From Promethearchaeota archaeon (GTDB taxonomy: Archaea; Asgardarchaeota; Lokiarchaeia; Sigyniarchaeales; SOKP01): a DNA stretch of 64,000 bases. This document shows, one piece after another, positions 1-64,000 of the stretch. Location: positions 32,224-96,223 of the forward strand of contig JAEOTR010000079.1 of the NCBI GenBank assembly GCA_016839705.1, in the 5' to 3' direction. Below the pieces are notes generated by a model. That model saw nothing but the letters and a program-made list of their open reading frames with translations. It had not been told where the DNA came from and made no database searches. The stretch's first letter is position 1. Each line of letters opens with the position of its first letter. The position numbers were made by a program, and so were the translations under genes.

Positions 1-1045
1 ATTTTCCCTTAAATCCCATTTTTTTCGGACTAAAATTCACAGTATAATTTAAGATAACACCCTCTGTTTCAAGCTTTTTAATTCTGTTATGAATAGTTGA
101 TTGGGAAATTTCTAACTCAAGTTGTTCTTTAAAAACTCTACTTATCTCATAGGTAGATATTGGTTTAAGTCCTTGACTATCTCGTAATATTTTTAAAATG
201 CTATAATCAATATTGTCTAATTCAAAATTTAAACCAATTTTTTTTTTTTTTAAATTAAAACCAGAATTATTTTTGATTTCATTAATTTTGTTTATAACAA
301 GTTCTGCTTCTGTTGCATTCTTTAAACCCTTCACAACCATTTTACCATTTGAGAAGATTATAATTGATATAGACAGATTTTCAATCTTAATAACAATCCC
401 AGGGAACCTCTCCGGATTATAATCAATAAATTCATTGTTTTGAGCAATTTGATACAAATCAATTCTTTCTGGAATATTAATTTCTATATTTTCATTTTCA
501 TAGACCTGTTTTTCTTCGATTTTATCAATTAATCGATCTAAAAGTTTCTGAAGAAGAGCTTCTTCAATAGTCATTTTTGACTTCTTTAGACTAATCCCAT
601 TCGTTTTAAAAACCATGATAGTGTCAATTATTTGATATTTTTTAAAATATGATTTTGCCATTATTTTGTCAATAGTATTTAATATCTGATAATATTCCTC
701 AGGGGAATTGAAGATAAATAAGGCGAATAAAGAAAAGTCTCCAATTATTCCATCCAACATTCTTAACTGGGGAACTTCTAACAATTCTTTGACCAATTCA
801 GGTTCTTTAGGGTTGGTTTTGATTTCAAGCATCACGTATTTCAGATTATTTGGATAAATACGTGGATTAATATTTATAGTGAAATTGGTAATTATTTGTT
901 GGTCTCTCAAGCCATCAAGCTTGTTTTGATAAGTTTGTCTTGTAAGTCCTACGGCACGAGAATTTCTTGATATAATAAATTTGGTTTTTCCACTTAAATT
1001 TTTAATATAACTTTGAGCTTCTAGCTTATTATTAGTGTTCTCCAT
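1..1045 (-). CDS. Lrp/AsnC-family regulator with an internal TBP-like repeat (Lrp-TBP-Lrp); 3' end runs off the window
   Basis: Hand-translated and absent from the ORF track. ATG at 1045, frame open to the window edge (348 codons). Lrp HTH/RAM-like N-terminus (GLTRQTYQNKLDGLRDQQIITNFTININP...MLDGIIGDFSLF). TBP-like segment IDLYQIAQNNEFIDYNPERFPGIVIKI...IIIFSNGKMVVKG. Second Lrp HTH LDNIDYSILKIL...SQSTIHNRIKKLETEGVILNYTVNFSPKKMG. Confidence 0.85.
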   Translation of the reverse strand, partial: MENTNNKLEAQSYIKNLSGKTKFIISRNSRAVGLTRQTYQNKLDGLRDQQIITNFTININPRIYPNNLKYVMLEIKTNPKEPELVKELLEVPQLRMLDGIIGDFSLFALFIFNSPEEYYQILNTIDKIMAKSYFKKYQIIDTIMVFKTNGISLKKSKMTIEEALLQKLLDRLIDKIEEKQVYENENIEINIPERIDLYQIAQNNEFIDYNPERFPGIVIKIENLSISIIIFSNGKMVVKGLKNATEAELVINKINEIKNNSGFNLKKKKIGLNFELDNIDYSILKILRDSQGLKPISTYEISRVFKEQLELEISQSTIHNRIKKLETEGVILNYTVNFSPKKMGFKGK

Positions 1046-1182
1046 TTTCTTACAATTTTTCAGATTTTTTATTTGTTGTTAATCAAATGTTAAATTTCAT
1101 TTATAAATATTTGCCCTTCACCAAAAAAAGCTTTATTAATTAATTAAAACTAATAATCTTAAAAATCAAAAAGTGAATTCAA

Positions 1183-2451
1183 ATGGTAAATTTTAAAATT
1201 GCTGACGAAAATTTAGCAGAAAAAGGATTAGAAGCGTTATATGTTGCGGAAAACAAGATGCCGGTGACTGCTAAGGTTATTCGGGAGCGATTCGCAAAGG
1301 AAAAACCTTTGGAAGGCATAACTATTGCAGGATGCTTACATATAACTAAAGAAACTGCCAATCTAGCGCGAACCTTAAAAACTGGTGGTGCTGATGTTTG
1401 GTTATGTGGTAGTAATCCATTATCCACTCAAGACGATGTAGCTGCCGCTTTAGTAAAGGAAGATATCAATATTTTTGCATGGCACGGCAATACTGATGAA
1501 GAATTTTATTGGTGTATTCGTGAGTGTTTAAAAGCTAAACCTAATATCCTCATTGATGACGGGGCTGATATGATCGTTACAGCTCATAAGGAGTTTCCCG
1601 AATTAATAACTGATGGTGTAATCATAGGGTGTCAAGAAGAAACAACTACTGGTGTAAAGCGTTTTAAGGCAATGGATGCAGCCGGAGATTTGAAAGTCCC
1701 TCTCTTCCCTGTAAATGATGCTCGATGTAAAAATCAGTTCGATAATGAGTTAGGAACCGGGCAAGGAATAGTGGCTGCAATCTATGGGATGCATGTGCTA
1801 TTTGCCGGTAAGACCGTAGTAATTGCAGGTTATGGACATTGTTCTTCTGGTATGGCTTTAAGAGCTCGGGGATTGGGTGCTGATGTAATAGTGACTGAAA
1901 TAGATCCGATTAAAGCTCTTCAAGCTAGATTTGCTGGTTTTCAGGTAATGCCAATTGAAAAAACACTCCCAATTGCTGACATAATCCTAACTGCTACAGG
2001 ATGTAAGCATGTAATTCAACCATCAAAAGAGATGTTTGATAAACTAAAGGAAGGTGTTATCCTCGGTAATTTGGGTCATTTTGACATTGAGATTCCCACT
2101 AAAGAATTGTATGAATATGCTAAGGAAATAAAACCTATCAGGCAGAATGTTGAAGAATTAATTTTTCCTGATGATAAAAGGATATATCTCCTAGCTAAAG
2201 GAAGATTAGCTAACCTGGTACTCTCTGAAGGACATCCTGCTGAAGTTATGGATATGTCATTCGGTCTTCAATCTTTAATGTCCGAATTTATTGTCAAAAA
2301 TAAAGATTTATTAAAACCAGGAATGGTTGATATACCTGTAGAGATAGATGACAGAGTAGGATTCCTAAAACTTCAATCAATGGGTGTGGAAATAGATAAA
2401 CTCAGTAAGGAGCAATATAATTATATCCACGGCTATGAAGAAGGAACCTAA
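1183..2451 (+). CDS. ahcY: Adenosylhomocysteinase (SAH/SIH hydrolase)
   Basis: Motifs GCLHITKETA, SNPLSTQDDVAAAL, DDGAD, EETTTG, GHFDIEI, GHPAEVMDMSF. Confidence 0.95.
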   Translation: MVNFKIADENLAEKGLEALYVAENKMPVTAKVIRERFAKEKPLEGITIAGCLHITKETANLARTLKTGGADVWLCGSNPLSTQDDVAAALVKEDINIFAWHGNTDEEFYWCIRECLKAKPNILIDDGADMIVTAHKEFPELITDGVIIGCQEETTTGVKRFKAMDAAGDLKVPLFPVNDARCKNQFDNELGTGQGIVAAIYGMHVLFAGKTVVIAGYGHCSSGMALRARGLGADVIVTEIDPIKALQARFAGFQVMPIEKTLPIADIILTATGCKHVIQPSKEMFDKLKEGVILGNLGHFDIEIPTKELYEYAKEIKPIRQNVEELIFPDDKRIYLLAKGRLANLVLSEGHPAEVMDMSFGLQSLMSEFIVKNKDLLKPGMVDIPVEIDDRVGFLKLQSMGVEIDKLSKEQYNYIHGYEEGT

Positions 2452-2505
2452 AATCTTCCTTTCTTTTTGACCTGAATCTCAAATATTTTAAGTTTATTTC
2501 TAATT

Positions 2506-3519
2506 TTAAGGGCTTAGAATGTCGTTTGGATTATTGATATCCCCATAAACCTCACGAGCTAAGTTTCTTAATCCTTTTAAACCAAAAGGTTCTTTTTCAA
2601 GTCTATTCGATTCCCAAATCTTTAAATTTTTAAATTCTTTTCGAATCTGTCCCACATAATTAAGTTGAATATTCCGTACATTGCTACAAAACTCACATTC
2701 ATCATGTTGCGGAGTAATTAAATTAATATGTACCCCATCAAGATTGATATATTTCTCCGTTAAGTCTCTGGCTCTTTTTATTTCTTCAAAACTTGGTTTT
2801 TCTGCTATTGTTACAAGCCGTAATGATCCAAAAGTATGGATTAACTCCGTTATTCTTTCCCCACGTTCTTCTAGATCTACCAACATCTTAAAAATTTCCT
2901 TCCCTAATTCTCGTCTTTTCTTAGGATCATCAAAAGGCTTTATAATATTTCTGAAAACTTTGGAAAATTTTCTTACAGCATCTTTAATTGAATTATAGAA
3001 ATTCAAAGAATATTTTAATACAACTTTAACCTGATCTTCGGGTATTTCAAATAAAGCAACCATGTTTCCTGTTGGGGGGAAATCTGCTACAATTATGTCA
3101 AATTTTTGGGATTGTTGATTTTCAGCATCTAAAATTTCCTGAAAAAACATTGCATTTTTTAGTGCAAGTGGGATAGAATCAGCCGTAAATGTAGTATCCA
3201 TAAACTTCTCTATTTGAGGAATTAATCCTACTAAGGGCATTTCTCTCATTAATGCTTTCATCTTCGATATTAAATTTTTTGTGTATTTCTCAGCATATTT
3301 ATGTGGATCTGGCTCAATTGCCCATAGGTTATCAGATATAAGGGTTAATTTATTCCCAATTTCAGAATTAAATAAATCCGTTAGGTTATGAGCCATATCA
3401 AAGGAAATAAGAAGGATCTTTTTATCAGGGAGAAGATCTGATAAGACTACTGCTGTAGCTGCACTTATAGTGCTTTTGCCAACACCCCCTTTTCCCCCAA
3501 GTACAATAATTTTCTCCAA
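2506..3519 (-). CDS. ArsA/GET3-family ATPase (single domain)
   Basis: GGKGGVGKST deviant Walker A; DMAHNL and DFPPTG switch-like motifs; C-terminal CEFC. Confidence 0.88.
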   Translation of the reverse strand: MEKIIVLGGKGGVGKSTISAATAVVLSDLLPDKKILLISFDMAHNLTDLFNSEIGNKLTLISDNLWAIEPDPHKYAEKYTKNLISKMKALMREMPLVGLIPQIEKFMDTTFTADSIPLALKNAMFFQEILDAENQQSQKFDIIVADFPPTGNMVALFEIPEDQVKVVLKYSLNFYNSIKDAVRKFSKVFRNIIKPFDDPKKRRELGKEIFKMLVDLEERGERITELIHTFGSLRLVTIAEKPSFEEIKRARDLTEKYINLDGVHINLITPQHDECEFCSNVRNIQLNYVGQIRKEFKNLKIWESNRLEKEPFGLKGLRNLAREVYGDINNPNDILSP

Positions 3520-4100
3520 TTACTTAATTCTCCACAGATTCCTTAATTTTGCATAACTATTTACTTAATTTTATATTACAAAAACAAATATGACATAAAA
3601 AACTAACCAAATGATTTAGATAAGTGTTTTAAAATTCTTTAAATTAACAAAAAATAAATACTTTGTAAGATGTTATGAGTATATAAGATTACTATTATAC
3701 ATATCTTAAAATTTAAATCAAAAAGATTAATCAAACAGATTACATCATTATAATTTTCAATCAAATTAGTAAAATATCAAATTTTATCAATTAGTAAAAA
3801 AAATTATTCAATTACATAAATCAAACAAAAAAATTATTAGAAATATAATCCGTTCAGTAAATTTAAATATAATTGATCAGACTTATAACAAGATATAAGA
3901 AGTAGGTTCATAAGTTAAGCTTAACAATAATCATAAGATTTCTATAATATCTAAAAGATATAGTATCTCTATTAGGAAAATCTAATTAGCATTGTTTCTA
4001 ACTTAAAGAGTTAGATACTACTTCTTTTTTATGAGTTTACTCTAAATTTTGATTTATTGAATATAAAAATCAAACATTAAATATGAAATAATAAAAGGAA

Positions 4101-5285
4101 GTGATTAGAATTAATACTCAATCAGATTTTACAACTAAATATATTATTGAAGTGAAATTTAATATTAAAGGTGTGGTGGAGAAGAGTGACATTGTGGGGG
4201 CTATTTTTGGACAAACAGAAGGTCTGCTTTTGGATCTAGATTTAAGAGATCTTCAAAAATCTGGAAGAATAGGTAGAATAGAGGTTGAGACTGAATCAAA
4301 AGAGGGAATATCAGAAGGTATCATCAAAATTCCCTCATCTTTAACTCGAAAGGAGACAGCATTATTAGCAGCTACTGTAGAAACAGTTTCAAGAGTTGGT
4401 CCTTGCGAAGCTGAGATTTTACTGATAGAAATCCGTGATGTGCGTGAAACTAAACGTCTGAAAATTATAGAGAGAGCAGCAGAACTTTTAAAAAAATGGG
4501 ATCAGAAATCATTGGAGCAGAGTGAAATTGAAGAAAAGATGGATACTGACATTAAATTAGGAGAAATAATAACTTGGGGTCCTGAAAAACTCCCAGCCGG
4601 TCCGGAAGTAGATAGTGATAAAGATCTTATTATTGTGGAAGGTCGAGCCGATGTTCTTAATTTGTTACGTATAGGTATTAAAAATACGATAGCAGTTCAG
4701 GGGACCCAAATACCCAAATCAGTGAAGGATTTAGTAAAAACGAAGAAAACAATCACTTGTTTTCTTGATGGGGATCGTGGTGGTACTATTATATTAAACG
4801 AATTAATGCAATTGATGAAATTAGATTATGTTGCAAGAGCTCCCGATGGATTTGAAGTTGAGGAATTAACAAGAAAACAATTGGTTAAAGCATTGCAAAA
4901 CAAGAGACCACCAAAAAAACTTAAAGAATTAAATACTAAAATTACAGAAGAAAGCGGAGATAGTAGTAAGGGAAACAGGCTTCATAAATTCTTAAAAAAG
5001 ATGAAAATAAAAGATGATTCTAAAATAATGGAATTCATCAATGGGATTAAAACCGGTCATAGTATAGGTTTGGATAAGAATCTTGAGAAACTATTTGAGA
5101 TTCCAGTTGGCGAATTGTTCGGAAAGATTAGAACCTTTAAGGATACTCATTACTTAATAATTGATGGAATTTTAACAAAACGTTTACTCTCGATTTCTAT
5201 AAACATGAAAATTAAATTTATTGCTTGTAAAAATAAGGAAGAGGAATTAACCATTCCCGAGCAAATAATGGTGTTTTATATTTAA
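4101..5285 (+). CDS. dnaG: Archaeal DnaG (Toprim; exosome-associated)
   Basis: GVVEKSDIVGAIFGQTEGLL, LRDLQKSGRIGRI, IIVEGRADV, FLDGDRGG. Confidence 0.95.
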   Translation: MIRINTQSDFTTKYIIEVKFNIKGVVEKSDIVGAIFGQTEGLLLDLDLRDLQKSGRIGRIEVETESKEGISEGIIKIPSSLTRKETALLAATVETVSRVGPCEAEILLIEIRDVRETKRLKIIERAAELLKKWDQKSLEQSEIEEKMDTDIKLGEIITWGPEKLPAGPEVDSDKDLIIVEGRADVLNLLRIGIKNTIAVQGTQIPKSVKDLVKTKKTITCFLDGDRGGTIILNELMQLMKLDYVARAPDGFEVEELTRKQLVKALQNKRPPKKLKELNTKITEESGDSSKGNRLHKFLKKMKIKDDSKIMEFINGIKTGHSIGLDKNLEKLFEIPVGELFGKIRTFKDTHYLIIDGILTKRLLSISINMKIKFIACKNKEEELTIPEQIMVFYI

Positions 5286-5322
5286 AAAACATCCATTTTA
5301 TTTTGTTTAAAGTATTAATTAA

Positions 5323-5562
5323 TCAACCAATGGGTAAGGCTACAGAAAAGATTAGTTGGATAACAAAGGAAAGAGCGCCCAAAACAACAGATCCTATAGC
5401 ACATATTTTAAAAACAGTAAAATAATCTTTTCTACTAGGTTTATTAGCTATTTTTAATATTCTTCTTGAATTTTGATAGAAAATCCCTAACCGTGCAAAA
5501 AAACCAGGCTTTTTTTGCTTATCATGTCTTGAATATTTTTCATATTTGGGGTAGTTTGACAC
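5323..5562 (-). CDS. secE: Protein translocase SecE/Sec61-gamma
   Basis: RILKIANKPSRKDY plus a C-terminal TM helix; follows ftsY as in the conserved archaeal order. Confidence 0.88.
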   Translation of the reverse strand: MSNYPKYEKYSRHDKQKKPGFFARLGIFYQNSRRILKIANKPSRKDYFTVFKICAIGSVVLGALSFVIQLIFSVALPIG

Positions 5563-5614
5563 ATTAAATTAAATCAATAAAGTTATATTAAGTTTATCTA
5601 CTTCGAAAAATACC

Positions 5615-6526
5615 TTATTTGAAATCAAGAATACTTGAGAGAAAAATATCTCGATTGAATGGTTTTAAGTCGTTATATCCTTGTCCGATACCTAATAAGA
5701 TAATCGGTTTTTTTGTTTCATAAGCGATAGATAAGGCAGCGCCCCCTTTCGCATCAGCATCTATCTTAGTTAAAATATTTGCATCGATTCCAACTTGTTT
5801 ATCAAATTCTCTAGCTTGGTATAAAATATCATTTCCCGCTAGGCTATCTCCTATAAACACCTTCAAATCAGGATTAGCAACTTTACAGATTTTTTGCATT
5901 TCCATCATTAAATTCCGGTTTGTTGTTTGCCTTCCAGAAGTATCAATCAAAACCACGTCGATGTTTTTAGCTCTAGCATGTTCAATAGCATCCCAAGCAA
6001 CTGATGCTGGATCTGATTTATATTCGTGTTTTATAACCTTAATTCCTACATTATCCATATGCTTAGTTAGTTGTTCAATAGCTCCCGCTCGGAATGTGTC
6101 TGAAGCAGCTGCCACAGAACTTATGCTATTATCTTTTAGGAAATTAGCAACTTTAGCAATTGTAGTGGTTTTTCCTGTTCCATTTATTCCAAAAAAAACA
6201 AATACATATGGTAAACCTAACGAGTTTTTTGCTTTAATTTCTTTAATTATATCAATTTCCTCTTCAGGTGTTAAGATTTCAATTATAACTTCTTTTAATG
6301 TATCTAATAATATTTTTTTAGTTGATGTTAATCGAGTAATTTGTTGACCTTTAAAAGATCCAATAATACTATTACAAATTTCATCAGCTGTGTCAATTGC
6401 AACATCATTACTAATAAGGAGAATTCTCAACTCATGTATAGCATCATCTAAATTTTTTTCAGTTAAAGTTTTTTTAACAAATGTTGAAAATACATTTTTT
6501 AGTTTTTCAAGCATATAATTCTCCAC
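5615..6526 (-). CDS. ftsY: SRP receptor FtsY
   Basis: GINGTGKTTTIAK, DTFRAGAIEQL, DTSGR, TKIDADAKGG. Confidence 0.95.
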   Translation of the reverse strand: MENYMLEKLKNVFSTFVKKTLTEKNLDDAIHELRILLISNDVAIDTADEICNSIIGSFKGQQITRLTSTKKILLDTLKEVIIEILTPEEEIDIIKEIKAKNSLGLPYVFVFFGINGTGKTTTIAKVANFLKDNSISSVAAASDTFRAGAIEQLTKHMDNVGIKVIKHEYKSDPASVAWDAIEHARAKNIDVVLIDTSGRQTTNRNLMMEMQKICKVANPDLKVFIGDSLAGNDILYQAREFDKQVGIDANILTKIDADAKGGAALSIAYETKKPIILLGIGQGYNDLKPFNRDIFLSSILDFK

Positions 6527-6583
6527 AAAAATTAGAATTCTTATCGTAAATTTTGTTAAACTACACTAGTTAACCAAGTTTAA

Positions 6584-6997
6584 TTACTTCTGAAGATATC
6601 CCTGTTGAAGAAGTTGAGATGTTTTTTGTAAATTTATTTCAAAATTCTGTAATTGAGTTCTTATAAACTGTATTTCTTTATTGTGTTGTTCTATCCGTTT
6701 CTCAAGGAATTCAATTGCGGCATCTATGCCTTTCTCAATTATCACATCTTGAGTCACAGCTACCAATACCTTTTCAGTGTCTTTAATAGTTGCTTTAATA
6801 TTTGCTAATCCTCCAATTGGTAAAAGAATTTCATCACCCACTTTTACACCTTCTTTTATATTTTCAAGGGTAGCCTTAGTATTTAAATAATTGGCAAGAA
6901 TAGCATTGACATATTCTAATTGTCCCTGATATACATCTCTTTGTTGCTTTAAATAGCTAAACATTTGTAATTGATCCTGATAAGTTTGAGGTTCCAT
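6584..6997 (-). CDS. pfdA: Prefoldin alpha subunit
   Basis: Coiled coils flanking EILLPIGG...KVLVAV beta hairpins; operon position. Confidence 0.9.
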   Translation of the reverse strand: MEPQTYQDQLQMFSYLKQQRDVYQGQLEYVNAILANYLNTKATLENIKEGVKVGDEILLPIGGLANIKATIKDTEKVLVAVTQDVIIEKGIDAAIEFLEKRIEQHNKEIQFIRTQLQNFEINLQKTSQLLQQGYLQK

Positions 6998-7024
6998 TTT
7001 CTTTTGCTCCGTTTAATAAATTAT

Positions 7025-7252
7025 TTATTCTGATAATTCCCTTATCAGATAATCTTGAGATTCTTCAAAGGTTATTTCCCTAATATCTTGAATATTAATT
7101 TGGCGTCTATAAATTCCTATAGATGTAATTTGACTTAGTACCTTTTCAATAGCATCTTCCTCTTTCAAAGCACGAACTTCTTTACGAAACAAATATTTCT
7201 TGAAATTTTTTCTGTAATTCCCAATGATTCTATAAATTTTTATCTCTGACAT
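7025..7252 (-). CDS. rpl18a: 50S ribosomal protein L18Ae/LX (eL20)
   Basis: KIYRIIG...FRKEVRALKEEDAIEKV; lies between aIF6 and pfdA; ATG at 7252 preferred over 7276. Confidence 0.88.
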   Translation of the reverse strand: MSEIKIYRIIGNYRKNFKKYLFRKEVRALKEEDAIEKVLSQITSIGIYRRQINIQDIREITFEESQDYLIRELSE

Positions 7253-7346
7253 TGCTATTAAGATCCATTGATTCAATGTTTATAAAAAAGACTAATATTA
7301 TAAAAAATATTAAATTTTGCTTTTTACCAATACTTCTTCTTAAGTG

Positions 7347-8027
7347 TTATAACTGCAGAACGCTTGTAATTCTCATCATTTCAGGTCCTGTACAATTTGC
7401 ACCAAAAATACCACTTCTATCATTTACGATTGCCCCTGAACTTAGATAAGGTATCCCCCGATTTACAGTTGAGACGTCCGTTTCATTCACTTTCAATATT
7501 GAAGATATATATTCTATTTCATCATCAGTAGAGAGAGGATGCACCAAACAACCATTGTTATTCACTAATGAAATTGAACCGGGAAGGTAACTATTAGCGA
7601 ATTCATAAACTACAGTTTCAACACATAGAGTATCTTCAATTTCTTTCCTATAATCTTTTAACAGAGAACTAATAATAGCCCCTTTATCGTTACAGAGAAT
7701 CAAATTACCATATGCATTATCTATGGATTTAAGGACGCCTATTTGAGAGGGATTTTTTTCTTCCTTCAAAAATTCTCTTAACTGATCCAACTCATCATCC
7801 TTAATAATGTGTGGCACGATTATCCCAAATTTATTTGACGCGGTATAGGCTCCTAAGAGATAAGAATTATGAATTGTAATAGGATAAAAAGGTACTTGAA
7901 AAATATTTCTGAATTTTTTAAGTATTGGTTTTAGTAATGTTGGTGGATAAAGTATGTATGCATTGTTAGCAGTAAGATAAACTCCAATTAAACTACGTCC
8001 AAAAACTTGAGATCTTAAAATTGCCAT
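7347..8027 (-). CDS. eif6: Translation initiation factor 6 (aIF6)
   Basis: IGVY, GNLILCNDKGA, GCLVHP, TVNRGIPY, TGPE. Confidence 0.95.
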   Translation of the reverse strand: MAILRSQVFGRSLIGVYLTANNAYILYPPTLLKPILKKFRNIFQVPFYPITIHNSYLLGAYTASNKFGIIVPHIIKDDELDQLREFLKEEKNPSQIGVLKSIDNAYGNLILCNDKGAIISSLLKDYRKEIEDTLCVETVVYEFANSYLPGSISLVNNNGCLVHPLSTDDEIEYISSILKVNETDVSTVNRGIPYLSSGAIVNDRSGIFGANCTGPEMMRITSVLQL

Positions 8028-8101
8028 GTGATAAATTTGTACTTGTTTAATAAATATATTAAAAATAGGATACTTCCGTCAAAATTAATTTAGTTTATTT
8101 C

Positions 8102-8557
8102 TTATGCTAAATATACAACACAGAGGCCATCAATATTTTTTGTTACTCTTACCTTTAATTTTCTCGGTGGTTTCTGAATTCCACGTTCCCATATTCGTTC
8201 ATTAACTTCTTGAGATATTACTAGAGATTCTGGTTTAAAATGACGGGTCATGAATTCTCTAAGATATCGGATCGATTTTTTAGCCCATTTATTTCTAGGT
8301 CCTTTTCTAGCTTTCGCAAGGGGGATAATATAAATTCTCTCATCAATAATTTCTTCTTCAGGAGCTAGTTCTTCAACTTCTTCAACAGCTTCAATCTCCT
8401 CTTCAAAAATCTCACTTATTTCTTCTTCTTCTGAAATTTCATCTAAACTAAATTCCTCAATCTCTTCAATTTCTTCTTCAGGTACTTCTTCCTCTGTGTC
8501 TACTAACTCTTCTTCCAAATTATCTAAATTAATTTCCTTTGATTTCTTTTTAGCCAT
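8102..8557 (-). CDS. rpl31e: 50S ribosomal protein L31e with a long acidic N-terminal extension
   Basis: ERIYIIPL...VNERIWERGIQKPPRKLKVRV; roughly the first 70 aa are Glu-rich. Confidence 0.93.
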   Translation of the reverse strand: MAKKKSKEINLDNLEEELVDTEEEVPEEEIEEIEEFSLDEISEEEEISEIFEEEIEAVEEVEELAPEEEIIDERIYIIPLAKARKGPRNKWAKKSIRYLREFMTRHFKPESLVISQEVNERIWERGIQKPPRKLKVRVTKNIDGLCVVYLA

Positions 8558-8593
8558 TTTGATTACGACATATTTTTTTCTGCTAATTTAAAT

Positions 8594-8755
8594 TTAGTCT
8601 TTCTTTAACTTCGTATTTCTCCAGGTTCTATTAGAATGTGGGCTACTCCTTACTTTTCCTTTTGTTCTCATCACAATCCAATTCGGGATAGAATTATTTT
8701 GATTCATCTTTTTTGCTCTACGCAATTTGGAGGGAAGATTTTTATTACGAGCCAT
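8594..8755 (-). CDS. rpl39e: 50S ribosomal protein L39e
   Basis: Hand-translated, below the track cutoff: MARNKNLPSKLRRAKKMNQNNSIPNWIVMRTKGKVRSSPHSNRTWRNTKLKKD; canonical position. Confidence 0.93.
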   Translation of the reverse strand: MARNKNLPSKLRRAKKMNQNNSIPNWIVMRTKGKVRSSPHSNRTWRNTKLKKD

Positions 8756-8765
8756 TTTTCTCTCT

Positions 8766-9107
8766 CTACTTTTTAATTTTATACTGTTTTTTATTTCCTA
8801 ATGTTGCTAATTGCTCTAAGAGATTTTTAAATGCTTTATCTGGTAAAGGTATTGCTCCTCTCAATTTTCCGCTTTGTAATAGTTGAATAAGTTGGATCTC
8901 GATTTGCTCTGCATATTGTGGTTTTACAATTCGAATATTTTCTAATCTTTGTCTGCCCTCAACACTAAGAATTTTCCTCATTAGTATGTATTTTTTTTCT
9001 TCAAATTCTTTTTGCTGAGATTCAGCAATATGTTGTTGTGCGGCTTGCTGTTGTAATTCTTCTAACCTTCTCCTTCTAATTTTCTCTAATTCGTCGTCTT
9101 CACTCAC
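8766..9107 (-). CDS. PDCD5/TFAR19-like DNA-binding protein
   Basis: DDELEKIRRRRLEELQ...RQRLENIRIVKP; canonical position after rps19e. Confidence 0.92.
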   Translation of the reverse strand: MSEDDELEKIRRRRLEELQQQAAQQHIAESQQKEFEEKKYILMRKILSVEGRQRLENIRIVKPQYAEQIEIQLIQLLQSGKLRGAIPLPDKAFKNLLEQLATLGNKKQYKIKK

Positions 9108-9138
9108 TCTAAATCCCTAAGATATGCCATTATTTTTA

Positions 9139-9567
9139 TTATTGGTCTTTACTTCTTAGAATCTCATATGCCGTTCGTTCTATTAAACTCGTTCCTTCAG
9201 CAGAAAGAACTCTTCCTCGTCTTTCATTCATTACTAATAAATTTGCATCTCCAAGTTGTTGGAGTGCAACCCTTATTATTTTTCCACTTGCTTTAGCAGA
9301 ATGATGTAACCCTCTCCCCTTCCTATTTTTCCCACCGTAGTATTTCCGAAGTTTATTGACCCCTATAGGTCCATATTTCTTCACTTTTCTAAGTATTGAA
9401 GCACATCGTATGTACCAGAAATTCTCTGAATCCGATGGGGCTAATTCCTTAAAAAATGCAGTTTTCCAAAATTCTGAACCTTCCGGGGGTGATATCTCTG
9501 GATATTCTTTTAATTTATTTGCTAAATTTTCAATTATCTTCTCCGGTTGAACGACAAAGACGGACAT
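9139..9567 (-). CDS. rps19e: 30S ribosomal protein S19e
   Basis: KELAP, WYIRCASILRK, GPIGVNKLRKYYGG, SGKIIRVALQQL. Confidence 0.95.
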   Translation of the reverse strand: MSVFVVQPEKIIENLANKLKEYPEISPPEGSEFWKTAFFKELAPSDSENFWYIRCASILRKVKKYGPIGVNKLRKYYGGKNRKGRGLHHSAKASGKIIRVALQQLGDANLLVMNERRGRVLSAEGTSLIERTAYEILRSKDQ

Positions 9568-9668
9568 GTTAATCTTTAATTCAATATTTCTTTAATATAT
9601 ATAATAGGTTTTTAAAGCTAAAATAGGTTAAAAATTTTTGTATTTTGTTATTTTTGAGCTCTGGAACG

Positions 9669-9941
9669 ATGGATTATAATAAAGAATTTAAGAAAGTGTT
9701 ATTATCACAACCTCATTGTATTCTGGGCAAAAGTGGAATTACAAATGATTTTATCAGCCACGTAGATAAAATGTTAAAAAGGTATAAGGTTATTAAAATA
9801 AAGGCATTAAAAACAATAGCAACCAAGTTAAACGTTAAAGATTTAGCTAATGAAATCTCACAATTAACAAATTCTCATTTATTAGACATAAGAGGTAGAA
9901 TATTTATTCTTTCACTTAAGTATACAAAAAAATTGAATTAA
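9669..9941 (+). CDS. YhbY/CRM-domain RNA-binding protein
   Basis: ILGKSGIT...VIKIK...DIRGRIFIL; ATG at 9669; adjacent to rnp4. Confidence 0.8.
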   Translation: MDYNKEFKKVLLSQPHCILGKSGITNDFISHVDKMLKRYKVIKIKALKTIATKLNVKDLANEISQLTNSHLLDIRGRIFILSLKYTKKLN

Positions 9942-9957
9942 TAGTTAGTTATTTGAA

Positions 9958-10314
9958 ATGGGGAAAAAAAGAAAGAACCACCGCGCTATAATAAAAAAAA
10001 TAGCAAGAACTCGGATGATTTATTTACTTCAAAAAGCTCATGAAATTTTTCCTAAAAACAAAGAACTTTCAAACAGATACATTTATTTAGCTAGACGGTA
10101 TGCCCAAAGAGCAAAAGTTGAAATACCTCTTAAATGGAGAAGACGAATTTGCAATAAGTGTAAAAAATTTTTATATCCTGGAATGAATTGTAGAATTAGA
10201 TTACACTCACATAAGGGAAAGGGTTCTCATGTCTCTTTAACATGTTTTGAATGTAACCATACAACCCGATATTTTATAAAAATAAAGAGAGAAAAAAAAG
10301 AACTTTTTAATTAA
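9958..10314 (+). CDS. rnp4: RNase P protein component 4 (Rpp21)
   Basis: IARTRM, RYIYLARR, CNKC...PG...CFEC zinc ribbon. Confidence 0.92.
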   Translation: MGKKRKNHRAIIKKIARTRMIYLLQKAHEIFPKNKELSNRYIYLARRYAQRAKVEIPLKWRRRICNKCKKFLYPGMNCRIRLHSHKGKGSHVSLTCFECNHTTRYFIKIKREKKELFN

Positions 10315-10336
10315 AATTAACTATTTAAAGAAAAAA

Positions 10337-11011
10337 ATGCCTTTAATTATAATTTTAGTAGAATGTGGCATAGAATTAATACCAAAGGAAATTAGAAACC
10401 ATTCTGCTGTTAGAAAAAATTTTTCAACTCAACTATATTCCTCACAACTTTTAGATACAGCACTCCATCATACTGCTATGAGAAATTTAAAAAATCCAGA
10501 AAAAAGAGGTAGGCCTGATATAGCTCATCTATGTTTACTTAATGCTTTAGGTTCACCCTTAAATAAATCAGGAAAGTTAAAGCTATATATTCATACAATC
10601 AATAATAAAATTTATAGATTTAACCCAGAAATTAAAATAGCAAGAAATTACAATCGATTTAAAGGATTAATGGCAAAAATTTTGATTGATGGAGATGTAA
10701 ATTTAAATGGGATACCACTAATTTCGGAGTTCAAAGGAGAATTGCAGGAAATCATTGATAAGTTTAAATCTCCTAGAATTTTTTTATTTTCAAGCAGAGG
10801 AAAACTAATCCAAAATTATAAAGAATTATTTGGTGATGAGGAATCTGAAGAGATAGTAGCAATTATTGGGGGTTTTCAGAAAAGCGAGTTCTCAGATTAT
10901 ATTAAGCATTTATCTAAAAATATAATTTCTATCTCAAAGTATTCTTTAGATGCATGGGTAGTTATAAGTAAGATTATAAATTTCTATGAACTGTCTTACA
11001 GCGTTATCTAA
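10337..11011 (+). CDS. nep1: Nep1/Emg1 SPOUT rRNA pseudouridine methyltransferase
   Basis: IELIP, LLDTALHH, RGRPDIAHLCLL, RNYNRFKGLM, IIGGF. Confidence 0.92.
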   Translation: MPLIIILVECGIELIPKEIRNHSAVRKNFSTQLYSSQLLDTALHHTAMRNLKNPEKRGRPDIAHLCLLNALGSPLNKSGKLKLYIHTINNKIYRFNPEIKIARNYNRFKGLMAKILIDGDVNLNGIPLISEFKGELQEIIDKFKSPRIFLFSSRGKLIQNYKELFGDEESEEIVAIIGGFQKSEFSDYIKHLSKNIISISKYSLDAWVVISKIINFYELSYSVI

Positions 11012-11085
11012 ATTTACTAAAAGCAGAAAAGTTAAAAGAAACTAAACACTTTATTTTATACTACTATTAATCAATGGTGTATAAA

Positions 11086-11157
11086 GCGCTCGTTGTGTAG
11101 TGGCTATCATCCAGGACTTCCAATTCTGGGACCCGGGTTCAATTCCCGGCGGGCGCA
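11086..11157 (+). tRNA. tRNA-Gly(TCC), intronless
   Basis: Acceptor GCGCTCG/CGGGCGC; anticodon arm CAGGA-CTTCCAA-TTCTG; T arm CCGGG-TTCAATT-CCCGG. Confidence 0.95.
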
Positions 11158-11402
11158 TAGCTAATTTCTAAACTATATTTTAAATATATTAAGTTATTTT
11201 TTGAAAACCAAAAAATTATATTTACAAAGTTGTATGTTATAATCGAAAAAGCGTCAGCTAAATTTTTTTTCCATTTCCATAGATCACTTTTTTGTTTAAC
11301 TGGCGTTTTTTCTCATTTTAGATCTTACTTCTGTATTGTTCTTTTCAATAATCTTAAATTTTTACATTTATTATTGAGGAATACAAAACTTTTTTCAATG
11401 TC

Positions 11403-12539
11403 ATGGTCAAGTATAGATATAAGGAATTTAAATCAGTCTTAAACAAACTAAAATACCCTGATTCATGGTTTTGGGCACGATATACATTGAACACATATTC
11501 TGGGTGCGCTCATGCTTGTATTTATTGTGATGCACGAAGTCAGCGGTATTATTTAGAGGATTTTGAAAATGAAGTTGTAATCAAAACCAACTTTGATAAA
11601 AAACTTGATCAGAGGCTGAAAAGAGCGCGTACATTATTACCTGATGTAATCGCCCCAGGGGGAGTAAATGATGCTTACCAGCCTATTGAAAAAAAGATTG
11701 AACATACGAAAAAAGTTCTACAGGTGATTGCGAAACATAAATTTCCTATCAACATTGCTACTAAATCAAATTTAGTTGTAAGAGATAGTGATATTTTACA
11801 AAACATCGCCACCGATACTTGGTGTACCGTAGGCTTTTCAATTACTACAACAAATGAAGAACTCGCAAGTTTTTTAGAACCTTATTCTTCACCTCCCTCG
11901 GAAAGATTTGAAGCTATAAAGAAAATAAAAAAGCAAGCCCCTAATATTCAAGTTGGTACATATTTAATGCCAATTATTCCGTTTCTTGAAGATGACGATG
12001 ATAATTTAGAAGATGTAATTAAACAATCCAAAAATTCTGGTGCAGATTTTGTCTTGTTTTCACCAGGATTGACACTACGTGATTCCCAAGCCAATTTTTT
12101 TATAAAAAAATTAATGAACAGTAAATATAATAAAGTTGTGAAACCATTACTTGAACTATATAAGGGTCAGATATATCCTCCTGCTGAATATTTCAGAAAG
12201 ATACACCCTAAATTACTGAATTTATGTGAAAAGTATAATATTCCTGTCAGAGTCAAAAGGTGGATTCCCTCTGATTATCGTAAATGGAATTATAAGATTT
12301 CAGAATTGTTATTGAATAAAGAATATCTAAACGGCTTAAGAACAGGAAAATCAGGTAAAACAATGATGTGGGCAGGTTTAAATCTAAATAATTTAGAAGA
12401 ATCTATTATAGATGTATTCAAACGAGGAGAACTTTCACAAATAAAAAATTTTACAGGTAAAATAATTGAATTTATAACCCCATATTTAGAAAAGACTAAA
12501 GATCTAAAACAGAATACGGGTATTGATAAATTTTTATGA
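11403..12539 (+). CDS. Radical SAM protein, SplB-like/Rv2578c family (probable DNA repair)
   Basis: NTYSGCAHACIYC, DAYQPIE, ATKS..VVRD, FLEP. Confidence 0.85.
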   Translation: MVKYRYKEFKSVLNKLKYPDSWFWARYTLNTYSGCAHACIYCDARSQRYYLEDFENEVVIKTNFDKKLDQRLKRARTLLPDVIAPGGVNDAYQPIEKKIEHTKKVLQVIAKHKFPINIATKSNLVVRDSDILQNIATDTWCTVGFSITTTNEELASFLEPYSSPPSERFEAIKKIKKQAPNIQVGTYLMPIIPFLEDDDDNLEDVIKQSKNSGADFVLFSPGLTLRDSQANFFIKKLMNSKYNKVVKPLLELYKGQIYPPAEYFRKIHPKLLNLCEKYNIPVRVKRWIPSDYRKWNYKISELLLNKEYLNGLRTGKSGKTMMWAGLNLNNLEESIIDVFKRGELSQIKNFTGKIIEFITPYLEKTKDLKQNTGIDKFL

Positions 12540-13276
12540 TTGAGAAGATAATTAGTGAGATTAAGGCATTTTTAAAGAGAAACGCTCCTCAATTAACAAA
12601 GGAACAAAAATTGAGAATGTATAAGATTTTAAACTCCGATAATCCAAATTTTGTTATTTATGGAAATAAACATTCTGAAATAGAAAAATTTGTTAGGAAT
12701 ATTCACAATAATTTTAATTTATCATATGGCACTGCTTCTGAGATTTTTGAACGCTTGGTTAAATCTAACGTTCATGATGAAAGAATTACAGGAATTTTCT
12801 TATTAAATCGATTTAAAAAATATTTCAACGAAGAAACGGTAGATATGATCCACAAAGTGATTCCCGATTATTTTGATACTTGGGCAATAACCGATACAAC
12901 CATGATAAGAGTTGTTGGACCATATCTCGCAAAAAGTGGGAACGAAAAACTAGCAGAAAAAACTATTGAAAAATGGTCTAATTCAGAAAATTTATGGATA
13001 CGACGTGCAGCTTTAGTCATTTTTCTCAAAATTATAATGGTTAAAAAGGAATTCAATAGTGATAATGTATTTAAACTCGTAGAAAGAATGCGTAAAGATC
13101 CAGAAGATTATATTCAAAAAGGAATCGGGTGGCTTTTAAAAACGTGCTCTAATTATAAATCCGAAATAATATTTGAATATTTAATGAAAAATACTGAAAA
13201 CCTCTCTCGGACAATCCTTAGATATGCAAGTGAAAAATTACCAAAAGATAAAAGAACACAAATATTAAAGAAATAA
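12536..13276 (+). CDS. DNA alkylation repair protein (AlkD-like HEAT repeat)
   Basis: DTWAITD, WSNSENLWIRRAA, DYIQKGIGWLLK, RYASEK; ATGA overlap with the upstream gene. Confidence 0.88.
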   Translation: MIEKIISEIKAFLKRNAPQLTKEQKLRMYKILNSDNPNFVIYGNKHSEIEKFVRNIHNNFNLSYGTASEIFERLVKSNVHDERITGIFLLNRFKKYFNEETVDMIHKVIPDYFDTWAITDTTMIRVVGPYLAKSGNEKLAEKTIEKWSNSENLWIRRAALVIFLKIIMVKKEFNSDNVFKLVERMRKDPEDYIQKGIGWLLKTCSNYKSEIIFEYLMKNTENLSRTILRYASEKLPKDKRTQILKK

Positions 13277-13303
13277 AAAAGTAATGGTAGAAAATGTTCA
13301 AAT

Positions 13304-14659
13304 ATGACCAAAGAGAATTTAGAAAAAAGCGATAATGATACCTCAATTTCTGAGGAATTGGTAGTTATTATTAAAAACACGATTGAGAAATTCAATAAAT
13401 CTGACCTTGTATTAGATGAAATTGAAGAATGGAAGGGAGTTATCCAATTTAATTTGGATGACAATTCTTCTTTTTATATTTTCAATTCGGACTCAAAAAT
13501 AAAATACACTGAGGGCAAAGCGAATGATCCAGACTTTACCTTAATATTAACCCCAATGTTAGCTAAGAAAATTTTTTCTGGAGAAATGGACATTAGGAGT
13601 TTCTTTAACGCATTAACAAATAAAGAATTGGAATTACAAGGAGATTCCTCTCATTTTATGAAACTTACTGTACTACTTGAATTTCTTGAAGAGAATAAAA
13701 GTCAAGAATTAAAAAGTGGGAAAGAAGATTGGATTGTAGAAACCCCAGAGAACCACGGAATGAGATCAGATCTTCTAGAGGATGCTGCTAGAAAATTGAA
13801 AGAAATAGATATAAATCGTAATAGTTTTGTGGTAATTCGACATGGAGTATTAATATATGAAGAATACTATGGCCAACGCAGTTATGACACACGCCTAAAA
13901 TGGCATTATGATATTGCTTCAGTTACCAAAACAATAGCTGCTTTAGTCGTCGGAGTTGCAGTAACTAAAGGATTATTTAGTGTTGATGATCTTATTACTG
14001 ATTGGATTCCTAATCCTGCAAATGGTATCGTACCCGGTTCAAAAATTAAACATGTATTAACTCAAACCTCTGAAAGTGAACCAGCTGGAACAAAATTCAA
14101 GTATAATAGTGAAGATGAAGTAAATACATTAGGTAAAATCATAACTATAGCATCTGGAATACCCTCTAAACAATTCGCACAAACTAATCTCTTCCAACCC
14201 TTAGGAGTTAATAATTATTCCTGGGGTGAGGTAGTAGCTGATATGACTGATCTTCCAATTGGTTATGGAATGAAAATATCCTCTAGAGATGCAGCAAAAC
14301 TGGGGCAATTAATGCTAAACAAAGGTAGATGGAATGGGAAACAACTTATATCTGAAGAATATCTAGAAGAAATGACTAAACCTAGTTTTCTTGAGACTAA
14401 TAGTGGTTATGGATATCTTATGTGGTTAAACAACTCTTTAGGAAAATGGCAAAGACCGTTTAAAAATGGTACAGGAAGTATGATCCCTAACGCTCCCGAG
14501 GATATGTTTATGGCAACTGGCTTCTATGGACGATTTATTTTTGTAATTCCTAGTTTAGATATAGTTATCGTCACCTTTGGGAAAAAATTTGTAATGGAAA
14601 GCCTGGATACAGCAAGAAAATTTTTTAACGCATTTGCACCAGCATTACCTTCTCAATAA
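13304..14659 (+). CDS. SCP2 lipid-binding domain fused to a beta-lactamase-fold serine hydrolase
   Basis: N-terminal SCP2 (PDFTLIL...LELQGD); SxxK (ASVTK), FKYNS, YGYLMW, ATGFYG. Confidence 0.82.
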   Translation: MTKENLEKSDNDTSISEELVVIIKNTIEKFNKSDLVLDEIEEWKGVIQFNLDDNSSFYIFNSDSKIKYTEGKANDPDFTLILTPMLAKKIFSGEMDIRSFFNALTNKELELQGDSSHFMKLTVLLEFLEENKSQELKSGKEDWIVETPENHGMRSDLLEDAARKLKEIDINRNSFVVIRHGVLIYEEYYGQRSYDTRLKWHYDIASVTKTIAALVVGVAVTKGLFSVDDLITDWIPNPANGIVPGSKIKHVLTQTSESEPAGTKFKYNSEDEVNTLGKIITIASGIPSKQFAQTNLFQPLGVNNYSWGEVVADMTDLPIGYGMKISSRDAAKLGQLMLNKGRWNGKQLISEEYLEEMTKPSFLETNSGYGYLMWLNNSLGKWQRPFKNGTGSMIPNAPEDMFMATGFYGRFIFVIPSLDIVIVTFGKKFVMESLDTARKFFNAFAPALPSQ

Positions 14660-14774
14660 ATTTTTCAAATTTTCATAACAACCAGAATTTTGTAATAGAA
14701 TTTATGAAGAGATAAGTTATTTAAATACAAAAAATAAATAATAAAAAAGAGATTTTAGAGGTGAAAAAAATAAA

Positions 14775-15803
14775 ATGCGAGCCGCCTTAATTCAAGAATA
14801 TGGTAAAGTTAGTATAGTAGATGTTCCTAAACCTTCTCCCGCATCTGGGGAAGCCCTAGTTAAAATTACTACCGCAGGTGTTTGCCATTCGGACTTGCAT
14901 CTTGTAATGGGCGATTGGATGAAACTACCAACACCACGTCCTATTGGTCATGAAGGTATTGGGATAGTTGAGGAATTGGGTCTTGACAATAAATCTGATA
15001 TAAAAGTAGGTGATAGGGTTATATTAGGACTTGGTGGAACAGGCGGATATTGGTGTGGAACCTGTGAGTATTGTCTTGCTGGAGAAACTAACTACTGTCC
15101 CCAAAGTAAACCTATATTCGGAATATTTAGTGAATATATTTCTCTTTGGGCACCCTCTTTGGTAAAAATTCCTGATGAACTAAGTGATACTGAAGTACCT
15201 TTAGCATGCGGTGGGTTAACTGCCTATGGAGCAATCAAAAAACTAAAGAGGCTGAACATATCCCCTGGGAGTAATATTGCCATTATCGGAGCTGCTGGAG
15301 GACTTGGTCATTATGCTGTGCAGATCGCAAAAACATTTGGGTATAAAGTTATTGGTGTTGATACAGGTCCAGAAAAATTAGAAATCGTCGAGAAACTTGG
15401 TGCTGACTATGCAATAGATGTTAGTGAAGCAGGGAAATTTGTTACACAAAATTTAAAGGGAGTTCAAGCAAGCATAGTATTTGCAGCAAATATTTCTGCT
15501 TATAACCTTGGATTAAGTTTACTCAAGGTAGGAGGAACATTAATTGGAGCAGGCTTACCGCCATTCAGCGAAGGAGGAATCACAATTACCCCATTCATCC
15601 TAATAATGAGAAATTTACACATCACTGGATCTAAAACTGGGACTGTAGAAGATATGAAAGATTTAGTCCAATTAGCTGTAGAAGGCAAGGTTAAAACTCA
15701 TGTCGGTAGAACTGCAAATCTTTCAGAACTTAATGAAGTATTTGAGGAAATGCTCAACGGAAAATTCGTAGGAAGAGCCATTATTAATAATCTCATGAAA
15801 TAA
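14775..15803 (+). CDS. Zinc-dependent alcohol dehydrogenase
   Basis: GVCHSD, GHEG, CGTCEYC..C, GAAGGLG. Confidence 0.93.
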   Translation: MRAALIQEYGKVSIVDVPKPSPASGEALVKITTAGVCHSDLHLVMGDWMKLPTPRPIGHEGIGIVEELGLDNKSDIKVGDRVILGLGGTGGYWCGTCEYCLAGETNYCPQSKPIFGIFSEYISLWAPSLVKIPDELSDTEVPLACGGLTAYGAIKKLKRLNISPGSNIAIIGAAGGLGHYAVQIAKTFGYKVIGVDTGPEKLEIVEKLGADYAIDVSEAGKFVTQNLKGVQASIVFAANISAYNLGLSLLKVGGTLIGAGLPPFSEGGITITPFILIMRNLHITGSKTGTVEDMKDLVQLAVEGKVKTHVGRTANLSELNEVFEEMLNGKFVGRAIINNLMK

Positions 15804-15856
15804 TACCATGAAAAATTATTCTAATTGCGATAATCTAAATAGAAAATTAAAATCCT

Positions 15857-16537
15857 ATGAAATACAAGGCTATTATTTTTGACCTATTTGGTACTCTTGT
15901 CGATAGTTATTCTGTTCAAGGATACAACAAATTATTAACAGATATGGCTTCAGCTCTCGAATTACCTCGTGAAGGTTTTTCAAAGCTTTGGCGTGATACA
16001 ACTTATGAACGTGGAACTGGGATTTTTAAAACCACTGAAGACAGTATAAAGTATATTTGTGATATTCTTAAAGTATCTATAAGTGAGGAAAATATTAAGA
16101 AATGTGAACAGATCAGACAAAAAACTTCACGCAAAGCTTTAGCTCCTAAAAATGGAGCTGTTGGGATTTTAAAACGTTTAAGAGGATTAGGATATAAGAT
16201 TGGATTAATAACTAATTGTTCTGCCGAAGTACCTCTCCTATGGAAAAATACAGAATTTTCTCATTTATTTGATGTTACCATATTCTCCGCTTCAGTTGGT
16301 ATGAAAAAACCCGACGCTCAAATATATAATTTAGCATGTGAACAATTGGGTGTCGAACCAAGTGAATGCCTCTACTTTGGGGATGGTGATAGTAATGAAC
16401 TATCGGGAGCTTCTCAGCTTGGTATGGATGCTGTTATGATTCGGGATCCGAATGAGTTGGACCCCTATCGTTTAGTTGAGGTCGTGTGGGATGGTCGGAA
16501 AATTGAAAATTTCACAGAGATAATGGATCTGATATAA
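15857..16537 (+). CDS. HAD-superfamily hydrolase
   Basis: FDLFGTL, ITN, KPD, FGDG. Confidence 0.9.
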   Translation: MKYKAIIFDLFGTLVDSYSVQGYNKLLTDMASALELPREGFSKLWRDTTYERGTGIFKTTEDSIKYICDILKVSISEENIKKCEQIRQKTSRKALAPKNGAVGILKRLRGLGYKIGLITNCSAEVPLLWKNTEFSHLFDVTIFSASVGMKKPDAQIYNLACEQLGVEPSECLYFGDGDSNELSGASQLGMDAVMIRDPNELDPYRLVEVVWDGRKIENFTEIMDLI

Positions 16538-16616
16538 CTGTTTTTATATTATCAAAAAAGAAGTTTCCTTTTAAGAACTAAAAATATTTTTCTATTTATT
16601 TTAATTGTTTCAAATG

Positions 16617-16653
16617 AAATTTCATTGAAATCAGACCCCGAATTTACCTTTCC
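16617..16653. repeat. Degenerate 37-bp direct repeat, copy 1
   Basis: 32/37 identical to 17455-17491. Confidence 0.7.
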
Positions 16654-16910
16654 ATTTCAACTTCACAGAAAATTGGGAAGAAATTTAAAAAAGTTCTAAT
16701 CTTGTATCTCTTATTATTATTTGATAATAGATCCTGGAGGTTCAGATTAATTCATATTTAATAGGCTTGAAGTATATTTCTTTATTTCCTCAGAATTTTT
16801 TTTCAACTTATTTTAAAAGTATTTCCTTCTAAAAGTATTAAAATCAGAAAATCTTTTAAAATCAAATTCATTGTTGGTATTAATTATCATAGAAATTAGA
16901 AATCAAAAAT

Positions 16911-17348
16911 ATGCAATTCGACATGAAAAAATTTATTAAAATAATTTTAGGAGTTTTCTCAATCTTCATAGTTTTATTTGCACCTTATGGATATCATATT
17001 CATTTAAATCCTGGTCCTAATTCAATAGTCGCTATGATTTGGGAATATTCTACCTATTACTCTTTTAGATATTTTTCTCCATTAGGTTATTATATTGAAT
17101 TTTATATATTTCGAATTGTTGTTCTTTACTACATTTTTAGATTCCTTTTAGAAAAAACTTCAAAAAAGAGAATGATTATTTTAGGTATAATTAATGAGAT
17201 AATACCCTTAATTCTATCAATTCTAGGCGCGTTAATAGTTAACTCAGAAGGGGAATATCTCAGGGCTATCATAATTTCGATCCCAATTCTATTTTTATTT
17301 GATCTTTTCGTTGTTTATATATATCCTAAACTCAATAATATCGTCTAA
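16911..17348 (+). CDS. Hypothetical 4-TM membrane protein
   Basis: 145-aa ORF with hydrophobic segments. Confidence 0.65.
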   Translation: MQFDMKKFIKIILGVFSIFIVLFAPYGYHIHLNPGPNSIVAMIWEYSTYYSFRYFSPLGYYIEFYIFRIVVLYYIFRFLLEKTSKKRMIILGIINEIIPLILSILGALIVNSEGEYLRAIIISIPILFLFDLFVVYIYPKLNNIV

Positions 17349-17454
17349 AAAATATACTATTTTCGAGAGTGGACATCACGGGGGAGAGAGGTAAAATAAA
17401 AGTAGAAAATATGATGATTAAAATAAATCTATAAATATGATTCTCTTCTAAATT

Positions 17455-17491
17455 AAATTTCATTGAAACCAAAGTCTGAATTTACCTTTCC
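17455..17491. repeat. Degenerate 37-bp direct repeat, copy 2
   Basis: AAATTTCATTGAAA-N9-GAATTTACCTTTCC shared with 16617-16653. Confidence 0.7.
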
Positions 17492-17770
17492 GGAGATTTA
17501 AGAAGTCTTGAATCTTAATATACTTCCCTTTAGAAAAAATAATTAGTGGTGCATTTCTAAATTAGGAAATCTTTAAGAAACCGCGGATAAATGAAAAAAA
17601 AATTTTAAATGAGATTTCTTCCCCTTGAATTTGTACTTTTTATCCCTTTTCTCACTTTTTATGTTCTCATTTAAGGACTAAAAATATTTTTATGAGATTC
17701 TTTACTTTAATTTCTATCTTATTTATGATAATAAATTGTATATTATCAAAAAATAAGATATTTCATAGGT

Positions 17771-17972
17771 GCCAAGGTGGCGTAGCCCGGTTCATCGCGT
17801 TAGAGCTCCTTATTGTAGGGTAAGAACGCACCAGATTCATCGGAGTTACCGATAAAGGTGAAACTGAAGATCTGGGTATCGAGAAAAAATTGGGTCTCTT
17901 CGACCGTTTTCGGGAAGGTTCAAAAGAAAAACCCGCATTCGAGCTTTTTGGGAACTCCCTCCCTTGGCACCA
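17771..17972 (+). tRNA. tRNA-Phe(GAA) with four non-canonical introns, CCA encoded
   Basis: Removing 17791-17823, 17835-17862, 17884-17916 and 17925-17955 gives a fully paired 77-nt cloverleaf GCCAAGG TG GCGT AGCCCGGGA ACGC A CCAGA CTGAAGA TCTGG GTATC GAGGG TTCAAAT CCCTC CCTTGGC A CCA. Each junction forms a BHB-like motif. Confidence 0.88.
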
Positions 17973-18124
17973 CTCTTAAGATTTATTATTGATTATTTAT
18001 ATCCCTCTTCTTCTTAAAATTAGATTCTAGCTCTTTTACTACTCCTTTACCATATATATTTAATTTCCCAAATCCTTTCCTTTTGTCCGTTAATGCTTTT
18101 TCAATTGCTTTTATAATTGTATTA

Positions 18125-18772
18125 TCATTTACCAATAATAAAACCTTTCACTTTATCCAATTTCTTTACAACAGCTTTGGTTATCGAAGTTAATTGCTCA
18201 TAGTTTTGATGCCCATTAGCAATTAAAACGTGATTACAATCGCATTCTTGAGAAACTTCGAAATCATGGCTCGTATCACCTATGAACCATGTTTTTTTCG
18301 GGTCTAAATCAGAATTTTCGATAAAATTTTTGGCGATAACGGCTTTACTAACAGCTAAATTATTTGATAAACCTAAAATTGAATGAAAAAAACCATTTAT
18401 CTTTTTTTCTCGCACAGATTTGGTTAAGATTCCTTGTTCCATAGCAGATATTATCGTTTGCTTGTAACCCAATTGGGAAAAATAGTGCAGATTTTCTTTT
18501 ACACCGGGAAATAGTTGACAAGATGGTAATCTGGAATTATATTCTGATATGAATTCTTCGGTGATTTTCTTAAAATTTTCTGTGGATGTATCAAAACCTA
18601 ATTTGCTGTAGTAATTTTGAACTGGGAACGTGAATATTTTTTTATAGGATTCTTTAGAAATAGTTTTTTTATTATATTTTGACAATAAAGCATTGATCGA
18701 ATCAATGCAGATATCAACATCATCTAAGAGCGTACCATTCCAATCCCAAATGATCGTAAAATTGTCTATCAT
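18125..18772 (-). CDS. HAD hydrolase (phosphoglycolate phosphatase-like)
   Basis: WDWNGTLLDD, IISA, FIGDT.HD. Confidence 0.9.
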   Translation of the reverse strand: MIDNFTIIWDWNGTLLDDVDICIDSINALLSKYNKKTISKESYKKIFTFPVQNYYSKLGFDTSTENFKKITEEFISEYNSRLPSCQLFPGVKENLHYFSQLGYKQTIISAMEQGILTKSVREKKINGFFHSILGLSNNLAVSKAVIAKNFIENSDLDPKKTWFIGDTSHDFEVSQECDCNHVLIANGHQNYEQLTSITKAVVKKLDKVKGFIIGK

Positions 18773-18926
18773 TACGTTTTATTTATTTCTTGTTCCGATT
18801 TTTTAGTTGTATATATAAAATAATTTCCTGAAAACCAGTATTTCTTTAATTAAGTGGGTTTTTCAAATTAAATTTTTTTATTAAATCCATAACATCGGAA
18901 AACCAACAATTGCTTTTAAGAAAATC

Positions 18927-19457
18927 TTAAGTGAGAATGTCTTTTCTTCTTACATCATATTTTATAAATTCTTGAAATTGTTCATTATCCTCATCAATAA
19001 ACTCCCAAAACTCATCGTAGAGTTCCCGCAGTGTTTTGTCTTTATTTTCTGATTTGATCTGTATCTCTTGTTTTTGAAAATTCTTAATTTTATTCTGACG
19101 ATTCGGTATATATTCGAGATAATCCCCCTCTAAGACTAAATTTTCAAATAATTCCTGATCATCTTTGATACTGTTCTTAGGTTGTTGGTTTTGTTCGATC
19201 TTTGTCTTTTCAAATTCAAAATCTACTCTTTGATACCCTCTTACCACAAAATTTTTATCTACAAACGCTTGAAATTGGTGTTCACAAACTAGACCTCTTG
19301 CTATTGACATTGTAGTTAAACCTTTTGTTTTATCAACAATTGATCTAGGAGATTTCAAGCTTTTTTTAGATTTACAAACGGGACAGATAAACTGAATCTG
19401 GGTAAAATTAGTTGAGGTAATTATTTCGGGGCTTTGGGCTAGTTTAGTAACTGCCAT
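18927..19457 (-). CDS. Hypothetical protein with a putative Zn-binding N-terminal domain
   Basis: CPVC...CEHQFQAFVDKNFVVRGYQ. Confidence 0.7.
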   Translation of the reverse strand: MAVTKLAQSPEIITSTNFTQIQFICPVCKSKKSLKSPRSIVDKTKGLTTMSIARGLVCEHQFQAFVDKNFVVRGYQRVDFEFEKTKIEQNQQPKNSIKDDQELFENLVLEGDYLEYIPNRQNKIKNFQKQEIQIKSENKDKTLRELYDEFWEFIDEDNEQFQEFIKYDVRRKDILT

Positions 19458-19562
19458 AATAACACCTTCTTTTTATACTCAGAAATTAAACATAAAAACT
19501 CCTATATAAATTATAACAGAGTGAAAGGAAAAGTAAAACCCAAATTTCAAAACTTGGGATTA

Positions 19563-20042
19563 TTAGGTATTTTGAGGATCAAGTTTTAAATTCATGTTTG
19601 TTTCATCCAGCTCAAAATTAATTATGAAATTTGACACTATATCGCTTTCAATTTTAAAAACATGCTTACCCTCAACTAAATTTTCTAAAATACTCGCGTT
19701 AAGCTTAAATAATACACTGATGGTATCACCTAATTCTATCATTCTACCACTAAATTTACCTTCAAGAATGTCGTCTAAATCAAATGATTCTCCTTTATGA
19801 TAAATGATAAATTGACTCTTTAAATTTTCAATTTTAATTGATTCTTTTGGAATATTGATTGGATTATCGTCTAAATACAGTGTTGCGTATTCAGATAAAT
19901 CAAAAGTGTTTATATCAATACTGTTTAAATCAAAATCCCCAAGTTCGATATTTTCTGGAACTGAAAAGGGGATTATTAAATTTTTTACCTTTATTTTTAA
20001 GGAATCTGCTTTTCCATCTCCCGTTGTATCTATTGTAAACAC
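19563..20042 (-). CDS. Hypothetical protein (frame stays open about 22 codons upstream; true start may be near 20105)
   Basis: 159-aa ORF; upstream in-frame sequence IPFDLSAFKVLIKRLFPPKES with no stop. Confidence 0.6.
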   Translation of the reverse strand: MFTIDTTGDGKADSLKIKVKNLIIPFSVPENIELGDFDLNSIDINTFDLSEYATLYLDDNPINIPKESIKIENLKSQFIIYHKGESFDLDDILEGKFSGRMIELGDTISVLFKLNASILENLVEGKHVFKIESDIVSNFIINFELDETNMNLKLDPQNT

Positions 20043-20175
20043 GCTTTCTTTAGGAGGAAAAAGCCTTTTAATTAAAACTTTAAAAGCAGATAAATCAAAT
20101 GGAATATTCTATACACCAATTTTTTAAAATTAACTTTTAGAATTTGGGGTACTTTATTAAAGATTTTATTTTAAA

Positions 20176-21198
20176 CTATAGATTAATTTCAGAAATCTTT
20201 ACAGGGCGATTTTCTTTGTATGATCTCTGAACTGCAGTTGCTATTATCGCATTTATTAAACCATCTTCTCCGTTTGGAGAGGGTTCATTATTATAACGTA
20301 AGCTTTCGAAGAACGAATGTAATTCTAATGCATATGATTCCATATATCTCTCTAAGAAGAAGTATGGGATGTTGTCTTCCTTTGTCTTTTCAGCTGTATA
20401 GAGGCGAACAGTATTGGTCGGTTCATTATCCGCAACAGCACATCCTTTCGAGCCAAAAACTTCAACTCTTTGGTCGTATCCATATATAGCTTGACGAGAG
20501 TTATCAATTATACCAATAGCACCATTATCAAGTTTTAAAATAATCGCAGCAGTATCAATATCTCCAATTTTCCCTACTTCAGGATCAACAAGAGCTGCTC
20601 CAGTAGCATATACTTCTTCAACTTCGCTTCCCGTTTGAAAGCGTACCATATCCCAATCGTGTATTGTCATATCAAAAAACATTCCTCCTGAACTTTTTAA
20701 GTACTCAATTGAAGGGAGTGCTGGATCTCGAGCAGTCACTTTAACGATTTGAGGGATTCCGATTTGGCCGGATTTAACAATCTCTCTAACTCTTTTAAAG
20801 TTTTTGTCAAATCGCCTATTAAATCCAATCATAAGTTTGATTCCTTCATTTTTAACAATTTCTAGAGTTTCCTTGATGAGTTTCAAATCTGTATCAATCG
20901 GTTTCTCACTAAAAACATCTTTTTTAAGGTGGGCTGCTTTTTGAATGAACTTAACATGTGTATCTGTAGAGGAAGCAATCACTACAGCATCAATCCCAGG
21001 GTCATTAAAAATATCGTCTGCATCTTGGATGAGTAAAGGAACTCCTACTTTCTTTGCCCATTCTTTCATTTGATCATCGATGTTAATATCAGCAACCATT
21101 TTCAACTTTAATCCGGGTACATTCCGTATAATATTTTCAATGTGTATTTTCCCAATTCTACCGACGCCTATAACCCCAACATTAAATGTAGACTTCAC
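20176..21198 (-). CDS. iolG: Inositol 2-dehydrogenase (Gfo/Idh/MocA)
   Basis: GVGRIG, EKP, GFNRRFD, SGGMFFDMTIHD, YGYDQRVEVFGSKG, FFLERY. Confidence 0.88.
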   Translation of the reverse strand: MKSTFNVGVIGVGRIGKIHIENIIRNVPGLKLKMVADINIDDQMKEWAKKVGVPLLIQDADDIFNDPGIDAVVIASSTDTHVKFIQKAAHLKKDVFSEKPIDTDLKLIKETLEIVKNEGIKLMIGFNRRFDKNFKRVREIVKSGQIGIPQIVKVTARDPALPSIEYLKSSGGMFFDMTIHDWDMVRFQTGSEVEEVYATGAALVDPEVGKIGDIDTAAIILKLDNGAIGIIDNSRQAIYGYDQRVEVFGSKGCAVADNEPTNTVRLYTAEKTKEDNIPYFFLERYMESYALELHSFFESLRYNNEPSPNGEDGLINAIIATAVQRSYKENRPVKISEINL

Positions 21199-21356
21199 AA
21201 TATATCACATACAACGCTTTGTTATCTAATTGGAATATGAAAAATGAAAACTACCTTTAAAATCTATAAATGAGAATTAAAGTTTTAAATTTATGTAAGT
21301 CTAAATTGAATTAATCACATAAAAATTTATTAACAATTAATAAAAGTGTAAGTTTA

Positions 21357-22568
21357 ATGAATGAAACGAATATACAAGTGTATAGCTATAGATGGATTGA
21401 GTTATTACTATTTATGTTTGTGAATATAACATTACAGATGCTCTGGATTAGTTTTGCAGCAGTTACTTTAGAAGCAACAGCCTTTTATAATGTAGATGAG
21501 TTATTAATATTACTTTTATCAATGTCCTTCATGATTGTTTATATTCCAATCACATTTCTAGCATCTTGGTTGATAGATAAATATGATTTTAAAATTGGGG
21601 CAGGAATTGGTGCGTTATTAGCTGCCATATTTGGTTTCTTAAGATTTTTTGCCTTCACCGATTACACTTTAGTATTAGTATTTCAAATTGGAATAGCTAT
21701 TAGTCAACCATTTATTTTAAATAGCATAACAAAATTATCCTCAAACTGGTTTCCAGAATCGGAACGTACTACTGCTACGGGATTATCTCTAATTTCTCAG
21801 TTTTTGGGAATTGCCTTCGGGGTGTTAATAACTCCTATCCTCGTTACAGGAAATGATTTGGGTCTAATGTTATTAATATATGGTATAATAGCAATGATTT
21901 CAGGCATTTTATTCCTGGTGTTTGCTAAAGACAAACCCCCTACTCCACCATCAAAAGTAGCTACAAGTGAAAAAGTATTCATGTCTGAGGGGCTTAAACA
22001 ACTATTTACCAATAGACAATTCTTGATTTTAGTAATGATATTTTTCATCGGATTAGGCACATTTAATATGATTACCTCCTATATCGAATTAATAGTTATT
22101 CCTAGAGGTTATGGAGCAGAAGAAGCTGGGATTCTTGGAGGGATAATGTTGTTTGGCGGAATCATTGGTGCGATTGTAATGTCTGCTCTATCTGATAAAT
22201 TCAAAAAACGGAAAATCTTGATACTTATTTCTGTTTTAATTGCCGCTATTTCTCTATTTGTTCTGTCTTTTACTAATGATATTACTTTATTATATGTTTC
22301 TAGCTTTTTACTAGGATTTGGAATTCTGTCTGCGGGACCTGTTGCTCTTGAATTCGCTGTAGAAAAGACACGACCTGTTCCAGAATCGTCTTCAAATGGC
22401 ATCTTAATGATGATAGGACAAGTTGGTGGTATTCTGTTTATTCTTGGACTGGTAGATTTCACCCTTAATGGAGATTATCTCCCTGCATTACTTCTGCTGG
22501 CAAGCTTAACGGTTTTGATATTCATTTTAGGATTTTTCTTAAAAGACACAAAACATGAAATTGATTGA
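21357..22568 (+). CDS. MFS transporter (resembles FLVCR/SLC49-type)
   Basis: About 12 TM segments; YRW, WISFA, WFPESERTTATG, LSDKFKKRK. Confidence 0.88.
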   Translation: MNETNIQVYSYRWIELLLFMFVNITLQMLWISFAAVTLEATAFYNVDELLILLLSMSFMIVYIPITFLASWLIDKYDFKIGAGIGALLAAIFGFLRFFAFTDYTLVLVFQIGIAISQPFILNSITKLSSNWFPESERTTATGLSLISQFLGIAFGVLITPILVTGNDLGLMLLIYGIIAMISGILFLVFAKDKPPTPPSKVATSEKVFMSEGLKQLFTNRQFLILVMIFFIGLGTFNMITSYIELIVIPRGYGAEEAGILGGIMLFGGIIGAIVMSALSDKFKKRKILILISVLIAAISLFVLSFTNDITLLYVSSFLLGFGILSAGPVALEFAVEKTRPVPESSSNGILMMIGQVGGILFILGLVDFTLNGDYLPALLLLASLTVLIFILGFFLKDTKHEID

Positions 22569-22671
22569 TTAATCTTTTCTTTATTTTTTTTATTTCTTTT
22601 ATTCAAACAAAACTTTTTATATCATTTTAGTCTATTTTTTGTTATTCCTTACTTATTGGAGATTTAAGCAA

Positions 22672-23340
22672 ATGAACGAAGACAGTAAAAATGGATTTGA
22701 GAATGAAGAAGAGGATCTTGAAATAAAAGAAGTTGAATTTGATAAAGAGACAGAAAATAAGAAGCAAGAAATTGCTACTAAAAAAAAATTAGCTTTTTTA
22801 TTAGACCAATCAAAAGATTCGGTGGAAGAAAGTAATGAATGGGGTACTTTTAGAATAAGATCAACTAATTCTACCGAAATTTTAGAAAATGAATCATTTT
22901 ACAGAACTCCTCTAACAAATGTGATTGAAAATGAGACCGAATATTTTTTTCTTGTAGAATTACCTGGATTGGATAAACGACATGTAAATATTACTCTTCA
23001 GGAAGATATATTAGAAGTGTTAGGTGAAAAAACGCTAAAACATGTAGAAGAAAAAGAAGAGAAAAAAAAGAAAGAAAAAAAGGAAGATAAAGAAAAAAAA
23101 GATGAGAAGAAAGATAAGCATAAAGATAAAAAAGACAAGAAAAAAGAGAAACACAAAGATCTCAAAGGAGATTTTTTAAGAAGAGAATTTAGGTCATCCA
23201 GCTTCTATAGAAGCTTTGTCCTCCCTGAAGAGATAAATTCAGAAGGTATCGATGCAAGTTTTAAAAATGGCATTCTAAGATTAAGAATACCCAAAAAGAT
23301 TACTGAAATTGGGGATAAAAAGACAATTGAAATAAAATAA
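22672..23340 (+). CDS. Hsp20/alpha-crystallin family protein with a K/E/D-rich insertion
   Basis: VELPGLDK...FYRSFVLPEEI...ASFKNGILRLRIPK; ATG at 22672. Confidence 0.88.
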   Translation: MNEDSKNGFENEEEDLEIKEVEFDKETENKKQEIATKKKLAFLLDQSKDSVEESNEWGTFRIRSTNSTEILENESFYRTPLTNVIENETEYFFLVELPGLDKRHVNITLQEDILEVLGEKTLKHVEEKEEKKKKEKKEDKEKKDEKKDKHKDKKDKKKEKHKDLKGDFLRREFRSSSFYRSFVLPEEINSEGIDASFKNGILRLRIPKKITEIGDKKTIEIK

Positions 23341-23391
23341 AATTCATTTTCTATCTCATTTTTTTTTAAAAAAAGGGAAAAAACTAAATTT

Positions 23392-23889
23392 TTAGATTTT
23401 CGCACCACAATAGGCACAATATTGCGCAGACTCCTTAGTTTTGGGAGTACCACAATTTGCACAAAACTTTGCTTGCTCTCCCGAAGTTACTTCTTTTTCT
23501 GGGTGTAAAAGATGTTTCATTTGGCCTGTTTGTGAGCTAAATTTTGCTCGAAGTTGACCTGATGCTTTAAGATCCAGTACTATTGCGTGAATATCTTTTA
23601 TCGTAATTCCTGTACTCTTGCTGACCTCTTCTACTGTAGCCTCTGGATTCTCATTAAATTCAGTTAGTACAACATTTCTTAGTTTACTTCTGTTTGTCAA
23701 CGCGAAAATTTGTCCGATTAAAATTGCTAAGCCGATTCCCGTTGATACAAAACCCCACCACTCCCAGCCTCTGCCCCAGTTTATAAATCGTTCAATCCCC
23801 CACCATAGAAACGCCCCAGCAATAATTAGGGTGCATATTGAGAACCCATCTGAATATTGGTTTTTCTCATATTTCATTTTTTTTTTCAC
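23392..23889 (-). CDS. Membrane protein with 2 TM, an HTH-like segment and a C-terminal double zinc ribbon
   Basis: Two hydrophobic helices; FCANCG...YCAYCG. Confidence 0.75.
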   Translation of the reverse strand: MKKKMKYEKNQYSDGFSICTLIIAGAFLWWGIERFINWGRGWEWWGFVSTGIGLAILIGQIFALTNRSKLRNVVLTEFNENPEATVEEVSKSTGITIKDIHAIVLDLKASGQLRAKFSSQTGQMKHLLHPEKEVTSGEQAKFCANCGTPKTKESAQYCAYCGAKI

Positions 23890-24033
23890 TTATTTTTCTG
23901 TTTCTGAATTATTAAGATTTAATTCTGTTAAGTAATTTACTTGCTATTATAAATTTTACTCTAGGAATCTCTTTCAAATGAAGAAAACAATGGTAAATTT
24001 TTTAGATTTACCAGATGGAACTCCTTTACTGAT

Positions 24034-24387
24034 TTAATTAGTAATTATACATTTGTTTATTATATCAAAAATAGATGAAAAATCAATTTGATCTTCCATA
24101 AGAAGTATAATAATCTTATTTAAGATTTTTAGTGAAAGCACGTAGAAGTTATCTGAGTGAATTACTGTGAAGTCAGGAGAGTGTACACCAATATCAGAAG
24201 TGATTTCCTCAGCTAATTCATATAATTGAGACACATTTAACCCTATTGACGTTTTATTGAATTCTTGGTTAATATATGACTTTATAACTGCACCATTTTC
24301 AGAGGTTATTAGTATGAAATATAGTCCAGAACCTAGTTCTTTTACTAAAGTATCCAATACTAAATCAACTTCTAGAGTTGCAGTCAT
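24034..24387 (-). CDS. Roadblock/LC7-like protein
   Basis: FILITSENGAVIKS beta-hairpin, long helix, three strands; about 117 aa from ATG at 24387. Confidence 0.6.
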   Translation of the reverse strand: MTATLEVDLVLDTLVKELGSGLYFILITSENGAVIKSYINQEFNKTSIGLNVSQLYELAEEITSDIGVHSPDFTVIHSDNFYVLSLKILNKIIILLMEDQIDFSSIFDIINKCIITN

Positions 24388-24543
24388 TGTGATATAATTT
24401 ATTAGTCTGTTTATATATAATTTGTGGTGAAAATTATTATTTCGATACAATTTCTCAAACATAAATCATCTTTCTAAATTTAAAAATGTTGATTAGATTT
24501 TGTTTGAGTATGATTAATTCTATAAAATACTGTAGAAAATACT

Positions 24544-25017
24544 TTAAATCTCAAAATATTGGTCTATAACAGTGTCAAAACTGTGAAAAGGTGAAACATC
24601 TCCTTTAAAATTAGTGATATAAGGATAATAATATTTTTCTATAAATTTGTCTACTACTATATGAATGTACTTATCGAAATTTTCCGTGAGTTTATCTCTT
24701 TCAATAAAATACGCAAAAATGACATTATTCTTGATATTAACATAAAAATGATGACTTCCCAAATTGATATCTTCGAGCCTTAATTCAGGATCCTCACCAC
24801 TGATAAAATCCTTCGAATAGATTAATATCGCTGAAATAAAACCAGCAATTTGAAATATGTTTTTAGATATCTTTTTTCTATTTTTATTCACTTTAGAGAA
24901 GTATAATAGTCCTGTTTTATCTAAAGCAAGAAAGCATACTAAACCTTTTGCTCGAGGAAATTGAATTGATTTAATATAAATTCTTTTTTTTACATATAGA
25001 TACGAGATAATGGACAA
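24544..25017 (-). CDS. Longin-like domain protein (Asgard type)
   Basis: FLALDKTGLLYFSK, IAGFISAILIYSKD, KFIEKY...FKGDVSPFHSF. Confidence 0.7.
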   Translation of the reverse strand: MSIISYLYVKKRIYIKSIQFPRAKGLVCFLALDKTGLLYFSKVNKNRKKISKNIFQIAGFISAILIYSKDFISGEDPELRLEDINLGSHHFYVNIKNNVIFAYFIERDKLTENFDKYIHIVVDKFIEKYYYPYITNFKGDVSPFHSFDTVIDQYFEI

Positions 25018-25051
25018 AAAATCTTTTTATAAAATAATATTTTTAAAATAA

Positions 25052-25441
25052 TATTTAGATATCCCGGAGAGACGAGACTTCAATGTAGATAGAATTAGAC
25101 TCCAGCAAGTAATTACTAATATCTTATCTAATGCTATTAAGAATACGCCTTTAAATGGGATTATTTACCTTAGGTTAATTAATAAACCTGAATATGTCGA
25201 TATTATTATAAGAGATACTGGAGTGGGGATAACACCAAAAGAAAAAGAATTATTATTTGAGAAATTTGGCAAAATTGAAAGATATGCTATGGATTTAGGT
25301 GTAGACATCGAAGGTTCTGGTCTGGGTCTATACATATCAAAGGAAATTGTAGAATTACACGGTGGTCAAATACTAGTAGAGTCTGAAGGAAGAAATAGAG
25401 GATCCCGGTTTATCATTCGATTAAGTAAACCTCAGTTTTGA
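25052..25441 (+). pseudogene. Histidine-kinase HATPase_c fragment lacking HisKA/sensor domains
   Basis: Frame open from 25052 after a TAA: DRIRLQQVITNILSNAIK (N box), DTGVGI (G1), GSGLGL (G2). No ATG/GTG/TTG before the N box. Confidence 0.72.
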
Positions 25442-25449
25442 ATAAAAAG

Positions 25450-25583
25450 TGGGCCAGGCAGGATTCGAACCTGCGACATCCCAAAACGAAGTTCGCCGAA
25501 AAACGCCGAATTTGTCCGAAGCCGGGCACCCTTGCTGGTGTTTTCCATATTGGAAATAAAAATCCAGGCTAGATTACAGGCCC
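25450..25583 (-). tRNA. tRNA-Arg(TCG) with two non-canonical introns
   Basis: Removing 25533-25561 (D-loop; BHB helix CTGG/CCAG) and 25484-25513 (about 39/40; weaker BHB) gives a 75-nt cloverleaf with CCCGG-CTTCGGA-CTGGG and GCAGG-TTCGAAT-CCTGC; one T-T mismatch in the acceptor stem. Confidence 0.8.
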
Positions 25584-25752
25584 ATAGTTGGTCTAAATGT
25601 GATATTTTCTTAAATTTAATTCTTAAAAATTAAAATCATCTAACTTATAATATTTTCATCTATTATTTCAAAAAAACATTTGCTTGTATTCTTCAAAATT
25701 TAATTCAATAGAATTGATATCGATCTCATGATCAAGAAAATATAATTTAGAA

Positions 25753-25859
25753 TGGCGCGGCTAGCGGGATTTTCTAAAAAGCTCGAAGGGAACTTTCTTT
25801 TGAACCCGCGTCGCAGGAGTGACAGTCCCGAATGCTAGACCGGGCTACACTATAGCCGC
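25753..25859 (-). tRNA. tRNA-Asp(GTC) with a 29-nt intron at 59/60, CCA encoded
   Basis: GCGGCTA/TAGCCGC acceptor; CGGGA-CTGTCAC-TCCTG; removing 25770-25798 restores GCGGG-TTCAAAT-CCCGC. Confidence 0.92.
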
Positions 25860-26031
25860 ATTTTCAGATTTTTTTTTAAAAATCTAGAGTACTAAATCAA
25901 TAAAAATATAAAAATTTTCCGTTTAGAAGGCAATTAGACTTCGAAAAGACTAATAGAAACATTTATATTAATAAAAAGTAATGTAGATTATAAGGAGTAT
26001 AGAGGTATAACAATATATTTTATTCGGTATT

Positions 26032-26469
26032 TTGCCACAAGTATATATGCTCAATTCAAAAAGTTTCAGCTCAGTTGTACACGAATTAGAAAACAACGAT
26101 GAAGAGTTTGTTACCACAATAGATAGAGTTATTAGTTTTGCGGTAAATATTATTAGGAATACTGAAGAACTTAGAGAAGAAATTCGAGATTATAATGATT
26201 TATATCAAATTCTATTGACTGATATAAATTTTAATTTTTGGTTAAAAGTATCCAATGGTTCTATAATATACAAAAAAGGGATTAACAGAAGTGCGACATT
26301 TAGAGTTACATATGCAAAGGATATTTTCATTAAAATTCTTAAACGCGATATAGCAGGAACGGATGCATATATGAAAGGTCAAATTAAAGTGGATGGTAAT
26401 CTGAGTGATGGTTTAAGATTCATTAAAATTTTTAGGTTGTTTATAAAATATATTGAGAATATAATGTAG
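26032..26469 (+). CDS. SCP2 sterol/lipid-binding domain protein
   Basis: FWLKVSNG...DAYMKGQIKVDGNL. Confidence 0.85.
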   Translation: MPQVYMLNSKSFSSVVHELENNDEEFVTTIDRVISFAVNIIRNTEELREEIRDYNDLYQILLTDINFNFWLKVSNGSIIYKKGINRSATFRVTYAKDIFIKILKRDIAGTDAYMKGQIKVDGNLSDGLRFIKIFRLFIKYIENIM

Positions 26470-26679
26470 AAGAGATAATTTTCTTTTCATACTTTGAAAG
26501 TTTTGAATTTGAACCTGGGTTTTTCAAAAATTTTATTAGTTGTCTCTGGATTCATAGATCTTCTATCAAAAGCGACACAAATAAAACCTTTTTATACTAC
26601 TAAATCCTTTTAATATTGTTATTTTAAAGAATATTCATCTATAATTCTCAAGATAATAGAGAAAAATTATACAAAAAGG

Positions 26680-27126
26680 TTGAAAATAAAAATGGTTGAT
26701 GAATCATTATTAAAGGAAATTAAAGCCGCTCAAGATGCGGGAGCTTCAGCTGCTTCAGCTGATGACGTGAAGAAATCCCTAGCTTTTATTAAACAAGTTT
26801 CTGTAGAAAACGAAGATCTTAAGGAAGAACTCGAAGATATGGATATTGCAATACAGTTAGTTTTTTCTGATGTTGACATAAAGTTCTGGTTGACAGTAAA
26901 AGAAGGAGATTTAGATTTTGGGGAAGGTGATGTTGATAATCCCTCATTCACGCTGACCTCCACCCTGGAAGTTGGAGCGGGAATTGTTATGGGTGAGGTT
27001 GATGCGACTTCCGCTTACATGGCTGGTGATATTACCGTTGAGGGCAATCTTCAGGATGCAATGGCCTTTCAAGAGATAATTGAACTCGCTCTCGAAGCTT
27101 TCGAAGATCTTGTTGAAGATTTATAA
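26680..27126 (+). CDS. SCP2 sterol/lipid-binding domain protein (acidic)
   Basis: FWLTVKEG...DATSAYMAGDITVEGNLQDAM. Confidence 0.9.
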   Translation: MKIKMVDESLLKEIKAAQDAGASAASADDVKKSLAFIKQVSVENEDLKEELEDMDIAIQLVFSDVDIKFWLTVKEGDLDFGEGDVDNPSFTLTSTLEVGAGIVMGEVDATSAYMAGDITVEGNLQDAMAFQEIIELALEAFEDLVEDL

Positions 27127-27433
27127 AAAAACAATAATTTAAAACAACCTAAACGGCTTTTAAAGAAGCCCCTTCTTTTTTATTTATAAATTACTTTTTT
27201 CTTTTTTTAGTAAATTAACACTAAATAAAATGGTTTTATTTTATTTTTATAACGGGAAGTATCAAATTATAAAAAAAGACAATTTTCTTTCACATAGTAT
27301 TATTTTTATATTATTTAGCTTTATTACCCAATTCAGAAAAATATTGGGTGATAAAGCAAAAAATTAAATCCTTGAATTATCATGAATCTTTTAAAGAAGA
27401 TATCTTGACAAAATTAGGAGTTATATCTGAGAG

Positions 27434-28051
27434 ATGAGTATGGATCAATTGTTAGAAGCAACGAGTAATCTCATTGAACAACAATTCAAGATTCCAGGTA
27501 GAGACATTATCATTGGTAGAACTCCAGAAGTTTCTGTAAAGATAAGCAAATCTGGTCAAATTGTAAAAAAATTTAAGGATCTATTCAATTCCAATTTACA
27601 TTTATTTATTGAAGGTAAATATCTGCAATTTCTAAATTTATTTAAAAAAATCAAGGGGATAGATGAGAATCATATTAACGAAATCTATCAAGACCTTGAG
27701 CTTAAGTTTGAAAATTTAAAAGATACTGACAACATAAATATTGTTGTTCTGTACGCGATGGTATTGAATTCTCTTATTTCAAGTATAAGAGATCTCAATT
27801 TTGCTGAAACAATAAGGGAAATAAAAAAACGTGTAAAAAATAGGATTTCTGCTAACGAAACCCAAATTCAGAAGGAATTGGATAAACTCTTTATGATGAA
27901 CGATGGTAATGTGTCGATTTTATATAATATATCTTATTTAGATACCTTAGCAGAATCCTTTAACTATAATAAGGTTGCTCACACTTGTAAGATTCAGGAG
28001 AGTAAATTTATTAACCGAATTGTAAACCTAATTATTTCTCCAAATAATTAA
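27434..28051 (+). CDS. Hypothetical helical protein
   Basis: 205-aa ORF, no recognised motif. Confidence 0.65.
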   Translation: MSMDQLLEATSNLIEQQFKIPGRDIIIGRTPEVSVKISKSGQIVKKFKDLFNSNLHLFIEGKYLQFLNLFKKIKGIDENHINEIYQDLELKFENLKDTDNINIVVLYAMVLNSLISSIRDLNFAETIREIKKRVKNRISANETQIQKELDKLFMMNDGNVSILYNISYLDTLAESFNYNKVAHTCKIQESKFINRIVNLIISPNN

Positions 28052-28069
28052 ATGATTCTTCCACAATTA

Positions 28070-28840
28070 CTATTTCTCAAGAAATTCCTGACTTAGAATA
28101 TGTGCAAGAACATCTAAAACAATTCCCCTGAACTTATTATCCTGAATTCTAATTCTATCTGAAAATTCAATTTGTATTGCTTGACTTCTTGGAATTTGAG
28201 AAGCACCATATTCTTTTGTTATATAACCACCAGTTAATACGTATTCTTTTCTCTTGGGATGACCTGGAGCAATAGGTATTTCCAAATCAAGAAAATTTTG
28301 GATTATTTTCCCACGTATGTTATTTCCTAGATCTTTTCTAGGTATTGGCTCAGGGAAGAATGATTCTAAATTATTCGTTCCTAAAATGATATCTACATCT
28401 CTAAAACCTGGTGGACGTTTATTTTTTTCAAAACCATGGATATCAATCAGTAGAGAACAATTAAACAGTTTTAAATTATCCATTACATAATCTTTAATTT
28501 TATCATGATAAATCTTGTAGATCCTTTTAGCGATACTAGAACTCTGAATAAATGCTTCCTTTTCCTCTCGATTCATATCGATTTTACTACGACGAACCTT
28601 AGAAATTACATATGAAGGGATTTTATATTCTAAACCATGTTCCTTATATTTTGATTTAATACTTTCAATTAACATTTTAGCAATCTCAATAGTCCTACCA
28701 TCAATTCCTAAAATACCTTGCGATCTTTTTGGGATTTTCTCACATTCTAAAGTTCCACCATGCGGCACAGAGATGATTAAGGGTAACGTACCTTTTTGAA
28801 ATTCCACACAATCTTTCAGATTTACCATTTCATTAAACAT
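28070..28840 (-). CDS. N-formylglutamate amidohydrolase-like protein
   Basis: IISVPHGG, RSKIDMNR, YH, LIDIHG, GGYIT, IQIE. Confidence 0.8.
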   Translation of the reverse strand: MFNEMVNLKDCVEFQKGTLPLIISVPHGGTLECEKIPKRSQGILGIDGRTIEIAKMLIESIKSKYKEHGLEYKIPSYVISKVRRSKIDMNREEKEAFIQSSSIAKRIYKIYHDKIKDYVMDNLKLFNCSLLIDIHGFEKNKRPPGFRDVDIILGTNNLESFFPEPIPRKDLGNNIRGKIIQNFLDLEIPIAPGHPKRKEYVLTGGYITKEYGASQIPRSQAIQIEFSDRIRIQDNKFRGIVLDVLAHILSQEFLEK

Positions 28841-28926
28841 TAATAATATAAAAAGATAATTAAGATTTTTTTAAATGATCGGGGAGATATGAGAAATAAG
28901 AAAATGGAAATATAGAATAGTGGAAA

Positions 28927-29382
28927 TTAAAATTCAAGAACCAAATAGATTACAAAGAATACCACGAACAAAAGAGCATTGGAGAGAAAAAACAGTAGAA
29001 ATTCATATTTCCTCACTTTTTCATATAAAAGATAACCAAAACCCCAAATTATTAGAGCACTAATACTACCTAGAACTATATCAGCAATGGCATTTATTAT
29101 ACTATCTGCTTGATTCATATGTTTTAAACCCCATTGTAATATAAGAGTATTTTCTACAATCTCCCAAATTACCGCAAATATAACTGTACCAACAAAAAAC
29201 CACATCCAATGAGATTTTTGGATCTTAAAATGATTAGGATCAAAAAGATTTCTTATCGTTGAAACTAATGAGAGAAACGAGAAAACGGCGACTCCCATCG
29301 CTAAATGACCAAAACTAAAGAAATCAAACACAGATTGACCGACCTCACTTGGTAAAATTGCCCATAACCAATTAAATATCAT
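28927..29382 (-). CDS. Hypothetical membrane protein
   Basis: DFFSFGH...WEIVEN...DSIINAIAD intramembrane metal-site-like pattern. Confidence 0.7.
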   Translation of the reverse strand: MIFNWLWAILPSEVGQSVFDFFSFGHLAMGVAVFSFLSLVSTIRNLFDPNHFKIQKSHWMWFFVGTVIFAVIWEIVENTLILQWGLKHMNQADSIINAIADIVLGSISALIIWGFGYLLYEKVRKYEFLLFFLSNALLFVVFFVIYLVLEF

Positions 29383-29505
29383 TATAATATCAAATAATAT
29401 CCTTTTTTTATTGTTATAGAATAACTAACTATAGATTTAGTTTAAAAAATATTGTAATATATTATATCTAATCATTCATCGCATAATATTTAGGTTAGCC
29501 TTTAC

Positions 29506-30786
29506 TTGAAAAAAATTGCTTTTGTAATCTATTATCATAGACAGAACTTTTATAGCTTGAATGCAATAGCTGGTGCACTCGAGACAGATAAGATATTTGA
29601 GAGTATTGACTTTTACTTCTCAAGCTCTATTGAAGAACTCATGGAAACCCTCAAAGAGTTAGTCAAATCCTATAATAAAATTATAGTGGGGATTTCATTT
29701 TTCACTTCCCAACTCTTTGAAACTCATGACTTAGTTCAAAAGATAAAAAAAAAATATGATATGAAGTGCCTGTTGGTAGCAGGCGGTTCTCATCCAACAG
29801 GAGACCCCGTTGGCACCATTAAAATGGGATTTGATATAGTAGTAGTTGGTGAGGGTGAAGAAACGATAATTGAACTCATGCAGAAAATAAAATCTGACGA
29901 AAATCTAAATAAAGTGAGAGGAATTGTTTATAGAAATAAAGCAGGTGAACATATCTTAACAAGCAAACGCTCTTTAATCAATATGAATGATTATCCTCCT
30001 TTTCCTTTAAAAAATACGAGATATGGAGCTATTGAAATCACAAGAGGTTGCCCTTATGTATGCTATTTCTGTCAAATACCCTTTATTGTAGGCACTATCC
30101 CAAGACATAGAAGTATCGAAAATATATGTAAATATGTCCAAGAGTTGCATAATCATTATGGAGATCTTACCGATATAAGATTTATAACACCAAATGCCTT
30201 TTCGTATGGTTCAAAAGATGGAAAAAGTTTAAATTTAGAAAAACTTGAAACTCTACTAATAAATATTAGAAAAATTATTGGTACAAAAGGGAGAATATAT
30301 CTTGGAACGTTTCCCTCAGAAGTAAGGCCTGAACATGTCACCCAAGATACATTAAATTTAGTTTTAAAGTATGGTAATAATGACAATATTACTATTGGGG
30401 CACAATCTGGTAGTCAAAAAGTCCTTGACTCATGCCATCGAGGACATACAGTTGAAGATGTTAATCGAGCAGTAAAATTGACTTTAAAAAATAACCTTAA
30501 TATAAATGTAGATTTCATTTTTGGCTTGCCGGGAGAAGATGATGAAGATGTCAAGCAAACAGTAGAACTTATGACACATTTATCAACTCAGGGTGCAAAA
30601 ATTCATGCCCATGCGTTTATTCCTTTACCTCAAACACCGTTCTCAAAAACAAAAGCTAAAAGAGTTAATGATATTTACAAGAATGAGATTAAAACCCTAA
30701 TTTCAAAGGGATTAGCTTTTGGTAATTGGAAAAACCAAGAAAAATTAGCAAGGAAAATTACTGATTATTTTAAGAATAGAAATTGA
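29506..30786 (+). CDS. B12-binding radical SAM protein
   Basis: AGGSHPT, VGEGEE, EITRGCPYVCYFC, FPSEVRPE. Confidence 0.9.
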   Translation: MKKIAFVIYYHRQNFYSLNAIAGALETDKIFESIDFYFSSSIEELMETLKELVKSYNKIIVGISFFTSQLFETHDLVQKIKKKYDMKCLLVAGGSHPTGDPVGTIKMGFDIVVVGEGEETIIELMQKIKSDENLNKVRGIVYRNKAGEHILTSKRSLINMNDYPPFPLKNTRYGAIEITRGCPYVCYFCQIPFIVGTIPRHRSIENICKYVQELHNHYGDLTDIRFITPNAFSYGSKDGKSLNLEKLETLLINIRKIIGTKGRIYLGTFPSEVRPEHVTQDTLNLVLKYGNNDNITIGAQSGSQKVLDSCHRGHTVEDVNRAVKLTLKNNLNINVDFIFGLPGEDDEDVKQTVELMTHLSTQGAKIHAHAFIPLPQTPFSKTKAKRVNDIYKNEIKTLISKGLAFGNWKNQEKLARKITDYFKNRN

Positions 30787-30805
30787 TTTCTAGAATATTC
30801 AATAG

Positions 30806-31666
30806 TCACTTTACTATATATACAATTTCTTCTTTGATTTCAATAAATTCTTCCTTTTCTAATTGAGAAAGAATAGTTTTAAGTTTTTTATTATCAACAG
30901 TTTTTAATTGTTTCTCGATTTCAGATATATTGAAGGATTTACCTGAAATTAACATTTTTAAAACTTTTCCCCTAATTTGTCTATTTGAGCCTTTGAATGA
31001 TGCTTGTTTTCGGTAATGAGCACTTCTTTTATTCAAATCGGGATGTAATTTTTTGAGCATAACTCCATAATCCATTAGGGCATAATACCATTCCCGAGGA
31101 TTAGTTTTATCCATTGTTTTCTCCACAATTGGAAATATTTCTTTATCTGTGATATCATCCTTGCTGCGAAAGAAAAAATAGATGTAAACTCTCCTAATAT
31201 TTGTCTCAATAAAAATCGTAGATTTATTAAACGCAAACGTAGCAATTGAGGATGCAGTATTATGTCCAATTTGAGGAAAGGATTTTAATATTTCTATTGA
31301 ATTAGGTAAATTACCATTATATTCATTGATTACAATATCGGATATTTTCTTTAATGCTATTGCCCTTCTATTATACCCTAAACCTTGCCAAGCTTTAAGA
31401 ACATCTTCTAGTGGGGCTTTTGATAAGACTAAAAAACTTGGAAATTTTTCTATAAAAGTTAAAAACTTTTCTGAGACTCTTCCTGTCTGAGTTTGCTGTA
31501 GCATGATTTCAGATACTAGTACATTATAAGGAGTGATCTTTTCTCTAAAGGGAAAACTTCTTCTATGTTGTTTATAATAACTATAAATTATAGTTCGGAA
31601 TTGGCTAATAATTTCTTTTGACAACCCGTGTTCTTTATAAGATTTATGGAATTCAGATATAAGCAA
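30806..31666 (-). CDS. MutY-like HhH-GPD DNA glycosylase lacking the Fe-S cluster motif
   Basis: VSEIMLQQTQ, WQGLGYNRRA, IETNIRRV, ALMDYG; no Cys cluster. Confidence 0.88.
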   Translation of the reverse strand: MLISEFHKSYKEHGLSKEIISQFRTIIYSYYKQHRRSFPFREKITPYNVLVSEIMLQQTQTGRVSEKFLTFIEKFPSFLVLSKAPLEDVLKAWQGLGYNRRAIALKKISDIVINEYNGNLPNSIEILKSFPQIGHNTASSIATFAFNKSTIFIETNIRRVYIYFFFRSKDDITDKEIFPIVEKTMDKTNPREWYYALMDYGVMLKKLHPDLNKRSAHYRKQASFKGSNRQIRGKVLKMLISGKSFNISEIEKQLKTVDNKKLKTILSQLEKEEFIEIKEEIVYIVK

Positions 31667-31726
31667 ATATATTCACTATATTTTAGTTTTTATTATCTAA
31701 ATCTATTCAATTAGAATGTGACCTCC

Positions 31727-33628
31727 TCATTTTGAAAGACTAAAAACGAATTCAGTTACTCCCCCTTCGATTCTTTTAAGCTTTTGAGTATACCCTGAAC
31801 TATTAATAATATGAAGCATAGCTTTGTTCTCTAATAAGATCGCCCCCCCAAACTCTTTATAATTAAGTTCTCGTCCAATTTGAACAAGAAGCTGCAAAAG
31901 AAATTTGGATAAGCCCAACCCGCGCCATTCTCTATGAACTACAAAAAGTAATTCTGCCAATGAAGGTTGAGCTGTCTTAAAAAATCCTCCCATAGCAATT
32001 ATTTTTTCCTCCCCATTTTCTTCAGAGATTCCAACCAAAATCATATCTGTTAAGTAGTCAATATTTACCATGGGAGTAATTTTCTTACGACGAAAATCTT
32101 TCATGGGTGTAAAAAATCTCAGATATCGATCTTTATCATCAAGGGAATAATGTAACTCTTGTATCAATCTCTCATCAGTAGGTTTCACAGGTCGTATTTT
32201 AATTGTTTGGTTATTTTTTAATTTTAGAGTTGTTTCATATTTTTGAGGATATATCGCAACTCTTCCATCAATAGAAATCGGTAACTGTTGATCTGAATAA
32301 ATATATTTCCATTTCTTTGCTCTTTCTAAAAGTTCTTCTCTGAAATCTGGGTGGGCTATATTTATCATCTGTAGCACTCTTTCTCTAATTGATTTCCCAT
32401 ATAAATAAGCTATTCCCCATTCTGATACAATATAGTGGACATCTCCCCTTGTAATTACTACACCCGATCCAGGCTCAAGAAATGGGACTATCCTAGAAAT
32501 TACAGTTCCGTCCTTTAAAGTTGCCGTTGAGGGGATCACCATTATAGGTTTCCCATATTTTGCACGGGCAGCACCTCGAATAAAATCAACTTGACCTCCA
32601 ATACCACTAAAAAAAGTGTATCCAATTGAATCAGAATTAACTTGACCCGTTAAATCAACAGAAAGAGCAGCATTAATTGCGACTTGCCGTTTATTTTGAC
32701 TAATTATATATGGATCATTAGTATAATCGCTTGGGTGAAATTCAACCATAGGATTATTATTTACAAAGTCATAGAGCTTTTTAGATCCCATTACAAAGGA
32801 ACAAATTATTTTGTCTTTATGTAGTGTTTTTTTTTTACAGGTAACAACTCCCTCTTCAACAAGTTCTACTATACCATCTGAAAAAACTTCGCTGTGAATA
32901 CCTAAATCTTTTTTTTCTTTAAGTTCAGTGGTCACAGCATTAGGGATTAATCCTATACCCATTTGAATAGTAGATTCATTTTCCACTAAAGTTGCAGCGA
33001 ATTTAGCAATCTTTTTTGCCGTTTCATCAGGTTCACCGTAATTATATTCAATAATATTGTGATCTGAAAGAATATAAGCGTCTATGTCGTCCATGTGGAT
33101 AAAAGAGTTCCCTAAAGTCCGTGGCATTTTCGGATTTATTTCAGCTACCACAAATTCTGAAGACTCAGCAAGAGGTTTAGCAATATCCACATTTATACCG
33201 AAACTACAAAATCCATACTTGTCTGGGAGACTTACTTGCACAAGAGCAATATCTAAATGCATCCTGCCAGATTTAAATAACTTCGGAATCTCTGATAATA
33301 ACATAGGAGTGTAATCTGCTTGCCCTTCTCTTATGTATTTCCGAAGTGATTTTCCAATAAAAAATGCATTATGTCTGAATAAATCCTCTATTCCTCCCGC
33401 AGTTTCATAATAGTCTAGGTCGCTTAAACTGAGAAAATGCAAAATCTCAACATCAGGAAGTTGTGGTCCAAATTCAATTAATTTTTTTGTAAGATCAATA
33501 GGTTCTGCACAACCGGAATCAATAAATATCCGATTCCCCGGCCGAATGAATTTCTTAATAGCTTCATCAGCAGACACTTGTTTTTTGTTATACTTTTTTA
33601 ATCGATTTTGAATGGACGTATTTGACAA
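31727..33628 (-). CDS. Acetyl-CoA hydrolase/CoA-transferase fused to a C-terminal GNAT domain
   Basis: QMGIG.IP, HSE, GIGGQVDF, IAHPDFRE; C-terminal WRGLGLS acetyl-CoA motif. Confidence 0.9.
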   Translation of the reverse strand: MSNTSIQNRLKKYNKKQVSADEAIKKFIRPGNRIFIDSGCAEPIDLTKKLIEFGPQLPDVEILHFLSLSDLDYYETAGGIEDLFRHNAFFIGKSLRKYIREGQADYTPMLLSEIPKLFKSGRMHLDIALVQVSLPDKYGFCSFGINVDIAKPLAESSEFVVAEINPKMPRTLGNSFIHMDDIDAYILSDHNIIEYNYGEPDETAKKIAKFAATLVENESTIQMGIGLIPNAVTTELKEKKDLGIHSEVFSDGIVELVEEGVVTCKKKTLHKDKIICSFVMGSKKLYDFVNNNPMVEFHPSDYTNDPYIISQNKRQVAINAALSVDLTGQVNSDSIGYTFFSGIGGQVDFIRGAARAKYGKPIMVIPSTATLKDGTVISRIVPFLEPGSGVVITRGDVHYIVSEWGIAYLYGKSIRERVLQMINIAHPDFREELLERAKKWKYIYSDQQLPISIDGRVAIYPQKYETTLKLKNNQTIKIRPVKPTDERLIQELHYSLDDKDRYLRFFTPMKDFRRKKITPMVNIDYLTDMILVGISEENGEEKIIAMGGFFKTAQPSLAELLFVVHREWRGLGLSKFLLQLLVQIGRELNYKEFGGAILLENKAMLHIINSSGYTQKLKRIEGGVTEFVFSLSK

Positions 33629-33724
33629 AATAACACCTTGAAGTCTTATTACATTTAATTAAGTATCTAAATTGTATTAAATATAATTATAGACACTATT
33701 TGCCTTAAAATTTATTAGCTAATT

Positions 33725-34396
33725 TTGAAATATAATAGAAAATATGATTCTTTAGAACTAATTATGTATATCTTTTTTTTTGTATGTTTCGTAGGAACGA
33801 TCCTTTTAATACCAGTATATTTCTTATCTGTTGAACATCTAAAGTTAAAAAAGAAATATGGAGAAAAAAAAGGATTAAAAATAGCTGAGATTTGTGGATT
33901 AATTTCGGGATGGGGTTTTTTTATATTTCTATTCGGTCTCTGGATCTCTTATCAACCTAGGTTTGAAATTCCCTTAATTCAATATTATTTTGTTCTTATT
34001 GGATATTCAATTCCACTCATCCATTTACTACTCGCCATCCCTTTGATCTCAATTGGTGCTTGGTATGGAATAGTAGGTGTCAAGGAAGTTACATTGAAAG
34101 TAGCGGAAACTCATAGGCCAAATAAGGTTATTAGCACAGGAGTTTATTCGAGGATTCGCCATCCCCAATATTTTGGAGCAATCTTATCTCATATAGGGAT
34201 TTCTATCCTGCTTTCTTCACTTTTTTCTATTTTATCAACACCCTTAGTTATTGGAGTTATTTATATTTTTGCATGGAAGGAAGAAAAAGAACTGGTAAGA
34301 GAATTTGGTAAAGAATATGAAAATTACCAGAAAATCGCTCCAATGTTAGTACCTAAATTGAGGTTTAAGATGTTAAGAAATAAGGTTGATGAATAA
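33725..34396 (+). CDS. ICMT/PEMT-family membrane methyltransferase
   Basis: TGVYSRIRHPQY, EEKELVREFGKEYENY. Confidence 0.88.
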   Translation: MKYNRKYDSLELIMYIFFFVCFVGTILLIPVYFLSVEHLKLKKKYGEKKGLKIAEICGLISGWGFFIFLFGLWISYQPRFEIPLIQYYFVLIGYSIPLIHLLLAIPLISIGAWYGIVGVKEVTLKVAETHRPNKVISTGVYSRIRHPQYFGAILSHIGISILLSSLFSILSTPLVIGVIYIFAWKEEKELVREFGKEYENYQKIAPMLVPKLRFKMLRNKVDE

Positions 34397-34499
34397 TGTT
34401 TAATTTTCCACTATTGTACAACTAGTAATAAACAATAATAAATATCAAAATTCCTTCTAGAATGTATAAAAAAGACATTTACATTTTCTAAGTTTTTAT

Positions 34500-34829
34500 A
34501 TGCCTAGTGATAAAGTTGAGATTGAAGATTTAGAAGCATTTATTGATGGTTTAATCAATTCTTTTGATACTCTAGGGGATATTGAACTAGATAAATCAAA
34601 AGGTTTTCAAGCACAATTAGCAAAGGCAATTTCTGATTTGAGAACAAAAAGAGCAGATAAAATAGAACCTCTTCCTAAGCATATTGGGAAAGTTGATCTT
34701 AAAGCTTTATTATTAAGTGAGTTAGAAACTCTTCAAACTGATTTAGATTCTTCTAATTATAACCCAAGAAATAAATTTAAGTTAGTCAAAAAAATTGCTT
34801 TAGTTAGAGAGCAAATAAATTCAATGTAA
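34500..34829 (+). CDS. Hypothetical protein
   Basis: 109-aa helical ORF. Confidence 0.6.
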   Translation: MPSDKVEIEDLEAFIDGLINSFDTLGDIELDKSKGFQAQLAKAISDLRTKRADKIEPLPKHIGKVDLKALLLSELETLQTDLDSSNYNPRNKFKLVKKIALVREQINSM

Positions 34830-34871
34830 ACTTTATTTTTCTATCAAAGAATTAAAGAAAAATTAAGGTTT

Positions 34872-35630
34872 TTGATGTTAATCGATATCCATTGTCACGC
34901 TAATTTGTATTTAACTTTAGACGAAATTATTAACGAGGCTATTAAAGTGGGTGTTGAAAAAATACTCGCTGTTTCAATAAGCTTCATTAGTTTAGAAAGG
35001 ATCTTAGAAATATCTAGTAGATTTAAAGCAATTTATCCCGCATTAGGTATCCATCCTGAAGAAGTACAGATGAATAAAGATATAGAGAACCAATTGGATT
35101 CTGTACTAAACACCATTAGGAGTAATAGGGAGCAAATTTGCGCAATTGGTGAGATTGGTTTAGATCATCATTTTGTTAAAAATCACGAACTTTATCCCCT
35201 GCAAAAAATTATATTCGAAAAGATGCTTTTACTTGCTCAGGAGTTAGAGCTACCCGTCAATTTACATACAAAAGGAGCAGAAAAAGAAGTTTTTGATTTG
35301 CTCCCATCTTATACAATTCCAAATATTAATATCCATTGGTATTCGGGACCTGAGGAATTTTTAAAACGAGGTATCGAAAGGGGTTACTATTTTTCTATTA
35401 CTCCCGCAATTAGTTATTCTCCTGCCGTAAAAAAAACGGTTTCAATGGTTGACATCGATCATCTGCTGCTAGAAAGTGATGGTCCTGTGAAATATTCTGG
35501 AGAACTAGGAACACCAGCAATGATTAGAGAAGTTTTAAACACGGTCTCAAAATTAAAAGGAACTTCAGCAATTGAAATAGAAAACCAAATTTATGAAAAT
35601 ACTAAGAAAATTTTTCCCAAAATGTTTTAA
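34872..35630 (+). CDS. tatD: TatD-family nuclease
   Basis: DIHCH, GIHP, IGEIGLD, HWYSG, ESDGP. Confidence 0.92.
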   Translation: MMLIDIHCHANLYLTLDEIINEAIKVGVEKILAVSISFISLERILEISSRFKAIYPALGIHPEEVQMNKDIENQLDSVLNTIRSNREQICAIGEIGLDHHFVKNHELYPLQKIIFEKMLLLAQELELPVNLHTKGAEKEVFDLLPSYTIPNINIHWYSGPEEFLKRGIERGYYFSITPAISYSPAVKKTVSMVDIDHLLLESDGPVKYSGELGTPAMIREVLNTVSKLKGTSAIEIENQIYENTKKIFPKMF

Positions 35631-35641
35631 AAGAAGTCATT

Positions 35642-36643
35642 TTATAATATAAAATCCCTAATTTCTTCAGGAAATTGTTCACCTTTGATTTTCATTCGGT
35701 TTAACATTTCTTGAGCTTCAGAAAGTGTGTTTCCATAAATATGGAGTGAGTTACTAAAATCTAAATAATGACCTACTTCAACATTTAATGTTTCAGCAAT
35801 ATCTTTTTGAATTCTTATCATACCATTTACATTTGCTTCCCAAGCTCTAAATAAATCTCGACTTCTCCAAGTTGTCTGCATTATTAATTTTCCCTCTTTA
35901 ATACGCATAAATATTCTCTGGAGACAGGGGGGATCAAAATGATACGGATCTACTAAAGGGCGCCATGTGATTGCCTGTGCTCTACGTGAAAAGGGTTTTT
36001 CCTTTAGTTTTTGAACGATATATTCCATTTGGTTAATTCTAGGGAAACTCAAAGCAGCGATAGGAATTTTATCTATTTGAAGTTGCTCTGAGATCTTTTT
36101 ATCTAAATCTAATTCAATTTCATCATTTAATTTCCAGATATTTGATTCTGCAGTGCTTTTTACTTTTCCTGCTCTTACCAACTTTTTATGAGTTTTTACT
36201 AATTCATTATCAACAACTTCTAAATCATAATTCTTATGAATAGAATCTTCAAGTGAAAAAGGTGCATAATTAAATATTCTGTCATGATAAGAATAAGGAA
36301 AACTCACACCTGATTCATATAACAAATGATCATTAATACCATTCATTATCTCTTCAATGTAACCACTCTGGATGGACCCAATTAGATATGTATCTGCCAT
36401 ACATCCAAAAATCTCATATGAATTCCCAAATTTTGATTTAATCTTCAAAACTTTATTATTCCGCGTAATAGGGTTACTGAGAGGATCTGTTATCTCTATC
36501 AATACTGTAGCATCTTTAGAAGGGGCATCCTCCAATCTGTCGTATTCTGTTTTTATATCATCACCATTATATAACACTTGTCCCATTGCTGAAAGCCAAG
36601 CATCTCGGACATTAGTCTTAGAAATATAAAACACTTTTGCCAT
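35642..36643 (-). CDS. thyA: Thymidylate synthase, archaeal type, with an internal insertion
   Basis: FPYSYHDR, SRRAQAITW, PPCLQ, WRSRD, SLHIY. Confidence 0.85.
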   Translation of the reverse strand: MAKVFYISKTNVRDAWLSAMGQVLYNGDDIKTEYDRLEDAPSKDATVLIEITDPLSNPITRNNKVLKIKSKFGNSYEIFGCMADTYLIGSIQSGYIEEIMNGINDHLLYESGVSFPYSYHDRIFNYAPFSLEDSIHKNYDLEVVDNELVKTHKKLVRAGKVKSTAESNIWKLNDEIELDLDKKISEQLQIDKIPIAALSFPRINQMEYIVQKLKEKPFSRRAQAITWRPLVDPYHFDPPCLQRIFMRIKEGKLIMQTTWRSRDLFRAWEANVNGMIRIQKDIAETLNVEVGHYLDFSNSLHIYGNTLSEAQEMLNRMKIKGEQFPEEIRDFIL

Positions 36644-36819
36644 AGTTTACCACTCTTTTAAAGATTTGATTTCTACTATAAATTAATTATTAAAGATCTA
36701 ATAAAATCCCATCGAGTATCAGAATTTATTAACACGCTTTTTTCTAGATAAATTTATAATAGCAAGACTTTCATTATTTTATTGTAAATTTAATAAATAT
36801 TAAAAAAGAGGTATACACA

Positions 36820-36990
36820 ATGGGTTTAGGTAAGAAATTAAAGAAAGGACTTGCAAAAGGCTTAGGTGGAATAGTCGAAAATGTAACTGGATCAGAAGCA
36901 GCAGGTAAAGGTGTGAAAAAAGCAGTTAAAAAAGGTAGTGTCAAAAAAGGTATCAAGGCAGGTATTAAAGAAGCAAAGGATGATGATTAA
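36820..36990 (+). CDS. Small Lys/Gly-rich protein (56 aa)
   Basis: MGLGKKLKKGLAKGLGGIVENVTGSEAAGKGVKKAVKKGSVKKGIKAGIKEAKDDD; GAGGT upstream, T-tract downstream. Confidence 0.75.
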   Translation: MGLGKKLKKGLAKGLGGIVENVTGSEAAGKGVKKAVKKGSVKKGIKAGIKEAKDDD

Positions 36991-37094
36991 AAAGAGAAAC
37001 TAATTTTACTCAGCTTTTTTTTATTTTTTATTAACAGTAAATATTTTTATTTTTCATTCTTAAATTTATTAAACTGAAAAGGTCAAACTATATT

Positions 37095-37385
37095 ATGAAG
37101 TTGCACCTTGAATTTTCTCCGCCATTTAATGAAGTTACTAAAACTTTATTCGAAACATTCCAATTTGAAAAACAATTATCTTTAGCCGATTTAATTAGCT
37201 TTTTTGAACAGAAATATGGGGAAAATTTCAGTGATTTAGTCTGGGAGAAAGGAAATAACGGAGTTTTTAGCAAGTTTCTTTCTATTATTATAAATGGAAG
37301 GAGTTATCGACATGATAATTTCTTAGAAACAATATTAAAAGATGGAGATCAAATAGTGTTTATTTACATCTATTTTGGTGGGTAG
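37095..37385 (+). CDS. MoaD/ThiS/SAMP ubiquitin-like protein
   Basis: IIINGR...LKDGD...FGG C-terminus. Confidence 0.88.
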   Translation: MKLHLEFSPPFNEVTKTLFETFQFEKQLSLADLISFFEQKYGENFSDLVWEKGNNGVFSKFLSIIINGRSYRHDNFLETILKDGDQIVFIYIYFGG

Positions 37386-37443
37386 GATTTTAACTGTTTC
37401 TAATGCAATCTTTCTAATCATCAAGATATTATAAGTTGTAATT

Positions 37444-38472
37444 TTATAGCAAGAAAATAATCCATAATCCAAATCCAGTTAATAAAGGATTCAAGATGTT
37501 ATCAGAGATATTTCTAGCCAGAAGATCTACTAATAAGAATAATATTGTAGCTACTGTTGCCATTACGAATTTCTTTTCTATGGAAACAGGCATCCATGGA
37601 TGGTACAGTATTGAAATAATAATAACTATCAAAAATGTTGACAAACCACCAGCTATAAAACCTTCAATTGTTTTATTTGAATTTTTCCTTAGGCTATGTT
37701 TCCCACATTTTTTTCCAATTACACAAGCAGTAGCATCAGCTCCTGTGGCTATTAAGGCCACCATCCCAAAAATTGGAAAGGGAGCAAATAAAAAAGGGAT
37801 AAATGATAATACCAATGGTGTGGAAGCAATAAAAGTACATTGTTCTTTCTCTCGTATCCCTAGATACCACTTTTTTGCCCATTTTGGAAGCATATAGAAT
37901 TTATTTAGTCGTGTTAAGTCTCCAATTTGAAACATGATAACAAATCCATAACCAATGGTAATAATTAACCAATATGAGAAACTATAGTTATCTAATCCCC
38001 ATAAGGGTAAAATTCCTGTATCGTCTAGAATAAGGCCTAACGTCCAGAAGAAGAATATAACAAAACAAGTAAATAGATGTAGAAATTTCCTAGTCCACTC
38101 ATTTTTGAAATCATCTACGAAATTTTTGTTAATTTCTTCGCAGTATTTATTGTAATCCCTTTCTGCCATTATTTCAGGATTTCTTTTCGCAACAAACCCA
38201 TTATAAGATAACATTACTGCCCAAATTACTAATTCAATTATACAGAAAATAGCGGTAAAGGACCATAAAAAATTCAATGATACTTGGCTAATGGTGGAAG
38301 AATGAAATTGGTACATAAAAGGAAATGAGATACCCGCAACGAGGAATAATATCGCAATTAAAATCTCATTTGTGAATAAACGATTTTCAATTTTGGTTTT
38401 TCTGTTTTTCAAAATATAGATAAACGTTACTATAGAATATCCAACAAAAATTATAACGGTTGGTAAGTACAT
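37444..38472 (-). CDS. Polyprenol/diacylglycerol kinase-like (CTP-dependent, dolichol kinase family)
   Basis: RKFLH, GADATACVIGKKCG, NKTIEG, SDN. Confidence 0.8.
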   Translation of the reverse strand: MYLPTVIIFVGYSIVTFIYILKNRKTKIENRLFTNEILIAILFLVAGISFPFMYQFHSSTISQVSLNFLWSFTAIFCIIELVIWAVMLSYNGFVAKRNPEIMAERDYNKYCEEINKNFVDDFKNEWTRKFLHLFTCFVIFFFWTLGLILDDTGILPLWGLDNYSFSYWLIITIGYGFVIMFQIGDLTRLNKFYMLPKWAKKWYLGIREKEQCTFIASTPLVLSFIPFLFAPFPIFGMVALIATGADATACVIGKKCGKHSLRKNSNKTIEGFIAGGLSTFLIVIIISILYHPWMPVSIEKKFVMATVATILFLLVDLLARNISDNILNPLLTGFGLWIIFLL

Positions 38473-38507
38473 CTTCTTGATTGTTAATGTTAAATCTTCT
38501 TAAAAGG

Positions 38508-39614
38508 TTATGGAATCCACGACAATAGAATTGTATAATAGTTTAAATTAAAAAAGAAACGTACAAAAACGTAAACAAGGCTACACCCAATTGGAATTAG
38601 TAGGTTATCTGATACGTTTATAGGTTTATTAGTAAGAATATCCAATGTTAGAAACACTATAGAAAATATCAGGGACCAGAAAATACCGATAAAAAGAAAA
38701 CATATTATAAAAGTAATAAGAGTACCCGCAATTGTACCTTCCCAAGTTTTCTTTTTATTCCATGCAATATGGGATTTCCCATATCTTATCCCGATTTGAC
38801 TTGTCATCAAGTCACTAATAGAACTAATCCCTAGTATTGCAAAAAATATCATTGGAGGAGATGTGAAAGCCGCAAACATTTGTCCTATTGCGAAAAATAA
38901 ATAGGTGCCATAATTATCATGTTCCTTCTCAGTTAAGTATAATTTAGTAAAAAAATTAAAAGGAAATGAGATATACTTTGATTTTCGTGTAAATTCATTT
39001 GCTAACATAAACATACACAATAAATAAAAAAAGAAAAACAATATATAGTAAAACCAACCAAATGAGAAAAGAACTTCGATAATAGAACCAGACTCATTTC
39101 CTAGCTTAAAATATTGAAGAAGCATGTTATTTTCTTCAGGAATCATTCCCGCTGAAGAATTTGTAATTATATATACTATATATAATCCAACAAACCAGAC
39201 AACTACAAGCCCAATAAAAATGAATATGTGATTTATTTTCCTGAAGGAATCTTTCTTTGTCTTACTCCAACCTTTTTGTATTAGTTCTAATTTTTTATTG
39301 AATTCTGAAAGATCTTTATTAGTGATTTTTTTAAAGATGTGAACTATTAGGGTTGATATAACAATTAAGATGCAAGGAAAAAGCATAGGTATCCCAAGCA
39401 ATAATAACCATAAGGGAACTATAAAAGGTTGTAATCCCAATTCTTGATTCATTAATAATAGAAATAATAAAATATGAATAAAAATAAAAGATAAAGCACT
39501 AAAACCAATTATATTATTAAAGATCTCTGGTTTATGAGGAAGGTTGAAAAAAACAAAAAGAATAATACAGTAAGAAATAGCGATAATAATAAACCAGAAG
39601 TAAAATTGATACAT
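38508..39614 (-). CDS. Polyprenol/diacylglycerol kinase-like (tandem paralog)
   Basis: RKINH, SDLMTSQIGIRYG, KKTWEG, SDNLLIP. Confidence 0.8.
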   Translation of the reverse strand: MYQFYFWFIIIAISYCIILFVFFNLPHKPEIFNNIIGFSALSFIFIHILLFLLLMNQELGLQPFIVPLWLLLLGIPMLFPCILIVISTLIVHIFKKITNKDLSEFNKKLELIQKGWSKTKKDSFRKINHIFIFIGLVVVWFVGLYIVYIITNSSAGMIPEENNMLLQYFKLGNESGSIIEVLFSFGWFYYILFFFFYLLCMFMLANEFTRKSKYISFPFNFFTKLYLTEKEHDNYGTYLFFAIGQMFAAFTSPPMIFFAILGISSISDLMTSQIGIRYGKSHIAWNKKKTWEGTIAGTLITFIICFLFIGIFWSLIFSIVFLTLDILTNKPINVSDNLLIPIGCSLVYVFVRFFFNLNYYTILLSWIP

Positions 39615-39747
39615 TCTAAACCGTCATCCTTTCTTTTTTTTTTCACTTATCTACCTATTTAATTGAAAAATATCTAACTAATTAAATTTACATAAAAATT
39701 TTACTTATAATTAGTTAATCCCTATCTCGACTTTAACGGAAAATTTA

Positions 39748-40350
39748 ATGAAAAAAATAATATTGGCTTCGAAATCTATAGATCGAAGCGAACTCTTTAA
39801 TCGTATTGGCGTCCCTTTTGAGATGTTAGCTTCTAATATTGATGAGGAAAAATTCAAGAAAAAAAATTCCGATCCAATTATACTAGTGAAAGAATTAGCA
39901 AAAGCGAAGCTTGATTTTGTAAAAGAATTAGTGAAGAAGAGAGGTGAAGATGCTTTAATTATAGCGGCAGATACTTTAGTGGACTTAAATGGCGTCATCA
40001 TTGGGAAGGCTAAAAACTCGGAAGAAGCTTTTAAATTACTTAAAACTTTAAATGGCAAAGTTCATAGACTTATTACTGGAATTGCGATTACTGAAACTAA
40101 TGATCCTAAAATTATAAATGATTACGACATAACTTTAGTAGAATTCCTTACACTCTCAGATGCTGAAATACATAACTATATAAAAACTAATGAATGGGAA
40201 GGGCGAGCGGGAGCATATTCTATAAATGATAAAGCAAGTTTATTTATTAGCAAAATAAATGGATCTTCTTCAAATGTGATTGGCTTGCCAATGCATAAAA
40301 TATATGAAATATTAAAAACCGATTTTAAGTTAAATTTATTTCAGAAATGA
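39748..40350 (+). CDS. maf: Maf nucleotide pyrophosphatase
   Basis: ILASKS.DR, AADT, GK, AGAY, NVIGLP. Confidence 0.92.
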   Translation: MKKIILASKSIDRSELFNRIGVPFEMLASNIDEEKFKKKNSDPIILVKELAKAKLDFVKELVKKRGEDALIIAADTLVDLNGVIIGKAKNSEEAFKLLKTLNGKVHRLITGIAITETNDPKIINDYDITLVEFLTLSDAEIHNYIKTNEWEGRAGAYSINDKASLFISKINGSSSNVIGLPMHKIYEILKTDFKLNLFQK

Positions 40351-40361
40351 AAGTTTGGATC

Positions 40362-40532
40362 CTAATTTTCTGAACTTTTTCTTAAAACTTTCAAATCTTC
40401 ATAAAACCTTAAGATTCTTTCAAATCTATTTATCATATTCTCATAATATTCTCTATCAGCATAGGCCATTTGAGATAGCTTTTTCGCAAGTGAAATTTCA
40501 CTCTTATAGCGATTTATTTTTTCATCAATCAC
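40362..40532 (-). CDS. Small helical hypothetical protein (56 aa)
   Basis: Hand-translated from GTG: MIDEKINRYKSEISLAKKLSQMAYADREYYENMINRFERILRFYEDLKVLRKSSEN; more protein-like than the overlapping + strand ORF. Confidence 0.6.
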   Translation of the reverse strand: MIDEKINRYKSEISLAKKLSQMAYADREYYENMINRFERILRFYEDLKVLRKSSEN

Positions 40533-40714
40533 ATGGTGTTTTCAATAATGTTCTTATATAAAATGAAAAAATATCGTGATAATACATTAAAATATTTAAT
40601 CTAAGCAGCCCCGTTTTATTTTATAAAAAAATAACCTATAAATATAATATTTGTGTTATGAAACTATCTTTCAAATTTTAAATTTTAATAAACAAATAAA
40701 TAAAATGGTGTAGA

Positions 40715-41062
40715 ATGGCAAAACATTATAAAAATCAGCAATTAATGAAATTTCTTGTCATAATTGGTGGTCTGGTTGGACTTATTTGGATCATTTCTGG
40801 ATTTGCTAGTTTAGCGGGATTAGGTTTTGTTCCAGTTATAATACCCTCAATAGTTCCACTCCAACTAATCGTTACGCTAATAATCGGTTTAGTAATTGTA
40901 GTGTTGACATTACTAGTTGGTATAAGACCAGATGAACCTCTGCCTTTCCATTGGCTTGTATTATTTATCCTTGCTATATTATTGGCAATATTCGCAGCAG
41001 GGATTTTAGCAGCCGTTTTAGTAGTGATTGCTGCAATAATCGGACTAATTGAAGAGTTATAA
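40715..41062 (+). CDS. Small membrane protein
   Basis: Very hydrophobic 115 aa. Confidence 0.7.
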   Translation: MAKHYKNQQLMKFLVIIGGLVGLIWIISGFASLAGLGFVPVIIPSIVPLQLIVTLIIGLVIVVLTLLVGIRPDEPLPFHWLVLFILAILLAIFAAGILAAVLVVIAAIIGLIEEL

Positions 41063-41104
41063 AAGTACATTGAATAAAATCTAAAATCTCAATATTTTTT
41101 CTCT

Positions 41105-41992
41105 TTATAATTTCGAAAATTGGCTTTTAGCACTTTTTAAAAAATAACTTACAATTTCCTCTGGAAGATTAATGGAAGTAACCTCTTGTAGAGCTGTAAA
41201 TCCTGGTATCGAATTAACTTCTAAAACTTGAAATCCTTTGCTACTTTCAATGATATCGACCCCCGCAATCTCAGTCTTCGTTATTTGAGCAGCTTTTATA
41301 GCGAGATTCTTTAATTCATCTGAAATTTCAAGTGGTTTAGCTTTAGCTCCAGCATAGATGTTTGTTTTCCAATTATCCCCAATCCGATACATCCCTGCTA
41401 CTACTTTATCTCCTAAAACTAAAATTCTAATATCCCGATTATAATGTTCGATGAATTCTTGTAAATAGAATACCTCATTAAGCCTACTAAGAGAATATAT
41501 TACATTTTCAGCAAAGGCTTTGTCATTCAAGCGAGTAATTCCAATTCCCTTTGATCCAAAAAGAGGTTTAAAGACGCAATCTCCACCCAATTCTTCAAAA
41601 GCTTCTAAAGCAGAATTAGGATCTTCACATATTACTGTTTTTGGTGTTGGTATGTGGTGTTTCTCTAGAAATATTGAAGTTAAAAATTTATCACTCGCAA
41701 TTTCTAAAGATTCTCGAGAATTTATTAGTTTAACATCATACTCTTCAATTGCTCTTAAAACATCAAGCCTAAAAAAAATCTTCTGAGTAGCTGCAGCGCC
41801 AAAACCTCTTACCAACGCAGCCCTAGGTTCAAGTTTTTCAAATTGATCTTTAAATTTGCTTTTAAATGAGACTAATACCTTTACTGTTGAGGGGATAAAA
41901 AATTCTACATCATAATCCTTTTTTTTAAATTCATTCTTTAATATTTGAACTTCAGGATCCGAAGGATTTGGGGTAATTATCATTGAATGCAT
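41105..41992 (-). CDS. RimK/LysX/MptN-family ATP-grasp alpha-L-glutamate ligase
   Basis: DKF, KPLFGSKGIG, LQEFI, DIRILV, WKTN, GVDI, LEVNSIPG. Confidence 0.9.
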   Translation of the reverse strand: MHSMIITPNPSDPEVQILKNEFKKKDYDVEFFIPSTVKVLVSFKSKFKDQFEKLEPRAALVRGFGAAATQKIFFRLDVLRAIEEYDVKLINSRESLEIASDKFLTSIFLEKHHIPTPKTVICEDPNSALEAFEELGGDCVFKPLFGSKGIGITRLNDKAFAENVIYSLSRLNEVFYLQEFIEHYNRDIRILVLGDKVVAGMYRIGDNWKTNIYAGAKAKPLEISDELKNLAIKAAQITKTEIAGVDIIESSKGFQVLEVNSIPGFTALQEVTSINLPEEIVSYFLKSAKSQFSKL

Positions 41993-42073
41993 TTCAAACT
42001 CACCATTATAAAAATTACTTAGTTTAACAATAGCATTAATTTTTAAATAAATTTAATTTCTTATAAAACATAT

Positions 42074-42697
42074 ATGAAATCAATGGATCTTGAAGATAAA
42101 GAAACTGAGGTTGAAAAATTATCAGCGATGTTAAGCAAGATTCAAAATCTCTATTATAAAAAAAAAGAACAACTTGAAGAATTACAGGATGAAATTTCTG
42201 AATTAAGAGAGGTTCTAAACTACCTTAATTCCATGATTTCTAATAAATCGTTTCAAAGTGCCGATCTCATTTATACCAAAACTTTACAAGAAACAGAAGA
42301 AAAGAATGATGAGGAAAAATATTTTGTAAACGATGTTCCTTCGGAAAGAGTAAAAGGAACTAATATTAAAAGAAAGATTTTTACGGATGGGGATGATAAA
42401 GATTCAAAGTTGCTATGTATTTTAAACTTTTTCGATTTAAATAAAGTACAGATAAAGATAATTGACCCAATGGAGAGAGGAATAAGAGAAACTTCGGAAG
42501 ATTTCATACGAACTTTTTTAAGGGAAGCCCTTTTAAAAATTAAAGACCATAATCTCGATTTAGATTTAAAATATGACTACTTTAAAAATACAGATGTAAT
42601 AGAATGTATAAATATTATAAATTTAAAATCAATTAAAGAATATGATTTAATTACCTCAAAAATGAGAGAACTTTTAACCAAACAAATCATTTCGTAG
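42074..42697 (+). CDS. Hypothetical protein with an N-terminal coiled coil
   Basis: Heptad-rich first 60 aa. Confidence 0.65.
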   Translation: MKSMDLEDKETEVEKLSAMLSKIQNLYYKKKEQLEELQDEISELREVLNYLNSMISNKSFQSADLIYTKTLQETEEKNDEEKYFVNDVPSERVKGTNIKRKIFTDGDDKDSKLLCILNFFDLNKVQIKIIDPMERGIRETSEDFIRTFLREALLKIKDHNLDLDLKYDYFKNTDVIECINIINLKSIKEYDLITSKMRELLTKQIIS

Positions 42698-42840
42698 AGT
42701 TAATAGTTTATAAATTTTATCTTGACCTATTCTTTCGATGTACAAAAAATTATATTGAGATAATATATTGTTTAATTAAAATAGGAAAAATTAATTATTC
42801 ACCAATCTTTAATAAATTTATCCAAATTATTTAAACGAGT

Positions 42841-43662
42841 GTGTTTATTTTGGCAAAGAAAAAATCATGGTTACAAATGCCTATACTTCATTCTAAATTT
42901 CATGATGCTAAGTTAGAAAGTGTTTTAATCAATCGATCCGTAGATTTGTTAACTGATAATAAAGGTGATGCTCCATCCTTTTTATTCCTCTCAGGGGCTT
43001 TCTTTGATGTGAAATCATTTGCGTATTCCGGATTGAGAGCGTGGAAAGGGGCTGTAAAACCCACAGATTCAAATGGAGGAAGAAGGCCTGTATTGGAAGC
43101 TACTTTTGCTTCGCTTTCAGTATATTTAAGCTCACTCCTCGCGTTGCAGTCAGATTTCTATTTTGCATATGATGAGATTAAGGATATCTTAATCGAAAAA
43201 AAAAGGGAGGATCTCTGGTCAATAGTTTCAGAAAAGCTTCCATTTATTTCTATACCTCCAAAAGAGATGTATGGTTCTCAGCTATCTCCAATTTCACCAT
43301 ATTTCGTGATAAAACAAGATGATGAATTAACATTAGGCGAAATTTACCCATCAACTTATCTTTCCAGCATAATAGAAAACATTAAGACAAGATTTTTCGT
43401 ATTCTACCAATATCAAGGATATTCTGCTTTTGGATTTTTTAATTCCTTACCCGATCTTTCGAACTTTGGATTTGAAGAAAATGCAAGGGATTTTGAGGAG
43501 GAACCCACATCAGAGAATTTAGTAAAGTATTTGAAGAATGCCAAAAATTTGAAAGAAGTGTTAATTGCACTTATAAATGCCCATAATAACGCCTTACTCG
43601 AACAGTTTTTGATCCCAGATTATGAACTACTCTTAAATAAGCTATTGGAGGGTGAGGCATAA
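42841..43662 (+). CDS. Hypothetical protein, translationally coupled to the GTPase
   Basis: 273-aa ORF; TAATG overlap with 43662. Confidence 0.7.
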   Translation: MFILAKKKSWLQMPILHSKFHDAKLESVLINRSVDLLTDNKGDAPSFLFLSGAFFDVKSFAYSGLRAWKGAVKPTDSNGGRRPVLEATFASLSVYLSSLLALQSDFYFAYDEIKDILIEKKREDLWSIVSEKLPFISIPPKEMYGSQLSPISPYFVIKQDDELTLGEIYPSTYLSSIIENIKTRFFVFYQYQGYSAFGFFNSLPDLSNFGFEENARDFEEEPTSENLVKYLKNAKNLKEVLIALINAHNNALLEQFLIPDYELLLNKLLEGEA

Positions 43663-44297
43663 TGGTGAATATAGGACTATTAGGAGATGTGAGTGTGGGA
43701 AAAACCAGTATCCTTCGACTTTTTGTTCGTTACTTGAAAAAAGGGGATATTGAAAATGTCGAAGGAGGAGCAAAATGCTCTGTAGTAAAAGCTGATTTTT
43801 CTGGAGAAGCAACTGTACCGGGAGGAGAAAAAGAAGACGCCCTCAACCAAAAAGAGACTAAAACGATCCATCCTAACCGAATTGTGTTTCGAGAAGATAA
43901 TTCTAACAAAGCTCATACAATCTTCGCACCTGGCGGAGACCGTGCCAGAGCCGTGGTGAAAATGGGCATTATAACAATCTCCCGCATCGCTACGCAAATA
44001 ATAGCAGTCTTTTCACTCGATAGAGATTTAGATTCTCAATTTGAGTTTTTCAATGATGTGAGATTTTTCCCAGAAAAAATTTATGTCTGTATCAATAAAG
44101 TTGATTTAATTGAGGGAGATCGGGAAAAAAAAATAGAAGAGATGGAGAAACAAATAAAGGACTTTTTCGAAACTCGAAAAATTGCTGTAAGCGAAGTTTT
44201 CATAACTTGTGGAGAAACTGTAGATAATTTTGATGAAGTTGAGAAATTTAACAATCGAGTAGCTGAAATGATATTAGAAATTACGACAAAAAGTTAA
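43662..44297 (+). CDS. Small Ras-superfamily-like GTPase with atypical G3
   Basis: G1 GDVSVGKT, G2 KTIHPN, G3 FAPGG, G4 NKVD. Confidence 0.8.
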   Translation: MVNIGLLGDVSVGKTSILRLFVRYLKKGDIENVEGGAKCSVVKADFSGEATVPGGEKEDALNQKETKTIHPNRIVFREDNSNKAHTIFAPGGDRARAVVKMGIITISRIATQIIAVFSLDRDLDSQFEFFNDVRFFPEKIYVCINKVDLIEGDREKKIEEMEKQIKDFFETRKIAVSEVFITCGETVDNFDEVEKFNNRVAEMILEITTKS

Positions 44298-44337
44298 TCT
44301 TTTTATCATTCTCACTTTATTATTAAATCCATTACTA

Positions 44338-44865
44338 TTATTGCTTGGTTAATTTTAAAGTTAATTTTATAAAGAGTTTGTTTAGATCCAGCTGATATCC
44401 AATAAGTGGAGTTAGCCTTACTTGTCTTAAATTATTATCAATCTCAATATATCCTCTAATTCGCAACTCTTTTAAGTCATCATGAACAGCTTTTTTCTTT
44501 CTTAATTTTTCTATATCATTGATTTTACCAATTCCGATATTTTTAAGACAGCAAATTAAAACACAGAATAAAGTTGCAGCAAGTCTAGGTTTACCCTCAA
44601 AAGGATTAGCATAAATTAAATCTGAGGTAGCCATTTCAAATGCTATATACCAGTGAGAACTCAATGGATTAAAGCGAATTTGAAGTCCTAATGGTTCAAT
44701 ATAATTTGATAATTGAACGATTAAATTTTGAAAATAAATAGATTCATTTTTACCTTGAAAGTTCAATTTTTTAATAATTTCTTCTTTACTTGCTCCCATT
44801 TCATATTTATTTGTCTTTCTACTTAATAAGTATAATAAAATTGTAAATTCATTCATAAATTTCAC
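44338..44865 (-). CDS. Kite subunit (tandem winged helix; ScpB/Nse1-3-like)
   Basis: Two wHTH-like halves (YIEPLGLQIRF; DLKELRIRGYIEI...VRLTP); last gene of the SMC operon. Confidence 0.68.
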   Translation of the reverse strand: MKFMNEFTILLYLLSRKTNKYEMGASKEEIIKKLNFQGKNESIYFQNLIVQLSNYIEPLGLQIRFNPLSSHWYIAFEMATSDLIYANPFEGKPRLAATLFCVLICCLKNIGIGKINDIEKLRKKKAVHDDLKELRIRGYIEIDNNLRQVRLTPLIGYQLDLNKLFIKLTLKLTKQ

Positions 44866-44872
44866 ACACCTT

Positions 44873-45523
44873 TTATAAATATAAAAAATTCGTCTCTTTT
44901 TGATACTTAATTTTACCTAATTGGAGTAAATGTAGGATATATACAAATTTTTCGTAGATCTCAATTTGATTTTGCTCTTCTTCAAATATCTCATCAAATG
45001 AACACGGGAATTTATTTTTAATACTATTGAAAAAATTCATTAATTTATCGGTAAAATTGTGTTCAGGAACTTCTAATAAAAAGCTCTGCTTTATTTTCAC
45101 CTTATCTATATGATCTATTATTGCCGGATATCCTCTTTCTTTAAGTAGTTTTTTATTTGAAAAATTAAGAAAATTCAATGATAAAGATTCAAAATTGAAT
45201 GGTTTTACCCAACAACCATTAAACAATTCATATACTTCTAAATCCTCTGGATTTGATTTTAGATATTGGAAAAAGCCTTCTTTCTTATCTAGATTGTTAA
45301 TTAATATCTTAAGTTCTTCAAATTTATTAACTAAAAGTTGGAAACTATTCTTAAAAGCAGTTGAATAATTATTGATATTGCCAATATTGAGCGAGTCCTT
45401 TATGTTTTCAAAAATTGGTACTAGTTCTAAGTCTAATAATGCAATTTCCCCTGATAGAACCTTTAATTGAATATCTTGTATTTTCCGATTTATTCCCTCA
45501 GATAAATCTTTATACTCTTCCAT
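44873..45523 (-). CDS. Kleisin (ScpA/Nse4-like)
   Basis: C-terminal wHTH CSFDEIF...FVYILHLLQLGKI; directly after smc. Confidence 0.7.
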   Translation of the reverse strand: MEEYKDLSEGINRKIQDIQLKVLSGEIALLDLELVPIFENIKDSLNIGNINNYSTAFKNSFQLLVNKFEELKILINNLDKKEGFFQYLKSNPEDLEVYELFNGCWVKPFNFESLSLNFLNFSNKKLLKERGYPAIIDHIDKVKIKQSFLLEVPEHNFTDKLMNFFNSIKNKFPCSFDEIFEEEQNQIEIYEKFVYILHLLQLGKIKYQKETNFLYL

Positions 45524-45533
45524 TTTTCTTGTT

Positions 45534-48500
45534 CTATTTTTTTTTTATTATCTTTGGCTTAAATACCGATGAAATCTCATTTTCTCCAACTCTAGCAATT
45601 CCTATAACCTTTTCAGCTAATAGATATAGTGAAGATGATGACTTTGGTAAAAACATAAATAATTGGATCGGATTTTGCTCTAATGTTGATTTAATTAATT
45701 GGTATGCTACTTCAGAATTCTTCTCATCTAAAAACATGCCAGCTTCATCGAACATACAGAGAGGAGATGGCTTAATTTCTTGTAAAGATAAGATCAAACA
45801 GATTGAAATAAGAGAAACTTGTCCCCCACTTAATGCAGTAAAAGATTTTAGTTGATCCTTAGAAGTAGCTGCTTTTATATCAACTCCTAAATCTCCAAAA
45901 TTTCCTGTTAATGCCAGAGAACAGTATGACTTGATTTGAGAATCTTCAAACTTCTGGTTAACTTTTTTCTGTAGATCTTCAAGTACAATTCCGAATCTTT
46001 TGTTGTATGTGTTTTCTAATTTATTCTCCGTTTTAATTGCGGCTTTAATATCTTCTTCCAAACTATTTTGATTCTTTGTAATATCTTTAAGGGATGATAT
46101 TATTTGATCTTTTTCGACTATTAGTGAATTATCCACATCTAAATATTTAAGTAAATCTCTATCAATTTTAGAAATGTCTCTATTTATTTCTTCTATTGAA
46201 CGGATTTCCAATATTTCCTTAGAAATAAGAGGTCCTATCTCCGTGGTAATTCTTTCTAAATCGTTTCTCTTTAATTCTAAATCTTGATTAAACTTATTCA
46301 ATTTAACATTTTCCTGCTCTAAATTCAATGTTATTTGTATATTTTTTCGTTCTATTTCGATCTTCTTATTTTGGTTTTGTAATTTTCCTTCTTTCAAATC
46401 TGCGATCTTTTTCTCAATATCTTCTAGTTCCTTTTCTGCATTTTCAAGGTTACGATATGTTTCAAACGCATCTTTATCTGCTTTTTGAAAATTTTCCTTC
46501 TTTTTTTCATATTCAATTTTAATATTGTTTAATTTATTTTGATGAATAGTTATTTCTTCATTAACTTCTTTTAAAATGGCGGAGTTTTCATTTAATTTCA
46601 ACTCCCAGGTTTTTTTTTCTTCATTTAAAGAAGCCAATTCATTCGGAATTTCATTAACTCTATCATTCCAATTAAAAAAATCAGGATCAGACCGCTGTTT
46701 TAGATCTCTAATTTTAATTTCTAAGTTTTTAATAGTTTCTTTATTCTCAGAGTTTTCATTCTCTAAACCGTGCTTCTCTGTATAAAGTTGATTCTTCTTG
46801 TTTGTAATCCTTTGTTTTTGATTAAAATTATATAGAAGATCGTTAAAAGATTCTTTTTTTTTGAAAATATCCTTTTGAATGTTATCCAGTTTAATCTGAT
46901 CAACCCTCAATTCTGAAATTTTATCAGAAAGAGATTTAACCTCTGATTCTAAGAGGTTCGATTGCTCTTTTTGTGTTGCTGCACTTAGTAAACCCTTTAA
47001 CCTTTTTAAATACGGAGTTTCAAAAACGTATTTATACGAAATAATTTGTTCTCCGGCTAATGTTACACATTTTCCCTTAAAATTAAGTTTATTATAAAGT
47101 TCTCTTCCAGAATGGTAATCCTTAACAACCAAGCAATTTTTTACCTTTGAATAAATAACTTTTTTAATATCAATATCATTATTGATGATTCCAATAAGGG
47201 CTGCTAAATAGCCAAGAACACCTTCCGCTGATATACTAGCAAAAGGTTGTATAGATAATCTTTTAGGAAGATAAATATTACAATAGGCACCATATTTTTC
47301 TTTTAATCTTTTTAATAAGGTTAAAGTATTCCAATCCTCTGCAACAAAACTGTATAGTAATTTTTCCCCTAACACGGACTCAATGGCATAACTTAGATTA
47401 TCCTCGTATTTCAAGTAATCTATAATCGGACCTTTTACTCTTAGTTCCCTTCTAATTATCTCATCTTTAAGAATTGAAATACTCGAAGGAAGAATAACTC
47501 GACGTTCTCTTAGTGAGGTTTGTAAAACTTTTAATTTTCTTATCTTTTTCGCTTTTTCAATTTCTAACTGTTTTATTTCAGAGTCAATTTCATAAATTCT
47601 TAAAGAAATTTTTCTGAGTTCATTATCAAGTTCTTGTAATAAGTTTTTAGAAGGATTTTCTAGAAACCATTTATTTGTTTCCAACTTATGTTCGATATCC
47701 TTAAAACTTTGAAAAAGTTGGTTGATCTCATTATCTAAATTGTCAATTATTTTCTCATTATCTTGAATTTTTAATTGTCGTTTCTTTTTATCATTGATAT
47801 ATTTAGTGTATTCATCCAACAAAACTTTATTTAACTTAATTTTCTTGACTAATTGGGTTTGCTCCTTTATTAGGTTCTCAAATTGTAGCTCTAATCTCTT
47901 ATTTTCCTTATTAATTATTCTCAGTTCATTATCCAAACTTTCCTTTTGATTTTTAAAATCAATGGTCTTTTTTTCTATTTCTCCTACTCTTTTAGACAAA
48001 TCATCTAATTCTTGCTTTGCGATTATCTTTTCGTTTTGCCAATTCTGGATTTTAAAAATTAGATCTTGTCTTTTGTAATCTACTTCACCGAGTTTTTTTG
48101 TAAGTTTATTTATATTTTGTTCTTCAGCTGCAATTTTCCTTGATAATTCGTTAATATCTAACTCAGATATTTTTTTTTGTCTTTTAATCCCGATTATGAC
48201 CTTTTTAAGATTATCAATAAGATCTTTATTTCTCTTTATCTCCTTTTCCAATTTGTCTTTATTTGCCCATAAGAGCTCATCAGTAAACTTTCTTTTTATT
48301 GCTAATAATTTATTCTTTTCTTCCAAACGCTTTATTTTCGGTGTTAAAAGATCTAAACTTATGTTCAAAGTATTTCTTCTACTTTTCAGAGACTTTAAGT
48401 CATTATTTAAAGCGATTACATCTCTTTTTTGGTGTAAAATTTCATCTCGAAGGGATTTTAGACCGATTCCTTCTTCGAGAAAGGAGCATAACTCTGTAGC

Positions 48501-49001
48501 TTTCAAATTTTTAATAGAATCAATTTTTCCTTGGCTCACAAAAGCAAAGTGGTTATCAGGGTTAATATTTAAATCCAAAATTTCTTTTTGAATTTCATGG
48601 GCTTGAATCTGTTGAAAATCACTATCATTCTTACGTTGTACTTTAAAAAAAGGTGATTGTCCTCTTATTACATATCTCCTAACTTTTAGAATCTCATCTC
48701 CATTTCGGATATGAATTTCAACCATTGCATGATTCTGACCATTTCTAATAAAGTTAGACCATTTAGTATAACGATCATCTCGTTCATTACTCCCTAACAC
48801 AAATTTAATAGCTTGAAAAATAGATGTCTTCCCACTCCAATTTGGTCCAACTATAATTACAAACTTGGATTCCCCAAAGTCAACCTCATCCTTCTGAAAG
48901 GATAAAAAATTTTCTAGAATTACTTTTTTTATAGAGGTTTTCCGATTTTGATCTTCTTTTAACTCATTTTTCTTGTTCATTACACGTGATTGAGAAGCCA
49001 T
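45534..49001 (-). CDS. SMC protein, Smc5/6-related
   Basis: LENFLSF, Walker A GPNWSGKTS, Q-loop FVSQGKI, hinge VKGPII...AIESVLG, LSGGQ, SPLCMFDEAGMFLD; long coiled coils. Confidence 0.9.
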   Translation of the reverse strand: MASQSRVMNKKNELKEDQNRKTSIKKVILENFLSFQKDEVDFGESKFVIIVGPNWSGKTSIFQAIKFVLGSNERDDRYTKWSNFIRNGQNHAMVEIHIRNGDEILKVRRYVIRGQSPFFKVQRKNDSDFQQIQAHEIQKEILDLNINPDNHFAFVSQGKIDSIKNLKATELCSFLEEGIGLKSLRDEILHQKRDVIALNNDLKSLKSRRNTLNISLDLLTPKIKRLEEKNKLLAIKRKFTDELLWANKDKLEKEIKRNKDLIDNLKKVIIGIKRQKKISELDINELSRKIAAEEQNINKLTKKLGEVDYKRQDLIFKIQNWQNEKIIAKQELDDLSKRVGEIEKKTIDFKNQKESLDNELRIINKENKRLELQFENLIKEQTQLVKKIKLNKVLLDEYTKYINDKKKRQLKIQDNEKIIDNLDNEINQLFQSFKDIEHKLETNKWFLENPSKNLLQELDNELRKISLRIYEIDSEIKQLEIEKAKKIRKLKVLQTSLRERRVILPSSISILKDEIIRRELRVKGPIIDYLKYEDNLSYAIESVLGEKLLYSFVAEDWNTLTLLKRLKEKYGAYCNIYLPKRLSIQPFASISAEGVLGYLAALIGIINNDIDIKKVIYSKVKNCLVVKDYHSGRELYNKLNFKGKCVTLAGEQIISYKYVFETPYLKRLKGLLSAATQKEQSNLLESEVKSLSDKISELRVDQIKLDNIQKDIFKKKESFNDLLYNFNQKQRITNKKNQLYTEKHGLENENSENKETIKNLEIKIRDLKQRSDPDFFNWNDRVNEIPNELASLNEEKKTWELKLNENSAILKEVNEEITIHQNKLNNIKIEYEKKKENFQKADKDAFETYRNLENAEKELEDIEKKIADLKEGKLQNQNKKIEIERKNIQITLNLEQENVKLNKFNQDLELKRNDLERITTEIGPLISKEILEIRSIEEINRDISKIDRDLLKYLDVDNSLIVEKDQIISSLKDITKNQNSLEEDIKAAIKTENKLENTYNKRFGIVLEDLQKKVNQKFEDSQIKSYCSLALTGNFGDLGVDIKAATSKDQLKSFTALSGGQVSLISICLILSLQEIKPSPLCMFDEAGMFLDEKNSEVAYQLIKSTLEQNPIQLFMFLPKSSSSLYLLAEKVIGIARVGENEISSVFKPKIIKKK

Positions 49002-49021
49002 CTTTATCCCATCTGGTAATT

Positions 49022-50302
49022 TTATTTGCCAAACGCTTGTTTTATACGATCAACTTTCTTTTTTGCCTTTTCTAAATTGATTTGGGCTGTATTAGGAGCA
49101 TCATTTAAGATAAAAGGATAATTGGCAATCATTTTTCTATCATTTTCTTCTAATGGCTCTTTTTTGTCTAGTTTATCAATTATTATAACAAGTTCGCTAT
49201 AATTCTTAAACGCAGCATCTTCGTATAATTGGCCTAACATGAAATCTGATATACGTGAATCTCGAATGTTATTCAAATAACCGTCCATTTCGATTATGTC
49301 AGTATTATTACTCACTTCCTTTTTGGAGATCCTGTCAAGATTATTTGATTTCAATTCATTATCTTGCAGCATTGGTTGAATTTTTGAAATATTAGGATTA
49401 ATCAAGGGTAGATACTCTCCAGATTCAATAAGATCGAGTAAAATTTGAGTAATTTCATTGCTTGTTTCATTCAACTCCGAATTTAAAAATTGCTTCATTA
49501 TCCCAACTTTTAATAATTTTTTTATATCATTTACTTCCCAATTCTCTGTAGAATCTACTAGCGCATTGATATCGAAAACTATTTTCGGTGTTTTTTCCAA
49601 AAAATCTCGGAAAACGGTTTCTCTTTCGATCTTATTCAAAAGTTGGATTTTAATAAATAAATCAAATGAATCGTAAATATATGACGTATGTTCTAAAATA
49701 TCTTGAATTTCATAGTTAACCCATATGACAAGAATGTTGGACTCCATGGAATTGAATTTATCCTCGTATTGTTCCTTGAGGAAAATTTCAAGAAGGTTTG
49801 TTCCTTTGAATATTGTCTTAAAATTTAATGACTGATTAATTATTAATAACCTTTTTTCAATATCTTTGTCAGAATTTGCCCCGACTTTATCATTATCTTC
49901 TTTACCTGAGTTTAAATCTTTTTTACTATTAGGGTAACTTCCTAAAGCTCTTAAAATTGGTTTAAAACTCTTCAAAAAACTTTCTGGAGCTTTTCTGATC
50001 TCACTGTAGTTAAACTCAATTAATTCTAAATAATAGTTTGACGCTATTAATTTTAAAAAATCCAATATATCCGTTCCAGGGTTAACATTAATTAAAACTG
50101 CTCCTTTAGGCGTTAGGTATTCTCTTAATATACCATCGTGATTAAATGTAGCCATTGTTTTAATATAATTGATAATATCATTATATTTATCCCGATAAAA
50201 TATTTCTTCCTTCTTAACATCAATTTTTGTTGGCGAAACCACCCGAAAATACTTTGAAAACTCCGCAATCTCACTTAAGCCCTTCATTGTCAATCTCAAC
50301 AA
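49022..50302 (-). CDS. Degenerate (inactive) classical AAA+ domain protein
   Basis: PKGAVLINVNPGTD aligns with PKGVLLYGPPGTGK; FDLFIKI...ERETVF...DINALVDSTENWEVNDIKKL matches the AAA lid; catalytic residues absent. Confidence 0.7.
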   Translation of the reverse strand: MLRLTMKGLSEIAEFSKYFRVVSPTKIDVKKEEIFYRDKYNDIINYIKTMATFNHDGILREYLTPKGAVLINVNPGTDILDFLKLIASNYYLELIEFNYSEIRKAPESFLKSFKPILRALGSYPNSKKDLNSGKEDNDKVGANSDKDIEKRLLIINQSLNFKTIFKGTNLLEIFLKEQYEDKFNSMESNILVIWVNYEIQDILEHTSYIYDSFDLFIKIQLLNKIERETVFRDFLEKTPKIVFDINALVDSTENWEVNDIKKLLKVGIMKQFLNSELNETSNEITQILLDLIESGEYLPLINPNISKIQPMLQDNELKSNNLDRISKKEVSNNTDIIEMDGYLNNIRDSRISDFMLGQLYEDAAFKNYSELVIIIDKLDKKEPLEENDRKMIANYPFILNDAPNTAQINLEKAKKKVDRIKQAFGK

Positions 50303-50631
50303 TATTGTAATTGATTTTTTTGAACACTATTTTAATGACTATTTACACATATATATTTAGCGTTGATTATATTTAGCGGTAAATACATATCCGACAAAAA
50401 CCGTTAAATTTATAAAACTGTAAAGTTTTCCATAAACTCTAAAATATTCTATGACTCTCTTTTTCCTAAGAATTCCGTTTAGTTAAGTCTCTAATGGGGA
50501 AATACAAATAAATAAGTTAGAGAAAAGATAATTTCTAATTTACAAATAATTGATCTCAATTAATGATTCTAAATCAATCTTTTCCTTATAAAATTTGAAA
50601 AATAAATTTTTGAATACTAATAATTTTGTTA

Positions 50632-51630
50632 CTAGAACTCATCATCATTAACGTAGGGTGCGTAGAAGCTAATATATTTAACTGCATCGTCTGGGGCAAT
50701 TATCACGGCTAATCCATCATGCTTTTTAGCGAATTTTAAGGCAACAGCTAAAATTGCACCTGTAGATGGACCAACTAATATTCCGTTTTTCCTCGCCAAT
50801 TCAATTCCAGTTCGATATGCATCATCATCGCTCACTTCGAAAATCTTATCAATAACCGTTTCATCTAAGATTTTTGGAATTAAATCTTCATCTAAGTCTG
50901 AAATTTTTTTTAGACCTGGTATATTATGTATTGAGTCTAAAGGTTCAATTCCTAGAATTTTAACCGATGGTTTCTTTTCTTTTAAATATTTTCCAACTCC
51001 TGTAATAGTACCACAGGTACCTGTTGCTGCAAAGAAATAATCAATTTCTCCATTTGTTTGCTCCCAAATTTCTGGACCAGTAGACATATAATGAGCTTGA
51101 ACATTCAAATAATTCTCATATTGATTTGGATTAAAATAGCGTTCTCCACCCTTACCACTTAAGATACCATTAACAACACCTCTGGCACCTTCATTTGGGA
51201 ATTGAGGACATAAATTATCATCGGCTTCCCATAAAGCCTCCACACCAAGCAACTTTAAAAGTATCTTTTTTTCTTCTGGAATTCTTGAAGGTACAGCAAT
51301 TTCAATTGGAATACCTCGCGCATTAGCTAAAGATGCTAAAGCAATTCCAGTGTTTCCGGAAGACGGTTCTAAAATAATTTTCCCATCCTTAAAATTATAA
51401 TTCTTCAGCATCGAATAGGCTATCCTATCCTTTATTGATCCAAAAGGATTATAACGCTCAAGCTTCATATAAATTGGGAAGTCCTTATTTGGATTAATTC
51501 TCTCATTTAATTTGACTAAGGGAGTAGGATTTTCCCTATTTGAAATTAGATCCTCAATACTTTCATAAACCCTTAATCTAGTATTTATCCCAATTTTCCC
51601 GGTTCTCTTACCATACGATTGAACTTTCAT
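50632..51630 (-). CDS. Cysteine synthase family PLP enzyme (CysK/CysM-like)
   Basis: TPLVKL, KLERYNPFGSIKDR, PSSGNTG, TGPEIWEQ, GTCGT, GPSTGA. Confidence 0.9.
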   Translation of the reverse strand: MKVQSYGKRTGKIGINTRLRVYESIEDLISNRENPTPLVKLNERINPNKDFPIYMKLERYNPFGSIKDRIAYSMLKNYNFKDGKIILEPSSGNTGIALASLANARGIPIEIAVPSRIPEEKKILLKLLGVEALWEADDNLCPQFPNEGARGVVNGILSGKGGERYFNPNQYENYLNVQAHYMSTGPEIWEQTNGEIDYFFAATGTCGTITGVGKYLKEKKPSVKILGIEPLDSIHNIPGLKKISDLDEDLIPKILDETVIDKIFEVSDDDAYRTGIELARKNGILVGPSTGAILAVALKFAKKHDGLAVIIAPDDAVKYISFYAPYVNDDEF

Positions 51631-51743
51631 GATTTCATCCTTTATTTTTAGTATTCAGCATAAAAATTCTGTAACTTAACCAAACAAGTGTTTAATAAAG
51701 GTAAAAAATTAGTTGGTTAGTTGAGAATTAATGAAACTGTCGT

Positions 51744-51794
51744 TTAACAACAACAACAAAAACTACAGCAACAAGAGGTAAGAACACTTACCAT
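51744..51794 (-). CDS. Putative Cys-rich leader peptide MVSVLTSCCCSFCCCC
   Basis: ATG at 51794, TAA at 51744-51746; 7 Cys codons among the last 9; 113 nt upstream of the cysteine synthase start, same strand. Confidence 0.72.
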   Translation of the reverse strand: MVSVLTSCCCSFCCCC

Positions 51795-51963
51795 GTTCTG
51801 ATTATTAATTCTCATTAGATTTTGTAATGTTCGTACATTTAAAATATTCATGGTGATATTTAATAAAAATTGACACTAGGTCAAATGCTGATTTAATTTT
51901 TATGAATAATATTAAAAATGATAAAAAAGGAAAGAATTTTTCTCTCTCTGCGAAAGATCGGGT

Positions 51964-52221
51964 TTACTTCGCTTCCCAAGGCATGCAAAAGTAGCCTTTC
52001 TCTAATTCATATGAAGAGTACAATCCGCAACCAAAGCAACTGCAACCTTTATTCTCTATCTGATCTCGGGGTTTTTGTGATTGTCCTCTTGAACAGAATA
52101 GAGCGTGTGGCTCAAATTCATTGATTTTATTTGGTTTAAATGAAGGGCATGGTCCACAGAATTGCCCGCATATTTTCATATTTTCCGGTGTATCCGGAAC
52201 TGGTTTTGCCATAATTTTCAC
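51964..52221 (-). CDS. Small Cys-rich protein (DUF2769-like)
   Basis: CGPCPSF...LFCSRG...GCSCFGC...YFC. Confidence 0.75.
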   Translation of the reverse strand: MKIMAKPVPDTPENMKICGQFCGPCPSFKPNKINEFEPHALFCSRGQSQKPRDQIENKGCSCFGCGLYSSYELEKGYFCMPWEAK

Positions 52222-52366
52222 TTTATTTAGTTCTAATTTAATTTTCTAATTTTAGAAAAGTTTACTGTCAAGTAAATCTAAATTTTAGATTACGATCAAA
52301 ATAAGCAATTTAGCTTTTAAAGTTAATAATTATAAACTATTAATTTTGAACGAAAGAAATTCTTTT

Positions 52367-52762
52367 TTAAACTATTTTTTGAATTACTAAATCTAAATAG
52401 GATTGAATCTGTTTTTCAACAATATCATAGTGTGTAAATTTTCCTTTTTTCCAACCTTTAATTAATCCTGCTTTTTCAAGGATTTTAAGATGATGAGATA
52501 TTGATGGTTGTGACTCATTCAATAATGCTTCTAATTCACAAACACATCGATCTTTTTCTTTTAAGACGTTCATTATTATTAAGCGCTTTTTGTTTCCTAA
52601 GGCACTTAGAAATTTGGTTAAATCACTAAAATTTGAACTTTCAATCAAATGATCTCCTAATTCACGCAATTGTTTGAAATGTACAGTTGGGTTATCAATA
52701 TCCTCACATTTAATCAATTTTTCTAGAATTTCTTTTTTATGATCGGGATCCATTAGTAACAC
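52367..52762 (-). CDS. arsR: ArsR-family repressor (CVC arsenite motif)
   Basis: ALGNKKRL, RCVCEL, SQPSISHHLKIL; divergent from acr3. Confidence 0.88.
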   Translation of the reverse strand: MLLMDPDHKKEILEKLIKCEDIDNPTVHFKQLRELGDHLIESSNFSDLTKFLSALGNKKRLIIMNVLKEKDRCVCELEALLNESQPSISHHLKILEKAGLIKGWKKGKFTHYDIVEKQIQSYLDLVIQKIV

Positions 52763-52831
52763 TATTTTATATTTTCAAATATCCAATAATATAGAAGATG
52801 GATAAATTTATAACATTTTATTCAAATCAAT

Positions 52832-52855
52832 AAATTTTTATTTGGATAAAAATTT
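52832..52855. promoter_or_regulatory. Candidate ArsR operator
   Basis: Perfect 10-bp inverted repeat AAATTTTTAT-TTGG-ATAAAAATTT in the arsR/acr3 intergenic region; low complexity limits confidence. Confidence 0.35.
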
Positions 52856-52911
52856 TATTATTTAAGATCAAAATAGAATTCTTTAAATCGTAAAAAAGAA
52901 ATTGAATTATC

Positions 52912-53937
52912 ATGACAGAAGAAGATGGCCGGGGAATTAGTTTTTTTGAACGTTACCTTACAATTTGGGTGGCAGCTTGTATTGGAATAGGAATTCTCCT
53001 TTCTCAAATTATCCCGAGTATTAGTGTAGCGATTAACACCTTACAGATTGGGGGAATTTCTTTACCTATTGGGATTTGTCTATTCCTAATGATGTATCCT
53101 GCAATGCTGAATCTTCAACTTGCTGAACTTAAAAAGTTAGGAAAAAACCCAAAACCCATAATTTTAACTATTATGTCTAATTGGCTTATTGCTCCTTTTG
53201 TTGGATTACTAGTGGCACGGATATTTTTACAAGGGTATGAACAGTTAATTGTAGCAGTCATCCTTCTCTCGAGTTCACCATGTACTGCTATGGTTTTGGT
53301 GTGGGGTTGGATGGCTAAAGGCAATCAAGAACAGAATGTTATGAATACAAGCCTAAACACAATAACAATTATATTCGGTTATGCTCCTCTTGTTACACTC
53401 TTAACTGGTATTCAAAACATTCCAATTGACTGGGTTCTTTTATTAATCTCGACATTCGTATTCATAGGACTTCCGCTATTAGGAGGAATTATCAGTAAAA
53501 GATTGTTAATTCGATCAAGAGGAGAAGAGTGGTTCAACGATACCTATCGTCCAATCATAGGAAAGATATCAATTATTGCCTTGTTAACAACGTTGATTAT
53601 ACTTTTTTCAATGAATGGTAATGTTTTGATACAAAATCCAGATTTATTATTAATAATTACAATTCCACTCTTACTCGGTTTTGTGATTGTAGTTGGATAT
53701 AATATACTGATTACAAAACTCACTAAATTGAAATACCGAGAAGCTATTATTACAGTAATTATTGGATCATCAAGCCATTTTGAAATTGCGATTGCTACTG
53801 CTATTGCTATGTATGGAATTGGTTCAGTAGCAGCTCTAGGGACTACCATGGGCCTTTTTTGGGAAGTTCCAATTATGCTATCCATAGTATATCTTGGTCG
53901 GTTCCTTAAAAAACGAAGTTTCTGGAAAACAGAATAA
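52912..53937 (+). CDS. acr3: ACR3-family arsenite efflux transporter
   Basis: FFERYLTIWV, MMYP, NWLIAPF, PCTAMVLVW, FEIAIA, EVPIM. Confidence 0.93.
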   Translation: MTEEDGRGISFFERYLTIWVAACIGIGILLSQIIPSISVAINTLQIGGISLPIGICLFLMMYPAMLNLQLAELKKLGKNPKPIILTIMSNWLIAPFVGLLVARIFLQGYEQLIVAVILLSSSPCTAMVLVWGWMAKGNQEQNVMNTSLNTITIIFGYAPLVTLLTGIQNIPIDWVLLLISTFVFIGLPLLGGIISKRLLIRSRGEEWFNDTYRPIIGKISIIALLTTLIILFSMNGNVLIQNPDLLLIITIPLLLGFVIVVGYNILITKLTKLKYREAIITVIIGSSSHFEIAIATAIAMYGIGSVAALGTTMGLFWEVPIMLSIVYLGRFLKKRSFWKTE

Positions 53938-54009
53938 ATAAAAATACTCAAAAGATATATTTTACAGAAGAAATTTTATTAATTATAAAAAAAGAAGAAG
54001 ACTAATCTA

Positions 54010-54228
54010 ATGTCAGAAAAAGAAATAGATAAAACTATAGAAGAAATAATGAAAGAAATTCGGGCATCACCTGATTATAATGGGCACTCTTGTAGCGCCA
54101 ATTCGGATTCAGAATGCTCACACGAGGAAGGATGTAGCACTGAGAATCCTAAGCGGTTAAAAAAGGGGATACATTGTGGGGAAAAACCTCAATGCGTACA
54201 AAATCAAGTTATTAATGAGAGTAATTAA
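54010..54228 (+). CDS. Small Cys/His-rich protein
   Basis: 72 aa with 5 Cys and 3 His, directly after acr3. Confidence 0.6.
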   Translation: MSEKEIDKTIEEIMKEIRASPDYNGHSCSANSDSECSHEEGCSTENPKRLKKGIHCGEKPQCVQNQVINESN

Positions 54229-54251
54229 ATATTATTAAGGGGATTCTCGAA

Positions 54252-54533
54252 ATGAGTAAGGAAGAAAAGAATGGAAAACTGAAAGTAGACATTTATGTTC
54301 CACTTGATGCATGCGCATGCGAGTGGGACAAGTTTATGAATCGGGTATTTGTTGAACTTACTCCATACATAAAACATATTGATTATGATACCAAGAACTT
54401 AAATTCAGAAGAAGCAAGAAATCTCGACATTCGAAATAAATGTATTGTGGTTGATGGTGAGAAAAGGTTTTCTTCTTCGTTTGTACTTAAAAGAGAACTA
54501 CCAAAACTTCTTAAAGCTAAAGGACTTATATAA
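54252..54533 (+). CDS. Small thioredoxin-like protein with CxC motif
   Basis: VDIYVPLDACAC...CIVVDGE pattern. Confidence 0.65.
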   Translation: MSKEEKNGKLKVDIYVPLDACACEWDKFMNRVFVELTPYIKHIDYDTKNLNSEEARNLDIRNKCIVVDGEKRFSSSFVLKRELPKLLKAKGLI

Positions 54534-54566
54534 ACTTTAGCAGATTTATTATTTTATTCATTTGGG

Positions 54567-55046
54567 GTGATTATCAAAATTAAAAAAATTAAACTAACAA
54601 TTTTTGCTCCTGATCCTGAAAAAAGATTATCTCGGGGGCTTGAAAATATGGTTAATATAAAAGACAATGGAACCATCGTTGATGCGCTTAGTACCCTAGA
54701 TAAACAGGCCTACATTAATCCAGAAGATTCTATCTTTCCAATATACAAGGGATCTATAAACAGTTATCTACAGTTGATTTGGGATGCCGAAGAAAATACA
54801 ATTTACGAGGATTGTGCTGTGAACGCGTATGGTCCAGAAAGAGAATTCATGAATTTACAAGAAGATATCACAACTAATTTATATCCCAATAGTAATATAA
54901 CCATCGTTGTACATGCCGATTGATGAGCCGATGTCATGAAAGAAAGATTAGATTTTGGGACTTTTAAAAAAACATTGATGCAGGTTTATGGAAAAAATCA
55001 TGAAGCATTTGCTCATTATTTCTCAATTAAAAGAAAAAATAAATAA
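54567..55046 (+). CDS. Putative selenoprotein with tandem UGA-UGA (Sec-Sec); 118 aa if terminated at 54923, 159 aa if recoded
   Basis: ...VVHAD-TGA-TGA-ADVMKERLDFGTFKKTLMQVYGKNHEAFAHYFSIKRKNK-TAA; SECIS-like hairpin 5 nt after the TAA; N-terminal part resembles a beta-grasp pattern. Confidence 0.7.
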
Positions 55047-55051
55047 TTTGA

Positions 55052-55087
55052 ATGAAGTCTTTCAATAAATGCTCGTGAAAGATTGAC
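55052..55087 (+). promoter_or_regulatory. Eukaryote-like SECIS element
   Basis: ATGA-AGTCTTTCA-ATAAATGCTCG-TGAAAGATT-GA: AUGA/GA core, 9-bp helix, AAA 11 nt after AUGA. Confidence 0.7.
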
Positions 55088-55088
55088 A

Positions 55089-55110
55089 ATAGGATTGCTT
55101 CCTATATTTT
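55089..55110 (+). terminator. Hairpin plus T-tract after the SECIS (candidate terminator/3' end)
   Basis: ATAGGA-TTGCT-TCCTAT followed by ATTTT. Confidence 0.35.
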
Positions 55111-55209
55111 ACCTTTTTTTGGAAATAAAAACTTTATAATTGCATTAAGTATTTGATAGATATATTAAATTCAAAATCAAATATTAAAGAAAAACGGTGA
55201 GATGATCAT

Positions 55210-55782
55210 ATGAGTGAAGAATCCGGATTAAAAACAAAAACCAGAGCAGTGGTATATACAAAATTCCCCTTTTATAGGGTTATTATATATGAATTCACCA
55301 CGATCCTTCATTATATACTTGGAGGAATTGGATTAATTATTGGTTATATCTTTTTATCTTGGGGCTTCCTAATTGGTTCTATTTATCTTGTGTTTGCATT
55401 TCTCCAAATGTATGTACTTATGCCCTTAATTGTGTGTCCAAATTGTGTGTATTATAGAATGGAAAATGGACGCTGCGTATCAGGTTTAAACAAAATTTCT
55501 CAGAAAATCGCAAAAGAAGGGAATCCTGAAGACTTTCCAAAAAGAGCAGAAGGAATATTTTGCTACAATAATATCTATATGGCAGCCTTATTCATTCCAA
55601 TTATAGGGTTAATTCCTGCATTGATCTTAAATTTTTCTTTGATTTTATTAGGAATCTTCCTTGTTGTTTTAGGATTATTATTATTTCGATTTTTCGTGTT
55701 ATTCCCAAAAATCGCGTGCCTTCATTGTAGTGCAAAATATACCTGCCCTATAGGAGAACAAATTGGAGTTCGCGATAAATAG
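55210..55782 (+). CDS. Membrane protein with two Cys clusters
   Basis: 4 TM; CPNC..Y..C and CLHC...CP. Confidence 0.75.
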   Translation: MSEESGLKTKTRAVVYTKFPFYRVIIYEFTTILHYILGGIGLIIGYIFLSWGFLIGSIYLVFAFLQMYVLMPLIVCPNCVYYRMENGRCVSGLNKISQKIAKEGNPEDFPKRAEGIFCYNNIYMAALFIPIIGLIPALILNFSLILLGIFLVVLGLLLFRFFVLFPKIACLHCSAKYTCPIGEQIGVRDK

Positions 55783-55809
55783 CATAATTAAAATGAAATA
55801 AGAATCAAT

Positions 55810-56778
55810 ATGGATATATTCACTCACATATTAATGGGAACTCTACCATGTTTCTTATTACTTGGTAAAATAAGTCCAGAAGCAATAATTCTCCTTTGGA
55901 TTATGGCCATTTTTCCAGATGGCGATATATTTGTTGAACCATTCACTAAAAAACGAAACTTATACTTTTTGTCTCATAAAGCCGCATCCCATTCATATAT
56001 TATTGGGATAATTATAACTGCCATTATCAGCGTGTTAGTCTCATTTATTCGAGGTGTCCAATTCATTGAAATCTGGATAGCTGGAGCTATTGGATTTAGT
56101 ATACATGTTTCATTAGATTGTTTTGGCGCTTCAAGAGTTCCTATTTTTTATCCACTTTCCAAAAAGGAGTTTAGAATTATTGCAGATAGGGCAATTAATC
56201 CATTATTAGCTCTATTTTCCGGGATTAACCTCCTCATTTTCCTTGTTTACTACTTTATCAGCCCATATTATCATGTATTTATGGCATTAACTTCATTTTA
56301 CCTTATTATTTATTTTGTATATTTTGGGATCCGTTTAATACTAAGATTAATAGTACAATTACTATTACCAGAAGGCTCTCATTACATCCCTGGTTTCATA
56401 CCTTTTTTCTATCTAATTTATACAAAAAATTCCTTAGAGGAGAGCATTAGCTTTATATTGAAGAGGAAATTTGCGTTTTCCTTGAATAAAAAAATACTGA
56501 TAAATCAGAATTTCCTAAAGAATTCAGAACAAATGGCCTATATTGAGAAAACAATCAAAATTAGTCAAGAGTATAGATTTTTCCATAAATGGAATTCAAT
56601 AATACCATTTATACGTGAAAATAAACAAAAGGTTAATATTGTACTTGTATTAGCTGAAAGTTATTCAAGGAAGAGATCATATTTTCTTTCAGTGGTTATT
56701 GATAAAGAAACAAAACAAATTTATTCAAAAGAAGATGGATTTGGTTCTTTTCAAGTCTGGCAAAATAAAGATCTTTAA
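55810..56778 (+). CDS. Membrane metal-dependent hydrolase (YdjM-like)
   Basis: MDIFTH, PD.D, HKAASHS, HVSLD, FYPLS. Confidence 0.82.
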   Translation: MDIFTHILMGTLPCFLLLGKISPEAIILLWIMAIFPDGDIFVEPFTKKRNLYFLSHKAASHSYIIGIIITAIISVLVSFIRGVQFIEIWIAGAIGFSIHVSLDCFGASRVPIFYPLSKKEFRIIADRAINPLLALFSGINLLIFLVYYFISPYYHVFMALTSFYLIIYFVYFGIRLILRLIVQLLLPEGSHYIPGFIPFFYLIYTKNSLEESISFILKRKFAFSLNKKILINQNFLKNSEQMAYIEKTIKISQEYRFFHKWNSIIPFIRENKQKVNIVLVLAESYSRKRSYFLSVVIDKETKQIYSKEDGFGSFQVWQNKDL

Positions 56779-56798
56779 TGATTTTAAAAAGATATAAG

Positions 56799-56924
56799 AT
56801 GCTAGAAAAAGATTTACTCTCAATAGTGCGAGATTTTGCTCAGGAAAATCCTGAAAAATATGATATTCATGGATTTTCTCACTCTGAGAGAGTAAATTTT
56901 TTGAAGCCTTTCAAAAAATATTAG
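56799..56924 (+). pseudogene. Truncated N-terminal paralog of the HD-domain gene at 58404
   Basis: MLEKDLLSIVRDFAQENPEKYDIHGFSHSERV versus MLENNFILKVRKFALDNSEKDDIHGFLHVERV; similarity stops abruptly at about 56895. Confidence 0.75.
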
Positions 56925-56954
56925 TTTAAGGCTGACAATAGGATTGTCTCCTAT
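56901..56954 (+). repeat. Diverged second copy of the SECIS-plus-hairpin element
   Basis: 42/54 identical, ungapped, to 55052-55105. Confidence 0.75.
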
Positions 56955-56997
56955 TAATAATGTTTAAATAAAAAGCTAATTCCTTAAGAATTTAATA

Positions 56998-58407
56998 ATG
57001 GAAGAGATAAAATTTAAAGAGTTTAGAAAATCACACAAAGGTGTTACTAAACTTTCTTATGAAGTTAATCAAGTATTGGAAGATGATCCAAATAGATCTC
57101 CTCTATATACTTTGATGTACGCGATTGAAAAGGGAGATAATACTCAGGAAAGGATTTATAACTTTTTTAAATATTTTTATGTAAATGAATTTGTATATAT
57201 TAGGCTAAAACAAAATGAATTAGATGATTTACTATTAAAAGGAATTCATAAAGAATTAATTCAAAAAGAAAATATTACTTATTTTCTAACTGAAAAGGGT
57301 AAGTCAGTATTAGTTAAATCTAAAAAAGTTAATTTAATCACAAATAAAGCAATTACTATTTTTTTTAGTGAAAAACTTGTTTTAATTTTCTCTTTGATTT
57401 GCTTAATTTTTATGAGCTCGCTGAAAATAATTGTTGGATTGAATGCAGGCAGTGATGCGTTATTTAACGAGGGTATAGAGAATTTTACAGATATAATCAA
57501 GATATTCATAATAACTTTAAGTATTAAATTGGGGAAAGATAAGCTAGGAGCAATCGCAATCATTATTTTAATGTTGATAACGGGGATCAATTTGATAATA
57601 TCTTCTGTATTTTCATTTATTCAAACTAATATTATATCACCATCCTATTTCTCGTTTATATTAATGTTTATCTCAATTTTACTAAATTTAATGCTGTTAG
57701 TTCTAAAAAATTTCGTTGGAAAATTACAGGCCAATTTTGCATTGCTCTCGGATGCTAAGGATAATGTAAATAATATTAGATTATCATTAGGAGTAATAGT
57801 TGGTTTAACTTTTGCTTTATTTAGAATTTATTTGATAGATTCTATTTTAGGTATAGTAATTGCTAGTTTAATTATATTTGATGGAGTAGAGACTTTAATG
57901 GCATTAATCAAATCAGGTGATGATATTGATATTGACAGCTTTAAATTAAGTTTAGATAAAGCCTTTGAATTTGAAATAGCCCATTGGATATTAGTAGTTA
58001 TTCAAGAAGAAAAATTGTCCAAACAAAAATTGAATGAAAATTTTATGGAAGCTATCGAAAAAGGCTATGAAATTTTTGGAGTTTGGGCGATATTTGGACT
58101 TTCAAATATTGAAAAATTTAATATTCGTAAGATTTTAAACCTCATGAAAAAAAATGGTTTGATAAATATACAAGATGATATTTGTTATCTCACAGATAAG
58201 GGTAAAAAACAATATTATAATGCTCTTTCCCTAGAGATTGATAGAGTCTCAAGAAATAAGAAAAAATTTAAGAATTGGAAACCACCGAGTAGATTATCTA
58301 AAGTAGTCTGGTTATTATTTGGAGTTTTTGTCTCTATTATATTACTTTTTCTGATAATATATATAGGACCAATTATTTACGATTTTATAATTAATTTAAT
58401 AGAGTGA
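56998..58407 (+). CDS. Cation diffusion facilitator (CDF) TM domain flanked by winged-helix-like domains
   Basis: SDALFNEGIENFTD, LLSDAKDNVNN, IDSILGIVIA; YFLTEKG and CYLTDKG wing motifs. Confidence 0.72.
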   Translation: MEEIKFKEFRKSHKGVTKLSYEVNQVLEDDPNRSPLYTLMYAIEKGDNTQERIYNFFKYFYVNEFVYIRLKQNELDDLLLKGIHKELIQKENITYFLTEKGKSVLVKSKKVNLITNKAITIFFSEKLVLIFSLICLIFMSSLKIIVGLNAGSDALFNEGIENFTDIIKIFIITLSIKLGKDKLGAIAIIILMLITGINLIISSVFSFIQTNIISPSYFSFILMFISILLNLMLLVLKNFVGKLQANFALLSDAKDNVNNIRLSLGVIVGLTFALFRIYLIDSILGIVIASLIIFDGVETLMALIKSGDDIDIDSFKLSLDKAFEFEIAHWILVVIQEEKLSKQKLNENFMEAIEKGYEIFGVWAIFGLSNIEKFNIRKILNLMKKNGLINIQDDICYLTDKGKKQYYNALSLEIDRVSRNKKKFKNWKPPSRLSKVVWLLFGVFVSIILLFLIIYIGPIIYDFIINLIE

Positions 58408-59024
58408 ATAGGGAGTATCCTTTTATGTTAGAAAATAATTTTATTTTAAAAGTAAGGAAATTCGCTCTTGATAATTCTGAGAAAGATGATATTCATGGTT
58501 TCTTACATGTTGAGCGCGTCCTAAATTTATGTCTCCAGATAGGAAAAAGATTAAATGCTAATTTATTTATACTGGAAATAGCAGTTCTACTACACGATAT
58601 TGGAAGAAAAAATAGAAGTAAAACAACATCTATTAAGAATCATGCTGAATTATCAGCTGAGATGGCTTTTAATTTCTTAGACTCTTGTGATTTAAAACTC
58701 TCTAAAAAAGACTTTGATAATATAATTCACTGCATTAGATCACACTCATTCTCAAATAATTCAAACCCTCAGACTCTTGAGGCAAAAATTTTGTCTGATG
58801 CAGATAAATTGGATGCTCTTGGTGCAATAGGGTTATACCGGACTATAGGATTCACTATAAAAAATAAAGGAAATCTTAATGATCTTATAAAACATTTAAG
58901 AGAAAAAATAATTAAATTAAAAGATACGTTATTGCTTGATATTTCAAGAAAGATTGCTAGAAAAAGGCACGAAATTGTACTTGACTTTTATAAACAAATA
59001 AAAAATGAAGCAGATTTAGACTAA
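58404..59024 (+). CDS. HD-domain phosphohydrolase
   Basis: HGFLHVERV, LLHDIG, HSF, DADKLDALGAIG; likely start ATG 58425. Confidence 0.9.
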   Translation: MNREYPFMLENNFILKVRKFALDNSEKDDIHGFLHVERVLNLCLQIGKRLNANLFILEIAVLLHDIGRKNRSKTTSIKNHAELSAEMAFNFLDSCDLKLSKKDFDNIIHCIRSHSFSNNSNPQTLEAKILSDADKLDALGAIGLYRTIGFTIKNKGNLNDLIKHLREKIIKLKDTLLLDISRKIARKRHEIVLDFYKQIKNEADLD

Positions 59025-59155
59025 ATAAGGAATTAAAGTCTGATCTTATTTTTAAAAAAAATAGTTTTTTTAATTATTAACTGCTATTTTTATTAAAGTA
59101 TGAAAAAATTATAAAATAATATTAACTACGAACTAAAAATTCAGTAAAAATAGAA

Positions 59156-61129
59156 ATGACTCATTTTAAAACTTATCCATTTACTGCTATTATAGGACAA
59201 GATCTTATGAAGCTTGCACTTATTTTAAATGCAATAAATCCAAAAATTGGCGGACTATTAATAAAAGGGACAAAAGGAACTGCAAAATCAACCGCTGTAA
59301 GAGCTTTAGCAGATCTACTTCCTGAGATAGATATTATTAAAGATTGTCCATTTAATTGTAATCCACACAATCTAAAAGAATCATGTCATGAATGCCAACA
59401 TAAAATAATCGACAAAAAGTTGAAGAATAATGATATAGAATTTCGCAAAATGCGCGTTATTAATCTACCTATAAATGCCACTGAAGATAGAGTAGTAGGG
59501 ACAATTGATATTAAAAAAGCACTAGAAGAGGGGTTGAAAGCTTTAGAACCGGGAATATTAGCAGAAGCAAATAGAAATATTCTCTATATAGATGAAGTAA
59601 ATCTACTTGCTGATAATGTAGCAGATGTATTGTTGGATAGTGCCGCAATGGGAATTAATATTATTGAACGAGAAGGTATCAGTATTCATCACCCTTCTAA
59701 TTTTATCTTGGTAGGAACGATGAATCCTGAGGAAGGAAATTTGAGACCTCAACTTTTGGATCGATTTGGATTAAGTGTGGAGGCAAAACCTATTTTAGAT
59801 ATCAATAAACGAGTTAAAATAATAAAGTACGTTGAAGATTATCATACTGATCCTCACAAATTTCACGATAAATTCGAAATTAAACAAAAACTATTAAGAG
59901 AGAAGATTGTTAAGGCTCGTAAAATTCTTAATAATATCAAAATTTCAGATGAACAATTAGAAAACATTGCAAAATTATCTATTAAACTGGAAATTGATAG
60001 TCATCGCGCAGATATCACTATAAATGTAACAGCAAAAACTATCGCTGCTTTTCATGGAAGAACAAACGTTTTAGATGAAGATATAAAAATAGCCGCAAAA
60101 TTAGCATTAGCACATCGTTTAAGAAAACTACCATTTGAAGAACAAGTAATAGATGAAGATGATATCGAAAAGATGTTTGCAGCACAAGATAAGGAAGAAG
60201 CACCGAAATTGAATATAAATAATCCAGAATATCGAAATAATAAAGAAATTATAAATCTAAAAGAGGAAATTTTCGATATAGATACAAAGATATCTACAGA
60301 TGGAATATTAGAAAAAAAAAGAATTGTAAAAGATATGAACACCTCTGGTCAAAGAATACTACATCCTACTCGCGATAAGAAGGGGAAATATATTGGTGGT
60401 CAAAAACCTAAAGATTTTAATTTTAGATCATCATCAGATATTGCTGTTCTTGAAACTATTAACAACGCCGCTTTAGAACCTGAAAATAAAAATGCTTTTA
60501 AAAATGGAGCAAAAATAGAGATTAAAAATAAACATATTCATATTAAGAAAAGAATTGGAAAATCAAGCCATTTATTTGTTTTCTGTGTTGACGCTTCAGG
60601 ATCGATGGGAGCAAATGAAAGAATGATAGTCGTTAAAGGAGTGATATTTTCTATCCTTCAATCTAATTATGTATATCGCGATAAAGTCTCATTAGTTGTT
60701 TTTCGTGGAGAAGATGCAGAAGTTATTTTACCTCCCACTCGAAGTGTTGATTTAGCATATAAATTGTTAAAGGAAATACCTACAGGAGGTACAACCCCAT
60801 TAATTAAAGGTTTAGTAAAAGCATTAGATATTGCTCTTGAAGAGAAAAGAAAGAAAACAGGGTATATACCCTTGATCATTCTTATTTCTGATGCCAGAGG
60901 AAATGTATTTTATAAGGATGCTATAGACGATTTATTAAAAACTGGAAAAGAAATTTCTAAAAATCAAATTGATATGATTATTATTGATACAGAAGGCTCG
61001 GATGTCAAATTAGAAATCAATAAAAAATTATCTGAATCAACAAATGCGAAATACTATCATATTGATACCATGAATAAAGAAAAAGTGAATGAAATTCTGG
61101 GAATGGAAGGATTATTTGAAAATATCTAA
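59156..61129 (+). CDS. Chelatase ATPase ChlI/ChlD-type (AAA plus vWA)
   Basis: [55 protein letters not shown]. Confidence 0.92.
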
Positions 61130-61138
61130 TAGTGAATA

Positions 61139-64000
61139 ATGATTATGAATCAAAAGATAGATAATACGAGAGATACACCTAAAATAACATTAATTACAGC
61201 TTCTGTTTTTTTGAAATGGTTAACTGAAGGGATTCACGAGATTTATAGTCAATTTGGAATTTTATTCGATTTTAAAATCTATTTTCTTAATGATTTGGAC
61301 TCAGGAAAAATATCAAAAGAGGAAGTTAAAGAAGCTATTTATCAATCTAAAGTTATGTTAATTGATATCCGAGGAAATTCTCCAACAGCTGAACTCTTGG
61401 TAAAATCTTATGAAGAAATGGAAAAAAGTCAACCAGAATTATTTGATACTAAAGAAATAATCGCATTAGTAGGAGGGAATAGCGAAATAAGAGGTTTGAC
61501 AAAAATGGGACCCTTTCAAGCCCGAAAGATACCTTCTCCTCAAAATAAGGATTATACTATTGATGAGATACCAGATTTAACGAAAGCAGTAAGATTTGGA
61601 CAGAGAATGACTGAGTTTTTGAAATTTCTGGGAAAAGTGTTCCCTTTTAAAACACTCAGACATGCACGCTATTGGGTCATAATGATGGACTATTGGGTGC
61701 ATGGATTAGGAGGGATTGCTGAGAATCATAAAAACATGCTTTTATTTCTTTTAAAGCACTATTTAGGATATAAGAATATTAAAGTTCCTAAACCAAAAAA
61801 GATTCCCTCTTTTGGGATTTATGATCCTCAATTGAATGAATATTTTAATAATATTGAAGATTATTTTAGAAAAAAGCCAATAGACCCTAATAAACAAACT
61901 ATAGGAATATTTTTTTATGGAGGATTATACTTTGAACAGTCTTTACCTATAGTAAAAGAATTTATGAAAAACTTGTCAGAATTTAATATTCTTCCTGTTT
62001 TTTCTGACGTTTTAACAAATATAGACGCTTATCAAAAATTATTTTTTAAAGATGGAGTAAAATTAATAAGGGCTGTTATTAATCTTCAATATTTTCAGTT
62101 AAATGGAGGTCCTTTTGGTGGAGATAACTCTATAACAATAGATTTATTTAAAAAATTAGATATCCCACAATTTAATCCAATAATACAATATGATATGCCT
62201 ATTGTGGAATATACTCAATCAAAAGAAGGGATTAACCCTATTAACCAAGTGATTGCAATTGTAATGCCCGAATTAGATGGAAGAATAGAAATGACTACTG
62301 TCGGCATTCTTAAAAATTTAGGATATTCTGATGATTTAAAATCCAATATTTTAGAAGTACAACCAATAATTGAAAATGTTAAATTCTATGCTCAAAGGAT
62401 TAAAAAATGGTTAAATTTAAGAATAAAAGAAAATTCCGAGAAAAAACTAGCAATTATTATTTATAACTATCCTCCTGGAGAAGATAAAATAGGTAATGCT
62501 GCTTATTTAGATGTGTCTGAGTCAGTCAAGAATTTAATGGAAAAGTTGATTAAAGAAGGATATAATACAGAAAAAATCCCTGAAAACAAGAATTTAATGG
62601 ATATATTTATCGATTTTGGTGCTGTAAATACACCTAAGTATACGAATATCCAAAAATATAAAGGACATAAAGTCTCTGTACAAGACTATATTAAATATTT
62701 TAAAATACTCCCATCACATCTACAAGATGAAATCATTGAATATTGGGGACCTCCACCAGGTAAGATTATGGTAGACAATTCACATCTAAAATTACCCATT
62801 ATCCAATATGGTAATATATATATTTGTCTACAGCCCTCCAGAAGTAAAGTATCTGGAGATCCTAATGAATATCATAATAAGAATTTACCCCCTCATCATC
62901 AATATTTCGCTTTTTATCGTTATTTAGAAAATATTTTAAATATTGATGCTATAATTCATGTTGGAACTCATGGGACTGAAGAATTCCTTCCAGGTAAGGA
63001 ATGTGCTGGTTGGATCTATGATTTTAATTTAAACTTAATTAATAGTATACCAAATATTTATTATTATCATATTACAAATACTAGTGAATCAGCTATCGCT
63101 AAAAGAAGAGGTAATGCGATTATTATTAATCACGCTGGACCCTCATTCAAAGACTCGGGATTATATCAAGAATTTGCTCAGTTAGAATTATTAATATCTG
63201 AATATCAAAATACAAACCTTTCATCTAGCCTTCAAAACCAAAAAAACAATAGAATCGATGATCTTGAAAAAAATATTAAATATTTAGCAAAAAGTATGAA
63301 TATTGAATATAAAAATATCGCAGAATTGGAAGATAAATTATATAGATATAAAGTTTCTGTAATACCCATGGGGCTCCATACATTAGGAAAATCTTATTCT
63401 TATCAACAAAAATTTGATCTAATTCGAATGATTTTATTACACTCAACTGAAAAACCAGATTATGTTGAAGAATTTCTTTTTTATTTTAAGAACAAAGAAA
63501 AAATACAAGTAAAAAAATTTGAAAGATACTTACACACTTTTTTCGAGAATAATGCAAATCAATTACCTTTTGAAGATATAAATCAAATGTTAGTATCTGA
63601 ATATGGTATAAATGAAGAAAAAAATCAACTAGTAATAAAATGGATATTGGATTTAATAAATAGAATTGAAAATTCTCTGGAATTAGACAATATTATCCAT
63701 GCTATAGAAGGAGGATATATTGAGCCAGGATTAGGAGGGGATCCAATCCGTTCTCCTCATATTTATCCAACTGGAAAAAATTCATATGGTTTTGATCCAC
63801 GATTAATACCTAATTCTACTGCAATAAAACGAGGAAATGAAATAGCAGAAAAATTAATTCAAAATTACAAAAATAATAATAATGAGTGGCCCGAAACTGT
63901 TAGTGTAGTACTTTGGGCTTTTGAAACTATGAAAACTGGGGGAGAAACTATTGGGCAAATTTTTAACTATTTAGGAGTTAAATCCATTAAAAATAAATCC
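61139..64000 (+). CDS. cobN: Cobaltochelatase CobN/ChlH-family subunit (3'-truncated by the window)
   Basis: Not in the ORF track; in-frame motifs PELDGRIE, YNYPPG, PPHHQY, HVGTHGTEEFLPGK, GGDPIR, PTGKN. Confidence 0.88.
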   Translation, partial: MIMNQKIDNTRDTPKITLITASVFLKWLTEGIHEIYSQFGILFDFKIYFLNDLDSGKISKEEVKEAIYQSKVMLIDIRGNSPTAELLVKSYEEMEKSQPELFDTKEIIALVGGNSEIRGLTKMGPFQARKIPSPQNKDYTIDEIPDLTKAVRFGQRMTEFLKFLGKVFPFKTLRHARYWVIMMDYWVHGLGGIAENHKNMLLFLLKHYLGYKNIKVPKPKKIPSFGIYDPQLNEYFNNIEDYFRKKPIDPNKQTIGIFFYGGLYFEQSLPIVKEFMKNLSEFNILPVFSDVLTNIDAYQKLFFKDGVKLIRAVINLQYFQLNGGPFGGDNSITIDLFKKLDIPQFNPIIQYDMPIVEYTQSKEGINPINQVIAIVMPELDGRIEMTTVGILKNLGYSDDLKSNILEVQPIIENVKFYAQRIKKWLNLRIKENSEKKLAIIIYNYPPGEDKIGNAAYLDVSESVKNLMEKLIKEGYNTEKIPENKNLMDIFIDFGAVNTPKYTNIQKYKGHKVSVQDYIKYFKILPSHLQDEIIEYWGPPPGKIMVDNSHLKLPIIQYGNIYICLQPSRSKVSGDPNEYHNKNLPPHHQYFAFYRYLENILNIDAIIHVGTHGTEEFLPGKECAGWIYDFNLNLINSIPNIYYYHITNTSESAIAKRRGNAIIINHAGPSFKDSGLYQEFAQLELLISEYQNTNLSSSLQNQKNNRIDDLEKNIKYLAKSMNIEYKNIAELEDKLYRYKVSVIPMGLHTLGKSYSYQQKFDLIRMILLHSTEKPDYVEEFLFYFKNKEKIQVKKFERYLHTFFENNANQLPFEDINQMLVSEYGINEEKNQLVIKWILDLINRIENSLELDNIIHAIEGGYIEPGLGGDPIRSPHIYPTGKNSYGFDPRLIPNSTAIKRGNEIAEKLIQNYKNNNNEWPETVSVVLWAFETMKTGGETIGQIFNYLGVKSIKNKS

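Follow-up and report, generated by a model that had tools for sequence, protein, structure and literature searches.

The window (the whole 64,000-nucleotide stretch of DNA that was analysed) most likely carries, at positions 17771-17972 of the + strand, a functional tRNA-Phe(GAA) gene that is the only one in the assembly of the source genome (G000) and that is predicted to be spliced by the endonuclease EndA and the ligase RtcB. We put the probability of this reading at roughly 0.86. In the proposed route, the gene would be transcribed as a precursor of ~200 nt holding four short introns. Each intron, together with the exon bases just upstream, would then form a relaxed bulge-helix-bulge (BHB) motif, with a central helix of 3-4 bp, two 3-nt bulges that contain the cut sites and a hairpin internal to the intron. 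An (alpha-beta)2 splicing endonuclease, whose catalytic subunit has the Crenarchaea-specific (L1) loop that confers a broad substrate range, would cut in the bulges, and RtcB would ligate the exons into a tRNA body of 74 nt followed by the encoded CCA. We infer from the sequence that cleavage and ligation occur and that all four sites can be processed independently, in any order.

Anatomy of a tRNA-Phe gene in five exons

Window 17650-18100 was read and cut at the predicted boundaries, which gave exons of 20, 11, 21, 8 and 17 nt and introns of 33, 28, 33 and 31 nt. These lengths and the coordinates below agree exactly with those proposed in an earlier, sequence-only reading of the same DNA.

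tRNA-Phe(GAA) gene: window 17771-17972, + strand, 202 nt, five exons and four introns
Exon 1: 17771..17790, + strand, 20 nt; acceptor 5' strand, U8, D-stem 5' strand and most of the D-loop
Intron 1: 17791..17823, + strand, 33 nt, in the D-loop; central helix GCCC/GGGT, bulges GG|T and AA|G
Exon 2: 17824..17834, + strand, 11 nt; G20-A21, D-stem 3' strand, nucleotide 26 and anticodon-stem 27-30
Intron 2: 17835..17862, + strand, 28 nt, at 30/31; CACC/GGTG, bulges AG|A and AA|A, inner hairpin ATCGG/CCGAT
Exon 3: 17863..17883, + strand, 21 nt; position 31, anticodon loop CUGAAGA (GAA), anticodon-stem 3' strand, variable loop and T-stem 49-51
Intron 3: 17884..17916, + strand, 33 nt, at 51/52 in the T-stem; (A)TCG/CGG(G), bulges AG|A and AA|G, inner helix AAAA/TTTT plus GGTC/GACC
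Exon 4: 17917..17924, + strand, 8 nt, GGTTCAAA; T-stem 52-53 and T-loop 54-59
Intron 4: 17925..17955, + strand, 31 nt, at 59/60 in the T-loop; TTC(A)/(G)GGA, bulges AA|A and AC|T, inner helix GAAAA/TTTTT
Exon 5: 17956..17972, + strand, 17 nt; position 60, T-stem 3' strand, acceptor 3' strand, A73 and CCA at 17970-17972

ARAGORN accepted the spliced 77-mer as tRNA-Phe(gaa), with all four stems paired (7-bp acceptor, 4-bp D, 5-bp anticodon and 5-bp T), anticodon loop CUGAAGA, T-loop TTCAAAT, discriminator A and a CCA encoded in the gene. The invariant nucleotides U8, A14, G18-G19, U33, G53-T54-T55-C56, A58 and C61 are all present. Identity of tRNA-Phe resides in G20, G34, A35, A36 and A73, and the spliced product has the anticodon GAA, G20 as the first base of exon 2, and A73. 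The introns sit in the D-loop (after the 20th nucleotide, ~Sprinzl 19/20) and at 30/31, 51/52 and 59/60, with 37/38 empty, a distribution that matches the sites named at the outset by the sequence-only reading. G+C content is 60% for the spliced tRNA, 39-45% for its introns and 30% for the window. Two other kinds of interrupted gene were ruled out. A split or permuted tRNA gene is at odds with five exons that are colinear within 202 nt. Group I and group II introns have a ribozyme core of hundreds of nucleotides, whereas these introns measure 28-33 nt and the region has no Rfam hit.

Given the unspliced window DNA, both ARAGORN and the Rfam tRNA model (Infernal, RF00005) returned only a tRNA-Gly; that standard scanners would overlook the gene had been predicted, and these two do. 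It had also been asked whether the genome has another tRNA-Phe. None was found in the source assembly (93% complete, 97 contigs), either among 31 ARAGORN genes with introns allowed, some of which are clearly mis-parsed, or among 24 Rfam genes, and a scan for a contiguous GAA anticodon arm gave 21 matches, none in a tRNA context. Standard annotation would thus call this genome tRNA-Phe-less, which matters for quality checks of metagenome-assembled genomes and for inference from codon usage.

The same problem probably extends to other tRNA genes. Only 12 tRNA genes of the source genome are uninterrupted, and neither ARAGORN nor Rfam detected a tRNA for Asn, Cys, Gln, His or Trp. Because these five are undetected, many further multi-intron tRNA genes are probably hidden in the assembly. 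Spliced alignment with the compact tRNAs of two relatives recovered only the genes for Asp, SeC and Arg-TCT and part of the one for Ser-GCT. Among these, the tRNA-Sec gene (G000:C87:137429-137554, - strand) carries a 33-nt D-arm insertion relative to the compact copy in G001. GC-rich islands were tried as a marker of hidden tRNA genes and dropped, as the 1,197 islands in the genome are far too unspecific.

Splicing motifs, folding energetics and enzymes

A BHB motif (hBHBh') consists of two 3-nt bulges, which contain the splice sites, on either side of a 4-bp helix, and a relaxed form lacks an outer helix. We set the register by pairing two 4-nt segments, one ending two bases before the 3' end of the exon and the other two bases before the 3' end of the intron. 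The four central helices that had been proposed were found in this canonical register:

Intron 1 central helix: GCCC/GGGT, 4/4 pairs, one of them G-U
Intron 2 central helix: CACC/GGTG, 4/4 pairs
Intron 3 central helix: ATCG/CGGG, 3/4 pairs plus an A-G mismatch
Intron 4 central helix: TTCA/GGGA, 3/4 pairs plus an A-G mismatch

After each of these helices comes the 3-nt bulge in which the splice site lies. Inner helices are present, with the hairpin of intron 1 weak in the source genome, and the outer helix of intron 4 is the T-stem. Because the outer exon-exon helices are weak or absent, these are relaxed (HBh'-like) BHB motifs. The weak outer helices and the 3/4 central pairs of introns 3 and 4 are among the features that speak against our preferred explanation.

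The motif holds well beyond this one gene. Over 159 orthologous introns from the same family, the central helix in exact register has 4/4 pairs in 121 and 3/4 in 35 (at least 3/4 in 156/159). A combined test, requiring at least 3 of 4 pairs in the central helix H and at least 2 pairs in the inner helix h', was passed by 109/159 at the true boundaries vs 0-9/159 when both boundaries were slid by 4-9 nt; these counts come from kin genomes and so overstate independent support.

Several unrelated hairpin sequences fill this one geometry across the kin genomes. Aligning each intron class with MAFFT and folding it with RNAalifold yielded the BHB directly for intron 2 and did not recover it for introns 1, 3 and 4, whose variable hairpins aligned poorly. 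Owing to these poor alignments, we adopted pair counts anchored at the splice sites, which reveal compensatory changes in both H and h'. At the intron 1 site, there are 46 distinct sequences, and the H pairs are kept in 43-46/46 and the first h' pair in 44/46, with several pair types. For intron 2, pair H4, beside the 5' bulge, varies among C-G, U-G and U-A, while pairing at h' positions 5-8 persists in 24-28 of the 27-30 distinct sequences through 4-5 pair types. The inner helices of introns 3 and 4 co-vary in the same manner. Pairs H2-H4 of intron 3 are kept in 17/17 distinct orthologous introns, and its outermost pair in 5/17 only.

Thermodynamic folding of the source gene presents a different picture. 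None of the four BHB helices appears in the RNAfold minimum free energy (MFE) structure of the 202-nt precursor, nor in those of the individual introns folded with their flanking sequence. All four cores can coexist sterically in one structure, which lies 33 kcal/mol above the MFE. In the modelled ensemble, presenting one core costs 4-10 kcal/mol across all 15 orders tested, and this cost shifts by at most ~3 kcal/mol whichever other introns have already been removed. As a control, six single-intron tRNA genes from this genome whose boundaries are clean gave costs of 2-11 kcal/mol, a noisy comparison due to imprecise ARAGORN intron calls. Since the controls gave similar costs, we dropped MFE folding as a discriminator. 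Under this model, the energetics are uninformative rather than contrary to BHB splicing, and they give no sign of an obligatory order.

Whether the introns leave in a fixed order is the question on which the best-surviving alternative turns. It assumes the same gene and the same enzymes, with some motifs becoming cleavable only after other introns have left and the RNA has refolded; intron 4, for example, would require the full T-stem, which forms only once intron 3 is gone. That stem serves intron 4 as its outer helix, and exon 4 contributes only 2 bp to it as long as intron 3 is in place. Intron 3 may also have an outer helix of its own (h run of 5), which would overlap the central helix of intron 4, and the precursor MFE displays none of the motifs. 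Against such an order, the four H/h' cores nest without conflict, and the presentation costs given above hardly depend on it. The relatives also bear many different subsets of the four introns, which implies that each intron can be handled without the others present. We therefore consider a fixed order improbable, and the ordered splicing once raised as a possibility is left unsupported.

Processing at all four sites, as in our preferred reading, would call for a splicing endonuclease and a ligase. Both are encoded in the source genome:

EndA alpha subunit: G000:C56:35901-36491, 197 aa, both Pfam domains, the only EndA gene found in G000
RtcB ligase: G000 C25:19832-21139

The best solved relative of this EndA is the catalytic alpha subunit of the (alpha-beta)2 enzyme from A. 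pernix (3P1Z_B, E = 1e-34), which aligns end to end and without a gap through the Crenarchaea-specific loop (CSL). In the A. pernix enzyme, K44/R46 belong to the loop and Y125/H133/K164 form the triad (Hirata 2011, PMC3241643). Counted from the alignment, K55/R57, Y138/H146/K177 and R170/W194 of the source EndA correspond to A. pernix K44/R46, Y125/H133/K164 and R157/W183. Asgard archaea have been reported to possess (alpha-beta)2 EndA with an L1 loop, and the loop has been linked to cleavage of relaxed motifs (Kaneta 2018). The expectation of an endonuclease with relaxed specificity is thus plausible: the source EndA is a crenarchaeal-type alpha subunit with the CSL Lys and Arg (PMC3241643, PMC5829648).

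A second EndA paralogue of ~205 aa occurs in 36/40 high-quality genomes of the family (e.g. L194:431-1045, - strand). It is 34% identical to alpha, is closest to M. jannaschii EndA and has Ser in place of the catalytic His; on the basis of this substitution, it is a putative beta-like subunit, structural and non-catalytic. When the source assembly (93% complete) was searched for a second subunit, the three queries used, namely Pfam PF01974 (E = 10), the alpha protein and the beta protein of a relative, returned the alpha gene alone, and this absence counts against the preferred explanation.

Orthologues, possible intron loss and a shared T-loop intron family

We mapped tRNA-Phe in 69 genomes of the same Promethearchaeota family by spliced alignment. 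When the locus was compared by BLAST with 40 relatives, the matching pieces abutted exactly at the predicted intron positions. Across the 69 orthologues, 3 genes have no intron, 15 have one, 22 have two, 16 have three and 13 have four. The sequence-only reading had regarded the gene as an extreme case and had proposed a survey of Asgard tRNA-Phe genes for intron number. Carried out for this one family, the survey returned 0 to 4 introns, and with the four-intron form present in 13/69 genomes the label of an extreme case is not supported. The 13 four-intron genomes fall in five genera (g1, g14, g19, g20 and g23). Of 12 genera, 10 have an intron at the D-loop site, 9 at 30/31, 8 in the T-loop and 7 in the T-stem; the intron 1 site is filled in 48/69 orthologues.

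Relatives that lack introns define the junctions directly. The gene is uninterrupted in three genomes of the same genus (G001, G085 and G086), with every junction matched. In genomes without one, two or three of the introns, the flanking exons are joined precisely at the predicted junctions; exon 1, for instance, runs directly into exon 2 in orthologues free of intron 1 (e.g. L004, L009, L011 and L014). The presence of an uninterrupted gene within the genus thus fixes all four junctions. The G001 gene (L014) differs from the spliced source product at four positions only, which make up two compensatory T-stem pair changes, A50-U64 to G-C and G52-C62 to A-U.

These comparisons bear on a second alternative, in which the boundaries of intron 3 or 4 differ, for example with the T-loop intron a few bases upstream, and the mature T-arm is slightly different. 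Each of these introns has one mismatched central pair, the A-run around intron 4 permits other cuts that keep a 7-nt T-loop (TTCAACT), and some relatives have a different intron family at 58/59. However, only the boundaries listed above reproduce the TTCAAAT loop of the uninterrupted orthologues, and only they, with one equivalent boundary each, place each of the two cuts two bases 3' from a helix of 3-4 bp. We regard shifted boundaries as very unlikely.

In the other four-intron genes, identity to the source gene is 95-100% in the exons, with exon 4 and its 8 nt identical, and 52-93% in the introns. Conserved exons with diverging introns are the signature to be expected of a working gene with fast-evolving introns. 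The remaining alternative, a decaying, insertion-riddled pseudogene whose working counterpart lies in the unassembled 7% of the genome, gains some room from the fragmented assembly and from the two tRNA-Phe copies of a relative (G004), but is the least probable of the three, given the exon identity maintained across genera, the compensatory nature of the T-stem changes, the retention of the four-intron gene in 13 genomes of five genera, the position of every insertion at a BHB-register boundary, and the single tRNA-Phe match per genome that a pattern search gave in most relatives.

A T-stem variant, GGGAG/CTCCC, is common to the uninterrupted alleles (G001, G085 and G086; L014, L050 and L051) and to two-intron alleles (G079 and G088; L043 and L052), and this fits stepwise, precise intron loss within one genus. 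As the same four sites recur in many genera and the uninterrupted alleles are nested inside one genus, precise loss, and not gain alone, may shape these tRNA genes. The resulting series of orthologues with 0 to 4 introns at fixed sites constitutes a natural experiment on how Asgard EndA recognises BHB motifs and how introns are gained and lost.

Further variation was seen among the relatives. In some genomes, a different T-loop intron family (GGGATTCGCC...GGATTCC) at 58/59, one base upstream, replaces the 59/60 family (loci L004, L007, L009, L011, L044, L047, L054 and L076), which looks like intron replacement or sliding between neighbouring sites. G004 has two tRNA-Phe genes (L015 and L045) that differ in their introns, and in one of them a D-arm intron lies at another position; with an estimated contamination of 9%, the two copies may represent two strains.

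The T-loop intron also has a counterpart in a second gene of the window, located by spliced alignment with a relative's compact tRNA-Asp:

tRNA-Asp(GTC) gene: window 25753-25859, - strand, one 29-nt intron at 59/60 (~25782-25810), CCA encoded

ARAGORN reads its spliced product as tRNA-Asp(gtc), and the unspliced gene was undetected by ARAGORN and Rfam. CCA is encoded by both the tRNA-Phe and the tRNA-Asp gene of the source genome and is absent from most of the relatives' tRNA-Phe genes shown. The Asp intron has an identity of 0.74 to intron 4 of the source tRNA-Phe and 0.87 to that of G014, and the Asp intron of G089 is 0.97 identical to the G014 Phe intron 4 (loci L012 and L198). Against the other three Phe intron classes, the best identity of the Asp T-loop intron is 0.59-0.73. 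For the relatives' tRNA-Asp, we used the T-loop introns alone, as acceptor stems differ from the reference and make intron counts unreliable at the gene ends. In the source genome, the intron 4 family was found in tRNA-Phe and tRNA-Asp only, BLAST matches of the four Phe introns being otherwise at chance level. The two tRNA genes are syntenic, ~8-20 kb apart, in many relatives.

This likeness suggests copying or gene conversion between similar T-arms, and we give even odds to the tRNA-Phe T-loop intron belonging to a family that is copied between different tRNA genes. The 2026 Asgard census left the spread of introns open and reported almost no sharing between tRNA genes in its focal lineages (10.64898/2026.10.13.758758). 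The Phe/Asp family is a concrete lead on intron spread, and active copying or gene conversion between T-arms, if true, would give direct evidence of the way in which tRNA introns spread in Asgard archaea.

Comparison with known multi-intron tRNA genes

Heavily interrupted Asgard tRNA genes are already on record. Introns occur in 92-95% of the tRNA genes of Atabeyarchaeia and Freyarchaeia (Valentin-Alvarado 2024, PMC11291895), and Supplementary Data 4 of that paper contains four-intron genes for Freyarchaeia Arg-TCT, Ile2-CAT and Leu-GAG and for Atabeyarchaeia-2 Trp-CCA. A 2026 preprint (Goswami, 10.64898/2026.10.13.758758) gives 2.2 intervening sequences per gene in Atabeyarchaeia/Freyarchaeia families, with up to five in one, and reports that 30% are missed by tRNAscan-SE; Lokiarchaeia and Promethearchaeia are unnamed in its main text. 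The usual limit of three introns given in the sequence-only reading is accordingly exceeded in both sources. For these reasons the novelty of the present gene is limited, and the known picture of archaeal tRNA splicing is unchanged by it. What it adds is that heavy tRNA interruption, with four introns and an 8-nt exon, reaches a Loki-type Asgard family and is conserved there in at least five genera.

The features in common with the tRNA genes of Atabeyarchaeia and Freyarchaeia/Jordiarchaeia are short BHB-type introns at non-canonical sites in the D-arm, anticodon stem and T-arm, several introns per gene, oversight by standard annotators, and pairs of EndA paralogues, seen here in the relatives. 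The host differs, being a Promethearchaeota (Loki-type) family in which the four-intron form is common to five genera. In addition, the source tRNA-Phe has four introns whereas the Atabeyarchaeia tRNA-Phe genes listed have three, and it shares a closely similar intron with another tRNA gene, which was almost never seen in the focal lineages of the 2026 preprint.

Among Thermoproteales, tRNA genes have, according to reviews, at most three introns per gene. The source gene differs from those of these hyperthermophilic TACK archaea in having four introns and in residing in an AT-rich (30% GC) Asgard genome. It resembles them (Sugahara 2008 and Fujishima 2010, as cited in other papers) in its non-canonical BHB introns, in a predicted (alpha-beta)2 EndA with a Crenarchaea-specific loop, and in intron families that extend across tRNA genes. 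The nearest biochemical parallel is the pre-tRNA-Thr of A. pernix, which likewise has a BHB intron in the D-loop and whose cleavage by APE-EndA relies on the lysine in the CSL of the enzyme's catalytic alpha subunit (Hirata 2011, PMC3241643). That case comprises a single intron and was shown biochemically, in contrast to the four introns predicted here from the sequence, and the source EndA keeps both the CSL and its two basic residues.

What the first reader, a model, noticed from the sequence alone, without database searches (positions are those of the whole stretch)
51631..51850. Cys-rich leader peptide upstream of cysteine synthase: possible ribosome-mediated attenuation in an archaeon
Seen: minus-strand mini-ORF 51794-51744 encodes MVSVLTSCCCSFCCCC*, with 7 Cys in the last 9 codons (both TGT and TGC). 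It ends 113 nt before the cysteine synthase ATG. A TATA-like TTTTAAAT lies about 45 nt upstream. The spacer has a U6 tract and alternative pairings: AACTAACCAAC can pair with the downstream GTTTGGTTAAGTT or partly with the GU-rich Cys codons, and TGTTGT can pair with ACGACA. Established: runs of cognate codons in leader peptides define bacterial amino-acid attenuators, and archaea couple transcription with translation and terminate at oligo-U. Inference: ribosome stalling on Cys codons controls read-through into the synthase gene. Such control is barely documented in archaea.
Basis: partly seen in the sequence, partly recalled or inferred. Interest (0 to 1): 0.85.

Follow-up and report, generated by a model that had tools for sequence, protein, structure and literature searches.

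The report
Cysteine-sensing leader mini-gene, Asgard archaeon
A 23-codon mini-gene ending in seven cysteine codons sits in a conserved, switchable RNA leader in front of a cysteine-synthase-like gene of this Asgard archaeon and its relatives, and most likely lets the ribosome sense cysteine supply, a kind of gene control I found published only for bacteria.

Summary
The mini-ORF is real and conserved, but starts at 51815 (23 codons, Met-Arg-Ile-Asn), not 51794; its TATA box lies 21 nt upstream, so the transcript is probably leaderless. 23 distinct leaders precede orthologues (70-93% identical): 21-26 codons, 4-8 Cys, frame always kept, key segments 95-97% identical versus 46% at synonymous sites. 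The same genome has conserved Trp, Ile and Leu leaders before trpB2, ileS and leuS, so ribosome-based amino-acid sensing is likely (~0.85). Folding predicts a switch: a helix closing over the leader's start codon versus a long downstream hairpin that forms when ribosomes occupy the start (20/22 leaders), e.g. queued behind one stalled at Cys codons. No bacterial-type terminator and no co-evolved anti-Shine-Dalgarno were found, so the output step (premature U-tract/FttA termination, favoured, or translation) is unproven; covariation is not significant and no RNA data were available. Closest known: mycobacterial polycysteine leaderless sORF attenuators. I found no published archaeal case. This scan has already reported the same Cys leader, and Trp/Ile/Leu/His leaders, on other Asgard genomes.

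The parts
51837..51844 (-). TATA box (TTTTAAAT), 21 nt before the leader ATG; implies transcription start at or next to the ATG (leaderless)
   Evidence: TTTTAA core at a 21-nt gap in 15 of 16 leaders, 22 nt in one; genome-wide TATA-to-ATG gaps show a local peak at 21-24 nt. Start site itself not mapped.
51744..51815 (-). Leader ORF, 23 codons, starts MRIN, ends CCCSFCCCC
   Evidence: ATG invariant, frame kept, 21-26 codons, 4-8 Cys in 23 distinct leaders; no stop in this frame in 16/16, a stop in each other frame in 16/16
51792..51794 (-).
   Evidence: AAG/TTG/CTG/CAG at this codon in relatives
51765..51773 (-). First Cys cluster (codons 15-17), probable first stall site
   Evidence: first Cys of the cluster at codon 14-17 in 23/23, no indel between start and this cluster; TGT/TGC variation concentrated here
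51747..51758 (-). Second Cys cluster (codons 20-23); its last two codons are the 5' arm of stop-codon hairpin P3
51804..51814 (-). P1 5' strand (start codon region), pairs with 51732-51722
   Evidence: 95% of cells paired in 23 leaders; formed in 20/22 unconstrained folds
51777..51792 (-). P2 hairpin inside the ORF (GGTAAG / CTTACC)
   Evidence: 91% of cells paired; absent from the diverged leader L161
51738..51752 (-). P3 hairpin, last Cys codons paired with ACGACA, stop codon in the loop
   Evidence: 93% paired; one U-A to U.G to C-G series (L173)
51722..51732 (-). Switch strand: pairs either with the start region (P1) or with AGAATT downstream (P5)
   Evidence: TTCTC core invariant; P1 in free folds, P5 when the start is blocked, 20/22 each
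51712..51721 (-). P4 5' strand
   Evidence: kept with different flanking pairs in L161
51694..51708 (-). U/pyrimidine-rich tract (U6 in this genome), loop of P4; candidate FttA/aCPSF1 or intrinsic termination signal
   Evidence: pyrimidine-rich but variable in sequence; role inferred; no co-evolution with the SD
51673..51685 (-). P4 3' strand
   Evidence: TGG(T/C)T invariant
51665..51670 (-). P5 3' strand (AGAATT), competitor for the switch strand
   Evidence: 98% of cells paired with AATTCT
51635..51642 (-). Shine-Dalgarno-like site of the enzyme gene
   Evidence: GGATG/GGGTG/GGAGG/GAGGTG variants in relatives; genome SD gaps peak at 7-11 nt
50632..51630 (-). Divergent CysK/CysM-family PLP enzyme (332 aa), the regulated gene
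   Evidence: PF00291; TIGR01136 2.7e-78 but below cut-off; best solved relatives are cysteine synthases; 70%-identical homologues lie beside cysE, Rrf2/CymR-like, cysK, sulfite-reductase-like and PAPS-reductase-like genes

Best explanation
It is a cis-acting, ribosome-read cysteine gauge on a leaderless transcript. Shown by sequence comparison: transcript geometry, a selected 21-26-codon ORF with terminal Cys clusters, and conserved, mutually exclusive pairings. Inferred: (1) ribosomes initiate at the 5' AUG. (2) With ample Cys-tRNA they run off; P2, P3 and then P1 close over the start codon, shutting re-initiation and leaving the downstream U-rich spacer ribosome-free and weakly folded. (3) With scarce Cys-tRNA a ribosome stalls at codons 15-23; a second one fits exactly behind it and covers nt 1-27, so P1 cannot form and the switch strand instead joins the long P4+P5 hairpin. 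(4) The P1 state is OFF and the P4+P5 state ON; I favour premature termination/cleavage in the exposed U-rich spacer by aCPSF1/FttA (about 0.45 given sensing), helped by a modest gain in SD access (about 0.3 as the main route). Probability that the element is a Cys-tRNA-sensing regulator of the enzyme gene: about 0.85.
For: Unique in the genome. Present in every orthologue locus with >=74% identity and enough upstream DNA, and in a diverged form at 70%; never found away from this gene in 161 genomes. Start region, last codons and post-stop segment 95-97% identical against 46% at fourfold-degenerate sites of the gene and 45% upstream of the promoter. ORF indels only in whole codons, spacer indels of single bases; 121 TGT and 20 TGC. 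Leader fold z = -2.0 to -5.1. P1-to-P5 switch on blocking the start: 16/16, 20/22. Independent cognate pairs in the same genome: Trp leader before trpB2 in about 21 of 30 loci, Ile leader before ileS in 8/8, Leu leader before leuS in 4/4. CysRS present, SepCysS not found. Haloferax ribosomes protect 15-16 nt at leaderless starts and 27 nt in elongation and pause at A-site Met and Cys codons under aminoacylation stress (PMC7261190). Full-length aCPSF1 in 5/5 congeners tested; FttA reads U-rich RNA within 36 nt of the 3' end (PMC11616081) and Loki aCPSF1 works in Methanococcus (PMC8716108).
Against: No expression, start-site or ribosome data. Covariation does not exceed shuffles: the helices rest on conserved complementarity, a folding z-score and a weak G.U-over-A.C excess (26 vs 10 cells; 14 vs 7 types, p 0.19). 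Masking only the Cys codons mostly leaves P1 in place, so the model needs queuing or kinetics that equilibrium folding cannot show. The U-tract is not base-paired in either state and is not conserved as a U run. In the diverged leader L161 and in L168/L171 the predicted alternative state differs. The enzyme's reaction is not established and no cysE was found in this 93% complete assembly. Kin are not independent: 23 leaders are one lineage.
Confidence: 0.82

Rival explanations
1. Same Cys sensing, but the output is translational as in mycobacteria: in the Cys-replete fold the pyrimidine tract (or, in L161, ACCUCA just after the stop hairpin) masks the enzyme's SD, and stalling frees it; any mRNA loss is secondary polarity.
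For: Energy to open the SD/AUG window falls from 5.2 to 4.1 kcal/mol on average and in 18/22 leaders when the start is blocked; the window's own tract forms a 13-pair duplex with its SD; L161 has a 6-pair anti-SD.
Against: Cognate tract-SD duplexes are no better than swapped ones (permutation p 0.71) or shuffled tracts (mean z +0.33); the last conserved element ends about 25 nt before the SD; the Cys tract itself does not pair with the SD.
Confidence: 0.27
2. The peptide is the product: a free metallothionein-like or As(III)-binding mini-protein co-expressed with the enzyme.
For: 4-8 Cys; an ArsR / DUF2769 / Acr3 arsenic-resistance cassette lies directly upstream in this window and in about 13 of 20 loci.
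Against: Codons 5-8 vary freely (59% nucleotide identity) while non-coding partners after the stop are 95% identical; terminal Cys is traded for Arg, Tyr or Ser while pairing is kept; the leader stays with the enzyme gene when the ars cassette is absent and never occurs alone; Trp, Ile and Leu leaders show the same design without metal ligands.
Confidence: 0.05
3. The conserved blocks are DNA operator half-sites (inverted repeats at +2..+12 and +84..+94) for a repressor, or a structured RNA (riboswitch-like) whose UGU repeats are kept for pairing; the ORF is incidental.
For: No significant covariation; TGT share 86% vs 75% genome-wide; archaeal repressors often bind across the start site (own knowledge).
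Against: Frame, ATG and stop kept through 42 alternative codons and only whole-codon indels; the first Cys cluster is outside any conserved helix and shows synonymous change; substitutions in P1, P4, P5 give G.U (8 cells) and never A.C; no Rfam family match; cognate match in four separate leaders.
Confidence: 0.07
4. A chance TGT microsatellite in an AT-rich spacer.
For: Six of seven Cys codons in this copy are TGT.
Against: Conserved far above neutral sites across several genera; unique in the genome.
Confidence: 0.01

Closest known systems
Mycobacterial polycysteine leaderless sORF attenuators, 'Cys ribulon' (Ms5788A; Canestrari et al., bioRxiv 10.1101/834739; predicted earlier by Seliverstov et al., PMC1262725)
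   Same: Leaderless short ORF with a C-terminal Cys run, about 100 nt before a cysteine/sulfur gene, no intrinsic terminator.
   Different: Archaeal TATA promoter and host; no sequence relationship tested or seen; the Cys tract pairs with a local partner, not with the downstream SD; the switch strand toggles between the start codon and a downstream hairpin; only one Cys-leader locus per genome found.
Enterobacterial leader-peptide transcription attenuators (trpL, hisL, leuL, pheM-pheST; Rfam Trp_leader, His_leader etc.)
   Same: Cognate-codon run in a short uORF before biosynthetic or aminoacyl-tRNA synthetase genes; hairpin pairing the sensing codons with the post-stop segment; a helix that re-closes the leader's own start.
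   Different: No GC-rich terminator hairpin with U-tail, no Rfam match; leaderless; archaeal RNA polymerase and FttA instead of intrinsic termination.
Rho-dependent leader control (E. coli tnaC, Salmonella corA/mgtA-type leaders)
   Same: Factor-dependent termination on exposed, ribosome-free RNA is the closest analogue of the favoured FttA step.
   Different: Archaea have no Rho; no nascent-peptide arrest motif is evident; signal is a hungry codon.

Membership tests
Ribosome-mediated leader-peptide attenuators (general class) | [quoted passage not shown] | tested here: met
   (enzyme function itself inferred from family and neighbours)
Ribosome-mediated leader-peptide attenuators (general class) | uORF under selection (start, stop, frame, synonymous variation) | tested here: met
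Ribosome-mediated leader-peptide attenuators (general class) | Mutually exclusive RNA structures whose balance depends on ribosome position | tested here: inconclusive
   predicted in 20/22 leaders, conserved complementarity, but covariation not significant
Ribosome-mediated leader-peptide attenuators (general class) | Downstream expression responds to the amino acid through the uORF codons | not testable with these tools
   needs reporter or RNA data; no RNA run was listed
Classical trpL/hisL transcription attenuators | Intrinsic terminator (stable hairpin plus U-tail) competing with an antiterminator | tested here: not met
   no such terminator between leader stop and gene; U-tail after P5 not conserved; no Rfam leader match
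Mycobacterial polycysteine LL-sORF attenuators | Leaderless sORF with consecutive Cys codons ahead of a cysteine-related gene | tested here: met
   TATA 21 nt before invariant ATG; start site inferred, not mapped
Mycobacterial polycysteine LL-sORF attenuators | Cys tract base-pairs with the downstream SD region (shown for Ms5788A) | tested here: not met
   Cys tract pairs with the post-stop segment; no co-evolved anti-SD
Cysteine synthase CysK/CysM (NCBIfam TIGR01136/01138/01139) | Score above the curated cut-off | tested here: not met
   263 vs 344, 241 vs 351, 239 vs 394 bits; a divergent subfamily
Metallothioneins | Stable Cys-rich peptide with conserved Cys spacing that binds metal | tested here: inconclusive
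   Cys number 4-8 and spacing vary, terminal Cys replaceable; metal binding not testable

The most novel reading that the evidence does not exclude
Lokiarchaeia run a set of ribosome-read amino-acid gauges (Cys, Trp, Ile, Leu here) of their own design, in which a ribosome queued behind a stalled one blocks a helix over the leader's start codon, and the resulting fold decides whether the CPSF73-like factor aCPSF1/FttA terminates the transcript early: uORF control coupled to a eukaryote-like termination machinery.
Probability: 0.35. Interest if true: 0.9.

Novelty: new variant of a known kind. Interest (0 to 1): 0.78.

Why it matters
Leader-peptide attenuation is textbook in bacteria; in ten full-text searches I found no paper showing it in archaea (the library misses most subscription papers). 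A conserved case in Asgard archaea, the closest relatives of eukaryotes, gives a short, portable test substrate for two open questions: whether archaea use transcription-translation coupling and FttA for regulation, and whether uORF-based amino-acid sensing predates eukaryotes or arose independently. The leader also marks this divergent CysK/M subfamily as a cysteine-supplying enzyme, useful for an uncultured lineage. It sits on a patchy gene (9 of 135 family genomes), so such sensors appear to evolve readily on accessory genes.

Tried and rejected
Rfam scan: only chance-level hits. Bacterial-type terminator scan: nothing between leader stop and gene. RNA runs: none was listed, which says nothing about expression. 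Pairing of the post-stop segment with the P4 3' arm (classical 2:3 antiterminator): probability 0 in all masks. Co-evolved anti-SD: rejected. Covariation of P1-P5: not above shuffles. Other poly-Cys leaders in the family: pattern searches returned only this locus type and chance antisense hits. Transfer of the leader from bacteria: bacterial homologues at 67-73% identity lack it in the DNA held; the tree does not fix a root or one versus two origins, so no donor is claimed. Cognate leaders before MetRS, ValRS, GluRS, TyrRS, GlyRS, the second LeuRS, aroA/aroC, glnA and the canonical cysKM copy: none seen (part of that output was cut). aCPSF1 in the window's own assembly: no full-length copy, most likely unassembled since 5/5 congeners have it. 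One script failed on a pattern and one paper look-up on syntax; both were redone or dropped.

Full report
Observation. The stated mini-ORF, its seven Cys codons, the 113-nt gap and the TATA-like box are all in the sequence. It is not chance: of 50,363 short ATG ORFs in the genome it is the only intergenic one with five or more Cys in nine codons directly before a gene, and it ranks first among 537 TATA-preceded candidates. The downstream protein belongs to the CysK/CysM PLP family but scores below all curated cut-offs. Close relatives are labelled Promethearchaeota, so the host is a Lokiarchaeia-type Asgard archaeon.

Correcting the anatomy. The ORF therefore has 23 codons, and the TATA box lies 21 nt before it in 15 of 16 leaders, at the local peak of TATA-to-ATG distances in this genome. 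A leaderless transcript is the natural reading; the start site was not mapped.

Selection. Twenty-three distinct full leaders were aligned: 21-26 codons, 4-8 Cys, first Cys cluster at codon 14-17, 121 TGT and 20 TGC. The reading frame has no stop in any leader, whereas both other frames have one in all 16 tested; indels in the ORF are whole codons and those in the spacer single bases. The first 12 nt, the last codons and the 22 nt after the stop are 95-97% identical, against 46% at fourfold-degenerate sites of the enzyme gene and 45% upstream of the promoter. The gene is patchy (9 of 135 family genomes). The leader is present whenever the gene heads its own unit, including a diverged version in another genus at 70% protein identity, is absent from operon-internal archaeal copies and from bacterial homologues, and was not found at any other gene in 161 genomes. 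These sequences form one lineage, so counts are not independent; the tree leaves root and number of origins open.

Independent support from other amino acids. Before consulting earlier notes, the same genome scan turned up a Trp-rich uORF before trpB2, an Ile-rich one before ileS and a Leu-rich one before leuS. They are conserved in about 21 of 30, 8 of 8 and 4 of 4 loci. Four cognate matches are hard to explain by metal binding, operators or microsatellites.

RNA structure. The leader folds far better than shuffles (z -2.0 to -5.1). Unoccupied, it forms P1 (start region with a strand 12-22 nt after the stop), P2 inside the ORF and P3 over the stop codon; P4 follows. The P1 3' strand has a second conserved partner, AGAATT (P5), which extends P4 into a long hairpin. 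Blocking the first 15 nt flips P1 to P4+P5 in 16/16 and 20/22 leaders, whereas masking only the Cys codons mostly does not. Pairs are kept in 93-95% of cells against 27-53% for slid controls, but covariation does not exceed shuffles; G.U outnumbers A.C weakly. The structure is thus plausible, not proven.

Mechanism. Haloferax ribosomes cover 15-16 nt at a leaderless start and 27 nt in elongation, and pause at hungry A-site codons (PMC7261190). A ribosome stalled at codon 15 would leave nt 1-27 free, room for exactly one more ribosome, which would cover the P1 5' strand; the invariant distance from start to first Cys cluster fits this. I infer: Cys plentiful, ribosomes clear, P1 closes, gene OFF; Cys scarce, ribosomes pile up, P4+P5 forms, gene ON. 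How OFF is executed is open. There is no bacterial-type terminator. A co-evolved anti-SD was not detected, although SD opening energy drops by about 1 kcal/mol in 18/22 leaders. Premature termination by aCPSF1/FttA, which acts on U-rich nascent RNA (PMC11616081, PMC8716108) and is present in congeners, is my preferred route. The ON-in-starvation logic rests on the enzyme being biosynthetic: its homologues lie among cysE, cysK, Rrf2, sulfite-reductase-like and PAPS-reductase-like genes, but no cysE was found in this assembly, so its substrate is unknown. CysRS is present and SepCysS not found.

Comparison with the known. It works like the mycobacterial polycysteine leaderless sORF attenuators (bioRxiv 10.1101/834739; PMC1262725) but fails their demonstrated feature, pairing of the Cys tract with the SD; it also fails the terminator test of trpL-type attenuators. 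Ten literature searches gave no archaeal example; a 2026 review of termination does not mention attenuation in archaea (PMC13675443). The library is incomplete, so novelty is 'not found', not proven.

Earlier scan notes. The same Cys leader was reported on other Asgard genomes, as were Trp, Ile, Leu and His leaders. These are unchecked AI notes and add no evidence; where I tested them they agree.

Verdict. A real, selected, probably leaderless Cys-codon leader in an Asgard archaeon; ribosome-based cysteine sensing about 0.82-0.85, output mechanism unresolved. New variant of a known kind; interest 0.78.

Noticed in passing
L073:4377-4445 (G000:C49:40376-40444, +): 22-codon uORF with four Trp codons before trpB2; conserved in about 21 of 30 best loci across several genera.
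   Followed up: yes
L077 (G000:C97:77787-77713, -): Ile-rich uORF before a patchy, MupB-like ileS that is followed directly by cysS; conserved in 8/8 loci; its 5' SD-like segment has a conserved complement after the stop, echoing P1.
   Followed up: partly
L076:2752-2835 (G000:C30:5751-5834, +): Leu-rich uORF before a patchy archaeal-type leuS (4 of 54 genus genomes); conserved in 4/4; the genome's other leuS has none.
   Followed up: partly
window 51964-53937: DUF2769, ArsR-family regulator and Acr3 arsenite exporter lie directly upstream; this ars cassette accompanies the Cys-leader gene in about 13 of 20 loci, hinting at a link between arsenic stress and thiol supply.
   Followed up: partly
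L161:1321-1494: Diverged leader (another genus) with a 6-nt anti-SD right after the stop hairpin; may use translational control, unlike the main clade.
   Followed up: partly
L047:2822-2890 and L069:2861-2905: Unrelated short Cys-rich ORFs just before the homologous gene in a bacterial-looking contig and in a Nanoarchaeota-labelled genome; possible independent Cys leaders.
   Followed up: no
L075 (G000:C85:85538-86533, +): A second, canonical cysKM gene (above cut-off) without a Cys leader; preceded by small Cys-containing zinc-finger-like ORFs in relatives.
   Followed up: partly
L120 (G000:C88:85620-86948, -): Only a KH-less aCPSF homologue found in this assembly; full-length aCPSF1 is probably unassembled.
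   Followed up: partly
L074 (G000:C17:56828-56727, -): 33-codon intergenic ORF with five Cys in nine codons and no gene called within 300 nt downstream.
   Followed up: no
L063, L163/L164: Contigs with this leader are labelled Hodarchaeota or Thorarchaeota by their sources although gene and synteny match the Lokiarchaeia genus; labels may be wrong.
   Followed up: no

Follow-up and report, generated by a model that had tools for sequence, protein, structure and literature searches.

A gene family spread across the Lokiarchaeia carries two adjacent in-frame TGA codons and is very probably a real, conserved family of selenoproteins with neighboring selenocysteine (Sec, U) residues. No description of the family or its context was found in a literature search that most subscription journals fell outside. 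One member lies in the 64,000 nt stretch of a Promethearchaeota archaeon genome analyzed here (the window; positions are counted from its first nucleotide), and comparison with its homologues makes it highly likely that both UGAs are decoded as Sec under the control of a 3' lokiSECIS element. The function we infer is that of a scavenger or chaperone of As(III), and the explanation as a whole, a Sec-Sec protein with a beta-grasp domain, the U-U pair on a loop, a helical tail and this metalloid-handling role, is given a probability of about 0.5. The features of the gene are as follows.

54579-55046, plus strand: predicted gene of a subfamily A Sec-Sec selenoprotein, its product about 155 aa long if translation begins, as is probable, at ATT; predicted beta-grasp, U-U loop and three-helix tail
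54564-54571, plus strand: Shine-Dalgarno-like motif GGGGTGAT, including the GTG that ORF finders pick as start
54921-54926, plus strand: TGA-TGA, predicted to encode Sec119-Sec120, where Urm1, SAMP and CysO have their Gly-Gly tail
54927-55043, plus strand: read-through tail of 39 codons, predicted as three helices when the whole protein is modeled, with an in-frame ATG at 54936 and TAA at 55044-55046
54813-54815, plus strand: Cys83 (numbering from 54567), candidate third ligand, its closeness to U-U presumed from ubiquitin topology
55052-55086, plus strand: lokiSECIS with AUGA, a 9 bp stem, an 11 nt A-rich loop ending in G, and GA; the first UGA is 131 nt away
55089-55105, plus strand: second conserved 6 bp hairpin directly 3' of the SECIS, 5 of 6 pairs with compensatory changes and 92% paired

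By direct reading, the frame from 54567 meets TGA-TGA at 54921-54926 and continues for 39 sense codons to TAA (55044-55046); these codons and the hairpin that follows are just as an earlier sequence-only reading of this DNA had described them. That reading also held the open tail to be unlikely by chance, which taken alone is only modestly unusual (p ~0.03 from local composition), the strong argument coming from comparison with homologues. It had predicted a product of 159 aa from the ORF that begins at 54567. The GTG at that point lies within the Shine-Dalgarno-like motif, and the ATG of some homologues aligns with ATT 54579, which makes 155 aa the probable length instead. In most homologues, a Shine-Dalgarno-like motif is found 4–8 nt ahead of this conserved start column, which is ATT in 56 of 84 copies and elsewhere includes the near-cognate codons GTC, GTT, TTT, TTA and ATA, and some copies have an in-frame stop a short distance ahead of it. 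The probable ATT start, the beta-grasp fold and the C-U-U and U-G-U-U variants described below are additions to the sequence-only reading. RNA-library contigs over the gene (54761-54972, with TGA-TGA intact, and 54552-54741) are short and of low depth, and are no gauge of expression.

The names of close homologues place this genome in the Lokiarchaeia (Promethearchaeia). The gene was found in 135 of 161 Lokiarchaeia genomes with a single-protein query and in 138 with a profile, and every full-length match listed in these whole-genome searches has two TGA codons. Both codons are TGA, never TAA or TAG, in all 111 distinct copies, at identities down to 21%; the copy parser demanded UU, and the only hits it left out were a frameshifted copy and another that had been mis-parsed and is in fact C-U-U. 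By comparison, TAA ends 68% and TGA 15% of the long ORFs of this genome, and a TGA-TGA double stop follows four of 2082. Over 30 codons, dN/dS in subfamily A is 0.092 before U-U and 0.118 after it, and in subfamily B 0.152 before and 0.118 after, compared with 0.9–1.6 in shifted frames, and above 1.3 in the shifted frames of the tail; the copies are related and not independent, but their synonymous sites are close to saturation. A dN/dS below 1 past the UGAs was what the sequence-only reading had proposed to look for, and the outcome it named as fatal, homologues ending in TAA or TAG with nothing conserved downstream, is refuted by the 111 TGA-TGA copies and a tail dN/dS of about 0.12. Nearly all database homologues stop after the same residue, at 118 aa, with HAD or a like triplet as their last residues. 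In two entries (P0041, P0111) TGA was translated as Trp, and these extend to 152–159 aa. Translation table 4, as used for these two, is ruled out here because TGA terminates 15% of long ORFs. No conserved hairpin was found directly after UGA-UGA among the homologue copies compared. Outside the class, a search of 239 Asgard genomes with the family profile gave only two weak N-terminal matches. Two anomalous copies (L066 and L051), one frameshifted and one with an extra in-frame TGA in the tail and a GACG SECIS core, are possibly decaying.

Three subfamilies were recognized: A, with the motif HAD-U-U-AD, to which the gene studied belongs; B, with xxG-C-U-U; and C, with SSx-U-G-U-U and three predicted Sec residues. 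In a midpoint-rooted tree, B occurs across all Lokiarchaeia families sampled, while A (support 96/86) and C (100/100) each arise once, within the family of this genome; on this topology C-U-U is the ancestral variant. The U-G-U-U subfamily was seen at five loci, often in tandem with a C-U-U copy, and C-U-U copies are present in two single-contig genomes (loci L120 and L121). Cys83 is found in 41 of 44 subfamily A copies, six of 39 family-level C-U-U copies, none of five U-G-U-U copies and no distant C-U-U copy, a correlation that depends on the single origin of subfamily A. Each subfamily thereby keeps three S/Se residues: U-U plus Cys83, C-U-U, or U-G-U-U.

A profile search of 1.8 billion proteins returned uninterrupted archaeal homologues of 120–157 aa, three of them named Bathyarchaeia. 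In these, U119 aligns with a Cys and the E-x-L-x-Y-x-x-F-x-K tail is likewise present (hhalign probability 98.4), which indicates that domain and tail form one polypeptide. The 157-aa copy is nested among Loki sequences and has C-V-S in place of C-U-U; a C-V-S homologue without Sec (L113:1274-2216) lies directly upstream of a NifU-domain gene. The sign that the sequence-only reading had proposed to look for, Cys at the UGA positions of homologues, is thus seen at U119 but not at U120, which has no Cys counterpart in any homologue found. This pairing of U119 alone, and the placement of U-U where related folds have their C-terminal GG, would suit a beta-grasp protein ending in a single Sec, with the first UGA decoded and the second terminating. 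Such a reading leaves the purifying selection on the in-frame tail unexplained, as well as the constant TGA at the second codon, and in C-U-U copies the column in question is occupied by the Cys rather than the first UGA; it is considered highly improbable.

The hairpin after the gene comprises ATGA (55052-55055), a stem of 55056-55064 paired with 55076-55084, a loop of 55065-55075 and GA (55085-55086). It has every feature of the published lokiSECIS definition (PMC4989117), and its folding energy is unremarkable (z -0.8). The strict SECIS pattern follows 81 of 112 copies of the gene, compared with 10 of 4010 background windows, and a covariance model retrieves near misses within the family of this genome; in distant families, a SECIS is detectable after only eight of 22 copies. 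All eight stem pairs examined show compensatory changes and 99% of cells are paired, in an alignment that was chosen by the same pattern and is biased in that direction. The proposal of a 3'-UTR SECIS is thus upheld by pattern, covariation and enrichment. Within the genome, the gene studied, PrxL, HdrA-VhuD and tandem Sec-SelD genes are each followed by the perfect 8 bp/11 nt AUGA-GA form, which refutes the idea that the hairpin is a dispersed repeat unlinked to UGA-containing genes, and the covariance model adds a second VhuD SECIS and a decayed copy at 56902. In three tandem pairs, with some 20 nt between the two genes, both members share a single SECIS located downstream. Two SelD genes that contain Sec also lie in tandem ahead of one type-I-like SECIS (C5:4909-7060). 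The co-oriented genes upstream of the Sec-Sec gene and its counterparts (acr3, Cys/His, CxC, ferredoxin and methyltransferase) end in TGA in one of 125 cases, compared with 15% in the genome at large, a pattern to be expected of a SECIS whose reach extends across an entire polycistronic mRNA.

The second hairpin (55089-55105) has similar counterparts after the SelD, PrxL and VhuD SECIS sites (contigs C5, C13, C15 and C81), and is not mentioned in the available part of the lokiSECIS text; it could be part of the SECIS element, or a terminator or stability signal. A decayed SECIS plus second hairpin, scoring 54 bits and without AUGA, is present at 56896-56962, after a truncated 48-aa fragment of an HD gene and before a CDF-like gene. 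Four relatives carry a C-U-U copy at the matching site, and the decayed element is probably the remnant of a lost paralogue.

A quite different explanation is that UGA-UGA is a true double stop, the tail a separate 36-aa peptide re-initiated at ATG 54936, and the SECIS incidental. A start-like codon is indeed found two to three codons past UGA-UGA in a single column (ATG in 43 of 44 subfamily A copies, GTG in 30 of 40 family-level C-U-U copies, ATG or TTG in five of five U-G-U-U copies), although Val is encoded as GTG only 12.5% of the time genome-wide, and gene callers annotate such peptides (P0192, P0196). Distant copies, however, mostly lack a start codon there, and between UGA-UGA and ATG the encoded amino acids are kept while the codons change synonymously. 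The absence of TAA and TAG in a genome where TAA is the usual stop, the uninterrupted homologues (among them the nested C-V-S copy) and a SECIS with no other UGA gene to serve all argue against termination, which is accordingly rated as very unlikely. Decoding as Sec-Sec is retained, to which a mixed state, with read-through when selenium is available and re-initiation when it is not, would be an unlikely add-on.

The machinery for Sec insertion, whose presence the sequence-only reading had made a point to confirm, is represented in this genome: two Sec-containing SelD genes and SepSecS score above cut-off, EFSec-like (235 bits) and PSTK-like (146 bits) proteins fall under theirs, and a tRNA-Sec(UCA) with a 9/4 fold and 7 bp D stem is obtained once a 33 nt intron is removed. 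The latter is encoded at the ends of contigs C16 and C87 (L089, L090), where a 127 nt overlap joins the EFSec- and SepSecS-bearing contigs; its intron lies in the D arm, while that of the published Loki tRNA-Sec is in the T arm. The 'tRNA-SeC' that ARAGORN flagged on contig C18 lies within a coding region and is spurious. In 151 of 161 Lokiarchaeia genomes SepSecS scores above its cut-off, and in one (L141, G017:C10) it lies about 2 kb from the Sec-Sec gene. In SECIS anatomy and position, machinery and the avoidance of UGA stops upstream, the gene resembles the lokiSECIS selenoprotein genes PrxL, VhuU, HdrA-VhuD and SelD (PMC4989117, PMC11227280), and tandem copies can share one SECIS as in HdrA-VhuD. 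It differs in its two adjacent Sec codons and in a sequence and fold unrelated to theirs.

That the protein belongs to no known archaeal selenoprotein family, as had been claimed earlier, is supported by the lack of any Pfam or NCBIfam match to, and by Sec motifs different from, SelD, HdrA, VhuD/FrhD, VhuU/FrhA, Fdh, PrxL, AhpF-N and DsbA-like proteins. Adjacent Sec codons do occur in some animal SELENOP genes. A 2024 survey of Asgard archaea reported seven selenoprotein families using a search restricted to known families, and its supplements contain none of the motifs of the family studied (PMC11227280); a 2026 inventory of 119 prokaryotic selenoprotein families contains no U-U motif (PMC13188914).

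The structure was predicted with AlphaFold2 from a 58-row alignment with Sec entered as Cys (pLDDT 90). The model shows a beta-grasp domain over residues 5–115, U-U on a loop after the last strand, and then three helices; the tail modeled alone gave a single, uninformative helix. The fold matches are Urm1, SAMP1/2, CysO, MoaD and transcobalamin beta domains, with middling Z scores of up to 7.4 and none significant by Foldseek. For Urm1, SAMP, MoaD and CysO, the similarity amounts to Z 5.5–7.1 and rmsd 3–3.6 Å over 80–93 residues, and transcobalamin beta domains score as well. Alignments to CysO, SAMP and MoaD stop at residues 117–121, which places U-U at the GG position. From ubiquitin topology, residue 83 would begin the strand that adjoins the last one at its end, and would thereby lie close to U-U. 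Sequence searches of Pfam, NCBIfam and PDB gave no family match, and going by the model, which has an extra helical insert and tail, the protein is not a member of the Urm1/SAMP/MoaD/ThiS group, since it has neither GG nor a free C-terminus. At seven loci, a gene for a PAN-like proteasome ATPase is found just downstream of the Sec-Sec gene.

The matches to Urm1, SAMP1/2, CysO and MoaD, which align up to the U-U position, could also indicate a sulfur or selenium carrier of the Urm1/MoaD kind, in which the U-U (or C-U-U) loop bears a persulfide or selenide for cofactor synthesis or selenium storage, or becomes accessible once the tail has been removed. An aldehyde:ferredoxin oxidoreductase (AOR) gene is adjacent in three of 20 distant genomes, a NifU-domain gene lies beside one Sec-less homologue, and SepSecS is 2 kb away in one genome. 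The conserved, folded tail and the missing Gly-Gly and free C-terminus speak against a carrier, as do Z scores of 6–7 and the absence of any E1/ThiF-like gene among the recurring neighbors, and this role appears quite improbable.

The Sec-Sec gene is preceded in the window by an arsenic-resistance locus, the features of which are given below.

52367-52762, minus strand: ArsR/SmtB repressor with a CVCE motif, divergent from acr3
52832-52855, no strand assigned: AT-rich inverted repeat with 10 bp arms between arsR and acr3, candidate operator
52912-53937, plus strand: Acr3 arsenite efflux permease (TIGR00832, 277 bits against a cut-off of 282.8), the only acr3 match in the genome
54010-54228, plus strand: protein of 72 aa, rich in Cys and His; some relatives have it fused to the CxC protein
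54252-54533, plus strand: 93-aa thioredoxin-like protein with a C-A-C motif, probable operon partner (Thioredoxin_3 clusters at 0.86–0.89, a lead only)

Within about 6 kb of the gene, in hand-picked loci from related and hence non-independent genomes, the family of this genome has acr3 in 39 of 53 genomes and the CxC protein in 38, with a methyltransferase::HgcA-like gene and HgcB-like ferredoxin in 15, arsC in five and arsM in three. Other Lokiarchaeia families, where several contigs are short, have acr3 nearby in two of 20 genomes and AOR in three. The link to arsenic made in the sequence-only reading thus holds for the family of this genome but hardly elsewhere, and appears strong yet lineage-limited. 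No arsA was seen in the neighborhood maps examined, and the Cys-only homologues sit in unrelated gene contexts. In the 15 genomes with HgcA-like and HgcB-like genes (loci L006, L041, L043, L045, L053 and L063 among them), the fusion protein of about 550 aa and the ferredoxin are encoded between acr3 and the Sec-Sec gene, a position taken by ArsM at three other loci. A link between hgcAB and arsenic has been proposed (10.1101/2022.10.17.512643).

As(III) is three-coordinate in ArsA, ArsD (Cys12, Cys13 and Cys18) and ArsR (PMC12415280), and this, together with the three S/Se residues kept in each subfamily, favors a metalloid scavenger or chaperone over a redox protein or S/Se carrier. On a loop at the reactive tail position of a Urm1/SAMP-like beta-grasp, with a small helical tail where a free C-terminus would otherwise be, the two selenols would be joined by a third ligand: in this protein Cys83, in C-U-U proteins the Cys, and in U-G-U-U proteins the additional Sec. 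In our estimate there is nearly an even chance that these residues bind As(III), or some other soft metal or metalloid, in three-coordinate fashion. The role of the protein would be that of a scavenger or chaperone with high affinity, analogous to ArsD, handing the metalloid to Acr3, or in relatives to ArsM or the HgcAB-like methyltransferases, and the CxC thioredoxin-like neighbor would reset it. Like ArsD, it has a vicinal pair, a third S/Se residue and an ars-operon context (PMC12415280); it is not homologous (no Pfam or NCBIfam match), has another fold and Sec for Cys, and lacks an arsA in the neighborhoods examined. Vicinal Cys/Sec residues in C-U motifs have likewise been proposed as ligands in As/Hg loci for SaoC, SaoB, MbdU, SaoL and HgcA, none of which is listed with U-U, C-U-U or U-G-U-U (PMC13188914).

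The vicinal selenols might instead cycle as a diselenide or selenylsulfide in a general redox protein that the CxC thioredoxin-like protein re-reduces, recruited to ars loci in one family and possibly replacing ArsC. C-U-U is kept in lineages without ars neighbors, most selenoproteins are oxidoreductases (PMC13188914) and arsC is near in only five of 53 genomes. The protein, however, has no thioredoxin fold or CxxU motif, and a third S/Se residue kept by three different routes exceeds the need of two-electron redox chemistry, so that this alternative is judged rather unlikely. Returning to the metalloid site, a bolder and tentative proposal, more doubtful than probable, is that a near-universal Lokiarchaeia family decodes two to three Sec within four positions from one eukaryote-like 3' SECIS, begins at an AUU start and builds a tri-chalcogen arsenite site on a ubiquitin-like fold, and that the selenium supply may decide whether a full-length form is made or one split by termination and re-initiation.

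If the interpretation is correct, a gene whose present annotation is that of a hypothetical protein truncated at 118 aa would be among the most widespread selenoproteins of the Lokiarchaeia (138 of 161 genomes), in addition to the seven Asgard families, and would provide a natural test of back-to-back UGA decoding by a eukaryote-like 3' SECIS without SBP2. It would also put Sec where a ubiquitin-like fold has its GG and tie selenium to the handling of arsenic, and possibly mercury, in sediment archaea.
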